Source of the DNA: an uncultured Muribaculaceae bacterium
GTDB taxonomy: Bacteria > Bacillota_I > Bacilli_A > RF39 > UBA660
Length of the DNA stretch: 43,680 nucleotides
Assembly: GCA_964440475.1 (NCBI GenBank)
Contig: CAYTSC010000002.1
Location: 11,140 to 54,819 of the forward strand
Direction of reading: 5' to 3'
Part shown: positions 1-43,680 of the stretch, piece after piece
How positions within the stretch are numbered: position 1 is the stretch's first letter
Layout of the letters: every line of letters starts with the position of its first letter
Translations under genes and position numbers: made by a program
The notes under the pieces: model-generated
Databases searched by the model: none
Told to the model about the DNA's origin: nothing
The model's input: only the letters and a program-made list of their open reading frames with translations

Positions 1-1046
1 TGTAATGGATCTATTGCATCATACTCAATTGCATATGCGTATTTAGTTATTTTTGCATTTTCTAAGCCAATAAGACTATGAACCATTTTTTCTTGAATAT
101 CCTCTGGCATACTAGTTGATAGTCCTTGTAAATACATTTCATCATAATAAATACTTTCTGGTTCCAAAAACAATTGATGTCTTTCTTTTTCTTTAAACCT
201 AACTATTTTATCTTCTACAGATGGACAATATCTTGGCCCTATACCGGTAACATATCCACCATACATACTTGATTTTTCTAAATTATCATTTATTATTTTA
301 TGGGTTTTTTCATTTGTATAAAACAAATAACAACTCTCTTGCTTTTCTATGTCATATGGTTTATTATCATCAAAACTAAAATATAGATGCCTTTTTTCCC
401 CTTTTTCCTCTTTTAATTTAGAAAAATCCACTGTTTTTCGATCAATTCTTGGTGGGGTTCCTGTTTTTAACCTTTGAATTTCAAATCCTAACTCTTTTAA
501 TTTATCACTCAAAAAATTAGATCTTTTTTCTCCGTGAGGACCCGAATCTTTTTTACTATCACCAATTAATATTGTACTTTTTAAATATGTTCCAGTTGTT
601 AAGATAAGTATTTTACAATTAAATTTCTCGTTTTTAGAGCTAATTACACCTTTAACTATTTTATTTTCAATAATAATATCTTCAATCATGGTTTCAATTA
701 AATCTAAATTCTTTACACTCTTAATAAATTTTAACATTTCTTTTGAATAGGTTATTTTATCTGCTTGAGCTCTTAAAGATTGAACAGCGGGACCCTTTCC
801 GGAATTTAACATCTTTATTTGAATATGACTTTTATCTGCAATTTTCCCCATTATACCACCAAGGGCATCTATTTCTCTTACAACGATTCCTTTTGCGGTT
901 CCTCCAATTGAAGGATTACAAGCTAAATCTGCAATATTTTCAATATTGCTTGTTAATAACGCTGTTTTATATCCTAATTTACTACTTGCATATGCTGCTT
1001 CACAACCCGCGTGACCGGCACCTACAACAATTACATCATAATCCAT
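1..1046 (-). CDS. mnmG: tRNA uridine 5-carboxymethylaminomethyl modification enzyme MnmG (GidA), N-terminal part; the 3' end lies beyond the window edge
   Basis: Not in the ORF track because it runs off the window. Reverse-strand translation from the ATG (complement of 1044-1046) reads MDYDVIVVGAGHAGCEAAYASSKLGYKTALLTSN... (FAD-binding GxGxxG) and stays open to position 1. A GGAAGA SD lies upstream. It sits directly downstream of mnmE. Confidence 0.9.
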   Translation of the reverse strand, partial: MDYDVIVVGAGHAGCEAAYASSKLGYKTALLTSNIENIADLACNPSIGGTAKGIVVREIDALGGIMGKIADKSHIQIKMLNSGKGPAVQSLRAQADKITYSKEMLKFIKSVKNLDLIETMIEDIIIENKIVKGVISSKNEKFNCKILILTTGTYLKSTILIGDSKKDSGPHGEKRSNFLSDKLKELGFEIQRLKTGTPPRIDRKTVDFSKLKEEKGEKRHLYFSFDDNKPYDIEKQESCYLFYTNEKTHKIINDNLEKSSMYGGYVTGIGPRYCPSVEDKIVRFKEKERHQLFLEPESIYYDEMYLQGLSTSMPEDIQEKMVHSLIGLENAKITKYAYAIEYDAIDPL

Positions 1047-1056
1047 AATACTCTTC

Positions 1057-2418
1057 CTATTTTCCTAAGCAAAATTGACTAAATAATTGATCTAAAAGCT
1101 CTTCTTGATAAGAATCTCCTATCAATTCCCCCAAAATATCCCATGTTTTTTTAAGATCAATTCCGACAATATCAATTGGCATTTCATCTAATAATGCTTT
1201 TTCGGCCATTAATATACTATTTTTTGCATCTTTTATCAACGATATTTGACGAGCATTGGATAAATATGTTAAATCTTTACTTGGAATTTTTTCTACATTA
1301 AATATTTCAACTATTTTTTGCTTTAATAAGTCTAAGCCATTTTCATCTAGCGTGTTACCTTCTACAACAATATATTTTTCTAAATATTCATTTCTAAGTT
1401 TTTTCTCTAAATCAGATTTATTGATAAAGATAAAGAAATTTTTAGATTTTAACATTTCTAATATTTCTAAATCGTCAGTAGATAAAATTGTATTGTTATC
1501 CAAAACAAAAATAACTAAGTCACTATTTTTCAAAGCATCTATACTTCTTAAAACTCCTATTTTTTCGACTTTATCTTCTGTTTCCCTTATTCCTGCAGTA
1601 TCAATAAAATTAATCAATATTCCATTAATAATTATTTTTCCTTCAACAATATCTCGTGTTGTACCGGCTATTTCTGTTACTATTGCTTTTTGTTCCTCGA
1701 TTAAATTATTAAGAATACTACTTTTTCCAACATTTGGTTTTCCTACAAGAGCTACATTTATTCCATTTCTTATAATTTTGCCATTCTCAGAATTAATAAT
1801 CATTTCTTCGATTTGAGATTTAATTTGAGATAATTTTGATTTTATTAAGTCGTTTGTTAGTTGTTCAAAGTCTTCATATTCTGGATAATCTATATTTACT
1901 TCAATATTAGCTTGGATTTCTAATAATTCTTGTCTTATTTTTTTTATTTTTGCGGATAATTTACCATCTATCTGATTTATTGCTAAATTGCTTGCTCTTT
2001 CTGTTTCGGCAAAAATTAAATCACTTATTGCTTCTGCTTCGATTAAGTCTATTCTTCCATTCAAATATGCTCTTTTAGTAAATTCTCCTGGTTCAGCTAG
2101 TTTACAGCCTTTATTTAATAATATCTGAAGAATTTTATTTGTAACTGCAATTCCACCATGACAATTTATTTCTACTACATCTTCTTTGGTAAAAGTTTTT
2201 GGTGACTTCATAACTGTTACTAATACTTCATCTATCTTTTCCTTTTTATCTAATATATACCCATAATTAACTGTATGTGTTTTTGCTTTTGTTAAGTCCG
2301 AGGAAAAAATTGAATTTACTATTTCAATTGCTTTATCACCACTAATTTTTATTATTGATATTGCGCCTACCCCTGGTGCAGTTGCAATTGCGCATATTGT
2401 TTTTTCCATAGATTTCAC
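1057..2418 (-). CDS. mnmE: tRNA modification GTPase MnmE (TrmE/ThdF)
   Basis: 453-aa ORF with G1 motif GKPNVGKSS, DTAGIRE, NKSD and the C-terminal CLGK tetrapeptide typical of MnmE. Lies in the conserved jag-mnmE-mnmG context. Confidence 0.95.
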   Translation of the reverse strand: MKSMEKTICAIATAPGVGAISIIKISGDKAIEIVNSIFSSDLTKAKTHTVNYGYILDKKEKIDEVLVTVMKSPKTFTKEDVVEINCHGGIAVTNKILQILLNKGCKLAEPGEFTKRAYLNGRIDLIEAEAISDLIFAETERASNLAINQIDGKLSAKIKKIRQELLEIQANIEVNIDYPEYEDFEQLTNDLIKSKLSQIKSQIEEMIINSENGKIIRNGINVALVGKPNVGKSSILNNLIEEQKAIVTEIAGTTRDIVEGKIIINGILINFIDTAGIRETEDKVEKIGVLRSIDALKNSDLVIFVLDNNTILSTDDLEILEMLKSKNFFIFINKSDLEKKLRNEYLEKYIVVEGNTLDENGLDLLKQKIVEIFNVEKIPSKDLTYLSNARQISLIKDAKNSILMAEKALLDEMPIDIVGIDLKKTWDILGELIGDSYQEELLDQLFSQFCLGK

Positions 2419-2451
2419 CTCGGGTAATATTATATCATGAAAAAAGGAAGA

Positions 2452-3081
2452 TTATTCATCTTCCTCTTCTGTTTCTTTATATTTTATTACTACATATCTA
2501 TTAGGTTCTTCTCCCTCACTTGTTGTATAGATATTTTTAAAATTGGTTAAACAATTATGAACAATTCTTCTTTCGTAAGAATTCATATTTTCTAAAGATG
2601 CATCCATCTTTGTGTTAACAACTTCTTTAGCTGTTCTTTTTGCTAAACTTTCGAGATAGTTTTCCTGTTTTTCTTTATAATTTTCTACATCTAAGGTAAA
2701 GAACGGATACATTCCAACTTCATTGTAAATAGTTTGCTTTATTATCATTTGCAATGACTCAAGAGTTTTACCATTTTTTCCTATCAATATAGAATTCCTA
2801 TCTGAATACATTGTTATATTTATTTTGTTATTTCTAATTTTCGTTTCAAAGGTAGTTTGAATATCCATTTGATTTAATATAACAATTAATTTTTCTTTAA
2901 TAAATTCACTTATATCAGATAGCTTTGCAACCTCAATTTTTATTCCACCTGATTTAAATAGACCACCTTTAGTTTCTTCCTTTTTATATACTATGTCTGT
3001 TTCTTTCAAGTTTAATGTTTCGTATGCCAATGTAAGTGCATCTTCTAAAGTTTTTCCTTCAAATGTTTCTATATTTATCAT
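2452..3081 (-). CDS. jag: Jag/KhpB-type RNA-binding protein (KH + R3H domains)
   Basis: 209 aa with a KH-like core (ILIGKNGKTLESLQ) and an R3H region (SYERRIVHNCL). Conserved position between yidC and mnmE. Confidence 0.85.
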   Translation of the reverse strand: MINIETFEGKTLEDALTLAYETLNLKETDIVYKKEETKGGLFKSGGIKIEVAKLSDISEFIKEKLIVILNQMDIQTTFETKIRNNKINITMYSDRNSILIGKNGKTLESLQMIIKQTIYNEVGMYPFFTLDVENYKEKQENYLESLAKRTAKEVVNTKMDASLENMNSYERRIVHNCLTNFKNIYTTSEGEEPNRYVVIKYKETEEEDE

Positions 3082-3083
3082 TT

Positions 3084-4016
3084 TTATTGCCCCCTTTTCA
3101 TAATAATACTTTGAATAGCTCCAAATGCATTAGTTGTAATCCAATATAATGCTATTGCTGATGGTAGGCTAAATGATGCAAATGTTATAAATACTAACAT
3201 AAATATAACCATGTATTTTGATTGTTTTTCTTGATCTGATTGGCCTCCCGAAGTTGCTTTTAACGTATCTCTCATTGAAAAATATGTTGATAATATAATT
3301 AGTAATACTAATAATATATAAATATAATTTCCACTTTTTATACCTACTAAAGGATTAGTTCCCAATTGTAATGTAAGCAACTTTTCCTCAAAAATTGCTG
3401 GTACTCTATTTATTGCTTCTAAGAAAGCAAAAAACAACGGTAATTGGAGCAATGATACAAGACAACCTGACATTGGATTAATACCATGCTTTTTATATAT
3501 TAGACTGGTTTCCTGACTTTTAGCTAATATATCTTCTCTTTCGTTTTTATCTTTGTATTTTTTTTCAATTTTATCTAATTCTGGTCTCATTTCTTTTAAT
3601 TTTTGAGATTGTTCTAAAGTTTTTTTAGATAATGGCATAAGAGCTATTCTAATTAGTAAACCTATTAACATCACTGATATACCATAGTTTTTTACAAAAT
3701 TTCCAACTGTTAATATTGTCCAAGCTAATGGCTTTACAAAAACAGATTCCCAAATTCCGACATATTTTAGATCATTAGGTTTAAAATTATTACACGCTGG
3801 TAACTTATCAAGTTTAACTGCCAACTTATCAGAGTTTTCTTCATATATTTTAATAAGTTCCTTATTTGTTGGTTTACATAATATGTTAGAAGTAATATTT
3901 TGACCTGTCTTTTCATATTTTATTATTTTTTTATTATCATCGCTTAAATATTTTGTACAACCGCTTATTAATATAAACATTACTAATAAAAGCATTATCT
4001 TAGTTTTCTTTTTCAT
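3084..4016 (-). CDS. yidC: membrane protein insertase YidC/SpoIIIJ (lipoprotein type)
   Basis: 310 aa with an N-terminal lipobox (LISGC), multiple TM segments and a basic C-terminus. Located downstream of rnpA as in Firmicutes. Confidence 0.9.
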   Translation of the reverse strand: MKKKTKIMLLLVMFILISGCTKYLSDDNKKIIKYEKTGQNITSNILCKPTNKELIKIYEENSDKLAVKLDKLPACNNFKPNDLKYVGIWESVFVKPLAWTILTVGNFVKNYGISVMLIGLLIRIALMPLSKKTLEQSQKLKEMRPELDKIEKKYKDKNEREDILAKSQETSLIYKKHGINPMSGCLVSLLQLPLFFAFLEAINRVPAIFEEKLLTLQLGTNPLVGIKSGNYIYILLVLLIILSTYFSMRDTLKATSGGQSDQEKQSKYMVIFMLVFITFASFSLPSAIALYWITTNAFGAIQSIIMKRGQ

Positions 4017-4329
4017 TTAATTTCTCCTTTAACATTTTTTCTATTTCAAAAAAAGTAGCTAATTTACTTCTTTCTTTAACAATTATAATATAATCTCGCT
4101 TCTTTTGGAACAAGTTTTTATTTAAAGTTATAATATTCCAATATTTTCTTTTGTATTTATTTCTTATTACTGCATTTCCTATTTTTTTACCCACAGCAAG
4201 TCCAAACTTTGGTTGTATTTCTTCCTTTTCAATGAAAAACATGTTAAAAAAAGGAGATTTAATTATATTTCCCTTTTCGATTATCTTATTAAAATATATA
4301 TTATCTTTTATTTTTTGATGTTTTTTCAT
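4000..4329 (-). CDS. rnpA: ribonuclease P protein component
   Basis: The ORF track gives 4000..4341. The ATG at 4327-4329 (MKKHQKIKDN...) is preceded by a GAGGA SD that contains the upstream ATG, so the shorter start is preferred. Small basic protein overlapping the yidC start by 17 nt. Confidence 0.8.
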   Translation of the reverse strand: MKKHQKIKDNIYFNKIIEKGNIIKSPFFNMFFIEKEEIQPKFGLAVGKKIGNAVIRNKYKRKYWNIITLNKNLFQKKRDYIIIVKERSKLATFFEIEKMLKEKLNEKEN

Positions 4330-4424
4330 TTTAATCCTCATCCCGATAAATACACATTAATTATATATTATTACAAACATTTAAGCAATTAATTAAATCT
4401 TTTATTTTTTTAAACATATAAACA

Positions 4425-4584
4425 TGTTCAAAAAAACATTGTTGAAATTTATTTTGTTCAAATTGTTGAAAACTTTTTTAACTTAGGTTATTATATAAAA
4501 TATCATTTTTTTATTGTTCATAACTTGTTTATTGTTGATTATTAAACATTATATTGCTTTTATTATTAACTAAATTGTTGTAAA
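4425..4584. promoter_or_regulatory. putative oriC / dnaA-promoter region with same-strand TGTT-core DnaA-box-like repeats
   Basis: Repeats: TGTTCAAAA 4425, TGTTGAAAT 4440, TGTTCAAAT 4455, TGTTGAAAA 4464, TGTTCATAA 4515, TGTTGATTA 4533, TGTTGTAAA 4576. The best copies match TGTGGATAA (reverse complement of TTATCCACA) at 7/9, and all have T instead of G at position 4. No box with 1 mismatch or fewer is present. Confidence 0.35.
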
Positions 4585-4617
4585 ATGAATGTAGAAAAAA
4601 TAGTTGTGGGGTGTTTT

Positions 4618-5991
4618 ATGAGTAACGATTTATTATGGCAAAATTTTATAAACGATATTGAAAATAAAGTTTCTTTCGTGTCTTTTAATACATGGTTTAA
4701 AGATATAAAACTCCATAGTATAGATATTAGTACAGTTAAAATAGAAGTCCCTATAAACTTTAATAAAAAACATCTAGAAAAAAATTATAATGAAATTGTT
4801 GAAGACATATTTCTGAATTTAACTGGGAAAAATTATATTATTGAATTTATTAGTGGAGAAGAATTACAAAATATTAATAATAATGAAGATTTAAGCGAGG
4901 AAAATGATTTTTTTTCTAATGATAATATTGGGGAAAATTTTAATTCAAATCTAAATCCTAGTTATACTTTTGACAATTTTATGATAGGTGAATCTAATAA
5001 ATTTGCCTATTCTTCAGCTTTAACTGTTGCACAAAATCCTGGTAATTTATATAATCCTTTGTTCATACATGGGAAAAGCGGTTTAGGGAAAACTCATTTA
5101 ATGCAAGCAATTGGTAATTATATTATTAGTAATTCTAATTTAAAAGTTTTATACGTAACTAGCGATCAATTCAGAGAGGAATTTGTTGATATGAATACTA
5201 CAAATTCAAATAACAATAATAATATTGATTATATGAATGCTTTTAAAAGTAAATATAGAAATATTGATGTTCTAATAATTGATGATATACAATTTTTTAG
5301 CGGTGCAGAAAAGACTAGACAAGAATTTTTTCATACATTTGAATATCTAAAAAATGCCAATAAACAAATCATTATTAGTTCCGATCGTTCTCCTGATGAT
5401 CTAAAATTTTTAGAAGATAGATTAAAAACAAGATTTAGTTGGGGATTAACGGTAAATGTTTTTCCTCCAGAACATGCTTTAAAAATGAAAATTATAAAAG
5501 ATAAAGTAAAAAATTTAGAAGTATTAAAATTTATTGATGATGATGTTATAGAATACATTGCAAATAATAGTGAAAACGATGTTAGACATTTAGAAGGTTC
5601 AATCACAAGATTAATGGCATATTCAGCAATGATGAATTACAAAAATATTAATTTAGAGTTTGCAATTGAAGCATTACAAGATCATTTAAAGAAAAATAAT
5701 TATTTAAAGAGTAATATAAGTAAAATACAAAAAGCCGTTGCAAATTATTATGGAATTACCATAGAGGATATGAAAAGTAAAAAAAGAAACGCTGAAATTA
5801 ATTATCCAAGACAAATAGCAATATATCTATCACGAATGATTACTGATGAAACTACAAATAAAATAGGTTTAGAATTCGGAGGTAAAAGTCATTCAACAGT
5901 TATTCATTCATGTCAAAAAATAGCAGATGAATTAAAAAATAATCCAGAATTAAATGTAATGATTAATGAAATAAAAAATAAAATTAATTAA
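4618..5991 (+). CDS. dnaA: chromosomal replication initiator protein DnaA
   Basis: AAA+ Walker A GKSGLGKTHL, Walker B LIIDDIQF, and C-terminal DNA-binding signature GGKSHSTVIHS. The ORF opens at 4585, but ATG 4618 (MSNDLLWQNF...) follows a GGGGTG SD and matches typical DnaA N-termini. Confidence 0.95.
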   Translation: MSNDLLWQNFINDIENKVSFVSFNTWFKDIKLHSIDISTVKIEVPINFNKKHLEKNYNEIVEDIFLNLTGKNYIIEFISGEELQNINNNEDLSEENDFFSNDNIGENFNSNLNPSYTFDNFMIGESNKFAYSSALTVAQNPGNLYNPLFIHGKSGLGKTHLMQAIGNYIISNSNLKVLYVTSDQFREEFVDMNTTNSNNNNNIDYMNAFKSKYRNIDVLIIDDIQFFSGAEKTRQEFFHTFEYLKNANKQIIISSDRSPDDLKFLEDRLKTRFSWGLTVNVFPPEHALKMKIIKDKVKNLEVLKFIDDDVIEYIANNSENDVRHLEGSITRLMAYSAMMNYKNINLEFAIEALQDHLKKNNYLKSNISKIQKAVANYYGITIEDMKSKKRNAEINYPRQIAIYLSRMITDETTNKIGLEFGGKSHSTVIHSCQKIADELKNNPELNVMINEIKNKIN

Positions 5992-6019
5992 TAACAATTT
6001 AATTAACAATCTAATAACA
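5988..6019 (+). repeat. three tandem ~11-bp units (TTAATAACA / TAATTAACA / CTAATAACA cores) at the dnaA stop, in the dnaA-dnaN spacer
   Basis: The sequence reads ttaataacaattt aattaacaatc taataacataa. The cores at 5988, 6000 and 6011 are the reverse orientation of the TGTT-core motif found upstream of dnaA. Confidence 0.3.
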
Positions 6020-6130
6020 TAAAAAAGAATACCTTAAAACTGATTTTATCAAGGTTTGATGAGTTTTAAACATTATGAACCTTATAATAAAAGAAAATAA
6101 TAGAATTAAATAAAGAAAGAAGGAATAAAA

Positions 6131-7249
6131 ATGAAATTTTCTATTAACAAAAACTTACTATTTGAAAATCTACATTATGTAACAAAGGCAATATCACCTA
6201 AAAATATTATACCCGTATTAAATGGTATAAAATTTGAATTAACGAAGAAAGGTTTAGAATTAACAGCAAGTAACTCTGAATTAATAGTTTCTACTTTAAT
6301 AATTAAAAATGATATTAAAAATATTGAACAAGAAGGATTAGTTATTATTCAAAGTAATAATATATTAGATATTATTAAAAAAATGCCATCTGAAATTATT
6401 AACTTTGAACTTATTGAAGAAGCAAAAATATTAATTTCTACTGATAATAGTAAATATTATTTAAATTGTTTAAACTCTGATGATTATCCTATAATTAAGT
6501 TCGAAGAAAGTGAAACACCTATTAATATAGATGGGGATTTATTAAAAAAGATCATTAATCAAACTGTATTTGCTATATCAACACAAGAGTCAAGACCATT
6601 ATTAACAGGAATAAATTTTAAAATTAATGGTAATATTTTAGATTGCATTGCAACAGATTCATATAGATTAGCAAAAAAAACAATTAAATTAGATGTAATA
6701 ATAGAAGATTTAGTAAATATAGTTATTCCAGGAGAAAACATAAAAAAACTTATTGATATGATAACAGATGACAAAAGTGTAGAAATGCACATATTTAATA
6801 ATAAAATAATTTTTAAATATAAAAATATTATTTTTAAATCTAATTTACTAAATGGAACATATCCTGATACTACAAATTTAATACCAACAGAATTTGAAAT
6901 AATATTTAATTCTAATCTAAATGATTTTTATAATTCTATTGACAGAGCTTCATTATTAACACAAAATAAAGAAAAAAATACTGTAAGAATGATAACTTCT
7001 AAAAATAATTTATCTGTAACATCACTTTCGTCTGAATATGGAAAAGTAGAAGATACCATTTCTATTGAAAAAAATGATTCTAAAGATATTGAAATATCAT
7101 TTAGTTCTAAATATATGATGGAAGCATTAAGATCATTTGAAGATTTAAATATATTAGTATTGTTAAATAGCGATGTAAAACCAATAATTATTAAAAGTGA
7201 AACAGACGAAACATTAATTCAACTAATTTTGCCAATTAAAACATATTAA
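6131..7249 (+). CDS. dnaN: DNA polymerase III beta sliding clamp
   Basis: 372 aa in the conserved position after dnaA. Has a clamp-like N-terminus (MKFSINKNLL...AISPKNIIPVLNGIKF) and the C-terminal LILPIKTY. Confidence 0.95.
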   Translation: MKFSINKNLLFENLHYVTKAISPKNIIPVLNGIKFELTKKGLELTASNSELIVSTLIIKNDIKNIEQEGLVIIQSNNILDIIKKMPSEIINFELIEEAKILISTDNSKYYLNCLNSDDYPIIKFEESETPINIDGDLLKKIINQTVFAISTQESRPLLTGINFKINGNILDCIATDSYRLAKKTIKLDVIIEDLVNIVIPGENIKKLIDMITDDKSVEMHIFNNKIIFKYKNIIFKSNLLNGTYPDTTNLIPTEFEIIFNSNLNDFYNSIDRASLLTQNKEKNTVRMITSKNNLSVTSLSSEYGKVEDTISIEKNDSKDIEISFSSKYMMEALRSFEDLNILVLLNSDVKPIIIKSETDETLIQLILPIKTY

Positions 7250-7272
7250 AACACAGAAATGTGTTTTTTTTT
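7250..7272 (+). terminator. rho-independent terminator after dnaN
   Basis: AACACA-GAAA-TGTGTT hairpin followed by a T run (7266-7272). Confidence 0.7.
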
Positions 7273-7288
7273 GATAAAAATCTAGTGT

Positions 7289-7318
7289 TTCGCAAAAATT
7301 CGCAAAAATCCGTAAAAA
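7289..7318. repeat. three head-to-tail 10-bp A-tract units upstream of the comK-like gene
   Basis: TTCGCAAAAA (7289), TTCGCAAAAA (7299), TCCGTAAAAA (7309), with a related TTGATAAAAA at 7271. The middle unit supplies a -35-like TTCGCA 17 bp from TATGAT (7322-7327). Confidence 0.8.
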
Positions 7319-7356
7319 GAATATGATATAAGATTAGCAAGTCAGGGGGTGAAAAG

Positions 7357-7806
7357 ATGAATGAATATGAAATTAATATAGAAACACTAGCGATAGTGCC
7401 ATTTACATCACATAAATCAAAAGTTTATGAAAATGATAAAGTATTTATTGTTAATAAATCAGTAAATAAAATAATGGATGCTAGTTGTGAATTTTTTGGT
7501 AGTTCACTTGAAGGAAGACAAAAAGGAACTTCTAAGTTAATCGGAGTTACACATAAAGCTCCAATTATTGTAGAAGAAAGTAAAGAAATAATCTTTTTTC
7601 CAACAATGTCTCCAAGAGTAGAAACATGTGCTTGGATTTCATTAAAAAACATTGATAAAATATTAAAAAGAAATGAAAAGAATTTTATAGTTTTTAAAAA
7701 TAATACTATACTAGAATTGGATATTTCTTATGGAATAATCAATAATCAAGTTTTAAGAGCAACAAGATTAGAATCAGTATTAAGAAATAGAAAATTGATT
7801 GATTAA
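7357..7806 (+). CDS. comK: ComK-family protein (competence transcription factor homologue)
   Basis: 149 aa, collinear with B. subtilis ComK landmarks as I recall them: SCEFFGSSLEGRQKGT, HKAPIIV, IFFPTMSPRVETCAWIS, ISYGIINNQVLRA. Has its own SD (AGGGGG) and is flanked by terminators. Confidence 0.8.
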   Translation: MNEYEINIETLAIVPFTSHKSKVYENDKVFIVNKSVNKIMDASCEFFGSSLEGRQKGTSKLIGVTHKAPIIVEESKEIIFFPTMSPRVETCAWISLKNIDKILKRNEKNFIVFKNNTILELDISYGIINNQVLRATRLESVLRNRKLID

Positions 7807-7849
7807 TATCTACAAAAAACTTTATTTAAAACGATTTTAATGATATAAT

Positions 7850-7895
7850 AATTAATAGGTATAGGAGTACTAAAATACCTATTAATTTTATTTTA
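7850..7895 (+). terminator. rho-independent terminator after the comK-like gene
   Basis: 13-bp stem AATTAATAGGTAT (7850-7862) / ATACCTATTAATT (7875-7887) with a 12-nt loop, followed by T-rich sequence. Confidence 0.7.
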
Positions 7896-7915
7896 AGACG
7901 TTTTAGGGGGTAATA

Positions 7916-9004
7916 ATGGAAATATTGAATTTAAAACTAACGAATTTTAGAAATTTTAATAAAATAAAATTAAATTTTTCCAGTAACTTAAATTTAATAG
8001 TGGGTAATAATGGCTCCGGAAAGACTAACTTAATAGAATCTATAAATGTTTTAGCCTTAACAAGAACATTCAGAAATGTGTATGACTCAATATTAATAAA
8101 AGATGCAGAAGAAAAATCCATAATTGAAGCTGAAATAAAAACAAAAATAATTAATAAATTTAAAATAGAAATAACAAAAGAAGGAAAAAAAGCCCAAATC
8201 AATAGTACTAAAATAACAAAATTAAGTGATTATATATCAAAAATATTAATTGTTACATTTAGTTCAAATGATTTAAAGCTCATAAAAGATAGTCCAAGTA
8301 TTAGAAGAAAACTACTAAATATAGAAATATCACAAATTAATAATGTTTATTTGAAATATTTAAATGAATATAATAAAGTTCTTAAACAAAGAAATGCATA
8401 TTTAAAAACTTTATATACAAATAAAACACAAAGTTATGAATATTTACATATTTTAACAAATAAATTAATAGATTATGGATTAATAATTTATAATGAAAGA
8501 GTAAATTTTATTAATCTAATAAATGAAAATATAAGTGTAATTTATGAACAAATAACAAAAACAAAATTTTTATCAGTAAAATATAAATCAGATTATGAAA
8601 ATTATAATAAAGAAAAATTATTTAATAAATATGAAAAACAAATCGAAAAAGATATTATTTTAGGAAAAACCTCAATCGGAATTCATACAGATGATATAGA
8701 ATTTAATATAGAAAATAAAAATTTAAGAGAATATGGTTCAGAAGGTCAACAAAAAAACGCTATTATAGCATTGAAATTATCAGAAATATTAATAATAAAA
8801 AAACTAAAAAATGAAAATCCTATATTTTTAATTGATGATTTATATAGTGAGTTGGATAAATATAAAATAAGAAATATACTAGATTATTTAGATCCAAAAT
8901 TACAAACATTTATAACAGTTACAGATTTAAATAAGGTAAGTAAAAAAATAAGAGAAAATGCAAAAATTTATTATATAAAAGATGGAGAAGTGATAGAAAA
9001 ATGA
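7916..9004 (+). CDS. recF: DNA replication and repair protein RecF
   Basis: Walker [13 protein letters not shown]-like signature GSEGQQK, Walker B IFLIDD. Conserved position; ATGA overlap with gyrB. Confidence 0.95.
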
Positions 9005-10911
9005 AAGAATATACAGATAGTGATATACAGGTACTAGAAGGTTTAGAAGCAGTTCGTAAAAGACCTGGTATGTATATAGGAAGCACAGGCGAAAAGGGAT
9101 TACATCATTTAGTTTGGGAAATAGTAGACAATGCAATTGATGAGGCTTTAGCCGGTTATTGTGATGATATTGAAATCATTGTAGAAAAAAATAATGTTAT
9201 TTCAGTTAGAGATGACGGAAGGGGAATACCAACTGGAATTAATGAAAAAACAGGTTTATCAACAGTAGAAACAATATTTACCAAATTACATGCTGGTGGA
9301 AAATTTGGGGGAGAAGGATATAAAATATCTGGTGGTCTTCATGGTGTTGGAGCAAGCGTTGTAAACGCTCTTTCTGCATGGCTAGAGGTGAAAATTTATC
9401 ATAATGGAAATGTTTATTATCAAAGATTTGAAAATGGTGGAAAATCAGAAGGCGAAATGAAAATAATTGATACTTGTTCAGAAGATAGAACAGGTACTAC
9501 AGTTAGATTTAAAGCTGATCCAGAAATATTTAAGGAAACAACATCTTATAATTTTGAAACTCTATCAAATAGGGTTCGTGAAATGGCATTCTTAAATAGG
9601 GGATTAAGAATAATTTTAATAGATGAAAGAGAAGAAGAACAAAAAAAAGAATATTTATATAAAGGCGGAATTGTAGAATACATTGAACTTTTAAATAAAA
9701 ATAAAAAAGGAATTCATGACACAATTATATATATAGAAGGAATGGAAGAAAACGTTATTTTAGAAGTGGCTATGCAATATAATGATACTTATAATCCTAG
9801 TATGTATTCATTTGTTAATAATGTTAATACTTATGAAGGAGGAACGCATGAAGAAGGAGTAAGAAGAGCACTTACAAGAGTAATTAATAATTATGCAAAA
9901 GCAAATAAATATTTAAAAGAAAATGATGAATCTTTATCTGGAGATGATGTAAGAGAAGGATTAACAATAATAATTTCATGTAAACATCCAAATCCAGAAT
10001 TTGAAGGTCAAACTAAAACAAAATTAGGAAATGTAGAAGTTAGAAAAATATCAGATGATATTTTTGCCTCGGGATTAGAAAGATTCTTAATGGAAAATCC
10101 TGATGAATCAAAAATAATTATGGAAAAAGTATTAACTGCTTCAAGAGCAAGAATAGCCGCTAAAAGAGCAAGAGAACTTACAAGGAGAAAAGGCGGACTT
10201 GATCTTTCAACTCATCTTGGAACATTAACTGATTGTATATCAAAGGATCCAACTAACACAGAAATATTTATTGTTGAAGGAAATAGTGCAGCGGGACCGG
10301 CAAAACAAGGAAGAAATGCGGCAACACAAGCAGTTATACCTATTAGAGGTAAAATATTAAATGTTGAAAAAGCAAGATTAGATCGCGTTTTAGGTAACGA
10401 AGAAATAAGAAGTTTAATATCTGCATTTGGAACGGGTATTGGTGATGAATTTGATATTAATAAACTAAGATATAATAAAATAATAATAATGACCGATGCT
10501 GATGTAGATGGAGCTCATATTAGAACACTTTTATTAACATTCTTTTATCGATATTTTAAGCCTCTTGTTGAAAAAGGACACATATATGCTGCTCAACCAC
10601 CACTATATTGTATTACACATGGTAAAACGAAAAAATATGTCTTAAATGAAAAAGAAAGAGATGAATACCTAGATACATTACCCGAAAATACTAAATATGA
10701 TATTGGAAGAATGAAGGGTCTTGGTGAAATGGATGCAATTGAATTAAGGGAGACAACAATGCATAAAGATACAAGACAATTAGTGAGAATGCATTTAGAA
10801 GATGCAATTATAGCTGATGAAACATTCCAAATATTAATGGGTGAAGATGTTGAACCACGTAGAAATTTTATTGAAGAAAATGCATTAAATGTTAAAAATT
10901 TAGATGTATAA
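9001..10911 (+). CDS. gyrB: DNA gyrase subunit B
   Basis: GHKL ATPase N-terminus ([16 protein letters not shown]), Toprim motifs EGNSAAG and [11 protein letters not shown], and the C-terminal [12 protein letters not shown]. Confidence 0.97.
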
Positions 10912-10924
10912 GGGGGAGTAAGAT

Positions 10925-13456
10925 ATGAATAAAGAAGAAAATATGAATAATGAAATTGACGCTAGAGAAAATATTATTACACATGATTTAAATGAAGAAA
11001 TGAGAACATCTTTCTTAGATTATTCAATGAGTGTAATTATTTCTCGTGCAATACCAGATGTTAGAGATGGATTAAAACCGGTTCATAGAAGAATACTATA
11101 TACTATGTATGAAGAAGGAATGACTCCAGAAAGAAAACATCAAAAAAGTGCTAATGCTGTTGGAGCTATAATGGGTCATTATCATCCACATGGAGATACG
11201 GCAATTTATGATTCATTAGTAAGAATGGCACAAGATTTTACATACCGTCATATGTTAATTGATGGACATGGTAACTTTGGATCTATAGATGGTGATGGTG
11301 CTGCAGCTTATCGTTATACCGAAGCGAGGCTTTCTAAAATTTCAATGGAAATTTTGAGAGATTTAAATAAAAACACTGTTGATTTTAAAGATAACTATGA
11401 TGGTCAAAGAAGAGAACCGGAAATACTTCCGAGTAGATTCCCTAATATATTAGTAAATGGTAATATGGGAATTGCTGTAGGTATGGCTACAAATATCCCG
11501 CCACATAACCTAGGTGAAGCAATTGATGCTTGTGTTGCATTTATTGATAATAATGATATAACAATTGAAGAATTGATGAATTATATTAAAGGACCAGATT
11601 TTCCTACTTCAGGATCAATACTAGGGAATAGTGGTATAAAAAAAGCATTTGAAACAGGAAGAGGATCAATTACAATAAGATCTAAAGTTGAAATTGAAGA
11701 AACAGATAATAAATCAAGAATAATAATTACTGAATTGCCATATCAAGTTAATAAAAAGTCACTAATAAAGAGAATTGCAGAATTAGTAAGAGATAAAGTA
11801 ATTGATGGTATTACAAATTTAAATGATGAATCAGCTTTAGAAGGAATAAGAATAGTAATAGACATTAGAAGAGATGCAAATGCAAACGTTATTCTTAACA
11901 ATTTGTATAAATTAACATCACTGCAAGTTTCTTATGGTATAAACTTCTTAATGTTAGCTGACGGTAGGCCAAATACAATGAATCTAAAGGAAATTTTAGA
12001 TCATTACGTAAATTACCAAAAAACAATTATTGTAAGAAGAACAAAATTTGATTTAGAAAAATCACAGGCAAGAGAACATATTTTAGAAGGTTTAAAAATA
12101 GCTTTAGATAATATAGATGAAGTGATAGCTATTATTAAAACAGCTAAAACAGATGAGGAAGCAACGTCTAATTTAATAAGTAGATTTGGTTTGACCAATG
12201 AACAAACCCAAGCAATTTTAGAAATGAAATTAAGAAGAATAACTGGTCTTGAAAGAGGAAAAGTAGAAGATGAATTATCAGAACTATTAAAATTAATAGC
12301 AGATCTAAAAGATATTTTATCAAGAGAAGAAAGAGTTTTAGAAATAATAAAAACTGAAATGATTGATATTAAAAATAAATATGCAGACAAAAGAAAAACA
12401 ATAATTGACATGACAGCCATTGAGTATATTGATGATGAATCATTAATAGAAGAACAAAACAGTATTATGACGCTAACAAACAAAGGATATATTAAGAGAA
12501 TCCCGCTTGATGCCTATAGAACTCAAAACCGAGGCGGAGTTGGAGTAAAAGGAATGACAACAAATGAAGAGGATTTTGTCGAAATAATGTTAAATTTATC
12601 AACACATGATTATGTATTGTTTTTTACAAATAAAGGAAAAGTATACAGATTAAAAGGATATGAAATACCTGAATATAGTAGACAAGCAAAAGGAATTCCA
12701 ATTATTAACCTACTACAAATAGATAAAGATGAAATGATTAATTCCGTAATTAAGTATACTCCAGAAGAGGAAAACCATAAAAACACTTTAGTATTTGTTA
12801 CAAAATATGGAATAATTAAAAAAACAGATGTTAGCGAATTCGATAGTATAAGAGCAAACGGAAAAATTTGTATAACTCTAAAAGAAAATGATGAATTAAT
12901 TTCTGTAAAAGCAACTGATGGAGAAAGTTTAATTATTTTAGGCTCTAGTTCAGGAAGAATGGTTGTGTTTGACGAATCGGAAGTAAGATCTATGGGAAGA
13001 ACTGCAACCGGCGTTAGAGGAATTAATCTAGATGATTCTACTTGTATAGGAGCCGAAGTTGCAAAGGCAACAGATAACATACTAATAGTAACTGAAAAAG
13101 GTTATGGTAAAAAAACAAATCTAAGCGAATATAGAAAAACTAAAAGAGGTAGCAAAGGAGTAAAAGCACTTAATATAACCGAAAAGAATGGAAATATTGC
13201 CTCATTTAGAAAAGTTGACGATGATTTTGACGTTATGATAATTACAAACTCAGGAATGATGATTAGATTACCAATAAATCAGATATCACAACTTGGCAGA
13301 GTAACACAAGGAGTAAGATTAATAAACTTAAAAGAAGAACAACTTGTTTCAACTATAAGCATTATTAAGGAACCAGAAGAAACAGAAGAAGCAGAAGAAG
13401 TAGAAGAATATGAGGAACAAAATGTAAAAGAAACAGAAGAAGCAGAAGAAAATTAA
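10925..13456 (+). CDS. gyrA: DNA gyrase subunit A
   Basis: Active-site region AAAYRYTEARL, QRDR-like HPHGDTAIYDSLVRMAQ, beta-pinwheel CTD, and an acidic tail. Confidence 0.97.
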   Translation: MNKEENMNNEIDARENIITHDLNEEMRTSFLDYSMSVIISRAIPDVRDGLKPVHRRILYTMYEEGMTPERKHQKSANAVGAIMGHYHPHGDTAIYDSLVRMAQDFTYRHMLIDGHGNFGSIDGDGAAAYRYTEARLSKISMEILRDLNKNTVDFKDNYDGQRREPEILPSRFPNILVNGNMGIAVGMATNIPPHNLGEAIDACVAFIDNNDITIEELMNYIKGPDFPTSGSILGNSGIKKAFETGRGSITIRSKVEIEETDNKSRIIITELPYQVNKKSLIKRIAELVRDKVIDGITNLNDESALEGIRIVIDIRRDANANVILNNLYKLTSLQVSYGINFLMLADGRPNTMNLKEILDHYVNYQKTIIVRRTKFDLEKSQAREHILEGLKIALDNIDEVIAIIKTAKTDEEATSNLISRFGLTNEQTQAILEMKLRRITGLERGKVEDELSELLKLIADLKDILSREERVLEIIKTEMIDIKNKYADKRKTIIDMTAIEYIDDESLIEEQNSIMTLTNKGYIKRIPLDAYRTQNRGGVGVKGMTTNEEDFVEIMLNLSTHDYVLFFTNKGKVYRLKGYEIPEYSRQAKGIPIINLLQIDKDEMINSVIKYTPEEENHKNTLVFVTKYGIIKKTDVSEFDSIRANGKICITLKENDELISVKATDGESLIILGSSSGRMVVFDESEVRSMGRTATGVRGINLDDSTCIGAEVAKATDNILIVTEKGYGKKTNLSEYRKTKRGSKGVKALNITEKNGNIASFRKVDDDFDVMIITNSGMMIRLPINQISQLGRVTQGVRLINLKEEQLVSTISIIKEPEETEEAEEVEEYEEQNVKETEEAEEN

Positions 13457-13477
13457 TAATACTTTTATAAAAGTCAT

Positions 13478-13510
13478 GAAAAATATTTCCCGGGAAATAT
13501 TTTTCTTTTA
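13478..13510 (+). terminator. gyrA terminator: 28-bp perfect palindrome plus T-rich tail
   Basis: GAAAAATATTTCCC|GGGAAATATTTTTC (13478-13505) followed by TTTTA. The core is identical to a Noc-binding-site palindrome. Confidence 0.7.
13484..13499. promoter_or_regulatory. Noc-binding-site (NBS)-type palindrome, copy 1
   Basis: TATTTCCCGGGAAATA matches the B. subtilis NBS consensus ATTTCCCGGGAAAT at 14/14, and its extended 16-bp form at 16/16. Confidence 0.6.
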
Positions 13511-13519
13511 ATCAAAAGA

Positions 13520-13535
13520 TGTTACACGTGTAACA
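13520..13535. promoter_or_regulatory. parS: parS centromere-like site, copy 1 (intergenic)
   Basis: TGTTACACGTGTAACA matches TGTTNCACGTGAAACA at 15/16. It is a perfect palindrome, extended to 18 bp as ATGTTACACGTGTAACAT. A ParB gene is present in the window. Confidence 0.8.
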
Positions 13536-13543
13536 TTGATATT

Positions 13544-13559
13544 TATTTCCCGGGAAATA
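13544..13559. promoter_or_regulatory. Noc-binding-site (NBS)-type palindrome, copy 2
   Basis: Identical 16-mer TATTTCCCGGGAAATA, ending 5 bp upstream of the -35 of the SRP RNA promoter. Confidence 0.6.
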
Positions 13560-13564
13560 AAATA

Positions 13565-13592
13565 TTGATTTTAATAGATAAAGTGGTATAAT
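13565..13592 (+). promoter_or_regulatory. sigma-A type promoter of the SRP RNA gene
   Basis: -35 TTGATT (13565-13570), 16-nt spacer, extended -10 TGGTATAAT (13584-13592). Confidence 0.65.
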
Positions 13593-13598
13593 CAATTT

Positions 13599-13675
13599 GT
13601 GCAACAAACATATTGGAAACTGGTCAGGATTGGAAAATAGCAGCCATAACAATTAATGTTTGTGTGCACTTTTTG
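13599..13675 (+). ncRNA. ffs: small (4.5S-like) signal recognition particle RNA
   Basis: Long hairpin GTGCAACAAACAT...ATGTTTGTGTGCAC enclosing the conserved domain IV sequence GGUCAGGauuGGAAaauAGCAGCC (GGAA tetraloop). Followed by TTTTTG and located next to tadA/dnaX as in Firmicutes. Confidence 0.8.
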
Positions 13676-13689
13676 TTTGAAGGAGTAAT

Positions 13690-14124
13690 ATGGAAATAAA
13701 ATATATAGAAAAATGTCTAGATTTAGCTGAAAAATCATATAAATATGAAGATTTTCCTGTGGGAGCGATTATAGTTTATAATAATAAAGTAGTAGGAAAA
13801 GGATACAATAAAAGAAATGTTACACGTGTAACATATGATCATGCAGAAATAATTGCAATTAGACAGGCTAATAAAAAATTAAAAACATGGAGGCTTAATG
13901 ATTGTGAAATGTATGTTTCGCTAGAGCCGTGTAAAATGTGTGAAAAAGTAATTAAAGAATCAAGAATAAAAAAAGTATATTACTTAGTTTCTAGAAATGT
14001 TGATAAAGAACAATATAAAGGAACGATAGTAGAAAAGATATGTGAAAAAAACAATGATATTGACCAAATAAAAATTAAAGAATATAAGGAAAGTTTAAAG
14101 CAGTTTTTTGCTTATAAAAGATAA
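13690..14124 (+). CDS. tadA: tRNA-specific adenosine deaminase
   Basis: 144 aa with CDA zinc motifs HAE (DHAEIIAI) and PCxxC (LEPCKMCEKVI). Conserved neighbourhood with ffs and dnaX. Confidence 0.9.
   Translation: MEIKYIEKCLDLAEKSYKYEDFPVGAIIVYNNKVVGKGYNKRNVTRVTYDHAEIIAIRQANKKLKTWRLNDCEMYVSLEPCKMCEKVIKESRIKKVYYLVSRNVDKEQYKGTIVEKICEKNNDIDQIKIKEYKESLKQFFAYKR
13818..13833. promoter_or_regulatory. parS: parS centromere-like site, copy 2 (inside tadA)
   Basis: Identical TGTTACACGTGTAACA (18-bp identity across 13817-13834), in frame in tadA and encoding NVTRVTY. Confidence 0.75.
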
Positions 14125-14171
14125 TATTTTTTCATAAAATATGTTATAATTAAGAAGCAAGAGGTGATGAC

Positions 14172-15794
14172 ATGAATTATAAAGTTTTATATAGAAAATA
14201 TAGACCTATTGACTTTAATGATGTTGTTGGTCAAGATCATATAGTAGAAGTTTTAATGAATTCAATTGCGAATTCTAAAACTGCACATGCATATATATTC
14301 ACTGGTGTTAGAGGAACGGGAAAGACAAGCATAGCAAAAATTTTTGCTAAGGCTATTAATTGTATGGATAATAAATCTGGTAATGCCTGTAATAAATGTG
14401 TAAATTGCTTAAATATTAACTCCACATCAGATGTAATTGAAATAGATGCGGCATCAAATAATAGTGTTGATGACATTAGAGAAATAGTTAGTAATTCTCG
14501 TTTAGTTCCTTCAGCAATGAATTATAGAATATATATAATAGACGAGGTGCATATGCTTTCAACAGGAGCATTTAATGCGCTATTAAAAACACTAGAGGAA
14601 CCCGTTAGTCATGTCAAGTTTATTTTGGCAACAACCGATGTCCATAAGATGCCATCAACGGTATTGTCGAGATGTCAAAGATTTGATTTTAGGAAAATAA
14701 ATACTGATATCATTGAAAAACATTTGAAAAAAATATGTAAAAAAGAAAATATTGAATATGAAGATGCTGCAATAAGGGAAATAGCTTTTTTAAGTGACGG
14801 AGCATTAAGAGATGGATTGAGTATATTAGATCAATTATCGAATATAAATCATAAAATAACATTAAATGATGTTCAAATATCATTTGGATCAATTCCTCAG
14901 GATATTGTTGAAGAAATAATGTTATCAATTGAAAAGAAAAATATTGAATCATTTTTAAGTGTTACAAGCCAAATTAAAGAAAGAAATTTAAATATTGGAA
15001 TATTAATAAATAAACTCATACAGAATTATAAAGAAAAAATAAATAATAATATTAATGATAAAAAAATCAATATAGATGAGTATAGGTTAATAATCCTTTC
15101 TTTGATCGATACGGCTAGCATGCTAAAAAGTACATATGATTCAAATATGCTATTTGAAATGAATATGTTGAGTTTAATGTTACAAGCGCCGGAACCAAAA
15201 GAAGAACAAGAAAATTCTACTATTGAAGTAAAGGCAATGATCGACAATAAAAAACAAAATTATGAAAAAGATCCACTTATAGATAAAATAGAAGAACCAC
15301 TAATAAATATTGAAGACCAGGATGTAGAACCGAAAATAACAAAAGAAATTAAGAAAATAAGAATAAATAATTGTTTTGCAGAAGCAAACAAAGAAACAAA
15401 AGTTAAAATATCAAAACATTGGAAAAAATATATTAAATTAATAAGTGAAAAAGATCTACCAAAATACTCGTTATTAGAGGAAAGTGTAGTCGAAGTTTCA
15501 TCGGAAGCTAACGCAATAATTTCATTACCAAATAAAAGCTTTGTAGAAATGTCTGATAAAGTTTTAGAAGAAATTGAAAAAAACTTTTCAGAACAAATTG
15601 GAAACAAAGTGAAATTGTGTTTTCTTTCTAAAAGTGAATGGGAAAGAGAAAAGGAAAAATACATAGTTAATAAAAATACTAGAAAATATACTATTATGGC
15701 CGAACCAAAATTAGTTAAAAATGGTACAAAAATAAAAAAACAAGCAATAGATATATTTGGCGAAGAAAGTGTAGAAATAAAAGAGGAGGAATAG
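14172..15794 (+). CDS. dnaX: DNA polymerase III subunit gamma/tau
   Basis: Walker A GVRGTGKTS, zinc module CNKCVNC, Walker B IYIIDEVHML, sensor SRCQRF. Confidence 0.95.
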   Translation: MNYKVLYRKYRPIDFNDVVGQDHIVEVLMNSIANSKTAHAYIFTGVRGTGKTSIAKIFAKAINCMDNKSGNACNKCVNCLNINSTSDVIEIDAASNNSVDDIREIVSNSRLVPSAMNYRIYIIDEVHMLSTGAFNALLKTLEEPVSHVKFILATTDVHKMPSTVLSRCQRFDFRKINTDIIEKHLKKICKKENIEYEDAAIREIAFLSDGALRDGLSILDQLSNINHKITLNDVQISFGSIPQDIVEEIMLSIEKKNIESFLSVTSQIKERNLNIGILINKLIQNYKEKINNNINDKKINIDEYRLIILSLIDTASMLKSTYDSNMLFEMNMLSLMLQAPEPKEEQENSTIEVKAMIDNKKQNYEKDPLIDKIEEPLINIEDQDVEPKITKEIKKIRINNCFAEANKETKVKISKHWKKYIKLISEKDLPKYSLLEESVVEVSSEANAIISLPNKSFVEMSDKVLEEIEKNFSEQIGNKVKLCFLSKSEWEREKEKYIVNKNTRKYTIMAEPKLVKNGTKIKKQAIDIFGEESVEIKEEE

Positions 15795-15796
15795 TT

Positions 15797-16093
15797 ATGA
15801 ATATGCAAAATATAATGGCACAAGCACAAAAAATGCAAAAGGAAATAACAAAAGCAAAGGAAGAAATAGATTCTACTATATTTGAAAGTGAAAACGAAAT
15901 GATAAAAGTTTCGTTAAAAGGTAGCAAAGAAATAGACTCTTTAAAAATAAAAATTTCTAAAGTAGAAGAAGATGATATTGAAATATTAGAAGACATGATT
16001 CGTATTGCATTTGTTGATTGTATAAATCAAATAAATAAGGAAACAGAGAAAAAATTAGGAAAATATGGCAATGCGCTGAACGGATTGATTTAA
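15797..16093 (+). CDS. ybaB: YbaB/EbfC family nucleoid-associated protein
   Basis: 98 aa, MNMQNIMAQAQKMQKEI..., in the conserved position between dnaX and recR. Confidence 0.9.
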   Translation: MNMQNIMAQAQKMQKEITKAKEEIDSTIFESENEMIKVSLKGSKEIDSLKIKISKVEEDDIEILEDMIRIAFVDCINQINKETEKKLGKYGNALNGLI

Positions 16094-16693
16094 GTGATAT
16101 ATCCCGAAATATTAGAAAATATTATTGAGTATTTTAAAAAAATACCTGGCGTAGGAGAAAAGACGGCAGAAAGAATGTCGTTGTCTTTAATTGATTTATC
16201 CGAAAGAGAGTTAGAAGATTTTTCTAAACATATTCAAAGTATCAAAAAAAAATTAAGAAATTGTGAAATTTGTGGCCATATTACAGAAGGAAACAAATGT
16301 TCTGTTTGTTCTGATATAGAAAGAAATCAGAATATCTTATGTGTAGTCGAAGATTATAAAAGTGTTTTCGTTTTTGAAAAAACAGGTAATTATAAGGGGA
16401 TTTATCATGTTTTAGGAGGATTAATATCTCCTATAGATAAGATATATCCGGAAGATATTAACTTATCTTCTCTTACAAAAAGATGTGATTCTAATAAAGA
16501 AAACATGGAAATAATTATTGCTTTAAAGCCGACTATTGAAGGAGAGGCAACTACGTTATATATTAAAAAGATATTTGAAGACAAAGGTATAAAAGTATCT
16601 AGGCTATCATACGGAATACCGATGGGTGCTGAGATTGATTATTTAGATACTATAACATTAGATAGAGCTCTTCAAGATAGAAAAGAGATCTAA
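16094..16693 (+). CDS. recR: recombination protein RecR
   Basis: GTG start. HhH region IPGVGEKTAERM, C4 zinc finger CEICGHITEGNKCSVC, and a Toprim domain. Confidence 0.93.
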   Translation: MIYPEILENIIEYFKKIPGVGEKTAERMSLSLIDLSERELEDFSKHIQSIKKKLRNCEICGHITEGNKCSVCSDIERNQNILCVVEDYKSVFVFEKTGNYKGIYHVLGGLISPIDKIYPEDINLSSLTKRCDSNKENMEIIIALKPTIEGEATTLYIKKIFEDKGIKVSRLSYGIPMGAEIDYLDTITLDRALQDRKEI

Positions 16694-16695
16694 AT

Positions 16696-17565
16696 ATGGA
16701 AATATGTCCATTCGAAAAAATTGAAAAAGAAATTAAAGAAAATAAATTTTCTCATGCATATTTAATTGAAACAAACAATATTGAGAGATGTAAAAAAGAA
16801 TTAATTTTTTCACTTAAAAAAATAATTTTTGAACAAGTAAGCCCAGAAGATTATAAAATAATAAGTAATCAAATCGAAAAAAATGTTTTTCCTGAAATAA
16901 TAACAATTGAACCAGAAGAAAATATTATAAAAAAGGAACAATCTATGTATTTACAAGAACAATTTTTAAATAAACCAATATATTCTAAACAAAAAAAATA
17001 TATAATAATAAAACCAGAAAAATTAAATCAGTCTGCTGCAAATTCACTATTAAAATTTCTTGAAGAACCAGAAGAACAGATAGTCGGTTTCTTAATAACG
17101 GCTAATCAGCATGGCGTGATCTCAACAATTAAAAGCAGGTGTACCTTATTAAGAAAATATTATGATAATGAAAGTTTAGAAGATGAATTTGACGTAGATA
17201 ATGAACAATTAACAAAAATATATTTAGCTATTAAATTAATCTTAAGTAACCTTGATCAAGGTAACGTAGCCGAATTATTTTTAAAAAGAAAAGAAGTTTT
17301 GGAAAAAATAAGTACGAGAGAAGACTTTTCTACAATGTTAAGAATCATTAACAAGATATATTATAAAAAGTTAATGAATGTTAAAAATAGTGGCACAAAT
17401 AATGAGGTCGATAAATTTGTGCCACTATTAAAAGAACAAAATAAAAAAAGTATTTTAAATAAAATGATAATAATTGAAGAAATAATTAAAAATAGTGGTT
17501 ATAATATAAATATTGATTTGAGTTTTGATCAATTATTTATAGAAATGGGGAAAGTAAATGAATGA
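16696..17565 (+). CDS. holB: DNA polymerase III delta' subunit
   Basis: 289 aa with SHAYLIE near the N-terminus and the sensor motif SRCTLL. Followed by the PSP1 gene as in B. subtilis (holB-yaaT). Confidence 0.8.
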   Translation: MEICPFEKIEKEIKENKFSHAYLIETNNIERCKKELIFSLKKIIFEQVSPEDYKIISNQIEKNVFPEIITIEPEENIIKKEQSMYLQEQFLNKPIYSKQKKYIIIKPEKLNQSAANSLLKFLEEPEEQIVGFLITANQHGVISTIKSRCTLLRKYYDNESLEDEFDVDNEQLTKIYLAIKLILSNLDQGNVAELFLKRKEVLEKISTREDFSTMLRIINKIYYKKLMNVKNSGTNNEVDKFVPLLKEQNKKSILNKMIIIEEIIKNSGYNINIDLSFDQLFIEMGKVNE

Positions 17566-18406
17566 AATTTATGGAATAGCGTTCAAAAATGGCGGTAAAA
17601 TATATAATTTTTCTGGAAACAGTGATATTTATAATATTAGTGATGAAGTAATTGTAGAAACTGAAAAAGGACATCAGTTTGGAATTGTTGTCGAAAAAAA
17701 CGTGAAAATTAACAATAAAAATATTAAGTCGATTATTCGTATTGCTAATGAAAAGGATAAAAAGCAATACTTAAAAAATATTAAAGACTCTGAACAGGCT
17801 TTAATAAAAGCTCAAAGTTTTGCTGATGATTTGGATATAGAAATGAATATTGTTGATGCTTCATATACGTTTGATAGAAGGCAGTTGTTATTTAATTTTA
17901 TTGCGAGCGAGCGAGTTGACTTTAGGGAATTAGTGAAAATGTTAGCATCGGAATATCATACAAGAATCGAATTAAGACAAATTGGAGTTAGAGATAAAGC
18001 GAAATTGGTTGGTGGAATAGGTCAATGTGGTAGAGAGCAATGTTGTACTTGCTTTTTAGAAACAATTGACAGCATTACAATTAATATGGCCAAAAATCAA
18101 GATATTGCTTTGAATCCAAATAAAATAAATGGCGCTTGCGGTAGGCTACTATGTTGCTTGACATATGAAGATGAAACATATAGCGAAAATAGAAAAAGTT
18201 TGCCAAAAGTTGGTGAGTTTATTAATACAGAACACGGTAAGGGAAAAGTAGAAAGTATTAATATTCTTGAAAAAAAATATACTATTTCCATTAATAATGA
18301 TAAATATGAAATAGATTGCAAAAATATACAAAATTGCCCTAAATTTCAAAATAATGCAAAAACGACTGAACAGAAAGGAAATAATAAGGGAAAGAGGAAT
18401 AGATAA
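17558..18406 (+). CDS. ricT: PSP1 domain protein (YaaT/RicT family)
   Basis: 282 aa with Cys-rich motifs (GQCGREQCCTCF, GACGRLLCCLTYE) typical of YaaT. Synteny after holB. Confidence 0.85.
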   Translation: MNEIYGIAFKNGGKIYNFSGNSDIYNISDEVIVETEKGHQFGIVVEKNVKINNKNIKSIIRIANEKDKKQYLKNIKDSEQALIKAQSFADDLDIEMNIVDASYTFDRRQLLFNFIASERVDFRELVKMLASEYHTRIELRQIGVRDKAKLVGGIGQCGREQCCTCFLETIDSITINMAKNQDIALNPNKINGACGRLLCCLTYEDETYSENRKSLPKVGEFINTEHGKGKVESINILEKKYTISINNDKYEIDCKNIQNCPKFQNNAKTTEQKGNNKGKRNR

Positions 18407-18930
18407 TGAAATTAATTGTAGGTTTAGGAAATCCTGGAAAAGAATATGAAAAAACACGTCATAATATAGGTTTCATAATACTTGATAAATTATTAAAAGA
18501 TGTTGATTGGAAAAAAGAAAATGATGCTTTTTTATATGCGAAAAAATATGATAATCAAAAAATTATTTTTCTAAAACCTCAACAATACATGAATCTATCC
18601 GGTCTTACTATTTCAAAATATTTAAAATACTACAAAGTACCAGTTGAAAATTTACTTATCATTCATGATGATGTAGATTTAGATATAGGTAATTACAAAC
18701 AAAAAATTAATAGCGGCTCTGGGGGACATAATGGAATACAATCTGTTATTGATCACTTAAATTCAACTGCATTTAAAAGAATAAAAATTGGTGTATCCAA
18801 ACAAGAAAATAAGGATACAAGTGATCACGTTCTGGGAAAATTTACCAAAAAAGAGATGCAAATAATAGAGAATATTTATCCGGAAATTGTCCAAAAAATA
18901 AATGATTTTATTTTTGAGGAAAATATTTAA
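18406..18930 (+). CDS. pth: peptidyl-tRNA hydrolase
   Basis: MKLIVGLGNPGKEYEKTRHNIGF... is the canonical Pth N-terminus. Followed by mfd as in Firmicutes. Confidence 0.95.
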   Translation: MKLIVGLGNPGKEYEKTRHNIGFIILDKLLKDVDWKKENDAFLYAKKYDNQKIIFLKPQQYMNLSGLTISKYLKYYKVPVENLLIIHDDVDLDIGNYKQKINSGSGGHNGIQSVIDHLNSTAFKRIKIGVSKQENKDTSDHVLGKFTKKEMQIIENIYPEIVQKINDFIFEENI

Positions 18931-18931
18931 C

Positions 18932-21900
18932 ATGATTCCTTTTGTTGATGAATTATTAAAAATCAATATTGAAAAAAAATATGATGGTTTGACTTCGGAA
19001 TTAAATGTCATAGTCATCATGAAGCTTTTTGAAAAAAGTAAGGGAAATGTATTGGTTTTAGTTAACAACCTATTTGATACAAACAAGGTTTTTGAAAAAA
19101 TAAAAACATATACCGACGATGTATATGTTTTTCCTATGGATGACTTTGTAACTTCAGTAGCTATTTCCTCATCTCCAGAATTAAAAATATCGCGATTAGA
19201 GACAATAAGAGCCATATCTAATGGAAATAAAAAGATAATTGTAACAAATTTAATGGGATATCTTCATTATTTACCAAGTTTGATTGACGCGACCAAAAAC
19301 ATAGTTCTGCAAGATAAAGAAAAAATAATTAGAGAAGAATTAATAAATAAATTTGAAGAATTCGGTTATGTAAAGTCATCTTTAGTGACAACCACAGGTG
19401 AATATGCAATTAGAGGATATATAATTGATGTTTTTGGTATCGAGCAAGAATCGCCGGTACGTATAGAACTTTTTGGCGATTCTATTGAATCAATAAGACT
19501 ATTTGATGAAAATACACAACTATCTTTTGAAAAAATTAATAAAGTGGAAATTTTTCCTTTTAAAGAAATAAAAACCGAGAAAAAAAGTTCTTTAAAAGAA
19601 TATTTAAACAATCCATTAATAATAAAATATGATCCAAATCAAATAAACATTTCATATAAAAAATTATTAGAAGATGTAAAATACTATAATAAAAAGAACA
19701 ATTATGATACTAATACAAAATACTTTCATGATTATGATAATAAAGAAAATAGCATTATTATTGATACAATTAACAAAACCAGCAAAATTAATTGTCAATC
19801 TCTTTCGAATTTTAATTCAGATATAAACAAATTATCAGACTTCATTAATAATAATATTATGAAAAAGAAAACAATATTAATGTATTTGCAAAACAAAAGT
19901 CAGATAGAATATATTATGTCTAAGTTTCCAAACTCTAAAGTAGTTAAAACTAAAAAAGAAATAACTTTTGAAAATCTAAATATTATTGAATCAAAGCTAA
20001 ATGAAGGTTTTATTATAGAAGATTATGTTTTTATTTCTGATAAAGATTTTGATAAAAAAATAGTTGAAAGGATAAAGTACACTAGTAGCTTAAAAATTGG
20101 AAAAAGAATTAGTAGTTTTGACCAAATAAACATTGGAGATTATGTGGTTCATAGAATACATGGAATTGGTATATATAATGGTGTTGTTACTATTGAAAAA
20201 AATAAAATGAAAATGGACTATATCCAGATACTATACAAAGATAGTGATAAAGTATATATTCCAATAGAAAAAATAAATACAATATTTAAATATACAATTA
20301 AAGATGGTCGACCACCAGTTATCAACAAATTAAATTCATTGGACTGGATTAGAAAAAAGCAAAAAGTTAAAGAAAAAATTGATGATATTTCAGATGAACT
20401 AATAGAATTGTATGCAGAAAGAGAAAAATTAAGTAAAAAAGCATATCGTTCAATAGAGGAGGAAGCAAAATTTGCTGCAGAATTTATATATGAACCAACA
20501 CCTGATCAGTTAAAAGCAATCGAAGAAATAGATAAAGATTTAGAATCCACAAAACCAATGGATAGATTATTGTGTGGAGATGTTGGATATGGTAAGACAG
20601 AAGTGGCCTTTAGGACTATTTTTAAATCAATAATGAATGGTTATCAAGTTGCATATCTTTGCCCAACAACGATATTATCTAATCAACAATATCAAAATGC
20701 ATTAGAAAGATTTAAAAATTATCCAGTAAATATTGCTTTATTAAATAGATTTATTAGTAAAAAAGAAACAGAAATGATATTAAAAAAACTTTCGGAAGGA
20801 AAAATAGATTTAATAATTGGAACACATAAACTTCTAAATGAAAAAATAGAATACAAAAATTTAAATTTATTAGTTATTGATGAAGAACAAAGATTTGGAG
20901 TTTTACATAAAGAAAAAATAAAATCATTTAAGAAGAATATAAATGTTTTAACGTTATCTGCAACCCCGATACCTAGAACAATGAAAATGGCATTATCAGG
21001 AATAAGAGATTTATCCATTATTGATACCCCACCAGTTAATAGATATCCAGTTCAAACATATGTAATAGAAGAAGATGAAATGATTATTAGAGATTCAATC
21101 TATAAAGAAATATCAAGAAATGGCCAATGTTTCATACTATATAATAGAGTTAATAATATAGAAGAAAAAGCATACAAAATTTCAAAACTTGTACCAGATT
21201 CTTCTGTAATATCTGCACACGGTCAGATGAATAAGCAAGAATTAGAAAGAATAATGGAAAATTTCATTGAGGGAAAATACAATGTTTTAGTTTGTACTAC
21301 CATAATTGAGTCTGGGATAGATATACCTAATGTTAATACATTAATAGTAATAGATGCAGATCAATTTGGTTTAAGCCAGTTATATCAAATTAGAGGACGA
21401 GTTGGTAGGAGCGATAGAATTGCTTATGCATATTTGATGTATAAAAAACACAAGTTACTAACTGAAAATGCTATTCAAAGATTAAAATCAATACAGGAAT
21501 TCACAGAATTAGGAAGTGGATATAAAATAGCAATGAGGGATTTAGCAATACGAGGCGCAGGCGATGTTTTAGGAAGTGAACAAGCGGGATTCATAGATTC
21601 GGTTGGAATTGAATTATACATGGAAATGATTAATGAAAAAATGAGAGAGATAGCGGGTAATAAAATTGAAGAAGAACAAGAAACAAAAAACCTTATAGAT
21701 GTTGAAACTCACATTACAGATGATTTTGTAAATGACGAAATGATTAAAATTGAAATTCATAAAAGAATTAATGAAGTTGTTGATCGTAAAACATTAAAAG
21801 AAATAAAAAGTGAAATTATTGATAGATTTGGTATATTAAACGAAACAATAGATGTATATTTACATCAGAGATTATTTGAAAATTGGGCACAAAAGAATAA

Positions 21901-22150
21901 AATAACGCAAATCAATCAAACAGAAAAGCAAATAGACATTATTATTCCGAGAGAATTATCTGAAAAAGTTATCGGAAATAAACTTTTACATAATTTAAGC
22001 AAGATTGATCCAAGTATAAAAATCAAATATCATAATAAAAGAATTATAATTAGTTTGATTTTGAGTAAAATAAAAAAACATTATATATATTATTTATTAG
22101 ATGTTATTGAATTATTTGAAAATGGATTAGTAATAAATAAGGAGAAATAA
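18932..22150 (+). CDS. mfd: transcription-repair coupling factor
   Basis: Helicase motifs GDVGYGKTEVA, VIDEEQRFGV, LSATPIPRT, plus a TRG-like region. The ORF opens at 18902 inside pth; ATG 18932 just after the pth stop is preferred. Confidence 0.93.
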   Translation: MIPFVDELLKINIEKKYDGLTSELNVIVIMKLFEKSKGNVLVLVNNLFDTNKVFEKIKTYTDDVYVFPMDDFVTSVAISSSPELKISRLETIRAISNGNKKIIVTNLMGYLHYLPSLIDATKNIVLQDKEKIIREELINKFEEFGYVKSSLVTTTGEYAIRGYIIDVFGIEQESPVRIELFGDSIESIRLFDENTQLSFEKINKVEIFPFKEIKTEKKSSLKEYLNNPLIIKYDPNQINISYKKLLEDVKYYNKKNNYDTNTKYFHDYDNKENSIIIDTINKTSKINCQSLSNFNSDINKLSDFINNNIMKKKTILMYLQNKSQIEYIMSKFPNSKVVKTKKEITFENLNIIESKLNEGFIIEDYVFISDKDFDKKIVERIKYTSSLKIGKRISSFDQINIGDYVVHRIHGIGIYNGVVTIEKNKMKMDYIQILYKDSDKVYIPIEKINTIFKYTIKDGRPPVINKLNSLDWIRKKQKVKEKIDDISDELIELYAEREKLSKKAYRSIEEEAKFAAEFIYEPTPDQLKAIEEIDKDLESTKPMDRLLCGDVGYGKTEVAFRTIFKSIMNGYQVAYLCPTTILSNQQYQNALERFKNYPVNIALLNRFISKKETEMILKKLSEGKIDLIIGTHKLLNEKIEYKNLNLLVIDEEQRFGVLHKEKIKSFKKNINVLTLSATPIPRTMKMALSGIRDLSIIDTPPVNRYPVQTYVIEEDEMIIRDSIYKEISRNGQCFILYNRVNNIEEKAYKISKLVPDSSVISAHGQMNKQELERIMENFIEGKYNVLVCTTIIESGIDIPNVNTLIVIDADQFGLSQLYQIRGRVGRSDRIAYAYLMYKKHKLLTENAIQRLKSIQEFTELGSGYKIAMRDLAIRGAGDVLGSEQAGFIDSVGIELYMEMINEKMREIAGNKIEEEQETKNLIDVETHITDDFVNDEMIKIEIHKRINEVVDRKTLKEIKSEIIDRFGILNETIDVYLHQRLFENWAQKNKITQINQTEKQIDIIIPRELSEKVIGNKLLHNLSKIDPSIKIKYHNKRIIISLILSKIKKHYIYYLLDVIELFENGLVINKEK

Positions 22151-22151
22151 T

Positions 22152-22901
22152 ATGTTTACTGATAGTCACTGTCATATATCTAAAGAATATTACGAAAATA
22201 TTAATATGGTAATTAAAGAAGCTAGGGAAAATAACATAAATAGACTTATCTTAGGAGGATGTGACCACGAAAGCAATATAGAAATAATTGAACTGGTTGA
22301 TAAATATGATTGTCTTTATGGGACTTTGGGAATACATCCAAATGTTGTTCAAAATGCTACTGATAAGTGGTTTGATTTACTTGAAACAAACATAACAAAC
22401 AATAAAATAATAGCAATTGGAGAAATTGGCCTAGATTATCACTATGGAAAAGAATTTATTGAATTGCAAAAAATACAATTTGAAAATCAATTAAAAATAG
22501 CTAAGGAGAATAATCTTCCAGTTGTTATTCACAGTCGTGATGCTACGAAAGATACAATTGATATATTAAAAAAGTATAATGTTAAGGGTATCATTCATTC
22601 TTTTAGCGGTAGTTATGAAACGGCAAAGATATATATTGATATGGGGTTTAAACTTGGAATAAATGGTACTGTAACCTTCAAAAACAGCAAATTAAAAGAA
22701 GTATTATTAAAAATAGCTCTGGATGATATTGTTTTAGAAACAGATTGTCCTTATCTAACTCCAGAACCATATAGAGGAAAAATTAATTATCCAAAATATA
22801 CATTTGAAATAGCAAAGTTTATAGCAAATTTATATGAAACAACTCTTGAAGAAGTATCAGAGAAAACAGAAAAAAACATTGAACAAATTTTTGACATATA
22901 A
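22152..22901 (+). CDS. tatD: TatD family metal-dependent DNase/hydrolase
   Basis: FTDSHCHI N-terminal motif, IGEIGLDY, VVIHSRDA, ETDCPYL. Confidence 0.9.
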   Translation: MFTDSHCHISKEYYENINMVIKEARENNINRLILGGCDHESNIEIIELVDKYDCLYGTLGIHPNVVQNATDKWFDLLETNITNNKIIAIGEIGLDYHYGKEFIELQKIQFENQLKIAKENNLPVVIHSRDATKDTIDILKKYNVKGIIHSFSGSYETAKIYIDMGFKLGINGTVTFKNSKLKEVLLKIALDDIVLETDCPYLTPEPYRGKINYPKYTFEIAKFIANLYETTLEEVSEKTEKNIEQIFDI

Positions 22902-22945
22902 TCACCAATATGGTAGAATTTATACATACTAAATGAGGTGACAAA

Positions 22946-23494
22946 GTGAGAAAACTATTACATTATATATTTAAAACGACAAAGATAATCGCAATGCTTT
23001 TTTTAATGGCTTTTGTAAGAACTGTTACAGCCCATGATGAAAACAAAGTTGTTAATAACAACTTGAACAAAACATTGAATTTGAGCGCTATGACAGAAGT
23101 TATGAATGCAATAAATTATAATGATTTATATTCGCCAATTGATACATATGTTGGTGATTTAACTGGTTATGGAGCAGATTGTGCATTATGTTCTGGTTTT
23201 TTAGGTTGTACTAGTCAAGATGTAAGAGATGGAAGAACTATACATAACGATAGAGACTATGGAGCGGTTAGAATTGTTGCTTCATCAAGAAACTTACCTT
23301 GTGGCTCAATTATAAAGTTTGAATCGTCTAGAGTTTCAAATGAGCCAGTTATTGCTATAGTTTTAGATCGTGGAGTTGGAGGAAATTCTATTGACTTATT
23401 AACGGAGTCAGAGGAATTTGCAGGAAGAAAAATTGGTAGAAGTCAAATTAAATATGATTTATTAAGAAAAGGATATGAAAAAAGAGGAGAATAA
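22946..23494 (+). CDS. secreted 3D-domain protein (YabE-like C-terminal domain)
   Basis: GTG start after a GAGGTG SD. N-terminal hydrophobic signal/anchor. C-terminal region (GYGADCALCSG...VASSRNLPCGSII...IAIVLDRGVGGNSIDLL) resembles 3D/RlpA-like barrels. Position between tatD and rsmA matches B. subtilis yabE. Confidence 0.6.
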   Translation: MRKLLHYIFKTTKIIAMLFLMAFVRTVTAHDENKVVNNNLNKTLNLSAMTEVMNAINYNDLYSPIDTYVGDLTGYGADCALCSGFLGCTSQDVRDGRTIHNDRDYGAVRIVASSRNLPCGSIIKFESSRVSNEPVIAIVLDRGVGGNSIDLLTESEEFAGRKIGRSQIKYDLLRKGYEKRGE

Positions 23495-23512
23495 CTCTTT
23501 TTTAAATATAAT

Positions 23513-24295
23513 ATGAAAAAATATCGCGCCAAAAAAAGATTGGGTCAAAATTTTATTAAAGACAAAAACTTACTATTAAAAATAGCCGGTTCTATTGAAT
23601 ATAATCAAGAAGATTTGGTAATAGAAATAGGAATGGGTCAAGGAGACCTTACTAGAGCAATAATGAATTATGATCCTAATTATATTGGTTATGAAATAGA
23701 TAAAGATTTAAAAGAATATTTAGAACCATTAAGGTCAGAAAAAAGAAAAATATTATATGAAAATTTTCTTAAATCCGATGTTTTAACTGAATTAAAAGAA
23801 AAAAAGTACAATAATTTATATATAATCTCAAACGTACCATACTATATTACAAGCGCTATTATTACTAAAATAATAAAGGATAAGTTACCGGTTAAAAAAA
23901 TGGTTTTACTGGTTCAAAAAGAAGTTGCTGAAAGATTTTCAGCAATGCCAAAATCCAGAGAATATGGTTCAATGACGGTGTATTTGAACTATTACTTTAA
24001 TATAAAAAAACTTTTTTCAGTTAATAGAAAATCATTTAATCCAATTCCAGATGTTGATAGTGAGTTGATTCTATTAGAATCAATAAAAAGGAAAATAATA
24101 GTTGAAGATGAAAAATTTGAAAAGTTACTTAAAGATTCATTTCAATTTAAAAGAAAAACAATAAAAAACAACTTGAAAAACTATGATTTATCATTAATAG
24201 AAAAAATATTAATAAAAAACAACTTAAGTTTAACTTCGCGAGCAGAAGAAATACCTGTTGATGTATTTATTGAAATATGTAATGAGATAACTTAG
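23513..24295 (+). CDS. rsmA: 16S rRNA (adenine1518/1519-N6)-dimethyltransferase
   Basis: KRLGQNFI N-terminal motif, SAM-binding EIGMGQGDLT, NVPYYITS. Confidence 0.93.
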   Translation: MKKYRAKKRLGQNFIKDKNLLLKIAGSIEYNQEDLVIEIGMGQGDLTRAIMNYDPNYIGYEIDKDLKEYLEPLRSEKRKILYENFLKSDVLTELKEKKYNNLYIISNVPYYITSAIITKIIKDKLPVKKMVLLVQKEVAERFSAMPKSREYGSMTVYLNYYFNIKKLFSVNRKSFNPIPDVDSELILLESIKRKIIVEDEKFEKLLKDSFQFKRKTIKNNLKNYDLSLIEKILIKNNLSLTSRAEEIPVDVFIEICNEIT

Positions 24296-24340
24296 TTGTT
24301 AGTAAAAAAATAAAGAAAAACATTAAAAATAGTATAATGC

Positions 24341-24358
24341 TTGCAATTTTAATTGCAA
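24341..24358. promoter_or_regulatory. 8-2-8 inverted repeat immediately downstream of the spoVG -10 box
   Basis: TTGCAATT-TT-AATTGCAA starts 3 bp after TATAAT (24333-24338). It has an operator-like position at or just after the transcription start. Confidence 0.3.
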
Positions 24359-24404
24359 TATTATAAAATAAAATTGAGTTAAAAACTTTAGAAGGAGCGT
24401 TGTT

Positions 24405-24683
24405 ATGGAAATTACATCGGTATCTGTTCGCAAAACTGAAAAGGCCGATTCGCGTTTAAGAGGAATCGCTAATGTGGTTATTGACGATGGATTTGCTGTA
24501 CATGATATTAGAATCATCGAGGGAGATAATGGTTTATTTATAGCAATGCCTAGTCGAAAAACTTCAACAGGCACATATAAAGACGTTGCACATCCAATTA
24601 CTCCAGAAGTAAGAAAACAATTCCAAGATGCAATTCTTGATGAGTACAATAAAGTATTAGAAGAACAAGACGAAGAAGAGTAA
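24405..24683 (+). CDS. spoVG: SpoVG family protein
   Basis: MEITSVSVRKTEKADSRLRGIANVVIDDGFAVHDIRIIEGDNGLFIAMPSRK... is near-canonical SpoVG. Confidence 0.95.
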   Translation: MEITSVSVRKTEKADSRLRGIANVVIDDGFAVHDIRIIEGDNGLFIAMPSRKTSTGTYKDVAHPITPEVRKQFQDAILDEYNKVLEEQDEEE

Positions 24684-24853
24684 TTCTTCTTTTTGTTTTA
24701 CCAAATTATAAAAAGAAGTTTTAACAATTTCTTTTTGTTTGTAAAAAAAACAAGTGTAAAATTGTGTTAAATTCCAGTAAAATTTAATGACCATCATTGA
24801 ATTAAAAATAATACCTATATATAATGAGATTAATAGTAAAGGGGTGAAACTAA

Positions 24854-25165
24854 ATGAGAAAAAAATCTAAAAAAGATAAACGTAGAATAACTATCTTTTT
24901 TTTAACTATGTGTGCACTTGCTATCTGGTTTAGTTTTATCGCGTATGATAATTTATCAAAAATTGTTAATAATTATAAGATGGAAAAAAAACTAATAGAA
25001 AAATACAACAATCTTTTAGATGATGAAACATTTTTACAAAATAATATTGTTAAATTAGAAGACCCTGATTATATGGCAAAGTATGCAAGGGAAAAGCATT
25101 TATACTCAAAGGAAGGAGAGTTATTATTAAGAGTATTGAAAAAAGAGCAATCAGAAAACAAATAA
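24854..25165 (+). CDS. divIC: septum formation initiator family protein (FtsB/DivIC)
   Basis: 103 aa with a basic N-terminus, a single TM, a coiled coil and the DPDYMAKYAREKH motif. Confidence 0.75.
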   Translation: MRKKSKKDKRRITIFFLTMCALAIWFSFIAYDNLSKIVNNYKMEKKLIEKYNNLLDDETFLQNNIVKLEDPDYMAKYAREKHLYSKEGELLLRVLKKEQSENK

Positions 25166-25292
25166 AAACTTCACAAAATAACTATTGCAATTTTATTTTT
25201 TCATAGGTATACTTAATATACAATTAAGGACGATTTAATATATATAATTAGTCAAAGTGATTGTAAGATATCGACTGTGGGAGGTGTATGAT

Positions 25293-27638
25293 ATGGACAA
25301 ATCTAATTTTTTCAAGACTTTAAGTGTCATAAAACGCGATGGCAAAAAAGTCTCTTTCAACGGGGGGAAAATAGCAATAGCTATTAAAAAAGGTTTTGAT
25401 AGTATAGAAAATTCAGACTATACTGACGGAGTAATCAATGAGGTGTATTTGAAAGTAATTGATCAAATACAAAAAGACTATGTTGATAAAAAAGAAATCA
25501 ACATTGAGGAAATTCAAAGTATAATCGAAAAAACACTGGAAAAAATGGGTTTTAGAGATGTTTATCAATCTTTCTCTGAATATCGTGAAAGAAGAAAATC
25601 CGCAAGGGAAACGTTTTCTCAAAGACAAAGTAAGTTAATCAAAGCAGTAGAACAATTGAGTTTAAAAGAGTCATCAGAAGCAGATGGGAAAAGAGAAAAT
25701 GCCAATGTTGATGGTGATACTGCAATGGGTACAATGCTTCAATTTGGAAGTACAATTTCTAAAGAATTTGCCAAAGCTTATTTAGTTGATAAAAGATTTT
25801 GTGATGCTCATGATGAAGGAAGAATTCATATTCATGATATGGACTTTTTGCCAATGGGAACAACAACTTGTTGCCAAATCGATTTAAACGATTTATTTAG
25901 AGGTGGTTTTTCAACGGGTCATGGTTTCTTAAGGGAACCAAATAGTATAATGAGCTATGCTTCACTTGCCGCTATTGCTATTCAAGCAAACCAAAACGAT
26001 CAACATGGTGGCCAAAGTGTTCCGGCATTTGACTTTTTTATGGCGCCTGGAGTTTTAAAAACATTCAAAAAAGAATTAAAACAATTAATATATGATTTTC
26101 TAGAAGTCGAAGGATTTCTATCATTTATTACGTTTAGTCAAATCGAAAAAGACATTTCTAAAATTACTTCAATTGATTTTGATATATCTGAGTTAGATAA
26201 ATATGCGAAAGAATCACTACAAGTGATAAAAGTATTTAGAAGCGCTTATGATAAAGCAATGCAAAAAACAAATCGCACAACATATCAATCAATGGAAGCT
26301 TTTGTTCATAATTTAAATACGATGCATAGTCGTGCAGGGGCTCAAGTTCCATTTAGTTCAATCAATTTAGGTACAGATATTTCTCCAGAAGGAAGAATGG
26401 TTACTAAAAATTTCTTGCTGGCAACAGATGCTGGTTTAGGAAGAGGAGAAACACCAATTTTTCCTATTTCAATATTTAAAGTAAAAGAGGGGATAAACTA
26501 TAATAAGAAAGATCCAAACTATGATCTATTTGAGTTAGCTTGCCAAGTTTCGGCAAAAAGATTATTCCCTAACTTCTCATTTATTGATGCACCATTTAAT
26601 TTAGCAACTTATGAAGAGGGAAATTATAAAACAGAAGTTGGCTATATGGGGTGCAGAACAAGAGTTCTTGCAAATGCATATGATAAAGATAAAGGAATAA
26701 CTCCAGGTCGCGGTAATTTATCATTTACTTCGATTAATTTAGTTCGTCTAGGAATTAAATATGGAATTTTAGATAAGTCTAGAAAAGAGCCAGACATGAA
26801 AGGATTTTATAAAGAACTAGATGAAATATTGGATTTGGTTAAAGACCAGTTATTAGAAAGGTTTGAAATCCAAGCTAATAAGAGAGTTTCGAACTTCCCA
26901 TTCTTAATGGGACAAGGAATATGGATGGATTCAGGCAAATTAAAACCGAAAGATAAGGTAAGAAAAGTTCTTGGTCATGGTACATTAACAATGGGATTCA
27001 TTGGTTTAGCAGAAACATTAAAAGCATTGACAAGCAAACATCATGGAGAATCAAAAAAATCTCAGGAATTGGGTTTAGAAATAATTGGATATATGCGTAA
27101 AAAATGTGATAAATATGCTAAAGATTCTGGTATGAATTTCACATTAATTGCTACACCTGCAGAAGGGTTAAGTGGAAGGTTTACCGCAATAGATAAATCG
27201 ATATATGGAGTAATTCCAAATATTACAGATCGTGAATATTACACAAATTCATTCCACATTCCTGTATATTACCCTACAACAATAGAACACAAAATAAAAA
27301 CAGAAGCTCCATATCATGCCTTAACTAATGCTGGACATATAAGTTATATTGAATTAGATGGAGATCCAACAGATAATGTTGAAGCCTTTGTTAAAGTAGT
27401 AAGATTAATGAAGGAAAACGGAATTGGATATGGAGCCATTAATCATCCGGTGGATAGAGACCCAGTTTGTGGTTTTGTCGGAGTGATAAATGATCAATGT
27501 CCAGGTTGTGGAAGAACAGAAGCTGATGGAGTGGATTTCGAGAGAATTAGAAGAATAACTGGTTATTTAGTTGGTACTGTTGACAGATTTAATGATGGTA
27601 AGAAAGCCGAAGAACACGATAGAGTTAAGCATTCATAA
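25293..27638 (+). CDS. nrdD: anaerobic ribonucleoside-triphosphate reductase (class III)
   Basis: ATP-cone N-terminus, C-terminal zinc site CPGCG and glycyl-radical motif RRITGYLVG. The ORF opens at GTG 25257, but ATG 25293 follows a GGGAGG SD by 8 nt. Confidence 0.93.
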   Translation: MDKSNFFKTLSVIKRDGKKVSFNGGKIAIAIKKGFDSIENSDYTDGVINEVYLKVIDQIQKDYVDKKEINIEEIQSIIEKTLEKMGFRDVYQSFSEYRERRKSARETFSQRQSKLIKAVEQLSLKESSEADGKRENANVDGDTAMGTMLQFGSTISKEFAKAYLVDKRFCDAHDEGRIHIHDMDFLPMGTTTCCQIDLNDLFRGGFSTGHGFLREPNSIMSYASLAAIAIQANQNDQHGGQSVPAFDFFMAPGVLKTFKKELKQLIYDFLEVEGFLSFITFSQIEKDISKITSIDFDISELDKYAKESLQVIKVFRSAYDKAMQKTNRTTYQSMEAFVHNLNTMHSRAGAQVPFSSINLGTDISPEGRMVTKNFLLATDAGLGRGETPIFPISIFKVKEGINYNKKDPNYDLFELACQVSAKRLFPNFSFIDAPFNLATYEEGNYKTEVGYMGCRTRVLANAYDKDKGITPGRGNLSFTSINLVRLGIKYGILDKSRKEPDMKGFYKELDEILDLVKDQLLERFEIQANKRVSNFPFLMGQGIWMDSGKLKPKDKVRKVLGHGTLTMGFIGLAETLKALTSKHHGESKKSQELGLEIIGYMRKKCDKYAKDSGMNFTLIATPAEGLSGRFTAIDKSIYGVIPNITDREYYTNSFHIPVYYPTTIEHKIKTEAPYHALTNAGHISYIELDGDPTDNVEAFVKVVRLMKENGIGYGAINHPVDRDPVCGFVGVINDQCPGCGRTEADGVDFERIRRITGYLVGTVDRFNDGKKAEEHDRVKHS

Positions 27639-28219
27639 TGAATAATATGAAAGTAAGGCTATCGGGTCCGGTTACAAAAGATAGCATAGTCGATGGAGAA
27701 GGGCTTCGTACAGTAATTTGGTTCCAAGGATGTCCTCATAAATGTATTGGGTGTCATAATCCGGAATCACATGATTTCAACTCTGGTAAGGAAACAACAA
27801 TTCAAAAAATAATCGAAAAAATAGATAATTTAGAAAATCAAGATGGAATAACGTTTTCTGGTGGAGAACCAATGTCGCAACCAGAAGCATTAAATATACT
27901 TGTTGCTTATGTTAAACAAAAAGGATTGAACGTTTGGTGTTATACCGGGTTCACTTTTGAACAATTAGTTAAATTAAGCGAACAAAAACCTATCTATATG
28001 GATATTCTAAAAAATATTGATGTATTAATTGATGGAAGATTTAAAGTAGAAGAAAAAAGCCTAGACTTAAAATTTAAAGGTTCCTCTAATCAAAGAATTA
28101 TTGATGTCAAAAGATCATTAAAAGAACAAAAACCAATTCTAATTTCTAAATACAAAAATAAAAAAACGTCTTCAAAGAAAAAAATAGTTCATCAACGAAC
28201 AAAGACATTATTTATATAA
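27638..28219 (+). CDS. nrdG: anaerobic ribonucleotide reductase activating protein (radical SAM)
   Basis: Contains the radical-SAM CxxxCxxC motif as CPHKCIGC. One-nt overlap with the nrdD stop. Confidence 0.9.
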   Translation: MNNMKVRLSGPVTKDSIVDGEGLRTVIWFQGCPHKCIGCHNPESHDFNSGKETTIQKIIEKIDNLENQDGITFSGGEPMSQPEALNILVAYVKQKGLNVWCYTGFTFEQLVKLSEQKPIYMDILKNIDVLIDGRFKVEEKSLDLKFKGSSNQRIIDVKRSLKEQKPILISKYKNKKTSSKKKIVHQRTKTLFI

Positions 28220-28239
28220 ATTGTATATTTTGACTTTTT

Positions 28240-28272
28240 AAGATATAATCAACCTGATTATATCTTTTTTTG
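28240..28272 (+). terminator. rho-independent terminator after nrdG
   Basis: Perfect 11-bp stem AAGATATAATC (28240-28250) / GATTATATCTT (28256-28266), 5-nt loop, then a T run. Confidence 0.8.
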
Positions 28273-28283
28273 AGGTGTATAAT

Positions 28284-29069
28284 ATGAAAAAAAACATAAT
28301 AATTAAAAAATTAAACTTTTCTTACAAAAACGAAAAGATTTTTGATGATTTTAATATGAATATTTTCGATGTTGATACAACAATAATTGGAACTCCTGCC
28401 TCTGGTAAAACGACTCTAGCTAAAATTTTTGCAGGAATATTTTTATCTGATGAAGTCTCAATCTATCGTCAAAAACTAAATGAAAAAAATTTATATAAAA
28501 TTAGAAAAAATGTTAACGTTATATTAAATGATTTTCTTTTTATTGCAGAAACTGTTGAAGATGAACTTGCCTTTGGTATGGAAAATTTATGCTATTCAAA
28601 GGATATTATAACTGAAAAAATAAAAAAAATATCAAAAACATTTGATATAAAAAATATTATTCATAGAGATCCAAATACAATTGATAACGAACAAAAAGCG
28701 TTAATTAAAATAATCAGTGTTATACTAATGAATCCATCAACAATAATAATAGATGGTTTATTAACATATTTAACTAAAACAGATAAAATTAAATTGTTAA
28801 AACTATTAGAAGAAGAAAAAATTCAATTAATAAATATTACATCCGATATTGAGGAATCATTATTAACCGAATATTTAATTGTTATGGATAATGGAAAAAT
28901 ATTAGTTGAGGGAGAAACCAAATCCGTCTTATCTGAAGAAAAAATATTGAAAAGATTAGGGTTCAATCTTCCATTTATGATTGATTTAAGCAAACAACTA
29001 CTGGCCTATGACTTAATTGAAAAAATATATTATGACGAAGATGAATTGGTAGGTGTTCTATGGAAATAA
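28284..29069 (+). CDS. ecfA1: ECF transporter ATPase component EcfA1 (divergent catalytic motifs)
   Basis: ABC fold with Walker A GTPASGKTT. ATG 28284 lies 6 nt after a GAGGTG SD. Synteny ecfA1-ecfA2-ecfT-truA. The signature, Walker B Glu and switch His are all substituted (see findings). Confidence 0.8.
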   Translation: MKKNIIIKKLNFSYKNEKIFDDFNMNIFDVDTTIIGTPASGKTTLAKIFAGIFLSDEVSIYRQKLNEKNLYKIRKNVNVILNDFLFIAETVEDELAFGMENLCYSKDIITEKIKKISKTFDIKNIIHRDPNTIDNEQKALIKIISVILMNPSTIIIDGLLTYLTKTDKIKLLKLLEEEKIQLINITSDIEESLLTEYLIVMDNGKILVEGETKSVLSEEKILKRLGFNLPFMIDLSKQLLAYDLIEKIYYDEDELVGVLWK

Positions 29070-29893
29070 AATTTGAAAAAGTAACGCTATATCGAAATTA
29101 TAGAACCCCATTAGAAAAAAGAATATTAAATAATTTTTCTTTAACAATACCAGAAAAAAAGGTGACTGCAATATTGGGTGATGCTGATAAATCGATTATT
29201 GGTAAACTAATTTGTGCTTTAGAACTTCCTAATATTGGAAAAATTAAGATTGGAAAGCATATAATTGAAAACAGAAGATATATTAAAAACATTAATAGTT
29301 TAAGATTTCAAATTGGTTATGTTTTTTCAAATCCTAATGATTTTCTATTTCATAAAACTGTAAAAGAAGAGATAGAATATGGTATGAAACACTATAATTA
29401 TAGAACAGATAAAATAGATGTTAGACCTATTGACGCATTAAAAATGGTTGGCTTAGATGAAAATTACTATAAAAGAAATCCGTTAGAAATGTCTTTAACT
29501 GAACAAAAAAAAGTAATGTTAGCTTCGATAATTGCTTATAATCCAGATGTAATCATTTTTGATGAGTTTGAGAAAGGATTAAATCACCAAGATAGAGAAA
29601 ACATAGTCAGATTAATTAAATTATTAAAGACAAAGTATAATAGAACAATAATTGTTATTTCGAATGATACAAACTTCTTATTAAATTTTGTTGATTATTA
29701 TTACGTAATTAAAAAAGGTGAAGTTGTTTTCAGTTGTACAAAAGAAGAGCTATATAATAAAGAAATAGATAAACACTTTGAAATTCCTAATATAATATCT
29801 TTTGTATTAAAAGCAAGAGAAAAAGGTTCTAACATGGTAAATCAATATGAGATAAACGAATTAATAAAGGAGGTATATAGAGATGTTAAATAA
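29060..29893 (+). CDS. ecfA2: ECF transporter ATPase component EcfA2 (divergent catalytic motifs)
   Basis: ABC-type layout with Walker B VIIFDEF and a signature-like MSLTEQ. The P-loop region reads GDADKS, two residues short of the canonical motif. Synteny supports the call. Confidence 0.75.
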   Translation: MEIKFEKVTLYRNYRTPLEKRILNNFSLTIPEKKVTAILGDADKSIIGKLICALELPNIGKIKIGKHIIENRRYIKNINSLRFQIGYVFSNPNDFLFHKTVKEEIEYGMKHYNYRTDKIDVRPIDALKMVGLDENYYKRNPLEMSLTEQKKVMLASIIAYNPDVIIFDEFEKGLNHQDRENIVRLIKLLKTKYNRTIIVISNDTNFLLNFVDYYYVIKKGEVVFSCTKEELYNKEIDKHFEIPNIISFVLKAREKGSNMVNQYEINELIKEVYRDVK

Positions 29894-30626
29894 AAATTAT
29901 TTCCAGTACTATCCAATTAAATCTCCAATTCATAATTTAAATTCAACGTCAAAAATAGTGATTTTTATTCTTTCGATACTATCTTTATTTGTATATCATG
30001 AAATGTTTTTGATGGTGCTTTTGTCAATAACTGGAATTCAATTATTATTAAGTAATGTACCAACAAAGTATTATTTTAAGATATTATATATATTTAGGTA
30101 TGCATTTATTTTTCTTGTCATATTTTGTGCATTATTAAATATTGAATTAACTATTTGTATATTATTAATGATTAGAGTGGCGATATTAATAGAAATGATT
30201 ATGCTATTAACATACACTACAAGTCCGATAGAAATAGCGAACGGAATTGACAATGTACTAAAACCATTCAATATATTCTTTATTAAAACAGGAAGAATAA
30301 CATTAGGAATTATGTTATTAATAAAGTCAATACCAATTATGTTATCCACTACTGATAAAATTATTAATAGTCAAGCTAGTAGAGGATTTGATTATTTTTA
30401 TAAAACAATAATAGGAAAAATAATTGTTATTATTAAAAGCGCTCCTTCAATATTAAAAAACACAAAAATACAAGTTAGTAATTTAAAACAAAATATGATT
30501 TTAAAATTGTATAATGCTAATAAAATTAGAACGAATTTAAATGAAAATAAAATTTATGTACTGGATATATTAATAATATTGGTATATGTATTAAATTTTA
30601 TATTTAACATTATTGGTGCACGATGA
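29883..30626 (+). CDS. ecfT: ECF transporter transmembrane component EcfT
   Basis: Polytopic membrane protein with the coupling-helix motif SQASRGFD. Located between ecfA2 and truA. Confidence 0.85.
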   Translation: MLNKNYFQYYPIKSPIHNLNSTSKIVIFILSILSLFVYHEMFLMVLLSITGIQLLLSNVPTKYYFKILYIFRYAFIFLVIFCALLNIELTICILLMIRVAILIEMIMLLTYTTSPIEIANGIDNVLKPFNIFFIKTGRITLGIMLLIKSIPIMLSTTDKIINSQASRGFDYFYKTIIGKIIVIIKSAPSILKNTKIQVSNLKQNMILKLYNANKIRTNLNENKIYVLDILIILVYVLNFIFNIIGAR

Positions 30627-31345
30627 AATATTTAATTTCAATAAGTTATGATGGTTCTAAATTTAATGGTTTTCAAAGACAAAAGAATAAAAAAACAGTT
30701 CAAGGAGAATTGGAAAAAGTTCTAACCAAGTTGAATAAATCACCGGTTACAGTAAAAAGCGCAGGTAGAACAGATAAAGGCGCGCATGCATTAGATCAAA
30801 AGTGTCATTTTGATCTAGATTTAGATTTGGAAAAATATAATTTAATGAGATTTCTAAATGATCTAATAGACAAATCAATTTATGTAAATGATGTTATTAA
30901 AGTGAAAAATGATTTTCATGCAAGATTTATGGTGAAAAATAAAATATATAAGTATATATTAAATGTTGGGAAATATGATCCTATAAGTAAGGATTATGTA
31001 TATAATTACAACCATAAGTTAAACGTTAGTAAAATGAAAAAAGCAAGTAAATTATTTTTGGGTGAACACTCCTTTGAAAATTTTGTGTGTGGAAAAAGAA
31101 ACAATTATGACTGTTATATTAAGAAAATAAAAATAATAATAGTAAATGATTTAATATACTTTGAATTCCAGGCCAAGTCTTTCTATACATATATGGTAAG
31201 AAATATGGTCGGGGCATTAATTGAAATTGGCAAAGGAAAAATGACTGAAGAAAAACTTAAAAAACTAATTGATAATAAGGAAGATATAATAAGTTATACA
31301 ACAGTTCCTGCATCTGGATTATACTTAGTAAAAATTGAATATTGA
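30623..31345 (+). CDS. truA: tRNA pseudouridine(38-40) synthase
   Basis: MKYLISISYDGSKFNGFQRQ N-terminus and the catalytic region SAGRTDKGAHAL. Confidence 0.93.
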   Translation: MKYLISISYDGSKFNGFQRQKNKKTVQGELEKVLTKLNKSPVTVKSAGRTDKGAHALDQKCHFDLDLDLEKYNLMRFLNDLIDKSIYVNDVIKVKNDFHARFMVKNKIYKYILNVGKYDPISKDYVYNYNHKLNVSKMKKASKLFLGEHSFENFVCGKRNNYDCYIKKIKIIIVNDLIYFEFQAKSFYTYMVRNMVGALIEIGKGKMTEEKLKKLIDNKEDIISYTTVPASGLYLVKIEY

Positions 31346-31489
31346 AAAAGAGTAATTGTGTGATAGAACGTATTTAACAAGTCAGGGGGATTAAAATGAC
31401 TAAAGAAAGTTTAAAAAAACTACTAGAACAAATTAAAAAATGGTGAAGGATGCTGGCACCTATATGATAGGTTATGTTCTCCAAATTTT

Positions 31490-32425
31490 TTGCATAGTAA
31501 AAATTATTATAAAGATATGGCAAAAATTTCTAAGGCACCAAATATTAGGTATGCATTATGGGTTATAAATGAGAGTGCATTTATTAATAGTCCATATCAT
31601 GATGAAGACTTGAAAGCTATTGTTGAAGCTAAAGATAAAAATCTTGAAGAAGAGGATAAAAAAGCCGATGCAAGAATTGCCGAGGCACTTGCAAATGTTG
31701 CAATGAGCGAGGATTCTATAAAAAGTAAATATCATCGTGAACATGTAAAAATGATATCCGAAGCAAACAGCGAATGTTTACAATCTGATAATTCTTTTCC
31801 TCAATCAGGAATGAATCTTTTAGCGCTTAACCCAGAATCTCTAAACGATGAAAATCATTTGGAAAACATGAGGATTTTGTCTGAAAAACCATTGTCGGGT
31901 ATGCATTTATTTAACATAATGACAGAGCCAACAAAAATAAAGGGCAAATATTATAAACAAGAGATAGAAGCATTGAGACATGTAAAAAGCTTTAGAAAAG
32001 CTTGTGCAATGCATAAGTATATGACAAGAGGATTCGAGTTAAAAGATGACTCATTTAATAATAGTAGAATATATGAAGACTATGAGTATTATTACATATG
32101 TGATAAAGACACGGAGTATATGAAGGGTTATTTAAATCCAAAATATATAGAATATTTAAATCTATTAAATGAAATAGTAGATGAAAATGTTCTTCTATTT
32201 GAAAAGTTACTTTCAAATGCAAAGCTATATGAAAGTGGTTATCAGGAACATGATATAAAAATAATGTGTGAAGTTTTTAGTACTGATAAATTTGCGGATC
32301 TGTATACATTAATGACAAATGAAGATTCATTGAAAGGAAAACATCATAAAGAGGATGTGCAATTAGCTGCAGAAGCAATTGAACACTATATAAGAAAACT
32401 TTTAATTCAAAAGGCAACAATTTAA
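31490..32425 (+). CDS. hypothetical protein (central fragment of the repeat-motif gene)
   Basis: 311-codon ORF. Its start candidates (TTG 31490, ATG 31514) lack an SD. Carries five copies of an [S/G]-[K/P]-[Y/H]-[Y/H]-x-[E/D/Q]-[D/E/H] motif. No family recognised. Confidence 0.5.
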   Translation: MHSKNYYKDMAKISKAPNIRYALWVINESAFINSPYHDEDLKAIVEAKDKNLEEEDKKADARIAEALANVAMSEDSIKSKYHREHVKMISEANSECLQSDNSFPQSGMNLLALNPESLNDENHLENMRILSEKPLSGMHLFNIMTEPTKIKGKYYKQEIEALRHVKSFRKACAMHKYMTRGFELKDDSFNNSRIYEDYEYYYICDKDTEYMKGYLNPKYIEYLNLLNEIVDENVLLFEKLLSNAKLYESGYQEHDIKIMCEVFSTDKFADLYTLMTNEDSLKGKHHKEDVQLAAEAIEHYIRKLLIQKATI

Positions 32426-32458
32426 GCTAGTCTTGAAACCAAACATCATAGAGAGGAT

Positions 32459-32764
32459 ATGGAATATTTATCTAAAATCAGAGAAAAAGAATTAGTTAAA
32501 GAAAATTATCTTGAATTAATTAATTATCTTCTTTATACAACTAGTGATGACATAGAACTAAGAAAAGCAACAATAGAAAGATTAGAGGCTGGAGAAAAAA
32601 TTGAAAAATGCAGTATAGTTTCAAAATATATAGATGATTTACTGAATAAAATAGAAAATACAAAAGAAAATGATAATATTGATCAGTTGGATTTAAATCC
32701 TTTAAACAAAGTTAACCAACCACCAAAATCAAAAATATTAAGTTTTTTTAAAAGAAAACAATAG
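32459..32764 (+). CDS. hypothetical protein (C-terminal fragment of the repeat-motif gene)
   Basis: 101-aa ORF in frame with 31490..32425, separated by one TAA and 11 sense codons. Basic C-terminal tail. Confidence 0.45.
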   Translation: MEYLSKIREKELVKENYLELINYLLYTTSDDIELRKATIERLEAGEKIEKCSIVSKYIDDLLNKIENTKENDNIDQLDLNPLNKVNQPPKSKILSFFKRKQ

Positions 32765-32801
32765 ATGAAATGAAAAACAATTAAAAAGGCAACGATTTCA
32801 T

Positions 32802-32830
32802 TTGACTTTTGTGATTGCTTGCCCTATAAT
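32802..32830 (+). promoter_or_regulatory. sigma-A promoter of rplM-rpsI, followed by a structured ~80-nt leader
   Basis: TTGACT (32802-32807), 17-nt spacer, TATAAT (32825-32830). The downstream leader has two hairpins (TACTTGGTA...TACAAGTA and TTATCT...AGATAA), consistent with an L13-type autoregulatory leader. Confidence 0.65.
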
Positions 32831-32912
32831 TCTACTTGGTACATTTTATTACAAGTATTTTGTTATCTCTGGGAAAGATAATAAATGAAAGTAACGAAAG
32901 AGGTAAAAAAAT

Positions 32913-33344
32913 ATGAAAACATTTATGCAAAAAAAAGAAAACGTTGATAGAAAATGGTTTGTTGTTGATGCTGAAGGCGAAACTTTAGGTCGTTTAGCTG
33001 CACAAGTGGCGGTTGTATTAAGAGGGAAACATAAACCAACTTATACTCCTCACATTGATTGTGGTGATTACGTTATTATTATCAATGCTGAAAAAGTTAA
33101 TTTAACTGGAAGTAAACTTGATAAAAAACTATACTATAATCACAGTGGATATCCTGGAGGTTTGAGAACAAGAACAGCAAAAGAAATGATTGAAAGATAT
33201 CCCGAAGAAATGGTTGAAAGAGCAATTAAAGGAATGTTACCAAAAGGAACATTAGGAAGACAAATGTACAGAAAATTATTTGTATATTCAGGACCAGAAC
33301 ATGAACATCAAGCTCAAAAACCAAAAGCTATGGAAATTAAGTAG
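32913..33344 (+). CDS. rplM: 50S ribosomal protein L13
   Basis: 143 aa containing [33 protein letters not shown]. Confidence 0.97.
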
Positions 33345-33352
33345 GAGGCAAT

Positions 33353-33772
33353 ATGAGTAAAGATAATATAATAATTGCTACGGGGCGTCGTAAACGCTCT
33401 ATTGCAAGAGTAACAATGAAAAAAGGAACTGGAAAAATCAATGTAAATGGAGTTCCGGTAGAAGAATATATGCCTTTTGCAACTATGGTAATGGATTTAA
33501 AGCAACCATTAGTTGCTACGAATAATGAAAAAGCATTCGATATTGAAGTAAATGCTAAAGGCGGAGGATATTCTGGTCAAACAGGAGCAATACGTCTAGG
33601 TATTACAAGAGCTTTATTAACTTATGATGAAAGTACTGATCAAACAAGAGAAGATTCATATCGTAAGATATTAAAAGCTGGAGGCTTTATTACTCGTGAT
33701 CCACGTAAAAAAGAAAGAAAAAAATACGGATTAAAAGCAGCAAGAAAAGCACCTCAATTCTCGAAACGTTAA
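33353..33772 (+). CDS. rpsI: 30S ribosomal protein S9
   Basis: 139 aa containing GRRKRSIARV and GGGYSGQTGAIRLGITRAL, with a C-terminal KR. Confidence 0.97.
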   Translation: MSKDNIIIATGRRKRSIARVTMKKGTGKINVNGVPVEEYMPFATMVMDLKQPLVATNNEKAFDIEVNAKGGGYSGQTGAIRLGITRALLTYDESTDQTREDSYRKILKAGGFITRDPRKKERKKYGLKAARKAPQFSKR

Positions 33773-33776
33773 TTAA

Positions 33777-33799
33777 GACTCGCAAAAGCGAGTTTTTTA
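33777..33799 (+). terminator. rho-independent terminator after rpsI
   Basis: GACTCGC-AAAA-GCGAGT followed by TTTTTT. Confidence 0.85.
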
Positions 33800-33847
33800 A
33801 TTAGAAAATATTTTAATGTGATACAATACACGTGAAGAGGGAATAAC

Positions 33848-35161
33848 ATGGAAAAATGCTTGAATTTATTAAATGATTTAAATATTAAAAAAAAGAAACT
33901 TATTGTCGGTCTTTCAGCAGGTCCTGATTCGATGTTTTTATTTGAAGTATTAATTAAAAATAATTATGATTTTGTAGTTGCCCACGTAAATTATAATAAA
34001 CGAAAAGAAAGTTTGGAAGAAGAAATATTTTTAGAACAGCTATGTAAAAATAACGATATTGCTTTTGAAAAGAAGAGTATAAAAAAATATTCCAAAAAAA
34101 ACTTTCAAGAAGAAGCGAGAAATATTAGATATGATTTTTTTAAAAAAATAGCAGATAAATATAAAACAAAATATATATTAACAGCGCATCATGGAGACGA
34201 TTTAGTTGAAACTATTTTAATGAGAATAACTAGGGGATCGGTATTTTCTGGTTATATAGGCTTTAGAGAAATGAGTGAAGCTGAGGGATATATTTATGTT
34301 AGACCTTTAATTGAACATTCCAAAGATGAAATAGTCGATTACTTAAAACAACAAAGTTTAAAATATTATATAGATGAATCAAATCTTAGCGACGATTATA
34401 CTAGGAATAGATTCAGAAAAAAAATAATTCCTATTTTAAAAGAAGAGAATCCACAACTAATAGACAAAATTAATCAATTTAGTAGTGCTTTAAATACATA
34501 TGATAAATATATTTTAAAGGAAACGAAGGACATATTTGATAAAGAATATAAAAACAATATATTAAATTTATCAAAATTCAATTTTATAGATGAAGTTATT
34601 CAAGAAAAAATAATCGAATTAATATTAAAAGAAATTTATCAAAATGATGTTACATTATTAACAAGAATAAACGTCTTAGATATTTTAAAAATAATACAAA
34701 ACAAAAGGCCTAATGCATCTATTTCTTTACCAAATAAGTTGATAGTAAGGAAAAGTTATGATAAAATATTCTTTGAGTTTGAAGCAAAAAAAAATGTTGT
34801 TGAATATGAGTACATCATCGACAAAAAAATAGTACTACCAAATGGTGATATAATCCGTTTGTCTGATGAAAATAAAGATAAAAGCAATTACTCAATATAT
34901 TTAAATAAAAATGATATAGAGTTGCCTTTACTTGTTCGAAACAGAAAGAATGGAGACAAAATAATAGTTAAAAATTCTGGAACTCAAAAAGTAAAAGATA
35001 TATTTATTGATGAGAAGTTAGACATAAAAAATAGAGATACATATCCGATTGTAATTGACTCAAGCAATAAAATATTGTGGCTCCCAGGAATAAAAAAATC
35101 TATATATGATTGTAATGATGAATATGACATCATCTTAGAATACATTAAGAAAGGAAAATAA
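33848..35161 (+). CDS. tilS: tRNA(Ile)-lysidine synthetase
   Basis: PP-loop motif SAGPDS, HHGDD motif, and a TilS C-terminal domain (GTQKVKDIFIDEK...P). Located upstream of ftsH as in Firmicutes. Confidence 0.92.
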   Translation: MEKCLNLLNDLNIKKKKLIVGLSAGPDSMFLFEVLIKNNYDFVVAHVNYNKRKESLEEEIFLEQLCKNNDIAFEKKSIKKYSKKNFQEEARNIRYDFFKKIADKYKTKYILTAHHGDDLVETILMRITRGSVFSGYIGFREMSEAEGYIYVRPLIEHSKDEIVDYLKQQSLKYYIDESNLSDDYTRNRFRKKIIPILKEENPQLIDKINQFSSALNTYDKYILKETKDIFDKEYKNNILNLSKFNFIDEVIQEKIIELILKEIYQNDVTLLTRINVLDILKIIQNKRPNASISLPNKLIVRKSYDKIFFEFEAKKNVVEYEYIIDKKIVLPNGDIIRLSDENKDKSNYSIYLNKNDIELPLLVRNRKNGDKIIVKNSGTQKVKDIFIDEKLDIKNRDTYPIVIDSSNKILWLPGIKKSIYDCNDEYDIILEYIKKGK

Positions 35162-35162
35162 T

Positions 35163-37097
35163 ATGATAAATCAAAAGAAAAAAAATATGAAAGCACTTTA
35201 CCCATATATATTGCTAGGAGTAGTAATGTTGGTTGTGTTTTTCTTTGTTAACTTAAGCCAATATAAAGTAAATAAATTTACTTATGATGAGTTAGTTACT
35301 AATATGACAAAAAACACAATAAAGGAAATTGTTGTAACTCCAAAAAGTGGTGGAGGAATATACTATATAGAAGGAAAGTTAAAAAAATATTCTAAAAATG
35401 AATCTTTTAAAGTAGATGCTCCTTTATCGGAGGCAGTAATTTCTAAAATATTAAAATATTCTGAGGAGAATGAATTTAAAGTAACTACTAAATCTAACCC
35501 TGAAAACAGTTCGATAGTTATGGTGTTGATGAATGTTCTACCCTTATTATTATTAATCGGAGCAATGGTTTTCTTGTTTAGTAAAATATCGGGTGGAAAT
35601 AATAAATCAATGGATTTTGGAAGAAGTAGAGCTAAATTATATGCCGATGAGAAAAAAGTGAAATTTTTAGATGTTGCTGGTTTAAAAGAAGAAAAAGAGG
35701 AAGTAAAAGAGCTAATTGATTTCTTGAAAAATCCCAAAAAATTTCAAAAACTGGGCGCAAGAATTCCAAAAGGAGTATTGTTAGTAGGACCTCCTGGTAC
35801 AGGAAAAACTTTATTAGCGCGTGCGGTTGCAGGTGAAGCAGAAGTTCCGTTCTTTTATATAAGCGGCTCTGATTTCGTAGAGTTATTTGTTGGAGTAGGT
35901 GCTAGTCGTGTTCGTGATATGTTTAAACAGGCCAAGCATTCAGCGCCATGTTTAATATTTATTGATGAAATTGATGCTGTCGGTCGTCAAAGGGGAACTG
36001 GTTTAGGCGGAGGACACGATGAGAGAGAACAAACACTAAACCAATTATTAACTGAGATGGATGGTTTTGGAGCCAATGAAGGAATAATCATTATGGCCGC
36101 TACAAATAGACCAGATGTATTAGATCCAGCATTGCTTCGCCCAGGAAGGTTTGATCGTCAAGTAACAGTTAGTTTGCCTGACGTTAATGAAAGAGAAGAA
36201 ATTCTTGGAGTTCATGCTCGTGGCAAAATTTTTGGACCAGACGTTAACTTAAAGAGCATTTCAAAAAGAACGCCAGGATTTAGTGGGGCAGACTTAGAAA
36301 ATTTATTAAATGAAGCGGCTTTACTAGCTGTTCGTCGTAATCGTCAAGATATTAGTATGTCCGAAATTGATGAAGCAACGGATAGGGTTCTTTTAGGACC
36401 AGCTAAAGTAAGTCGTAAAATAACGGATAAAGAAAAATTATTAGTTAGTTTACATGAAGCAGGGCATGCAGTAATCGGTTTAAAACTTGAAGACGCTAAT
36501 ATTGTTCATAAAATAACAATAATACCAAGAGGTATGGCAGGCGGTTATACAATGATGCTTCCAAAAGAAGAAAAAGGCATAGCGACTAAAAGCGAAATGT
36601 TAGATATGATTTCTGGTTTACTAGGTGGTCGTGTAAGCGAAGAGCTATTCTTCGGTGAGATAAGTACAGGAGCATCTGATGACTTTGGGCGTGCTACAAA
36701 ACTAGCCAGAAGTATGGTAACAGAATACGGAATGAGTGATTTAGGTCCTATTCAATTTGAAACAAAAACAGAAGGCGTATTTTTAGGGAGGGATTATGCG
36801 AAAGCTAGAAATTTCTCAGATAAAGTAGCGTTAGAGATAGATGTTGAGACAAGAAAAATAATTGATGGTTGTTATGAGAGAGCAACAGGTGTGTTGAAGA
36901 AAAATGAAAAACTAGTTAAATTGATAAGTGAAGCTTTAATAGAAAGAGAAACCTTAACTAAAGAAGAAATTGATGAATTAGTAGAAACTGGTAAAATAAC
37001 AGATAACGAACAACAACCAGATGTAAAAGAAGATGAAAAACCAAAACGAAGACAAGTTCGTGTTACTAAAAAAACGCAAGACAAAAAAGAAAGTTAA
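35163..37097 (+). CDS. ftsH: ATP-dependent zinc metalloprotease FtsH
   Basis: Two N-terminal TMs, Walker A GPPGTGKT, Walker B IIFIDEID (here LIFIDEID), SRH, and zinc motif HEAGHA. Confidence 0.97.
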
Positions 37098-37112
37098 TTC
37101 TTTCTTTTTTTT
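37085..37112 (+). terminator. rho-independent terminator overlapping the ftsH stop
   Basis: 9-bp stem AAAAGAAAG / CTTTCTTTT with loop TTAATT, followed by a T run. Confidence 0.6.
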
Positions 37113-37209
37113 AGACAATTTTATTATTTTAAAATAATTTATATAGAAAAATATCTTCGACATTTAGTTGTAACTATGTTAAAATATATAAAGAAAAAGG
37201 TGTGGTAAC

Positions 37210-37995
37210 ATGGCGAAAGTTATATCATTAGTAAACCAAAAAGGTGGTGTCGGTAAAACAACGACAAGTATTAATTTGGCTGCATCATTAGGTAAATTTG
37301 GTAAACTTACATTACTAATAGATTTGGATCCACAAGGTAATTCCTCAACAGGATTGGGAATTAGTAAGGGAGATTATGAAAAAACAGCCTATGACTTAAT
37401 TAATGGAACAGCAACTGCTGGAGATGTAATTATAAAAACAAGATTCGATAACTTATATGTGGTTCCTGCTTCGATAAATATGGCTGGTTTAGATGTTGAA
37501 TTAATTCAAAAAGCCTATACAAACGAATCTTTTAAATTTCAAGAACAATTAAGAAACGGCTTAGAAGATGTTAGAGATAAATTTGATTATATTATTATAG
37601 ATTGTCCTCCTTCATTAGGTTTACTATCTACAAATGCACTGGTTGCAAGTGACTCAGTAATAATTCCTGTTCAATGTGAATTTTTTGCATTAGAAGGAAT
37701 AACTCAACTACTAAATACAATAATTATGACTCAAGCAAAGTTAAATCCAAAATTAACTATTGAAGGTGTTTTATTAACATTGCTAGATGCGAGAACTAAT
37801 CTAGGTTTAGAAGTGGTTGAAGAAGTAAGAAAATACTTTAAAGAGAAAGTATTTGATACAATTATTCCAAGATTAATAAGATTAGTGGAAGCTCCCAGCC
37901 ATGGAGAACCAATTGGTGAGTATGATCCAAATAGTAGAGCTAATGAAGCATATATGAACTTAGCAAAGGAAGTGATTGAGCGTAATGGAAAATAA
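37210..37995 (+). CDS. soj: chromosome partitioning ATPase ParA/Soj
   Basis: Deviant Walker A NQKGGVGKTT, DCPPSLG, followed by parB. Confidence 0.95.
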   Translation: MAKVISLVNQKGGVGKTTTSINLAASLGKFGKLTLLIDLDPQGNSSTGLGISKGDYEKTAYDLINGTATAGDVIIKTRFDNLYVVPASINMAGLDVELIQKAYTNESFKFQEQLRNGLEDVRDKFDYIIIDCPPSLGLLSTNALVASDSVIIPVQCEFFALEGITQLLNTIIMTQAKLNPKLTIEGVLLTLLDARTNLGLEVVEEVRKYFKEKVFDTIIPRLIRLVEAPSHGEPIGEYDPNSRANEAYMNLAKEVIERNGK

Positions 37996-38869
37996 TAGAA
38001 AAGCACTTGGAAAAGGATTAGATCAATTATTCGGTGGCGAGACGTTTGATTTTAATCAACTAGAAAAAAACATAGTAGAAAGTGCTAATAAAAATGATAT
38101 TTTAGAAATTAACTTAGATGAAATACGAAGCAATCCATATCAACCAAGAAAACACTTCGATGAAAAATCATTAAATGAATTGGCCGAATCTATTAAGGAA
38201 AATGGTCTAATTCAACCAATTATTGTTAAAAAAAGTATAAAAGGCTACGAACTGATAGCTGGCGAAAGAAGAGTAAGGGCATCAAAAATAGCTGGTTTAA
38301 ATAAAATTTCTGCTATAGTTCGTGATTTTACTGATGAAGAAATGATGGAACTAGCGGTGCTAGAAAATGTTCAAAGAGAAGATTTATCACCAATAGAAGA
38401 AGCAGAAGGATATTTTAGAATAATCAATAAAACAAATATTACCCAGGAAGAGTTAGCAAAAAAAGTGAGTAAAAATAGGACTCATATAACAAATATGCTC
38501 GGTTTATTAAGATTACCTTTAACTGTTAGAAATCAAGTTAACAATAAAGAATTATCGATGAGCCATGCTAGAATATTAAGTAAATTATCTGATGAAAATC
38601 AAATAGTTAATTTAGCAAATAAAGTAGTTAAAGAAAATTTATCTGTTCATGAATTAGAAAATTTAAGTAAAGGCGATAATTTTGAACGCGTGGTAAAAAT
38701 TTCTAGAAAACCAAATTTACCGGCAGAGTATATGGTTTTTCAAAGTATGCTAAGAGAAAAATTTGGACTTAAAGTAAATATAAAAAGCAATAAAATAGAA
38801 ATACCATTTAACACCAAAGAGGAGTTAGCATCAATCTTAAAAACTATTGATGTGGATGCAGATGAATAA
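37985..38869 (+). CDS. parB: chromosome partitioning protein ParB/Spo0J
   Basis: N-terminal ALGKGLDQLF, CTPase box IAGERRVRAS, HTH KNRTHITNMLGLLRLP, and LSMSHARIL. ATG 37985 is preferred over TTG 37976. Confidence 0.93.
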   Translation: MENNRKALGKGLDQLFGGETFDFNQLEKNIVESANKNDILEINLDEIRSNPYQPRKHFDEKSLNELAESIKENGLIQPIIVKKSIKGYELIAGERRVRASKIAGLNKISAIVRDFTDEEMMELAVLENVQREDLSPIEEAEGYFRIINKTNITQEELAKKVSKNRTHITNMLGLLRLPLTVRNQVNNKELSMSHARILSKLSDENQIVNLANKVVKENLSVHELENLSKGDNFERVVKISRKPNLPAEYMVFQSMLREKFGLKVNIKSNKIEIPFNTKEELASILKTIDVDADE

Positions 38870-39062
38870 TCCATATAAAATAAATGATGAAGTAATAATG
38901 AAAAAAGAACATGCTTGCGGGGTAAATCATTGGCAAATAACAAGAGTAGGTTTGGACATAAAATTGAAATGTTTAAATTGTAAACGAGAAGTAATGATGG
39001 AAAGACTTAAGTTTGAAAAAAAACTAAAAAAAGTTGTAGGAGATCATAATGATAAGAAGTAG
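38862..39062 (+). CDS. DUF951 family small protein (YyzM-like)
   Basis: About 66 aa with MKKEHACGVNHWQITRVGLDIKLKCLNCKREVMMERLKFEKKLKKV (CxxxxxW...CxxC pattern). The start is uncertain (38847-38862). Overlaps the parB stop. Confidence 0.7.
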   Translation: MNNPYKINDEVIMKKEHACGVNHWQITRVGLDIKLKCLNCKREVMMERLKFEKKLKKVVGDHNDKK

Positions 39063-40587
39063 TTTAAAAGATAAAATTAAATTACACCCAGTAATGAGCT
39101 TTATTTTATTAGTGGTTGCAACAATAGTGCTTAGTGGTATTCTAGGCTATTTTGATGTGGGTTCAACATATTTAAAGGCAAATCCCGTAACTGAAACGTA
39201 TGAAACTGTTTCTGTAAATGTAGACTCTTTATTTAATCTAGCTGGAATAAAATATGTTTTCAGTAAAACGGTTACAAATTTTGTTAACTTTGCCCCTTTA
39301 AGTATGTTAATAATTACATTATTGGGAATAGGGATAATGGAAAAAAGTGGTTTCTTGCAAGCCTTTTTTACTCTTATTACAAAATTTTCAAATAAAAACA
39401 GAGTAACGTTTTTCTTAATATTTAATTCTATTGTCGCGACAATATGTGGAGAAGTTATTGTAGTAATGATGTTACCAATAGCGGCCCTTTTGTTTAAATA
39501 CGGAAGAAGGAATCCTGCTGGAGGTATAATTGCTTCTTTTGCCGGTATTACATCTGGAATAGGCGCTAATATACTACTTAATTCAGTTGATACGTCTTTG
39601 ATTGAATTTACAGAAGTAAGTGCTAGTTTATTAGATAAAAACTATTCCATAGGAGTATTTAGTTTTTTATTTATTTCAATAGCAGCAGTTTTTTTACTAA
39701 GTTTTGCGTTAACGATAGTTACAGAAAAATATGTAATTCCAAGACTAGATAAATACGAACCAGAGGAAGGATTAGAAGAATACACTCTGGGTAAAAGAGA
39801 ATTAAGAGGACTGGTTATTGGCCTTGGAATGGGTGTCATATATTTATTATTCTTTGCTTATAATATCATACCTGGATTGCCATTATCAGGGAATTTATTA
39901 GACTATTCACAAACTCTATATATTGATAAGTTATTTGGTTATAATTCTTTTTTCTCATCTGGATTTATATTTGTTATAACTATGTTGTTTGTTATTTTAG
40001 GCTTATTTTATGGTATAGGCGCTAAGACAATCAAAAACAATAAAAACTTTAGCGATTTCTTAAGTCATTCATTAAATAAATCAGGAAAAATTTTAGTATT
40101 AATTTTTACTGCTTCTGTATTTATTAGTGTATTTAAAAGAACATATTTAGGTAATGTTATCGCTGCATCGTTGGTTAATATAATAGTAAATTCAAATTTT
40201 GGAGGAATAATTTTAGTTTTTGTATTCTTCCTTATATCGGCAATAGCGACGATTTTTTTGCCACAGACAGTATTAAGGTGGTCAATATTTTCTGGAATAT
40301 CGACAAGGGTATTTATGGATGCTGGTATGACGCCAGAGTTTGCTCAATTAATATTTAGAGCTGGAGAATCAGTTGCATTGGGTTTAACACCATTATTTGC
40401 ATATTTTATAGTATACTTAGGATTTTTAAAACAATATAATCATGAAGACAAAACAATGACAATATCTGATGGAATAAAATATATGATTCCATACAGCGTT
40501 GTTACAGCAATAATTTGGTTAATATTAATAATCATATGGTATACAATTGGTATTCCTTTAGGCTTTGCAGCCTCACCATTTATGTAG
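39049..40587 (+). CDS. abgT: AbgT family transporter (p-aminobenzoyl-glutamate transporter family)
   Basis: 512-aa polytopic protein. Blocks NFVNFAPLSMLIITLLGIGIMEKSGF, GRRNPAGGIIASFAGITSGIGANILL and PEFAQLIFRAGESVALGLTP parallel E. coli AbgT as I recall it. Confidence 0.85.
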   Translation: MIRSSLKDKIKLHPVMSFILLVVATIVLSGILGYFDVGSTYLKANPVTETYETVSVNVDSLFNLAGIKYVFSKTVTNFVNFAPLSMLIITLLGIGIMEKSGFLQAFFTLITKFSNKNRVTFFLIFNSIVATICGEVIVVMMLPIAALLFKYGRRNPAGGIIASFAGITSGIGANILLNSVDTSLIEFTEVSASLLDKNYSIGVFSFLFISIAAVFLLSFALTIVTEKYVIPRLDKYEPEEGLEEYTLGKRELRGLVIGLGMGVIYLLFFAYNIIPGLPLSGNLLDYSQTLYIDKLFGYNSFFSSGFIFVITMLFVILGLFYGIGAKTIKNNKNFSDFLSHSLNKSGKILVLIFTASVFISVFKRTYLGNVIAASLVNIIVNSNFGGIILVFVFFLISAIATIFLPQTVLRWSIFSGISTRVFMDAGMTPEFAQLIFRAGESVALGLTPLFAYFIVYLGFLKQYNHEDKTMTISDGIKYMIPYSVVTAIIWLILIIIWYTIGIPLGFAASPFM

Positions 40588-40600
40588 AAAGCGAGATATT

Positions 40601-41701
40601 ATGGCATTAAAAGCAGGCATTGTTGGATTGCCTAATGTTGGAAAATCCACTTTATTCAATGCAATTACAAAGAAAAATATTTTAGCAGCAAACTATCCAT
40701 TTGCAACAATAGATCCGAATATTGGAGTTGTGACTGTTCCTGATTCAAGATTGGAATTTTTAGAAGAATTATATCTTCCTGAATCAGTTGTTCCAACGAC
40801 ATATGAATTTACTGATATTGCCGGTTTAGTAAAAGGTGCATCTCAAGGTGAAGGATTAGGAAACAAATTTTTATCACACATTAGAGAAGTGGATTCAATT
40901 GTTGAAGTAGTTAGATGTTTTGATGATCCGGGAATTATACACGTCTCAAATGTTGTTAATCCTATAGAAGATATAGAAATAATAAATGTTGAATTAATTA
41001 TTTCTGATTTAGATATAGCTGAAAATAGGGTAAGTCGTATTAGTAAAAAAGCAGTTATGACCAAAGATAAACAAGAATTATTTGAATTATCCTTACTCGA
41101 AAAATGCATTGAAAATCTTAAACAAAATACTCCGTTAAGAAGAGTAGATTTTTCTGAAGAAGAATTATTTGTTTTAAAACCATTTCATTTTATTACATTA
41201 AAACCTATTATTTATTTAGCGAATGTGGATGAAGATAGCGCAATAGTTGGTCACAATGAATATACAAGACAGGTAGAAGAGTATGCAGAAAATGAAAATG
41301 CAAGTGTAATTGTTATGTCAGCTAAAATAGAAAGTGAATTAGCAGAGTTATCAGATGATGATCGAAAAGTATTCTTAAATGATTTAGGCATAAAAAATAG
41401 TGGTTTAGATAAACTAATATTTGCTACATATGAACTATTAGGTTTAGAAACTTTTTTTACAGCAGGTAAGGACGAGTGTCGTGCTTGGACATTTGAAAAA
41501 GGAATGAAAGCGCCAGAGTGTGCCGGAATTATCCATAGTGATTTCCAAAGAGGGTTCATCAAAGCTGAAATCATGAGCTTTACTGACCTTGAAAAATATG
41601 GATCAGAATTAAAAGTTAAAGAAGCCGGAAGAATGCGTCTAGAAGGAAAAGAGTATTTAATGCAAGATGGTGATATCTGTTACTTTAGGTTTAACGTTTA
41701 A
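40601..41701 (+). CDS. ychF: redox-regulated ATPase YchF
   Basis: MALKAGIVGLPNVGKSTLFNA N-terminus, DIAGLVKGAS, and C-terminal TGS-like DGDICYFRFNV. The ORF opens at 40565, but ATG 40601 gives the canonical start. Confidence 0.95.
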   Translation: MALKAGIVGLPNVGKSTLFNAITKKNILAANYPFATIDPNIGVVTVPDSRLEFLEELYLPESVVPTTYEFTDIAGLVKGASQGEGLGNKFLSHIREVDSIVEVVRCFDDPGIIHVSNVVNPIEDIEIINVELIISDLDIAENRVSRISKKAVMTKDKQELFELSLLEKCIENLKQNTPLRRVDFSEEELFVLKPFHFITLKPIIYLANVDEDSAIVGHNEYTRQVEEYAENENASVIVMSAKIESELAELSDDDRKVFLNDLGIKNSGLDKLIFATYELLGLETFFTAGKDECRAWTFEKGMKAPECAGIIHSDFQRGFIKAEIMSFTDLEKYGSELKVKEAGRMRLEGKEYLMQDGDICYFRFNV

Positions 41702-41718
41702 GGGAGATGATTTAAAAT

Positions 41719-42375
41719 ATGAAATTATACTTATCTTCTTATAAAATAGGAAACAAAGCATATGAGCTGACAAAATGGTTAGAAGAAAATGATAATAAAA
41801 TTTACTTAATTGCAAACTCTAGGGATGTGTTTCCTGATGGAGAAAGAAAAATAAGAGGTATTCAAAGCGATATTCAAGAGTTAGAAGAATTGGGCTTCCA
41901 AGTTGAAATATTGGATTTAAGAAAATATTTTGGTAAACAAGGCGAACTAAGAGAGTTATTTAAAAAAGTAAGGGCTTTTTATGTAATTGGTGGTAATACT
42001 TTTGTTTTAAGAAAAGCAATGTTTTTGAGTGGTTTTGATGAAATTTTAAAAGAGTTTTCAGATAATCCTAATTATCTATATGCAGGTTATAGTGCAGGAG
42101 TTTGTTTATTATCCAAAAGATTGGAAGCTGTAGCAATTATGGATGAGCCAGACCTAGATCCCTATGAAAGTGATTTGCCGCCAATTTATGATGGAATTGG
42201 TTTCTTTGATGAAGCGATTATCCCACATTATAGATCAAATCATAGGGAAACATCGTTAGCTGAAGAAGCAGTTATTTTTTGTTCTAATAACAATTTACCT
42301 TATATTGCCATGCAAGATGGTGATGTGATTATAAGAGACTTAACTAATTGCAAAGAACAGCAAGTTACTAAATAA
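41719..42375 (+). CDS. peptidase S51 (dipeptidase E-like) family protein
   Basis: 218 aa with VIGGNTFVL and the nucleophile-elbow-like GYSAGV. Confidence 0.7.
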   Translation: MKLYLSSYKIGNKAYELTKWLEENDNKIYLIANSRDVFPDGERKIRGIQSDIQELEELGFQVEILDLRKYFGKQGELRELFKKVRAFYVIGGNTFVLRKAMFLSGFDEILKEFSDNPNYLYAGYSAGVCLLSKRLEAVAIMDEPDLDPYESDLPPIYDGIGFFDEAIIPHYRSNHRETSLAEEAVIFCSNNNLPYIAMQDGDVIIRDLTNCKEQQVTK

Positions 42376-42431
42376 TATACCTTTACTTATTTACAAAACG
42401 TGCTAATATATGCTCTCAAGGAGATGATATT

Positions 42432-42929
42432 ATGGAAAAAAATGGTCAAATATTTTTAGAAAATTTACAATTAATAAAAGATTATTATTATATTTTGTTA
42501 AGAAATATTGAAAAAACAGAGGGAATATATAATATTGTTTTTGCAGAAAGATTAGTTGAGTTTATTGCTCCAAACAGGAAAATAGATTATGAGTTATTAT
42601 GCACTATATATTCCGATATAGAGTATGTCAGCGAGTTGATAAGAGTGTACCTAACAATGAGTGATGAAGAAAAGAAGCTTACAACTAATAGATTAGGCGA
42701 GGAAGTAAACCGTAAAGCGACTGCTATGACTGAGTATTTAACATTCTTGCAATATAATTTGAAAAAAGCAATTTTAGGTAATTATACTCCTTTTCATTTT
42801 GGTAGTGATGATTTGATAATTGAAAAAGAACCTAAAGAAAAATTAAGGGCAATTGAAAAAGTAGTTGAGACTTTTGTTAATAATGCTGATTCTTACCAAG
42901 GAGAAAGTTATATATTGAAAAATAAATAA
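42432..42929 (+). CDS. hypothetical protein
   Basis: 165-aa ORF with a good SD (AAGGAG). Predicted soluble and helical. No motif recognised. Confidence 0.6.
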   Translation: MEKNGQIFLENLQLIKDYYYILLRNIEKTEGIYNIVFAERLVEFIAPNRKIDYELLCTIYSDIEYVSELIRVYLTMSDEEKKLTTNRLGEEVNRKATAMTEYLTFLQYNLKKAILGNYTPFHFGSDDLIIEKEPKEKLRAIEKVVETFVNNADSYQGESYILKNK

Positions 42930-42934
42930 AAAAA

Positions 42935-42963
42935 TTGTATTAAAAAAAATGATGTGTTATAAT
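42935..42963 (+). promoter_or_regulatory. sigma-A promoter of rpsF-ssb
   Basis: TTGTAT (42935-42940), 17-nt spacer, extended -10 TGTTATAAT (42955-42963). Confidence 0.55.
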
Positions 42964-43026
42964 ACCAATGAGCGAAAAGCTCCTTGCTTTTTTTATAAAG
43001 CCGAATAGACCGTAAGGAGGTGTAGT

Positions 43027-43317
43027 ATGAACAATTATGAAATTATGTTCATTGTTAAGTCGACAATTGAAAAAGACGAAGTCGATAAAATCGCAAATTA
43101 CCTGAAAGGTATAATTACCGATTTTAAAGGAAAAGTCGAAACTTTTAAAGAACTTGGCCAAAAACAATTAGCATATCCAATTAAGAAAGAAGTTAATGGA
43201 TATTATTTTGTTATGAGTTTAAGTGCAAGTGCAGAAGCAATTGCTGAGTTCGATCGTAGAGCCGCTATTGAAGAAAACTTAATTAGACATTTAATAATCA
43301 ATTTAGATAAGGAGTAA
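43027..43317 (+). CDS. rpsF: 30S ribosomal protein S6
   Basis: [19 protein letters not shown]... is a canonical S6 N-terminus. Followed by ssb. Confidence 0.96.
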
Positions 43318-43321
43318 GAAT

Positions 43322-43680
43322 ATGAATAAAAGCATTATTGTTGGAAGATTAACAAAAGATCCAGAATTAAGAACAACCGCTAACGGAGTGCCAAGTGTTA
43401 ACTTCACTGTGGCAGTAAATCGTACTTTTACTAATCAAAGTGGTGAAAGAGAAGCGGACTTTATCAATTGTGTTGCTTGGAGATCTACAGCTGATTTTCT
43501 AGGTGCTTATTGTAAAAAAGGTGCTTTAGTTGGTGTTGAAGGAAAAATTCAAACTCGTAACTATGATGGTAGTGATGGAAAAAGAGTTTATGTTACAGAG
43601 GTTCTTTGTGACAGTGTCCAATTATTAGAATCTCGTAATGCTTCTACAAGTCGTATGAATGAAGATACAATGCAATTTTC
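43322..43680 (+). CDS. ssb: single-stranded DNA-binding protein (5' part; continues beyond the window)
   Basis: Not in the ORF track because it is open at the window edge. ATG 43322 gives [36 protein letters not shown]...[10 protein letters not shown], an OB fold. Confidence 0.93.

Follow-up and report, generated by a model that had tools for sequence, protein, structure and literature searches.

ParB and Noc are the textbook example of paralogous CTP-switch clamps, and the sites that they recognise differ by two bases in each half-site. Both proteins nucleate at their sites, bind CTP, close into a clamp and slide over kilobases of DNA (PMC8429893, PMC7053999), and in S. aureus the DNA occupied by Noc around its binding sites extends over 8-10 kb (PMC5540599). 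The oligonucleotide that has served as the Noc-binding site (NBS) in the biochemistry of Noc, GGATATTTCCCGGGAAATATCC, has a core identical to the palindrome TATTTCCCGGGAAATA (PMC8429893). Jalal et al. 2020 (PMC7383237) defined four specificity positions, at which Noc carries Q173, K179, K184 and R201; Q173 reads A1, R201 reads C6, and a permissive K at 179 or 184 is required. According to the same authors, G201 is invariant among extant ParBs. Among their variants, S201 also occurs in parS-specific ones; in those of dual specificity, position 201 is mostly T or S, accompanied by a K or R at 179 or 184.

In this study we analysed a stretch of DNA of 43,680 bases, referred to here as the window, in which predicted sites for both kinds of protein lie side by side between gyrA and tadA. 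The sites, the genes for two ParB-family proteins, the specificity residues of these proteins, and the conservation and co-localisation described below are direct observations. As judged from sequence, they suggest that the gyrA-ffs-tadA spacer is probably an origin-proximal centromere island that loads two paralogous ParB-family clamps.

Gene order identifies the window as a replication-origin region. Its left part carries mnmG (partial), mnmE, jag, yidC and rnpA on the minus strand; rightward from dnaA follow dnaN, comK, recF, gyrB, gyrA, the spacer, tadA, dnaX, ybaB and recR, and farther right tilS, ftsH, parA, parB, a DUF951 gene, abgT and ychF. The DNA comes from an uncultured bacterium of low G+C content within the Bacilli, the window itself having 27% G+C. 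The best identity of its dnaN among relatives is 84%, and with the partial mnmG as query the best homologue had 79% identity. Within the genome collection compared, its nearest relatives are metagenome-assembled genomes from gut and rumen labelled Bacilli, Tenericutes, Candidatus Caccenecus or Candidatus Faecenecus, or mislabelled as Muribaculaceae.

Predicted sites in the gyrA-ffs-tadA spacer

The positions of the sites and of the genes around them are given in Table 1. A sequence-only reading of the window had described two exact copies of TATTTCCCGGGAAATA, with the perfect palindrome TGTTACACGTGTAACA, a 15/16 match to parS, between them, and had recognised the flanking 16-mer as the B. subtilis NBS. 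All three elements were found as described, and the 16-mer equals the core of the B. subtilis Noc oligonucleotide (PMC8429893). The spacings of 36 and 24 bp given in that reading were reproduced start to start for NBS1, parS1 and NBS2; the gaps between the 16-bp sites are 20 bp (NBS1 to parS1) and 8 bp (parS1 to NBS2). Likewise, CCCGGG was confirmed to occur nowhere in the 43,680 bases other than in NBS1 and NBS2. At up to three mismatches TATTTCCCGGGAAATA has one further match in the window, and at up to two neither TATTTCCCGGGAAATA nor TGTTACACGTGTAACA has any beyond the exact copies; the other ~43 kb of the window is free of NBS. An exact NBS 16-mer would be expected by chance in the window at about 1e-5, as estimated from base composition.

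TGTTACACGTGTAACA, a 15/16 match to TGTTNCACGTGAAACA, is present in the window in two exact copies. The second of these lies within tadA, so that two NBS and two parS are all found within 350 bp, and the parS and NBS sites as a whole are 7.5-9 kb from dnaA. The copy in tadA was absent from the earlier reading of the window.

The gene for the small SRP RNA, ffs, scores 58.4 bits with the Rfam model RF00169, against a gathering score of 40. The NBS-36-parS-24-NBS scaffold directly precedes the presumed ffs promoter, and NBS2 does end 5 bp before the -35 of this promoter, as had been noted, the promoter itself being a consensus match. A second promoter-like match is present at 13536-13563, and NBS2 lies in the spacer of that match.

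Table 1. Features of the origin region discussed in the text; positions are those of the window unless the contig L210 is named
Feature	Position	Strand	Basis or remark
ParB-family paralogue gene (429 aa)	L210 2523-3812; window about -2823 to -1534		beyond the left edge of the window
rsmG	L210 3852-4565		between the paralogue gene and mnmG
mnmG, 5' part	1-1046	-	
dnaA	4585-5991		
gyrA	10925-13456	+	Pfam; left boundary of the spacer
28-bp perfect palindrome	13478-13505	.	sequence; GAAAAA-NBS-TTTTTC around NBS1, then a T-run
NBS1	13484-13499	.	exact 16-bp palindrome TATTTCCCGGGAAATA; predicted Noc-binding site
parS1	13520-13535	.	TGTTACACGTGTAACA; perfect palindrome, 15/16 to TGTTNCACGTGAAACA
NBS2	13544-13559	.	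second exact TATTTCCCGGGAAATA; predicted; ends 5 bp upstream of the SRP RNA promoter -35
Presumed SRP RNA promoter	13565-13592	+	promoter-like TTGATT-16-TATAAT with TG extension; consensus match only
ffs (small SRP RNA)	13590-13681	+	Rfam RF00169; right boundary of the site cluster
tadA-type deaminase gene	13690-14124	+	Pfam; carries parS2
parS2	13818-13833	.	second exact TGTTACACGTGTAACA, within the tadA coding sequence
parA (soj-type ATPase)	37210-37995	+	Pfam
parB, presumed parS reader	37985-38869	+	Pfam, structure matches

Shape, placement and spacing of the sites in relatives

The sites were compared across 80 dnaN neighbourhoods, one genome per species, which together with the window amount to 1.37 Mb. 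This sample contains 160 exact parS and 67 exact NBS, counts that come from related genomes and are thus not independent samples. Nearly all parS, with the exception of a handful, lie between gyrA and tadA. Where the spacer is complete, parS is present in 45 of 48 species and at least two parS in 43 of 48; NBS is also found within the spacer in 10 of the 48. Among these ten are the window and its two closest relatives whose spacer is complete, each with two NBS and two parS. The nearest relative with spacer sequence, L010, shares the parS variant TGTTACACGTGTAACA, and in five relatives tested ffs closes the spacer at the same position. As NBS is present in the spacer of only about 20% of the sampled species, and order and spacing are variable, tight interleaving is not obligatory.

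The shape of the conserved NBS was examined in 324 unique sites of the clade that contain the 12-mer TTTCCCGGGAAA. In these sites conservation reaches 99-100% at the T and the A with which the 16-mer is completed; beyond them, three to four positions per side are A, or T in the opposite arm, in 80-86% of cases. The conserved palindrome is therefore about 24 bp long, AAAWTATTTCCCGGGAAATAWTTT, and A-rich and T-rich flanks are likewise found around sites inside recF and dnaX. The sequence-only reading had seen NBS1 as the core of a 28-bp perfect palindrome that forms the gyrA terminator. The palindrome is exact, but the coupling to a terminator was over-read, the flanks being general for NBS. Because the same flanks occur throughout the clade, and also within genes, the 28-bp palindrome is better regarded as a property of the binding site than as evidence of a terminator, although it may act as a weak terminator hairpin for gyrA. 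The idea that the NBS is simply a generic terminator stem, which the sequence-only reading had itself named as a possible refutation, was rejected: 33 of the 67 exact 16-mers in relatives fall within the coding sequences of recF and dnaX and have flanks of the same kind.

A broader form of this argument would have the CCCGGG palindromes act as hairpins, such as a gyrA terminator, or as operators of an unrelated regulator, their identity with the Bacillus NBS being a coincidence. The palindrome at NBS1 comes right after gyrA, is followed by a T-run and has an RNA fold of -11 kcal/mol (z = -2.9), and NBS2 is located inside the spacer of the promoter-like match at 13536-13563. However, a terminator consensus scan gave no call at the NBS1 palindrome, NBS2 has no T-run after it, the same 16-mers with their A/T flanks are found inside the recF and dnaX frames of many species, and the gene of a protein whose specificity residues are of NBS type lies nearby. 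We find it scarcely credible that the palindromes are only hairpins or the operators of an unrelated regulator.

In the sampled origin-proximal DNA, 41 of the 67 NBS fall in a 4-kb interval that contains all 160 parS, many of these 41 being inside dnaX, about 2 kb from the parS island. No NBS was found in three 21-kb parAB regions of relatives (63 kb). At closer range, 13 of the 67 NBS lie within 40 bp of a parS, compared with 0.7 expected under uniform placement and with 2.5 when placement was confined to unannotated DNA, and 2000 simulations gave a maximum of 7; this comparison has to be read with the small size of the spacer in mind, since in ~230 bp that hold both parS and ffs any NBS is nearly forced to be close to a parS.

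Metagenome contigs were also scanned with the pattern ATTTCCCGGGAAAT-N6-36-GTTNCACGTGNAAC, and at least 120 NBS-parS composites were obtained. About 117 of those listed are on contigs of 21-31% G+C and lie between gyrA and tadA, and many of the listed composites consist of 3-8 NBS interleaved with 3-9 parS. An exception among the listed matches is a contig of 49% G+C on which a noc-like gene and soj-spo0J enclose four parS and a single NBS.

Distances between neighbouring NBS and parS in unique spacers peak at 24-26, 35-36 and 46-47 bp, and the 24 and 36 bp of the window fall on these peaks. The periodicity of about 10.5 bp in these spacings has p ~0.04 after conservative clustering, a marginal value that allows helical phasing of NBS and parS to be suggested only tentatively. 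The scaffold of the window, NBS-36-parS-24-NBS, reappears in L095 with the two kinds of site exchanged, as parS-36-NBS-24-parS, and in L102 parS-37-NBS-25-parS is present twice.

It is conceivable that each site is bound by its own protein and that their juxtaposition nevertheless has no function. Both kinds of site would simply need to be close to the origin, and in a compact genome the spacer is scarce non-coding DNA in which they might have become mixed through tandem duplication of parS arrays and the short mutational distance of two bases per half-site between parS and NBS. Differences in order and spacing between species are consistent with such a history, as are the absence of NBS from the spacer in ~80% of the species that have a parS cluster, the modules duplicated as units in L063, L091, L102 and L109, the tandem arrays of parS in L075 and L085, and the weakness of the helical-phase signal after clustering. 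It is less easily reconciled with the placement of NBS, which is not tied to non-coding DNA, about half of the exact copies (33 of 67) being in genes, and yet is concentrated within 2-3 kb of the parS island and is enriched near parS even against the intergenic-only null. At least 117 independent metagenome contigs with the composite at the same locus, and a 36/24 scaffold found with site identities swapped, also argue against it. A functionless juxtaposition thus appears rather unlikely to us, and the loading of two clamps at one island is the explanation that we carry forward.

A second ParB-family gene beside rsmG

The window contains a single ParB-family gene, located beside parA, and its product is ParB-like, in agreement with the sequence-only reading. 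Among solved structures its best match is Spo0J (6sdk, 198 bits, versus 141 bits for Noc), and its N-terminal ALGKGLDQLF resembles the usual N-terminal peptide of ParB. The specificity residues are R173, M179, R184 and S201. G201 is absent from this ParB, which has LSMSHARIL where Spo0J has LSMGHGRTL, and S201 is found in roughly half of 88 ParBs of the clade, which breaks the reported invariance of G201. Since S201 is tolerated among parS-specific variants, the function of the window ParB is probably retained.

It had been predicted from the window that a Noc-type gene would be found beside rsmG, just beyond the left edge. An exact 39-mer from the left end of the window was absent from the metagenome contigs scanned; exact look-ups of mnmE and tadA returned no record, that of jag matched contigs of 9 kb or less only, and the L008 paralogue used as a homologue query gave no same-species match. 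Through a look-up of dnaA, a 54,722-nt contig was matched (L210; ENA ERZ4240871 NODE_690) that over 16 kb shares 99.93-99.99% identity with the window. On this contig, 99.9-100% identical to the window, the predicted gene is present, about 1.5 kb to the left of the window start (Table 1), and approximately 40 relatives have a gene at the equivalent position beside rsmG.

The specificity residues of this paralogue are Q173, K179, N184 and R201, a combination kept in 119 of its 120 closest homologues. The comparison at the four positions that the sequence-only reading had proposed thus sets QKNR, close to the QKKR of Noc, beside the RMRS of the window ParB. By sequence the paralogue conforms to the rule of Jalal et al. 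2020 for NBS recognition, having Q173 and R201 together with K179, and N184 is acceptable because K is needed at only one of positions 179 and 184. Of the solved structures, that of Geobacillus Noc gives 200 bits with a close homologue from L010, that of B. subtilis Noc 188 and that of Spo0J 166. With the NCBIfam model for Noc (TIGR04285, nucleoid_noc) the paralogue scores 275.6 bits, versus 227 for the window ParB. This is below the cut-off of 315 bits, and remains so at 287.6 bits when the linker is deleted and model positions 1-255 are covered. Over its last 46 residues the paralogue aligns with the final part of the Noc model (positions 210-255), and the motifs GERRYKA (GERR) and ENLQR could be recognised by eye. 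Taken together, these features suggest that the paralogue is a Noc-family protein with predicted NBS specificity, closer in most respects to Noc than to ParB.

The N-terminal region of the paralogue is different. The 10-residue amphipathic helix that targets Noc to the membrane was not found at its N-terminus, which begins MNIESQVLEIYVNDIIPNRFQPR. The start is preceded by a Shine-Dalgarno sequence, with an in-frame stop 13 codons upstream and the end of rsmG 39 nt upstream. Throughout the clade the paralogues have 14-21 residues before PNRFQPR, versus about 39 in B. subtilis Noc, and residue 5 of the close homologue from L010 aligns to approximately residue 26 of Noc. In addition, an acidic linker (26% D or E) is inserted in the clade paralogues; it is long, the median excess being about 86 residues. 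Given that the N-terminal helix is missing and the score is below the TIGR04285 cut-off, a role in nucleoid occlusion is not established for this protein, and it may serve in origin organisation or segregation rather than in classical nucleoid occlusion.

The sequence-only reading had left two ways of accounting for the CCCGGG palindromes, a Noc encoded elsewhere or a resident ParB of relaxed specificity. The first is upheld by the paralogue beside rsmG, and the second is no longer needed. A relaxed ParB would bind both palindromes, so that the CCCGGG sites would be auxiliary ParB sites, and the combination of S201 with R184 in the window ParB does recall the dual-specificity variants of Jalal et al. 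2020 (PMC7383237), S201 being present in about half of the clade ParBs. S201 is, on the other hand, also found among parS-specific variants (PMC7383237), and neither RMRS nor QKNR appears in the portion of the supplementary text of Jalal et al. 2020 (PMC7383237) that was available. The same genome encodes a dedicated paralogue with Q173 and R201, its QKNR fixed across the clade, and conservation of the NBS 16-mer extends to the single base, as would be expected for a specific reader. Relaxed specificity of the resident ParB therefore seems very improbable, and the paralogue remains our candidate for the protein that reads the NBS.

Proposed mechanism and comparison with known systems

In the mechanism that we propose, the window ParB would nucleate on both parS palindromes and the Noc-family paralogue, with its Q/K/N/R residues and its gene adjacent to rsmG, on both NBS palindromes. 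If they behave like Spo0J and Noc, each dimer would become a CTP-bound clamp, leave its site and slide over the neighbouring kilobases. Through the sliding of both clamps the two proteins would come to coat the same DNA, some 9 kb from dnaA. Selection might then keep both types of site together, within 2-3 kb across the clade and interleaved in the lineage of the window. Binding, CTP-dependent spreading and any interplay of ParB with the paralogue are what we infer. The sequence-only reading had assigned to this one locus the loading of a segregation clamp and of a nucleoid-occlusion clamp; the sites, the paralogue gene and the residues agree with loading of both, as far as sequence can tell, whereas the label of nucleoid occlusion is not established.

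It is also possible, though doubtful, that the Noc lineage of this clade is a second centromere-binding CTP clamp, which co-assembles with ParB in a hybrid origin complex and is not a membrane-tethering occlusion factor. The features that enter into this view are the lack of a membrane helix, the acidic linker with short Phe-rich motifs, and the focusing of NBS at the parS island. A preference of NBS for distances of about 25, 36 or 47 bp from parS would belong to the same view and is held jointly with it, with equal hesitation. If the paralogue is indeed a second centromere clamp, it could represent an ancestral intermediate between ParB and Noc, or a Noc that has been repurposed.

Whatever the role of the paralogue, the two types of site lie 8-20 bp apart in many related bacteria, which implies that strict discrimination between them is needed in vivo. 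The locus is a ready substrate for testing whether adjacent sliding clamps block, ignore or help each other. A Noc-type protein that lacks the helix but has predicted NBS specificity separates two activities that have been thought to define Noc, and this form may show by what path Noc arose from ParB, or point to a new function at the origin. The island of parS and NBS that follows gyrA would also mark the centromere in a group of poorly known gut bacteria. In the literature searched, of which coverage was partial, we found no description of composite NBS/parS loci, of NBS focused at a centromere or of Noc proteins without the membrane helix. The component parts, ParABS and Noc-NBS, are known; their interleaving at one locus, the focusing of NBS and the helix-less Noc-type protein are apparently new.

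With the Noc-NBS system of B. subtilis and S. aureus this locus shares the 16-bp site TATTTCCCGGGAAATA with its core ATTTCCCGGGAAAT, a ParB-family gene beside rsmG (gidB), the residues Q173, K179 and R201, and a paralogue with the GERR and ENLQR motifs and a Noc-like C-terminal domain. It differs in that the paralogue is without the N-terminal amphipathic helix for membrane targeting, has N184 where Noc has a near-invariant K, contains a long acidic linker and scores under the NCBIfam cut-off for Noc. The sites differ as well: in the origin-proximal DNA sampled they appear concentrated beside the parS island and not scattered, and the conserved sequence is longer, at about 24 bp.

The likeness to the ParABS system of Firmicutes (Spo0J/parS) consists in parS palindromes near the origin, clustered as in many bacteria, in the presence of parA and parB genes, and in a ParB with R173 and the ALGKGLDQLF motif. 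Unlike in that system, parS is interleaved here with predicted sites for a paralogous protein, and the lineage of the window has the parS variant TGTTACACGTGTAACA. The window ParB has S201 for G and LGLL for LRLL in its recognition region, and the parAB genes are about 24 kb from the sites, apart from noc and rsmG.

RacA-ram, which acts in B. subtilis sporulation, is an origin-tethering DNA-binding system whose protein is not a ParB paralogue and which is without NBS. This system, and RicO of S. aureus (bioRxiv 10.64898/2026.03.06.710092), resemble the present one in having a second DNA-binding protein with origin-concentrated sites beside ParB. Neither of the proteins concerned is a paralogue of ParB or makes use of NBS, and no membrane-binding element was found in the present case; the likeness of these systems to the one described here is in their logic only.

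Site arrangement between gyrA and ffs

In the spacer upstream of ffs, the small SRP RNA gene, the window and two related loci (L095 and L102) share a three-site scaffold with spacings of 36/24 or 37/25 bp that stops just before the ffs -35 element. The same scaffold occurs with the identities of the predicted ParB sites (parS) and predicted 16-bp Noc-binding sites (NBS) swapped, and this suggests either in-place conversion between parS and NBS or selection acting on the positions rather than on which site occupies them. Downstream of gyrA, some other relatives (L075 and L085) carry parS in tandem arrays. Coordinates of these and other features are collected in the table.

Location of the binding-site arrangements and associated features
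Feature	Locus	Position	Details
NBS-parS-NBS scaffold	window	13484-13559	
parS-NBS-parS scaffold	L095	196-271	
parS-NBS-parS scaffold	L102	13110-13300	
Tandem parS array	L075	17437-17894	nine parS copies in two blocks, one mismatch each; most spacings 32-33 bp
Tandem parS array	L085	17346-17745	seven exact parS copies, spacing exactly 64 bp
Second promoter-like match	window	13536-13563	TTGATA-16-TAAAAT; its spacer holds NBS2 exactly
NBS in recF	e.g. L050	12464	close to the 5' end of the gene in the L050 annotation; position conserved
NBS in dnaX	e.g. L050	19652, 19742	often two copies, 90 bp apart
Second exact parS, TGTTACACGTGTAACA	window	13818-13833	within the tadA coding sequence, encoding amino acids ...NVTRVT...
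comK	window	7357-7806	Pfam ComK, E = 3.5e-42; between dnaN and recF
Noc-like gene	L210	2523-3812	same genome as window, ~1.5 kb left of window

Composite spacers also occur outside the low-GC clade, since a contig from another organism, with a G+C content of 49% (L194, 1445-2395), has four parS sites, one of these with one mismatch, together with one exact NBS. This 950-bp spacer is bordered by a noc-like gene with Q/K/Q/R at the specificity positions on one side and by soj-spo0J on the other.

A second promoter-like match in the window encloses NBS2, and it may be due to chance because such matches are no more numerous in this region than in shuffled sequence. The Rfam match to SRP RNA begins at 13590 and thus overlaps the -10 hexamer (13587-13592) of the presumed promoter; the 5' end of the mature RNA probably lies a few bases downstream of 13590.

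Sites within coding sequences and the surrounding gene order

Exact NBS 16-mers are also contained in the recF and dnaX coding sequences of relatives, and that of tadA holds three exact parS sites among the related loci. The position of comK is kept in every related locus with a listed gene order.

The low-GC Bacilli origin region is also present in a number of public MAGs that bear the title 'uncultured Muribaculaceae bacterium' (L008-L011, L023, L038 and L063), which look to be either wrongly labelled taxonomically or contaminated bins. In L210, the near-identical ENA contig (ERZ4240871 NODE_690) that extends left past mnmG, the gene calls split both mnmG (4562-6392) and jag (7798-8497) in two. 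At the jag split the BLAST segments overlap by ~20 bases on the window side and skip ~50 bp of L210, and this points to a ~70-bp insertion in L210 relative to the window, probably an assembly or strain difference.

The Noc-like paralogue and ParB

In the Noc-like paralogue of L210 and its closest homologues (P0001-P0120), short Phe-rich motifs occur within a long linker that is rich in acidic residues (26% D/E). The motif NKFFNFLEDE.ANM is found in many relatives' Noc-like paralogues, and FNPF is repeated in the linker of the L078 protein. These motifs could bind a partner or the membrane and thereby substitute for the absent N-terminal helix.

The ParB encoded in the window (37985-38869) has S at the equivalent of Caulobacter G201, and its recognition region has LGLL instead of LRLL. 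Serine at the G201 position is common to about half of 88 ParBs from the clade; G201 has been reported to be invariant among extant ParBs (Jalal et al. 2020).
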